From IMG/VR virus record IMGVR_UViG_3300020048_000107: a stretch of DNA of 20,000 nt. One strand, given 5' to 3'. The notes beneath the pieces were generated by a model that was not told where the DNA came from, searched no databases, and saw nothing but the letters and a program-made list of their open reading frames with translations. Positions 1 to 20,000 of this stretch are shown here, in pieces; the stretch's first letter is position 1; each line of letters opens with the position of its first letter. Source of the DNA: an uncultured virus (IMG/VR IMGVR_UViG_3300020048_000107) (Duplodnaviria; Heunggongvirae; Uroviricota; Caudoviricetes). The position numbers and the translations under genes were made by a program.

Positions 1-3000
1 TTATTCTCCAGTTCAAGAAACCAGGATAAAGCTAATATAGTAATTGATTATTTCAAACCAAAAGAAGGAGAAACGCCAACCCCTTTTGAGAGTTTTATAT
101 AGGCGTTGACAGAAAAGGGTACTCCAAAAAGAACAATTAACAATTATGTTCAAGGGTACGAATACTTTAAAACTATTGCTGATAAAGCTCCTGTGGAAAA
201 TACTTCACAGGAGTCAGCTAGTGATATTAGTACAGATCTAATTTTAGAAAGTAAACAAACATTTATAGATGATGTATTTACATTCGCTTCAAAACATGAA
301 GGATTAAGTAAGTTATTTAAAGACAAAGACCACATATATCAAAAATATAGTTGGTTTATGTCAAAGTTCTTGATATCCCACATGTTTTATAATAACACGC
401 AGACAAAACAAATTAGTAATAGTCAAGAATTAAAAATACATTTAGTTGGACTTATTAACTTTTATGCATCTGTTTTGGATCCAGCCAGATTCACAACTAA
501 CGATTCGTTAGGAAAAGATGATCCTCGTAAACCGTTCTTAAAAATAACTTATGATTTTACAAAGAACATTACGATTACATCTAATAAAAGCGATTGGTAT
601 TATTTAAATCATTTGTAGAATGAGACATTGAAAAATGCTAACTTCAACACATTAAAAGATTTAAAGTATGTACCAAAATCAAAAATGGATCCTAATATTA
701 AGAAGTTGGTTGTAGCAGTATCTTATGCTAATTTTAACACAGTTCTACAAGAATACTTACCCGGGGTAATTACTGTCAATAGTAGTTTACCTGGTTTTGA
801 TTTTGTTAACATTAACAATGATAACTTATACGTTTTAAACGGTAGTAGTTAGGGTAAGGGTTGGCAGACGGAAGGTAAGGTGTTTGATAGCAATTCTAAT
901 TTAGCTAAATTGTTATTAAATTCATTTGAAACTGTAACAGCATATAAAGATAAAAATGGGAATTTTGCTTTAAACTTTGATAATAATCCCAACTTTTCTG
1001 TAGCTATATATTATTATGTTAGTTAGTTTTTATCCAAACACATTAACAAACAAAACTATGCTAATGAATTTAATAATTTATTAACTGCATTAATGTAGTT
1101 CAATGTGCCTTATAATAACGATAGTTTATTAAGACATTTAACTAACACTAGACCAGAGACTGTAGGTAGATTCACTTATGATTATATAGATGGTAATGTA
1201 GAATTAAAGGAGATCTTTAAAGATACTACTTTATATTCTGTTGTTGCCACTTTATATTATAACATGGCTACTATAGATGGAGATCCGGTTTTGAATCAAT
1301 TAAATTTCGATAAATATATATCTGAAGCAGCTTAGAATAAAATATCATTAGCTAAAATCTATAAGAAACACGTAGACAGTAGTATGTCTAGTATTCATGA
1401 TTTGATTTTTGCTACATTACAAGGTACTACCGAGAGGTTGTATCACGATTTAACTTATGATTTTGACAAAAGAATTTTCTCAAGTAAATCTTTAGCGTAG
1501 ACTGTAGTAAACAAATCTATATTTGAAGTACAGAAAATGCATAGAAATTTAATTAGTCTTAGTGATGAGAGAAGAGATTCTTTATTTCCAGAAAAAGCAG
1601 TTGTTCCTGGAGAATCTTTGAGTATACTTGTTAATGGAGCACCGGTTGAAATTACTGTTGCTAACAAACGTTGGGTTTTACCTTACGATAGTAGAGCTAT
1701 AAAACAAATTTATGAAATCTTCTATCAATTAACAAATTTTGATTTAACTCAAGATTTCATGTTAAGAGAAAATCCAGCTTTCAATCTACAAAACATAGTT
1801 TCAGTCATTTATGGTATGCTTGCTATCAATGATGATCCCGATGCTAAGTAGAGATATAGAGAAGAAAATAAAGCGTTAGGTGAAGAAATTTGGAGTAAGT
1901 ATAGTCCAACAAACAATGTAAATAGTATCTTATATCAAATGGGTGCTTAGTATGGTAAGTTGACTGGAGTAATGTCCAAAATGACCATTCTTAATAAAGA
2001 CGGAAAACAATTACCTACTTTTGGTATGCGTAATATATCTAGTAGTTATGATGCTTATTTGTTAGAGGCTTAGGAACAACCATTATTAAAAGGTAATATC
2101 TTTACTAAAAATCCAAAGTTATATGTTGGTAGTTCTATTAAAAATCAAATAGTAAAAGACGGTAATATCGTTAACGTTAGAGAATCTAATGATAAGGATG
2201 CTGCCATCTTCGATATTTATTTTGAATGGTTACAAAAACACTTCTACAATGAAAAATTAGTTGAAGGTAACAACTCTATTGGGGATGGTACATTTAATAT
2301 TCAACCACTTGTACCGGCTGATAAAGTAAATCAAAACGTAATTAAAATCAACACTGGTGTTAATATAAAATACGATTCTTTTAAAGTTGATCAATTCACC
2401 ACTAATTTAACAAAAACATTATCGAGTGATCTTCTCAATTCCTTACCTACAGATTATCGTGGCGCAACAAGCGAATTGAAAGAAGCTTAGTTCTTTTCTT
2501 TAGGTGCTCAACATAAAGCACGTAGAGATAAAATATTAACAGCCTATAACAACATCTTATTAGCTAACAATCTACCAATGGTAGATAGTCTTAAAGAATA
2601 GTTTGAAGTTACAAAAAATATCATCACTGCTAAAGGCACAACTTTAGAAAACGAATTGTTTGTTAACAATCCTGGTGAAAATTTAACAACAGAATTATAT
2701 TTTTCTACGGTATATAATCCAGATGGCTCAAAAGGTTATGCTCTGAACGATACATAGTTGTTCTTTTTTGATTTGTTTGATGTTGAATCTTCTGTAGCTC
2801 ACGTACCTAACATGGATAAGTTTAGTAAGTATCATAATTTGGGTGTGTTTGAGTTTTTATACAAAATGAAAAAACACAACATTGATGCTTCTAGTCCGGA
2901 AATAGGATTGTTTCCAAAATCCACTTTCAAAATAGAAAACTTAAGTAAACCTACTAATCGTGTTGAATCTATATTGTAGGATTTAAATTCTATTTTAGGT

Positions 3001-6000
3001 AAAGACGAGGTATTTGAAAGTTTGTATGCTGAATTGACAGAAGCTATTTAGAATGACGATGTTGATTTCTTATATAGTGATGGTTTACAACAAAGAATAA
3101 ATGATGTTTTATAGAAATCAAGTAAAATCTATCAACAATATTACTGGGAAAATTATTTGTTTGGACAAAATTATGAAATGAGTGTTAATGGTCCAATCTA
3201 TTTACACCCATAGAAAGATTTACCAACGCAAAAAACTCATTATAGTGAGATTTTATCTAGGTTAGCTGTATCACAAAAACGAAATGTTGACTACTCTGCC
3301 ACCGTTATACCATACAACTATGGTTTAAATGGTCCGGCCAGGGTTAGACAAGTCTATGTCTATAAAGATCTAAAACGAAAAGTATCTAACCCAATGGGGG
3401 AAGTAGCTTCTGTAGATACTCATGACGGTGGAGAACTTATATTAATGTTACATAGAATATTAGAGAATAATAGTATGTAGGGTTATTAGAATCCTATATT
3501 TCACAAACCAATTATACATGGTAGAATGTTGAATTAGAATGGAGATTTTGAAGATTCTATGTTGTTTAAATACGCTTCATATTAGTTAACTAGTTAGAAA
3601 TTAAGGTCTAGCAGAAAGTTACGAAATATGGTTCAATACGCTTTGTCTGAACCACTTTAGTTTAGCGATTTAAAAGAATCTGTGTGGGATTTCACAAGAG
3701 CCTACAATGGTAAAAGTAATTCTATAGAGTACGGTAAGTATCAAATTGCTGTAAAAACAGGACTTGGAAACAGGTATAAAGTGTTGTTAAATCTTGCTAA
3801 GATAGGTGATAACGATTATTCAGCTACTTGGGAAGACCAAGATGGTAAAATAACTACCGATAACAACATAGAACTGAATTCGCTTTACGATTTATACAAA
3901 TTATTAGGTGCAGAACGCACTGTAAAAATAAACAAATAGAAAGAAATAATAGAGTATAATGAGAACGCTTGGATAGCTTTATAGGATGTATGTTGTAAAG
4001 TGGGATTTGAATTAACAGAAGACGTATTAAACAGTTCGATAGGTTTAGAATATGCAAGATTATCAGGAGTATCTTTACAGAACTTAAAGAATAATCTGAA
4101 TAATAACATTAAAAATCAACAAAATATAATACAACCTTTAAAGTTTTCTTATGTAAGTCAATTTACACCAGAAACATGTATTAAATATGGTTCTGTAATA
4201 GGTAATGCTAATAATGATTTTACTGTTAAGGTTAACCCGGAAGAAGACGATTAGACCTAGACCACGAGAACATTACAAGAATGGAAAGGTTCACACAGAA
4301 TAATGCGTGTTTATGACATGCTTGGTGGTGTTCAGCAAGATGCCGAACACGAAGGTGATGAATAGACGGAACCAACACAAATGATAAATGGTGCTTCCCT
4401 CGACAATCAATCACCCGAATTCCTAGACTTATATAAACATATAGCTAATTATGTCATTCGTAAAATGACAAAAACATATAGTGGTAATACTTAGTTTGTT
4501 TCTTCTCCAGAAAAGATGGAATCTGACGACGATTACTTTATGACTCATATGCGTCAATTAGCTTTTATTTATGATAAGTTAGAAAAGCAAATATTAAATT
4601 CGTCTTATGATAATGGAAATACTGCCGCTGTAGTTTTAGCTTCTGCTTTAAACTTTTCAAAAGATTTTATAGCTTTAGATAGAAATACCAAAGACGATGA
4701 TCCAAACAAAATATTACGTGCAAGAGGATTAGCTAGTAAATTTACAGTTTCTTTAAGTCACCCATCAGTTTACAATATGGTAATCACCGCTCTCGCGGCC
4801 GCCAACACTAAATTGGGTATTAGAAGAATGGGTGCTGGTTCTGCTGCTGTTCAATAGCCTCACCAAGGACATATGTCTTTCTTATAGGTACCTTAGTTGG
4901 AATCTATAAATAACAATGTGTCTTAGGATGATGGTGATTTTATGCCTTCGAGTTTAGGTAAGGTATTTAATTATGACAATTACACAACAATGACAGCAGA
5001 TCAATTCTTTGAATATATGGGTGAACATCCAGAATATTAGGAATTGACCAGAGAATCTAATCGTTATTCTTTAGTTTGGGATATCAACACTGGTGTATCT
5101 CGTTGGAACTTAAATCTTTATAATCATTATGTTCTTACTACTGCTGATGGTTCAATTGAAGAACTCTACGTTAAAGACATCAATGTTTTAAAATCCTTAA
5201 AACAAAGAATTTATAACGGTGAATTCACTAACATAAAACAAGACAAACTATCAGGATTTGATTGGTCACACGATCAAGGTAGAGATTTGAAACATATTGA
5301 TTTTGAAATAACTGTTAATGTTCCCGGAGAATCAGACGCAACTATCGTTTATAATATTTATGATACTATAGCCAATGAATTCTTGCTTAAATTACAAAAG
5401 TTAGATTGGGAAAATCAAGCAGAAAGAAATCAATTAATTAAAGAATTCAATACTGTCATTAAACAGAATTCGAACGAGTTAAAAATGTTCACCCAAATCA
5501 AATCTATTTTAAATAAAAAGGAGTTTGCAAACATACTTCGTTCTTTATTAAATGTAGAATACAAACTGATGTCGGAAGGACGAAAATTAATTACCGCTGA
5601 TGATGAAGCTCTTATTTAGTTTTTGGGAAATGAGATTTCTGATTTTGGTATCATTCCTGTGGTTAAAGTAAAGAGTGTTGATTCTGAATTAATTATGATG
5701 TTGCCGTTTGCCGATAAGTTTAAAATATCTAATATGAATCACTTATCAGATATCACGGTAGACTCCATTATGAACAGATTGAACAAACAATATTATGAGG
5801 TTGAGGATTTGTTGTTAAAGGATAAGAATGGTAAAAAGTACAAAATACCTTATTTCTTTCAAGCAGATAATGGTAACATTTATTTAGCTGATGAAAATGT
5901 AGGTAGTTCTGGATTAGAAAGTGTTGATCCTTATGTTTATATAGAAGATAACAAGAAATATGTAACTGTAGGCAACAAACAAATCATTGAAATTACTAGT

Positions 6001-9000
6001 GATTTAGAAGGTAAATTAAGGATTTAGTATACTAAAAACAACGAACCAGTATTAGTTCTTTTAACAAGTAATTAGGAGATGAATCCTGTTAAGAGTGATA
6101 AAGAAGGAGAATTGATCGACAATTTTAAAACGAACATTAATGTTACATTTTGGAATGGGTTACAAAAAAACATCAATGAAATTAATTTGTCTGAGAGTAC
6201 ATTTATACAAAACAATCTTGATTCAAGTAATGGTATATCATCTTGGTTAGACGCAGAAAATATAACAGAATTCACATCAGAGGAAAAGAAAAAGCAATTA
6301 GCTAGAGAAATATATTCTGCTTATCAGATGGTATTACGTTTTGCATCAACACGTATTCCAGGACAAAGTTATCAATCATTTGCATCTACTAGAATTAGTA
6401 ATTTCTTACACGGCGAATAGAATGCTGTATACGTAAATGACTATACTATATGGTTAACTGGTGGTGACTACGATATTGATAAATTATATAATATAGGATT
6501 CAATTTAAGTAAAGGGGGTAAATTTATAGGATGGCATAGATTTTTTAATGCTTCTTCTTATGAACACTTAAAAGAATCATTAAAATTACCGGGTTAGGAC
6601 AACACAATTAAAGAGAGTACAAACGACGATGCTGTTGACTTAAACAGTCCATAGTATGAAGAAGATGGAATAACAGATCCAGATACAGGTGATGTGTTCG
6701 TTAAAACTGTTTCTGGTAAAGATCTCATTTAGATGATCTTAACTAAAAATGGTAAAATGCACAATCAAATATCTTTAAAGAAATTTAAAGCATTTGTTAA
6801 ATTATACAATTCACTTGTACAAAAAGGTTATAAAAATGCAGAATTGACAGAGTTTATTAAAGAGACTTTAAACCATAAAAACGTAACCACATTTGTTGCG
6901 GCTGATGAAGGTAAAGCTTTGCAGAATAGAATGATAACACAAATAAGAAGCAACTTATCTGATATTCGAAATGTAGTTCCTACCTATTCTCCAATTAGTG
7001 TTGGTGATAGATCTTCTGGTCCAAAGGGTTTAAAGATGAATTCTGAAAAGTATATTGGTTCACAATTGGGTCACCCAGACGTTCCATTAAAGAGGATAGC
7101 TGACGTAAGTAATCAATCCTCAGGAAAGAGTGTCGTAGGTATCATGGCCGCAGGGTTAAAACTCTACGCTACAATATCTTATGTTGTTGAAGATATGCTT
7201 TATAAAAACTAGAGTGTAGAAGAATTAGAATAGATGTTATTCAGTCACACTGCAACAATCACTGAAAATGGACAAGTGGTAATTATAAACGTTAGTAATG
7301 GTTTTGCTGGTATTAATTATGAAATAAATAAAGATTTGTATGAACTTTAGTTATCTCAAAAAGGTTTAACACCAGACCAAATTAACGAATTAATTATCGA
7401 TCATTACAAAAGGGATAGTGTGTAGTTGAATATTAGTTAGTTATTATCGGCCGCCACTGACAACGGAAAAGAAATGATCTTAGGTATCATCAATTCCGGG
7501 AAAGAAACTTAGGGTATATACACATATGCTTTAATGACCGGAATGTCTCTAGAAGATGTGGGTGCTTTAATGACAAGTAGAGAAATAGATTTTATAATTA
7601 AGAATACCAAACGAAGTATTTTGTTAAACGATCCGTTTAAGACAATGATAGATGTTGGTAATTATTTTTTAAACCCAATAGACTTAGACACTTTTGTACC
7701 ATTTGGTAGTAAGTAGACTATTTTAGCTTAGTTAGATTTGGAAAAGAAGGAAGAGAATTTAGGTTTAGTAAGTATAAAGGATATTGAAAAAGCCATGGAA
7801 TCAAAATAGTTAATCTTGAAATAGTTGGCTATAAGTAACTTAAGCGAAGAAGAACAAGAATACTTTGATGAAGAATGGTCATCTAATTACAGCACAATCA
7901 TAAATGCTTACACTTTATTACAGAATTATATTAACGCTAGGAAAGAAGTAGAAGAATTGTTATTAGAAGAAAATAGTAAAAATAGAGTATCTTTATTTTT
8001 AACTTTTTTAAATAATGCTTAGTTGTTTGCTTCAACCACACAAGTGTTGGGGGCCAATCAAAGAGTAAAACCAAACGATAGAGAATTAATAAAGTTCTAT
8101 GTTAGTATAGAAGATAGTATTAGAAATTATTTGTTTAGAGTTGGTTAGAAAACAAAAGGTGGTACTGATACTTATATACTTAACAACAATAATGATTGGT
8201 CAGAAGGTACACTGAATCCAGAATTACAAGAATTTTTGTAGACATTTAATTTATGGAAATTTATGAATTCAACACCTGAGGAAGCACAAAAGGCAATTTA
8301 GTTGTTTGATAAAGTAAAAAGTGATCTAAATCCATTATAGATTTTTTATCATGCTGAACACTTTAGAGAAATGATCAAAACTGTTTTAATGACGGATGCT
8401 ATATTGAAAAAACAATCTCTTGTTTATAGGTCGGTTGCAAAATTTCAAGAGCAAACGTTGTTGAACCACATGAAGAAAAAAGAAAAGACAGCAGTATTAT
8501 TTAAGAATTAGACTACTGTAGATGTACAAAAGAAAGTAGTTTTAGAAAGGAACCTTGGTCCAGAAGCATTCACTGTATTAAAAAACATAATGGATGATAA
8601 ATTTATTGTAGAAAGTCTACACTTATTACAAGGTAGATTAAATGCCGAAAAGAAAACAATCTACATAATGTCAGAAGAAGGAGTTCCCAAATAGGTAAAC
8701 CTGTAGTTACTAAGTGAGGAAAATAATATATTAGGTAGAAAGGAATTTATTAAATTTATGGAAGAAACATTTATACCAAGATTAAAGTTGGGAAAAATAA
8801 ATGATGGTCCCAAAGAAACAGTGAATCCAAACATACGTAATAATGCTTTCATCACGAGTTTACAGATTAAAGATTTTGTTGTACGTAATAAAAGGGGAGA
8901 AAGATTCTTAGCTTATGGTGTGGCAAACTTCAAATCTAGTGATAACTTGTAGGTTAAATTAAATCAGAACGAGCTTATGATAGCTCTGTATGATTTGGAT

Positions 9001-9432
9001 AATCTAGATGATTCCGAATATAGACCAACACCAAATAGTAATGGTACTTCTGTTATCGATATGTTATTCTTATATAATATAATATTACATAGAGGTAAGG
9101 ATGGAGAATATACATTAAGTAGTTTCTTCGATCCAACTAAATTACCAAGTTCTATAGTTAGTAAATTTTATATGTAGGAAAATTAGGTTAATAATACTAT
9201 CACCGACGTTTTAAAAGTATCTGAATAGGATTTAATAGCTAATGGTTTTGATAATGAATTATTACCGAAATTAGAATTGATGTAGAGTAGTAGATTTTCA
9301 CCGGATTATCGTTATATTAATATGGGAGAAACTACTACAGAAGAACAAAAAAGAAAAAGTTTGGATCAAAAATTAAAAACATTATTTGAATCCGGATTTA
9401 TGGGTCTAAATATAAAATTCGATTGTATATGA
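1..9432 (+). CDS. Giant virion-type DNA-dependent RNA polymerase (two-barrel, crAss-like single chain), 5'-truncated by the window edge, >3143 aa with TAG read through
   Basis: All + strand track ORFs from 106 to 9177 lie in frame +1 and end at TAG. The gaps I translated contain no TAA/TGA until TGA at 9430-9432. Catalytic loop WLTGGDYDIDK (6451-6483, DxDxD) is preceded by RIPGQSYQS (6352-6378). Other motifs I recall from crAss-like RNAPs: SQKRN (3271), DTHDGG (3415), QQDAEH..TEPTQ (~4333-4380), SAATDNGKE (7447). Confidence 0.92.
6460..6483 (+). other. RNAP catalytic Mg-binding loop GGDYDIDK
   Basis: ggt ggt gac tac gat att gat aaa. It matches the DFDID/DYDID variant of the NADFDGD motif known from phi14:2 gp66 and crAss-like RNAPs. 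It lies in a TAG-bounded gap missing from the ORF track. Confidence 0.92.
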
Positions 9433-12400
9433 TATGTACAGCTTATATGAGTTCAAATGGGTGGGGTAATCAAATTACCCCACTTTTTCAGATTGAAGTA
9501 ACAATTGATGGTGACGAGTCTTTAGTTAATGAAATTAAAGACATGTTGACATCAGATATTCCTTATACTGATTAGATGGATCAACTCGAAAAAACATTCA
9601 ATCCTAATACGGATGTGAATGGAAATATCGTGTTGACTAAGGATGGCGCTACGGTGACATTAACCATCAACAAAACTAATTTGTTAGATGGATTAACTGT
9701 ACAAAATCTATTAGATAAAATAAATATGCCAAATTTAAACTTAGATAAAGACACCAATGTTGCTATCTTATTAAAAGAAGACTATCACACACTATATCCA
9801 AATTTATATAGTAATGCTGTTTATGATGCTGAAAACAAAGCTATAGTGGTTGGTGTAACAAGTATTTTTGATATAGATGCTTTAAAAAAATATATAAAAG
9901 ACCCGGGTGCAAAAGGTGATGAAATGTTAGATAATTATTTAAAAGTTATCAAACATGAATTAGCGCACCACAATATAGAGACTAAAGAAGAGTTCTAGAA
10001 TTACAGAAACATTTAGGCTAATGCAGAGAATTATACAAGTCAATAGTTACATATTGCAGCATAGATTTAGAATACACCTTACGCGGACTTAAAATTACAC
10101 TTACAAGGAACTACTAACTATCCAAAATTCTATACTGAATTGTTTGCTTGGTAGGAAGCTGATAAAGATTTCAAATCTTTATTGGAAAATAACAAACATT
10201 ATCAAGATGTTTTGTCCCAATTACCTGAGCAAAAAGAAACTCCAACTCGTCCTGAAACAACTGAATTCTTTAATGAGACTGAATTGAATAAGGCTAATAT
10301 GGGTGTTATCCCTGAAAAGATTGGTAATTTAGGGGTAGGTGATTTAAAAGCTTATAAAGAATATCTAGATATTGCTTATGGGGAATACATTCCTGTAGAC
10401 GACAGAAGTAATAATTATACTGCACAAATTCATAGTTTTCAACCAGGAGAATTAGTTTATATACAATGGACAATTAAAGGTGATGAAAAAAGACCATCTG
10501 CAAACTTCATTAAAAAGACTGAACGTTCTGGAAATGACATTGTATTAACAGTTTCTGGTAGACAATATGATGCAAAATAGGTTTATGATAAAACTGGTAA
10601 AACAGACAATAGACCTTGGAAAGACAAGATAGTTATTATAAAAGCTGATGGTACAATCGAAAGTGAAAAACTTAGAGATAAAGAATCAGATTATAAAGCT
10701 AGAATTGTAGCATTTAGAAAGTTTGCTGGTAAGCCGGTTGGATTTACCAACGATGGTATCGATAGAAACATAACTAGTAAAGAAAAAAACTTGATCAATT
10801 CCAATACAAACAATTGGTTCTTCGCTAATGAAAATGCAAAGAAGGTCGGTAAGTATATGGAAAAAGAACAAGTTACTAAAGTTAAAGCAGAAGAATAGTT
10901 GTTAGCTAAAGGAGAACTAAAGAAAATAGACGGAAAGTATCCTAAATTCTTAAGTTCCATATTTGGTTAGAGACACGACGAAAAAGACGATATTGGTTTC
11001 TATTTTAAAATTGACGATTCCAGTAGCAAAACAGAAGTCGGAAATAATGTTATTAGTGTTGGGGATAGATTGGTTACTAAAGCTCAAAATAACGAAGCAT
11101 TAAATGATGCCTCATACAACTTAATAAAGGTTGGTGACATTGTTACATACAAAGAGTGGTCCGACAATAAAAGTAAATTCTATGATGTAGTTGTATTAAA
11201 AACATTTAAAGAAGGTTTATTAGTACAAGACATCACTAATGGAGAACCATCAGGAGAACCGCACACCATAAGAAGAAAAGATTTGTTTGCTGTATATAGT
11301 TTCTTCAATAAAGATTCTGATAGAGAGTCCGGTGTTGTTACTATTTTAAAAGATTTCAAAGAAATTTCGGATGAGTTATATGCTAACAGACCTACAGCAA
11401 AAGAAAGTGCTAAAAAAACAATATTCACATTAAAAGAATTATCTGATCCAAAAATCTATAGTTATGACTCTTATAGTTTTAGAAGTTATACTAAAGATAA
11501 AGACGATCAATACGCATTAAGTAGAGAAGGTTCTTTTTTCCATCCTAGTGATGAAACTGTAACTTACATTTATGGAGATCAGAATTTTCCAAGTGAGGAA
11601 TATCAAAAGTTTGAAAAAGAACTTTCTAAAGTATCTTCAAAAGTATATAGTGTTTTAAAAGAGAAAGTTAAAAACAACACAAAGGTTAATGTTTACAGTA
11701 GAGATTTAGAAGATTTAAATTCAGACGGGAGTTATAGAAAAGATAGTTTTGGTAATGAGTTAAAAATTGGTCCAATCATAGCAGATTTACTATCTGGTAG
11801 AGGTGATCTAAAAAAATTACAACATTATTTGGAAATGTAGACAGTTAAAAAACATAGACGTGATAAATTGTCTTTGTTAAAATCTGGATCTTATGTTTTA
11901 TTAAATAAAAGGAAAAAAGAAAAAGGAACATTTGCTAAGCTAAAAGAAAGACAACCTGTATATGGTGTTGTTCTTGCAAGGTCTAAAGACTTCTTAACTG
12001 TTGCTATACCAAACTTACAATGGAATGAAACGTTAGAAAAATACAACGACTTCGAAGATTTCAAAATCATACAAGTTAATGTAATGGATTTTCGTGAGGA
12101 TAAAGAGTATGATGTGTCTAAAGTTTTTAACAATATGAATTTCGAAAGATCCCTCATTAACACATTGTCGACTTTAAAATAGCTTATTTCTCAAACACAT
12201 GCTTCTAGCGCTAAAGTAAATAAAGAGAATGCTGAATAGTAGGTTAAAGAAATGCTCGCACGTTTAGAAACTGAAGTATAGTTGGTAAGAGACGAGAGTA
12301 AAAAAGACGAACAAATTGTAGCAAATAGAATAAGCGATTTCTACACAATGGTAAGTTTTTATACTAACTTCGATTATATTATAGCAGAAGAGAAAGAACA

Positions 12401-14351
12401 TTTAAGATTGAAACCTCATGACATAGAAGCTAGAAATTAGGATAGATAGTATTATGTTTCTAAATTAGAAACAGGATCTATCGTTTCATACAAAAGAAAG
12501 GCTTACAGAAAAGATGGAGGTCCTCTACAACATGGTGTAATAAAAAATTTTATGGTAATTGGAAGAGATATATAGTCTGGGAAACCAATTTTAGCTGATA
12601 TCTACATAAAAACAAAAAACAATTATACGTTTAGTTATGTTGAACCATTTATTGCTGACATTAATAGTATTGTCGGTGTAGGATTTTTAAAAGAAACAAT
12701 TCAATCTACACACTTAGAAGTTGATGGTACGGAATCTATAATCACTATAAATCCTAATGATAAATTTATACAAGATCAAAAAGATTTATTAAAATAGTAT
12801 ATAGTTTCTCAACAAGTAAATAAATTTCCAACTGAAAAAGAAGCCGAAGCTAAAAAAACCGAAGTGTTAAAGACGTAGGAAAAGTACGGATGGAAGTTTC
12901 CACCGGATTTATACATTGTAAGAACTGGTGAAGTTGAGATAACATACAAAACTCGTAAAGGTGAACGTACTTATAGAAAAGAAGTTCAATTACATGACGA
13001 TGGTAAAAGACCTGTTGATGCTAAATATAAGAATTATGATATAATAGAAGGTTCTGTTAAAATAGGATTGTTTCAAAAGTGGGATGATGGATCAATGAGA
13101 CCTTATTCAGACAGGAGTTATCATTTAAACTTTTCCTTCAAAGGTAAAGATAATAAGTGGTTACAACCTAAAGGTTTAAAAATAATTGATAAGATAGTTA
13201 GAGGTACGGTAGTAAATTACACTTATGATAAAGGTAATAAAACTTATTTTGGTAGTGGTATTGTACTTTACAAAGAAGCTTCTTATGTGATGTTGTTAAA
13301 GTTCAAACAGGATTCGGAGAATCCAAAAGACTTTGATGACATTAATCCAGACGAAATAGATATGGATGATATTAATATGTTTCCTTTATATTATGGGAGT
13401 GTTAATATTGGTGATGCTAAAAATCCAGAATACGCATTAGTATTACCGAATATCAGATCTTTAACGTTCACACAAGGTATCAATCGTACTCAATTTGATG
13501 CGTTAAAAGTAGATAGTGATATGTCAAAACAAGGTAAAACTAATGATAGAATATACCGTTCTAATGTAAAGGATTCTACAATTATTAAAAGAGAGGATAA
13601 AACTATCATCAAATTTAGTAAACACAATCTTTCTAGAACAGAGAAGTTATAGAACATAGAAGACCTAAGACAATATTAGAATAAATTTAAAGCTTTATAT
13701 GGTATTGATTTTAAATTGTTAAGTAGAAAAGAGATATAGGAAACCTACGATAATAAACCGGAATACAACAATGGTATTGTATCTAACTATAGAGCTTTTA
13801 AAGTGAATGATGACCATATAGTTATTAATACAGATTTAGCTTCTTTAGCAGCGCCATTTCACGAAATGTCTCACTTTGTAATAGAGGCTTTATATAAAAC
13901 CAATAGAGAATTATATGACGAATTAATTTAGGCCACTAAACAACATCCGTTGTAGAAAACAATAGCTTTAGATTATCCAGAACTTAATGGTAGAGATTTA
14001 GATGAAGAAGTGTTTACTAGTGTGTTAGGTTATACATATTCTGAAAATGTTAAAGAAGGTAGAGTATCTAATTGGGAGAAAAAACACGAATCTTTATTAG
14101 GTAGATTTTTAGATTAGTTAAGACGATTGTTAAGACGATTAATAGGGAAAGATATCGACATTGATATCAACGATAAAGAATTAGTACAGAATAGACAGAA
14201 AGACATTTTAATTGCTTTCGGTGAAGATCTGGAATCTGGTAAATTTGTTGGAGACGTTAAAAACAAAGAACTAGCAACTGATATTAAAGCGTTAAAGCAT
14301 TTAAAAGAAAAATTAATTGTTGACGGAAATTTAAATATATACTGCTTATGA
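9429..14351 (+). CDS. Large (1640 aa) putative virion cargo / RNAP-associated protein with two zincin HExxH motifs and tandem SH3/KOW-like repeats
   Basis: ATG at 9429 overlaps the gene 1 TGA (ATGA). Frame +3 appears interrupted only by TAG, including tandem TAG-TAG at 12237-12242, until TGA 14349-14351. HELAH at 9954-9968 is followed by ELFA. HEMSH at 13860-13874 is followed by DEEVF (14001-14015). An alternative start at ATG 9543 is possible. Confidence 0.85.
9461..9488 (+). terminator. Intrinsic terminator/attenuator-like hairpin just after the RNAP gene, inside the 5' end of gene 2
   Basis: GTGGGGTAAT-caa-ATTACCCCAC is a perfect 10-bp GC-rich stem followed by TTTTT. Confidence 0.65.
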
Positions 14352-17300
14352 GCACATGTAAATATGAATTAAAATTTAACGATGAGGTATTCTCATTTTC
14401 TTCAGAGGAGGCTCTAGACGAGTTTCTTCTGAAGAATTTGGATAATATTTCATAGAAGATAAAAGGATAGAGAATATCCGCAAGTAAAGTTCTAATGTCA
14501 GAAGTGGAGGAAACTAAACTTAAGTTAGCTGAACTTGAAGCTGCAGCCCGTAAGACAGGTAAAATACATAACGATTATTATGCTCCATTCGATGAAGTAG
14601 TGGAAGTTATAGAAGCTGATTCTTCTTACTCCGCTATTACAAAATACATCAATGAAAAGCAAGCATTAGTAGGTAGTGAAGAGAAGAAAATCATCATGAC
14701 CTATGATGATGAAAAACATAACCAATGGATTATATAGGATTATATTCGTCAACAATAGGGTATATCTGGTAGAGTAAAAAAAGACAATCCAGATTATCTA
14801 AAAAAGAAAGAGGAAATTTTTAGTGATCCATTACAAAAGAAATAGATGGAAGATTATTTGATGGCGGCATTAGAAAGATTTTAGAAACAAAATATATTTG
14901 GTAGAATAATTCACAACGGTATAGAATTATCGATGAAAAAACTTATAGAGTTTGGACCAGATAAATTTTTAAATAGAGAATATTTTAATGTGGATGTCTT
15001 TACAGCATGGAACGAATCAAATATTCGTGGTGTAGAATTCACAGATCAAGAAAAAATACGTTTTAGTGATAGAATGTACAACTTAATGGTAGGAACTAAC
15101 GGAAAACCTGGTTTGTATCAACGTTTAAACTTATAGAATTAGAAATAGGTTTATTCTGAATTTCCAATTTCATACGTAAGTCCTGATGGTTCAACTAAAT
15201 TGATTGGTGTTATTGACCTTTTAGTAATTGATAAGGATGGTAAAGCTCATATTTATGACTTTAAAACCTCCACTAAATCTACCGATCACTGGTCATCTAC
15301 TAAACAATTTAGATCAAGATAGCAATTAGGTTATTACGCTTAGATAGTTCGTAATTAGGGTATTGAAATATAGGACATATAGATTCTTCCAATAGAAATT
15401 GATAGTAACACAAATTTTGATACTATACAAGAAATGACATTAGGGGATAAAATATCTATTTTAGCAGACTTACAAGGTGCGGATCCAAGGTATAGGAGAA
15501 TTATAAATTAGATTCAAGAAGATATTCCACAAAAAATATCTGAGAAAAATCTATCAGAAACAGGTACATTAGCCGATATAGATAGAGTTTTAAAGAAAAC
15601 ATTAAATGTAGATTATAGAGATAAAATCCCAAAAGTAAACTTAGAAGAAAAATTTGAAAATCTATGGACTGAGCAAATTGGTAAACCAGCGAAATATTTT
15701 TACAATAAAGTTACTAGCGAAAGAGAACTGTTACCGGTTGATAAAACAGATTAGAAAAATGCTTTTATAAAAAGTGAAGAAGAATATAGGACTAAAGCAA
15801 TGGCCGGCACATTAGTAGATAGATTTCAATCTTAGTTTTTAGCTTATAAAAGAGATCGTGCTGATAAACCTTTAGCCTACAGAAACGAAGTTCCATTTGT
15901 TTTATCTGGTAGTGAGACTAGAAAAGAAGATGAAATAAAGCAGGCTAATATCAACTTCAATAAAATTTTTGGAAAATACAAGGGTGAAGAATGGAAATTA
16001 TTAGAAAACGAAACTGCTAAACAATTGGGCTTCATGTTGTTCTAGAATCATGTTTCTAAAGTAGTTGACATTGTGTCTATTACGGAAGAAGATTTAACTG
16101 GAACACATTAGCTACCACATGGTAAAAGTCTCCTTGGTAATGTTTATAGCGATACTAACTTTAATGTTAATAATGATAGAAAAATATTAAACTCTACTAA
16201 AGGACATGTTGAACTTATGAAAGTTATGGCTTTTTTAAATTTCAATACCAACTTTTTTACAGCAAACCAATATGCTATTGGTAACATCAAAGCTGTAAAT
16301 AATTATGCTGGTGGTGAATTTATGGAGTATGAAACTTTAAAGTACAATTTCGCAAAGTTACTTGCTGCAAATGATTTAAATTAGGATTATAAATTAAACA
16401 AAAACAATCTTGATTCTGCTAATCCTGTACAAATGTTATTGTCTACTATATAGGCAGTTGAAACAAGTTCGAACTACTTAAGATTAGGCTTTTCTAAAGA
16501 ATCAAATTATCAAGATTTTAAACGAAGTGTTTCTGATTAGTACAATGTTCCTGATACTGTAGAGTTTAGACAAGAGAAAATAAAAAACGAAATATTAAGC
16601 GTTTTAAAAACAGAACTAAAACACAGACTAAAAGACAGAAGCGAAGATTCATTTAAGAATCCAACAGAAGCAGATTATTTCACAAGATTGATATTAGGTT
16701 AGATTAACTATTACACAGATAGTTATGTTCCACAATATGAAAAAGGAATATTCCATCATGTATTAGAGACTAACACAATAGGTAATTTACCCTCTGCTGT
16801 AATCAATTCTACAAGAAAAATCTTAGACACTTATATAGAAAACATTAAGATTAGGTTCTTAGATTATAAAGAAGACATTAACCCTATTACAGGTAAATTG
16901 TTTGATGAAGCTGGTTTTTCTAAATTGAGAAGATACACAATGGGTGACCATGTTAAAGCATATAAATAGTTATTTCAAGTAGATAAAGATGGTAATGTAG
17001 ACCCTAGGTTTTTATTCAAAAATCCATTTGATAAAAAGAATGATTTAACAGAAACACAAAGGACTTATTTAAAAACCATTTTAACTACTATGAATGATCT
17101 TCGAAGTACTGAATTGACTATAGAAGAACAGAATGCAAGGGGTGATTATAAGTTTTTACAAATACCTTTAATAAAATCACAATACATATCGTTTATTAAA
17201 ACCGGTGATTTTAAAACACAATGGAGTCAATGGGTTAAAAAAATACATAACCCGGAAGAGATGTTGTTTGGTAAAGAAGTTCCTTAGAATACTAAAGAAA

Positions 17301-19084
17301 AGAAAATGTTCTTGGAGTTAAAGAATGGATTTTCCAGACAAGATGGTGATTAGAGAATGGAAATGTTACAAGAGAACGATATTAAATCTTTTGAAACAGA
17401 CATAGAGGCAGTAGTAGATTTATTCGTATTAACACATTTAAGGAGTCAAGAATTCAATAAAGCTTTACCTTTAGTATAGGCAGTTAAGTTAACTGCAATT
17501 ATGGACAATATAGGTGTTTTAAACGATATACAGCCACTAACAGCTTATGTAGATGATCATTTAAAGATAGTTGTAAAAGGTGAAAATTTAGTTAAACCAG
17601 GTTTGGAGAAAGCCAGTGCTGCACTTGCAGTTGGTAGACATCTTACATCCATGGCTAACTTAATGATGAACCCTATATCAATATCACGAGAAATGACTCA
17701 AGCTTTTTATGGTGCTTAGTCTAGGGCCGCTGTTAAAATGTATGGAAAGAATTCTCATAGTTTAGCCGACCTAACAAAGTAGATGGCTATAGTTGTAGGA
17801 GAAAGTCGTAAAGATATCTATCAAGATATGAATATAGTAGAGTCTTTGAACATAGCTTTTGGTTTATCCAATATGAATTTAGGTTCTATTATAGACAGAT
17901 CTTCTTAGACAAAAACGGGTTTACCACATCTAATGTCCAATTACCTACAAGGTTTTAATAGAGCTCCAGAGTATATGGTTCGATTAAGTATTTTTATAGC
18001 AGAGTTGATTAAAGACGATGCTTGGAAAGCTTATAGTTTTGATGAAAAAACAGGTCTAAAATACAATTGGAAGTTAGACGGTAGATTTAGTACTTATGCT
18101 TCTTATATGAATAAAGAGGATAAATTACCAGCAATGATAAAAGAGAAATACTTTATACAAAAAGGACTATATCAAACATTATTGTAGGAATTTAATAAAG
18201 ACCAAGATTCTCTTGTAACTGAATTACCACATGCTTATACTACCAAACAAACAGAATCTATTAAAGCTTATGCCGATAGTATATTAGGTTATTATGATCC
18301 AAAGAGTAAAATTCATGCACAGTCTGGTTTTATAGGTATGAACTTTTTACACTTTAAAACTTGGATGATCGCTGTTAAAGACAAATGGTATTTAACAGGT
18401 CAAAAATCAGAAGTCATGGGAGCCTTTATACCTATGAAAGACGAAATGGGAAATCAGGTTTATTTAACTCCAACTGGAGAATTAACTTTAGAAAAAGAAG
18501 GAAATTCCCCGGCACAAATTTGGGATGGCAAATGGTGTGAAGGAATGTTACAATCAATAGGTAGATTATTTAGAGCCGCTTATGGTACTGACTTCTCTGA
18601 GTTTACTAAAAATATGAGTGGTGGATTTTAGAATATGCGAGAACTATATAACAACGATGAGAAAATACAATAGAATTTAAAATTGATGATCTCTGACTTA
18701 TTAGTAATGTTATTAATGTCTGTGATATTATCTATGTTATTCAAGAGTATTTGGAAAAACGATGTGAGTTTTGGTGATGCGATATTATCAGCTGTATTAA
18801 CTTCCCCATAGGATTTAAACCCGATTCGACCAGCTAGTAGTTTGTTGAAGCCTAATGGAGGTTGGATATTTCCACAGTTTAATTACTTCTATAATGTTTA
18901 GCATGGTTTCGGTAAAGTTTTATTTGGAGACAAAGAAACTGCAGAATGGGCCATGGAGACATTTGGTATGACACGTCCATTAAAATTCCTTTTAGAAGAT
19001 GATCAATCATTATACGTACCTTCATTTTCTGGTATGGGTGGTGGTAACTTCGGAGGAGGTGGAGCAGGAGCAGAATGGAAATAA
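14348..19084 (+). CDS. Large (1578 aa) putative virion cargo protein with an N-terminal PD-(D/E)XK (RecB-like) nuclease domain, a C-terminal hydrophobic helix and a Gly-rich tail
   Basis: ATG at 14348 overlaps the gene 2 TGA (ATGA). Frame +2 appears interrupted only by TAG until TAA 19082-19084. Nuclease motifs: GRIIH (~14900), SEFPI (15155), LIGVIDLLVIDKDGKAHIYDFKTS (15200-15271), QLGYY (15323). Hydrophobic segment LMISDLLVMLLMSVILSMLFKSIW (18683-18754). Confidence 0.87.
14398..14436 (+). promoter_or_regulatory. 17-bp RNA hairpin (3 G-U pairs) in the 5' coding region of gene 3
   Basis: TTCTTCAGAGGAGGCTC-tagac-GAGTTTCTTCTGAAGAA pairs fully as + strand RNA when G-U pairs are allowed. Function is unknown. 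Confidence 0.4.
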
Positions 19085-19089
19085 TAGAC

Positions 19090-19133
19090 AAAAAAATAGC
19101 CCTATACCAAAACGGTATAGGGCTTTTGCTTTT
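19090..19133. terminator. Bidirectional Rho-independent terminator between convergent genes
   Basis: AGCCCTATACC-aaaac-GGTATAGGGCT (19098-19124) is a perfect 11-bp stem. It is flanked by an A-run (19090-19096) and TTTGCTTTT, and lies between the stops at 19084 (+) and 19147 (-). Confidence 0.9.
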
Positions 19134-19146
19134 ATATATTCTTCTC

Positions 19147-19977
19147 TTATCTGAATATGCTCAGATATGCTGTTATAGGTACATTGTTGCCATCTACAGA
19201 GATTAGCTTACCATTTGACTCAACGAATTTTTTAACGCTTCCTGCGCCTCCTAAATGCTATCCAGCGGCCAATCCATTTTCAGTCATAACTATTCCTCCA
19301 ATAGTCTTACCAACATACTTTTTTAAACCGAGTTTCTCTAGATTAAATTCTTTTAACTTTATAGCTGCTACGTGTTGATTAGCAGAACTCTACATATAAT
19401 CATCAACTTTTATTTTGATAGTCTTCAATGTAGATGGTCCAAATTGATATAATCCACGATAACCGGCAGAATTAACCACCTTATAATTAGAACCACTTTC
19501 TAAATGTTGTAACAACTTTAAATATCTTTCGTCCTCTTCTGTAAAATTTAAATCTTCTATTTCCTTAGTAATGTTATTTGGTTTATATTTTTCAGCTCTT
19601 TTTAAAATATTTCTCTACATAGTTTTAGGATCCGGTTTATCTTTATAAAGACCTACTGATCCATCTTGAGCCTTAATATAATGGTCGGGTAAAGTACCCA
19701 TTAACATTTTATCAAAATAACCTAGACTTAAACTATTAATTTTTGGAGAAGATTCTTTCTTCTCTTCTATTTCAGGTTCTGTAGTTATATCTTCTTCTAA
19801 TGTTTCAAAACCCATATCAACCTCAGGATTAACCTACACTGTAGGAGATATAATTTCTTCTGGTGCTTCCTCATACATCTATGATTCATCTCTAGTTGGT
19901 GACTCGAGATTTCTATATTTAGAAGTAAAGACACTCATTTTTTCTTCTGGTGATAAGTTATAAGTCGTAGTATTCAT
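19147..19977 (-). CDS. Lysozyme-like / lytic transglycosylase-fold peptidoglycan hydrolase (276 aa) with an acidic N-terminal linker
   Basis: ATG 19977 to TAA 19149-19147, with five in-frame TAGs (19879, 19834, 19615, 19390, 19258). The C-terminal domain reads LQHLESGSNYKVVNSAGYRGLYQFGPSTL...KYVGKTIGGIVMTENGLAAGQHLGGAGSVKKF. This gives a catalytic E-S (E at 19498-19500), a GLYQF motif and an AAxHLG motif typical of the lysozyme-like superfamily. Confidence 0.85.
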
Positions 19978-19991
19978 ATTTTTATTTTTTA

Positions 19992-19999
19992 CAAATATA
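19992..19999 (-). promoter_or_regulatory. Bacteroidota sigma-A -7 promoter element (TAnnTTTG) upstream of the lysozyme-like gene
   Basis: The minus strand reads TATATTTG-taaaaaataaaaat-ATG. This matches the TAnnTTTG consensus, with an A-rich leader and no Shine-Dalgarno. The -33 element would lie outside the window. Confidence 0.6.
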
Positions 20000-20000
20000 A

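Follow-up and report, generated by a model that had tools for sequence, protein, structure and literature searches.

UAG very probably specifies alanine in an aquatic crAss-like phage

Reassignment of the amber codon to glutamine (NCBI table 15) has been described for crAss-like and other gut phages (Yutin 2021, PMC7886860; Borges preprint, bioRxiv 2021.08.26.457843; Peters 2022, PMC9523058; Cook 2024, PMC11210395), and the same assignment is given in further phage papers (PMC8629427; bioRxiv 2026.08.21.746148). Table 15 gut phages have a low GC content and carry in-frame TAG in late or virion genes and in lytic genes, with TAA and TGA as stops, and the crAss-like ones among them have an RNA polymerase (RNAP) block. 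UAG read as alanine has been reported from the mitochondria of Hydrodictyaceae and Neochloris (Zihala and Elias 2019, PMC6821328), where a tRNA(CUA) related to tRNA-Ala(UGC) decodes it. The word "alanine" does not occur in the main texts of PMC7886860, bioRxiv 2021.08.26.457843, PMC9523058 and PMC11210395, and among titles and abstract openings, which included few subscription journals and no bioRxiv supplements, we found no report of TAG as alanine in a phage or bacterium. Such a code appears to be undescribed for phages and in print only for algal mitochondria. Here, we analyzed a 20,000-nt stretch of phage DNA (the window; GC content 30.6%) that shares all the listed traits of the table 15 crAss-like gut phages except two: the sequencing runs place it in water rather than in the gut, and the tests presented below point to alanine rather than glutamine.

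The first-pass annotation of the window had proposed that TAG is a sense codon, probably for glutamine, and had joined same-frame fragments into four genes ending at TGA, TGA, TAA and TAA. TAG is indeed a sense codon in this phage. Once it is read through, the same four ORFs of 3143, 1642, 1578 and 276 aa are recovered from the whole window with the same terminators, and they contain 130 in-frame TAGs (64, 26, 35 and 5 in genes 1 to 4) and 0 in-frame TAA or TGA. The two other frames of gene 1 contain 189 and 345 TAA plus TGA, compared to 0 in the coding frame, so these open frames are far beyond chance. Reading TAG as sense raises the share of the window covered by stop-to-stop frames of at least 300 codons from 0% (table 11) to 95%, whereas reading TGA as sense leaves it at 0%; under table 11, the window is split into 20 ORFs of 80 to 256 aa. 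The tandem TAGTAG noted earlier is present in the letters of gene 2 (12237..12242, plus strand). All four genes are recoded, including gene 4 on the opposite strand, and no replication gene is among them.

Apart from the fragmentation under table 11, nothing favors the view that the TAGs are true stops, left by a decayed prophage or by assembly errors, and we give it practically no credence. Besides the count of 130 TAGs versus no other in-frame stop, the same pattern is seen in two related loci (L004 and L005) and in table 11 database fragments of four relatives (94 to 100% identity), each of which stops just before window TAGs. In addition, eight contig pieces from another run (X2), among the matches listed, align to the window with 0 differences; X2 and the possible source run belong to a common study. 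Because the X2 pieces are identical and the fragments of relatives end at the same TAGs, the TAGs are not sequencing errors. None of the 39 strain variants (37 codons) listed for genes 1 to 3 creates a stop. The recoding is therefore real and is common to the relatives.

Gene 1 (1..9432, plus strand, 5' end open beyond the window; 3143 aa, 64 TAG, ending at TGA) encodes a large virion-type RNAP of the crAss-like kind. It had no Pfam or PHROG match, and the PDB sequence searches of the window proteins gave no match either. A structure model of aa 2068-2567 (pLDDT 78.6), however, had the virion RNAP gp66 of the crAss-like Cellulophaga phage phi14:2 (6VR4) as top match in both structure searches (Foldseek, probability 0.99, E 0.029; VIA, Z 9.2, rmsd 4.9, 290 residues aligned). 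The two proteins share the fold of the catalytic region and the DxDxD loop, but gene 1 is only 15 to 20% identical to gp66, is not matched by sequence, and is larger (at least 3143 aa versus a chain of 2166 residues). Six full-length homologues of gene 1 were found (34 to 69% identity), and L004 is also close. The window, L004 and five of the six form a long-branched clade of 7 RNAPs with a support of 100, apart from gp66, in a quickly built tree with 39 rows (2 of 41 were dropped for want of a motif match, and P0008 was omitted as a near-duplicate of L004). The catalytic loop DYDID (6466..6480, plus strand) follows a RIPxQ motif, gene 1 reading RIPGQ...GGDYDIDK. As had been claimed, the standard code hides this loop: it is in no table 11 ORF because it lies between TAG 6418 and TAG 6595 without an ATG, GTG or TTG.

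The junctions between genes 1 and 2 and between genes 2 and 3 are ATGA overlaps. Gene 2 (9423..14351, plus strand; about 1640 aa from a likely ATG start at 9429, 26 TAG, ending at TGA) has two HExxH motifs (9954-9968 and 13860-13874), and these motifs suggest zincin-like domains. Its N-terminus is 28% identical to the product of the next gene in L004, and the family search gave only matches below the cut-off. Gene 3 (14348..19084, plus strand; 1578 aa, 35 TAG, ending at TAA) contains a PD-(D/E)XK nuclease domain at aa 263-338, about nt 15134-15361 (PF12705, E 1.4e-7, over the cut-off), and has four full-length homologues at 42 to 47% identity. A bidirectional intrinsic-terminator-like hairpin (19098..19124, z -5.6) separates it from the converging gene 4 (19147..19977, minus strand; 276 aa, 5 TAG, ending at TAA), which encodes an SLT lytic-transglycosylase-like protein (PF01464, E 4.3e-5, over the cut-off). 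Homologues of gene 4 occur in Tenacibaculum phages, cr118_1 and MedPE-SWcel-C56; the Tenacibaculum phages are the best matches, which may hint at a Bacteroidota host. No tRNA gene was found in the window, L004 or L005, an Rfam search of the window gave no match, and promoter-like sites in the window were not in excess (100 versus 108 in shuffles).

Two Crassvirales traits are thus present, namely a transcription block made up of large proteins, several in number, of which one has the RNAP DxDxD motif, and a PD-(D/E)XK domain in a large protein of that block (gene 3), and the window genes fit the crAss-like transcription block as defined in PMC7886860. The conserved Crassvirales structural genes (MCP, TerL, portal, IHF, genes 74/75 and tail proteins) lie beyond the window. 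Together with the gp66-like fold, these features support an aquatic crAss-like phage as the source, with the window spanning its virion-RNAP block of transcription/ejection proteins and one lytic gene. The crAss-like affiliation suggested by the first-pass annotation therefore held, whereas its link to gut phages did not: the metagenomes in which the sequence occurs are of aquatic or lake-water origin, and three lake-water runs (X3-X5) contain strains at about 90 to 99% identity to the window. No RNA run was listed among those containing the sequence. As for close DNA relatives, megablast against phages gave no match, genome_contigs none, and scans of IMG/VR one weak locus or none.

The identity of the inserted residue seemed at first sight to be given by the database homologues. 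In a raw alignment with ten of them, Q filled 36% of 499 TAG cells and 40% of 632 CAA cells, which on plain reading indicates Gln. However, P0008 is 90 to 96% identical to L004/L005, whose DNA carries 60 and 21 in-frame TAGs, and a JGI fragment from the P0010 cluster terminates right before one homologue Q. P0008 and the P0010 cluster are code 15 translations, so their Q at TAG columns is circular; the other eight homologues are presumed to be code 15 translations as well. The Gln call from plain alignment was rejected for this reason. Once the circular translations are removed, the homologue columns point to Ala, contrary to the glutamine (code 15) assignment of the first-pass annotation. Among the non-Q residues of the ten homologues, Ala made up 53/330 (3.3-fold enrichment) at TAG columns versus 24/445 (1.1-fold) at CAA/CAG columns, the cells of such columns not being independent. 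Homologue Q was also more frequent opposite window Ala (106/1119) than opposite Glu (94/1532) or Lys (107/1969). Five further database proteins (P0169-P0171, P0175 and P0177) are interrupted, but not at Q, and hold no information on the TAG residue.

We therefore turned to relatives for which DNA was available. L004, at 40% aa identity, is the only independent close relative of this kind (L005 is 99.9% identical to it), and both Q and TAG were masked in the alignment. Only 2/61 window TAGs, versus 33/91 window CAA/CAG codons, stood opposite CAA or CAG in L004 (Fisher p 4.5e-7). This scarcity counts against Gln, because TAG to CAG would be a synonymous change of one step, a transition, under a glutamine code. 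Alignment of TAG with Gln, or its exchange with CAA/CAG, is a trait of table 15 that the control gut phage L002 shows; the window does not show it, although two scores described below dissent. In the reverse direction, L004 TAG was found opposite window Ala in 15/133 cases, Gln in 5/91, Ser in 5/227, Glu in 1/179 and Lys in 1/231; for window CAA the figure was 5/78, above background. TAG of L002, which has a homologue of gene 3, was opposite Ala in 0/70, Glu in 4/98 and Lys in 6/127 cases. In an earlier alignment with L004, the 98 partners other than TAG, taken together, included A 21, V 10, S 10, N 9 and Q 7; Ala was enriched 6.3-fold (14/48) and 3.9-fold (7/50), and the likelihoods were -268.5 for A, -292.5 for S and -300.9 for Q. 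TAG was exchanged to TAG 10 times and to GCN 7 times, resembling the exchange between the two serine codon boxes (AGY to AGY 20, AGY to TCN 9). Gene 3 compared with the standard-code L003 (A 2/32, Q 1/32) was uninformative.

Alanine was also the residue at conserved sites. In the RNAP core, TAG 6418..6420 (plus strand) is GCN in L004 and Ala in the outgroups P0019 and P0033, which score highest among the distant homologues; this column is variable among distant homologues. The TAGs at 7423, 7438 and 7510 (7423..7512, plus strand), around a conserved LSAATDNxKE motif, are all Ala in both P0019 and P0033. Among distant homologues, Ala fills the column of 7510 in 61% of 62, and that of 7438 holds Ala in 49% and Gln in 29% of 63. 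In gene 4, TAG 19258..19260 (minus strand) occupies the Ala of an A-H-L motif, which is Ala in 4/4 homologues read from DNA (4 of 8 homologue records, duplicates and PTm5 being left out); of the database proteins, P0164 shows Q in this column and P0165 terminates exactly there. UAG at conserved Ala columns is what would be expected of alanine decoding as in Hydrodictyaceae mitochondria. If TAG is counted as Ala, it makes up 27 to 32% of the alanine codons of any one gene. The composition of gene 1 (6.4% Ala if TAG is Ala, 5.0% Gln if it is Gln) does not discriminate.

To model the residue on trees, we used a home-made 21-state model with BLOSUM62-derived rates, in which TAG is a state of its own and a database Q may be either Gln or TAG. 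It was run on four overlapping sets, two for gene 1 (L004 included or omitted) and two for gene 3 (L003 included or omitted). Ala came first in 4/4 sets (bootstrap 958 to 1000 of 1000), with Gln behind by 81, 28, 46 and 32 lnL and Ser by 45, 19, 21 and 10 lnL. For the control phage L002, the same model recovered Gln (669/1000, the rest being R and K), with Ala 70 lnL behind. Two other scores had favored Gln for the window and were set aside. A Codetta-like score gave Q 9.7 versus A 4.9 (bootstrap Q 1367 and A 414 of 2000) for the window, while L004 came out as A and L002 as Q; the window score is biased toward Q because Q was present in the profile that steered the alignment, and the call was rejected on that ground. 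A 20-state tree model favored Q in 3/4 sets, but it has no codon inertia, so that every TAG is charged separately under any reading other than Q. Cys ranked second or third in 3/4 sets under this model, indicating that TAG needs its own state, and the 21-state model was used instead. With Q masked, the window scored -0.7 for Ser, -1.2 for Ala and -3.9 for Gln against 66 distant homologues (25 columns), and of 2000 bootstraps the window gave S 1209, A 661 and Q 52, while L004 gave A 1434 and L002 gave Q 2000. On these columns, the masked test rejects Gln for the window and leaves Ala and Ser unseparated.

Taken together, the codon comparisons and models argue that UAG is very probably an ordinary alanine codon in this phage. 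Glutamine, as in the gut crAss-like phages, has the prior of the phage literature behind it as well as the database Q, the two discarded scores, the L004 TAGs paired with window CAA and the Gln share of column 7438. Against these stand the scarcity of TAG-CAA/CAG pairs, the Ala at the motifs of gene 4 and the RNAP core, the deficit of 28 to 81 lnL in a model that does recover Gln in the control, and the circularity of homologue Q wherever it could be checked; we regard this reading as largely refuted and very unlikely. Serine, or another small residue, deserves similarly little weight. It was marginally first when the window alone was compared with distant homologues under Q masking, it came second in the earlier L004 alignment and in the 21-state model, and a UAG to Ser change in phages is mentioned in a review (PMC4695839), but L004 TAG is far rarer opposite window Ser than opposite Ala, Ser trails Ala by 10 to 45 lnL, and its 1.7-fold enrichment at TAG columns equals that at ordinary Ala columns (1.7-fold).

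A mixed assignment, in which TAG is decoded as Ala in most cases and as Gln in some, or the clade has moved from Gln to Ala and kept old Gln sites, would account for the residual TAG/CAA pairing and for the fact that, among distant homologues, Ala is less strictly kept at TAG columns (0.13) than at GCN columns (0.28). Moreover, U35 of an amber anticodon is a known attractor of GlnRS and LysRS (PMC9976931). However, a softer Ala signal at TAG (26% versus 39%) is also seen in the unrelated phage AhSzw-1 described below, so TAG sites can be expected to be less conserved even where decoding is unambiguous, and TAG to CAG, the commonest single mutation, may explain some of the Gln partners. We consider a mixed code improbable, if marginally less so than pure glutamine or serine.

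How might a phage read UAG as alanine? The elements that PMC9976931 lists for bacterial Ala identity lie in the acceptor stem and at G20; its list includes none in the anticodon. With alanine identity placed there, the simplest decoder would be an amber tRNA with G3:U70. We propose, as the somewhat favored mechanism, that such a tRNA (CUA) is encoded elsewhere in the genome, is charged by the host alanyl-tRNA synthetase and out-competes RF1 during infection; full-length recoded late and lytic proteins would then be made only once the amber tRNA has built up. For the contest with host RF1 and the late timing, this proposal follows the model of the Borges preprint (bioRxiv 2021.08.26.457843). 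The mitochondrial code with the same codon and residue is organellar and constitutive and comes with an altered mtRF1a, whereas the window belongs to a phage whose host presumably uses the standard code with intact RF1. A pattern scan of IMG/VR for amber tRNAs found, among the matches listed, 18 of at least 117 loci with a fully paired GGG...TCC acceptor, although many pattern matches may be chance or non-tRNA. No homologues of the window proteins were found in the 123 amber-tRNA loci listed or in 5 + 5 whole amber-tRNA records, and a relative of gene 1 was absent from all 10. In another record (G003), homologues were <30% identical.

One of the 18 loci lies in a record (G001) that corresponds to the Aeromonas phage AhSzw-1 (MG676225; Shenzhenvirus, Demerecviridae), a cultured, T5-like phage that is TAG-recoded like the window phage and is filed under table 15 in Supplementary Table 1 of PMC11210395. 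Compared with two standard-code relatives, its TAGs were opposite Ala in 64/248 and 62/223 cases and opposite Gln in only 10/248 and 10/223. Its amber tRNA has G2-C71, G3:U70, G4-C69 and A73, which are bacterial Ala determinants listed in PMC9976931, and is 6 bases away from its own tRNA-Ala(UGC). AhSzw-1 shares no protein with the window phage; being unrelated, it is a precedent and not proof. Avoidance of GpC was considered as a driver and rejected as not general, the observed/expected ratio being 0.82 in the window, 1.22 in L004 and 1.06 in AhSzw-1.

We think it likely that UAG=Ala is a real phage code that has evolved repeatedly and been mis-filed as table 15. It would be fixed across the aquatic crAss-like clade (the window, L004/L005 and the sources of P0001-P0010) and have a separate origin in cultured T5-like Aeromonas phages through a G3:U70 amber tRNA, which any host AlaRS could charge because AlaRS ignores the anticodon; databases would then show Gln at about a third of the alanines of these proteins. 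If so, a code that turns a stop codon into Ala, and that is otherwise known only from mitochondria of green algae, extends to viruses of bacteria, and the idea in the Borges preprint (bioRxiv 2021.08.26.457843) that GlnRS and TrpRS are uniquely hijackable is undercut. Database translations would be wrong at about 2% of residues and would then "confirm" Gln in later alignments; table 15 is hard-coded in prodigal-gv and Pharokka-gv. AhSzw-1, a cultured phage that shows this Ala signal and carries an amber tRNA of the Ala type, makes TAG=Ala testable.

The cultured T5-like Aeromonas phage AhSzw-1 (GenBank MG676225; record G001, loci L134-L139), which is unrelated to the phage of the window, appears to read TAG as Ala. 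Its amber tRNA, encoded at L137:691-765, carries G3:U70, the Ala determinant of the tRNA acceptor stem, and adjoins a tRNA-Ala(UGC). The TerL proteins of four other Aeromonas phages were 85 to 93% identical to that of AhSzw-1, and these phages may share its code. An amber tRNA with G3:U70 was also present at 67925-68000 of record G003 (L140-L144, also L013), a TAG-recoded 102-kb phage with phAss-1 and Enterococcus phages as remote relatives (portal identity of 24 to 29%). Further candidate amber tRNAs with an Ala-type acceptor stem were found in IMG/VR among the matches listed, at L151:10001 and L152:10001 and in the loci L009, L022, and L083. Coverage rose from 0.40 to 0.79 for L151 and from 0.20 to 0.75 for L152, and both loci look TAG-recoded.

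In the unannotated gut phage MT835492 (L002), TAG was read as Gln within the late block on the plus strand (3-30450), whereas in-frame TAG was almost absent from the minus-strand block (30880-40387). No amber tRNA was found among the six Rfam tRNA hits in the MT835492 record, and its relative MT835470 (L003) uses the standard code. In the window, gene 4 (SLT, 19147-19977), which lies on the opposite strand, was also recoded, in contrast to the genes at the same position in MT835492. The first 100 amino acids of the gene 4 product are acidic and of low complexity.

Codon usage in window positions 1-19084 was marked by a scarcity of NGC and CGN codons (TGC, 1; CGC, 1; AGC, 18; GGC, 12). At codon positions 2-3, GpC was observed 28 times compared to 83 expected, i.e., about one-third, while at positions 1-2 it was close to expectation (289 compared to 319). 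The most underrepresented 4-mer in this region was CTAG, and C was rare both directly after (6/130) and directly before (4/130) TAG.

The four window genes contain only eight Cys codons in total, half of which lie no more than four residues from a protein end, namely, at the C-terminus of gene 1, both ends of gene 2, and the N-terminus of gene 3 (window 9420-9440 for genes 1/2 and 14335-14360 for genes 2/3). Neither the C-terminal Cys of gene 1 nor the N-terminal Cys of gene 3 varied across homologues, and MxxC likewise opens the consensus sequence of gene 1. These end-proximal residues of the ejection proteins are possibly a head-to-tail link or a packing signal. Gene 2 encodes two HExxH motifs (9954-9968 and 13860-13874), and, judged from these motifs, its product could be a double zincin-like protein outside any assigned family.

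Upstream of the RNAP gene in a relative's locus (L004), we found another TAG-recoded gene of 2695 codons (1641-9725); the block upstream of the window therefore probably encodes further giant virion proteins. Finally, window positions 2391-2474 (gene 1) and 15658-15800 (gene 3) are variable patches, replaced in lake-water strains by 307 and 135 other letters, respectively.
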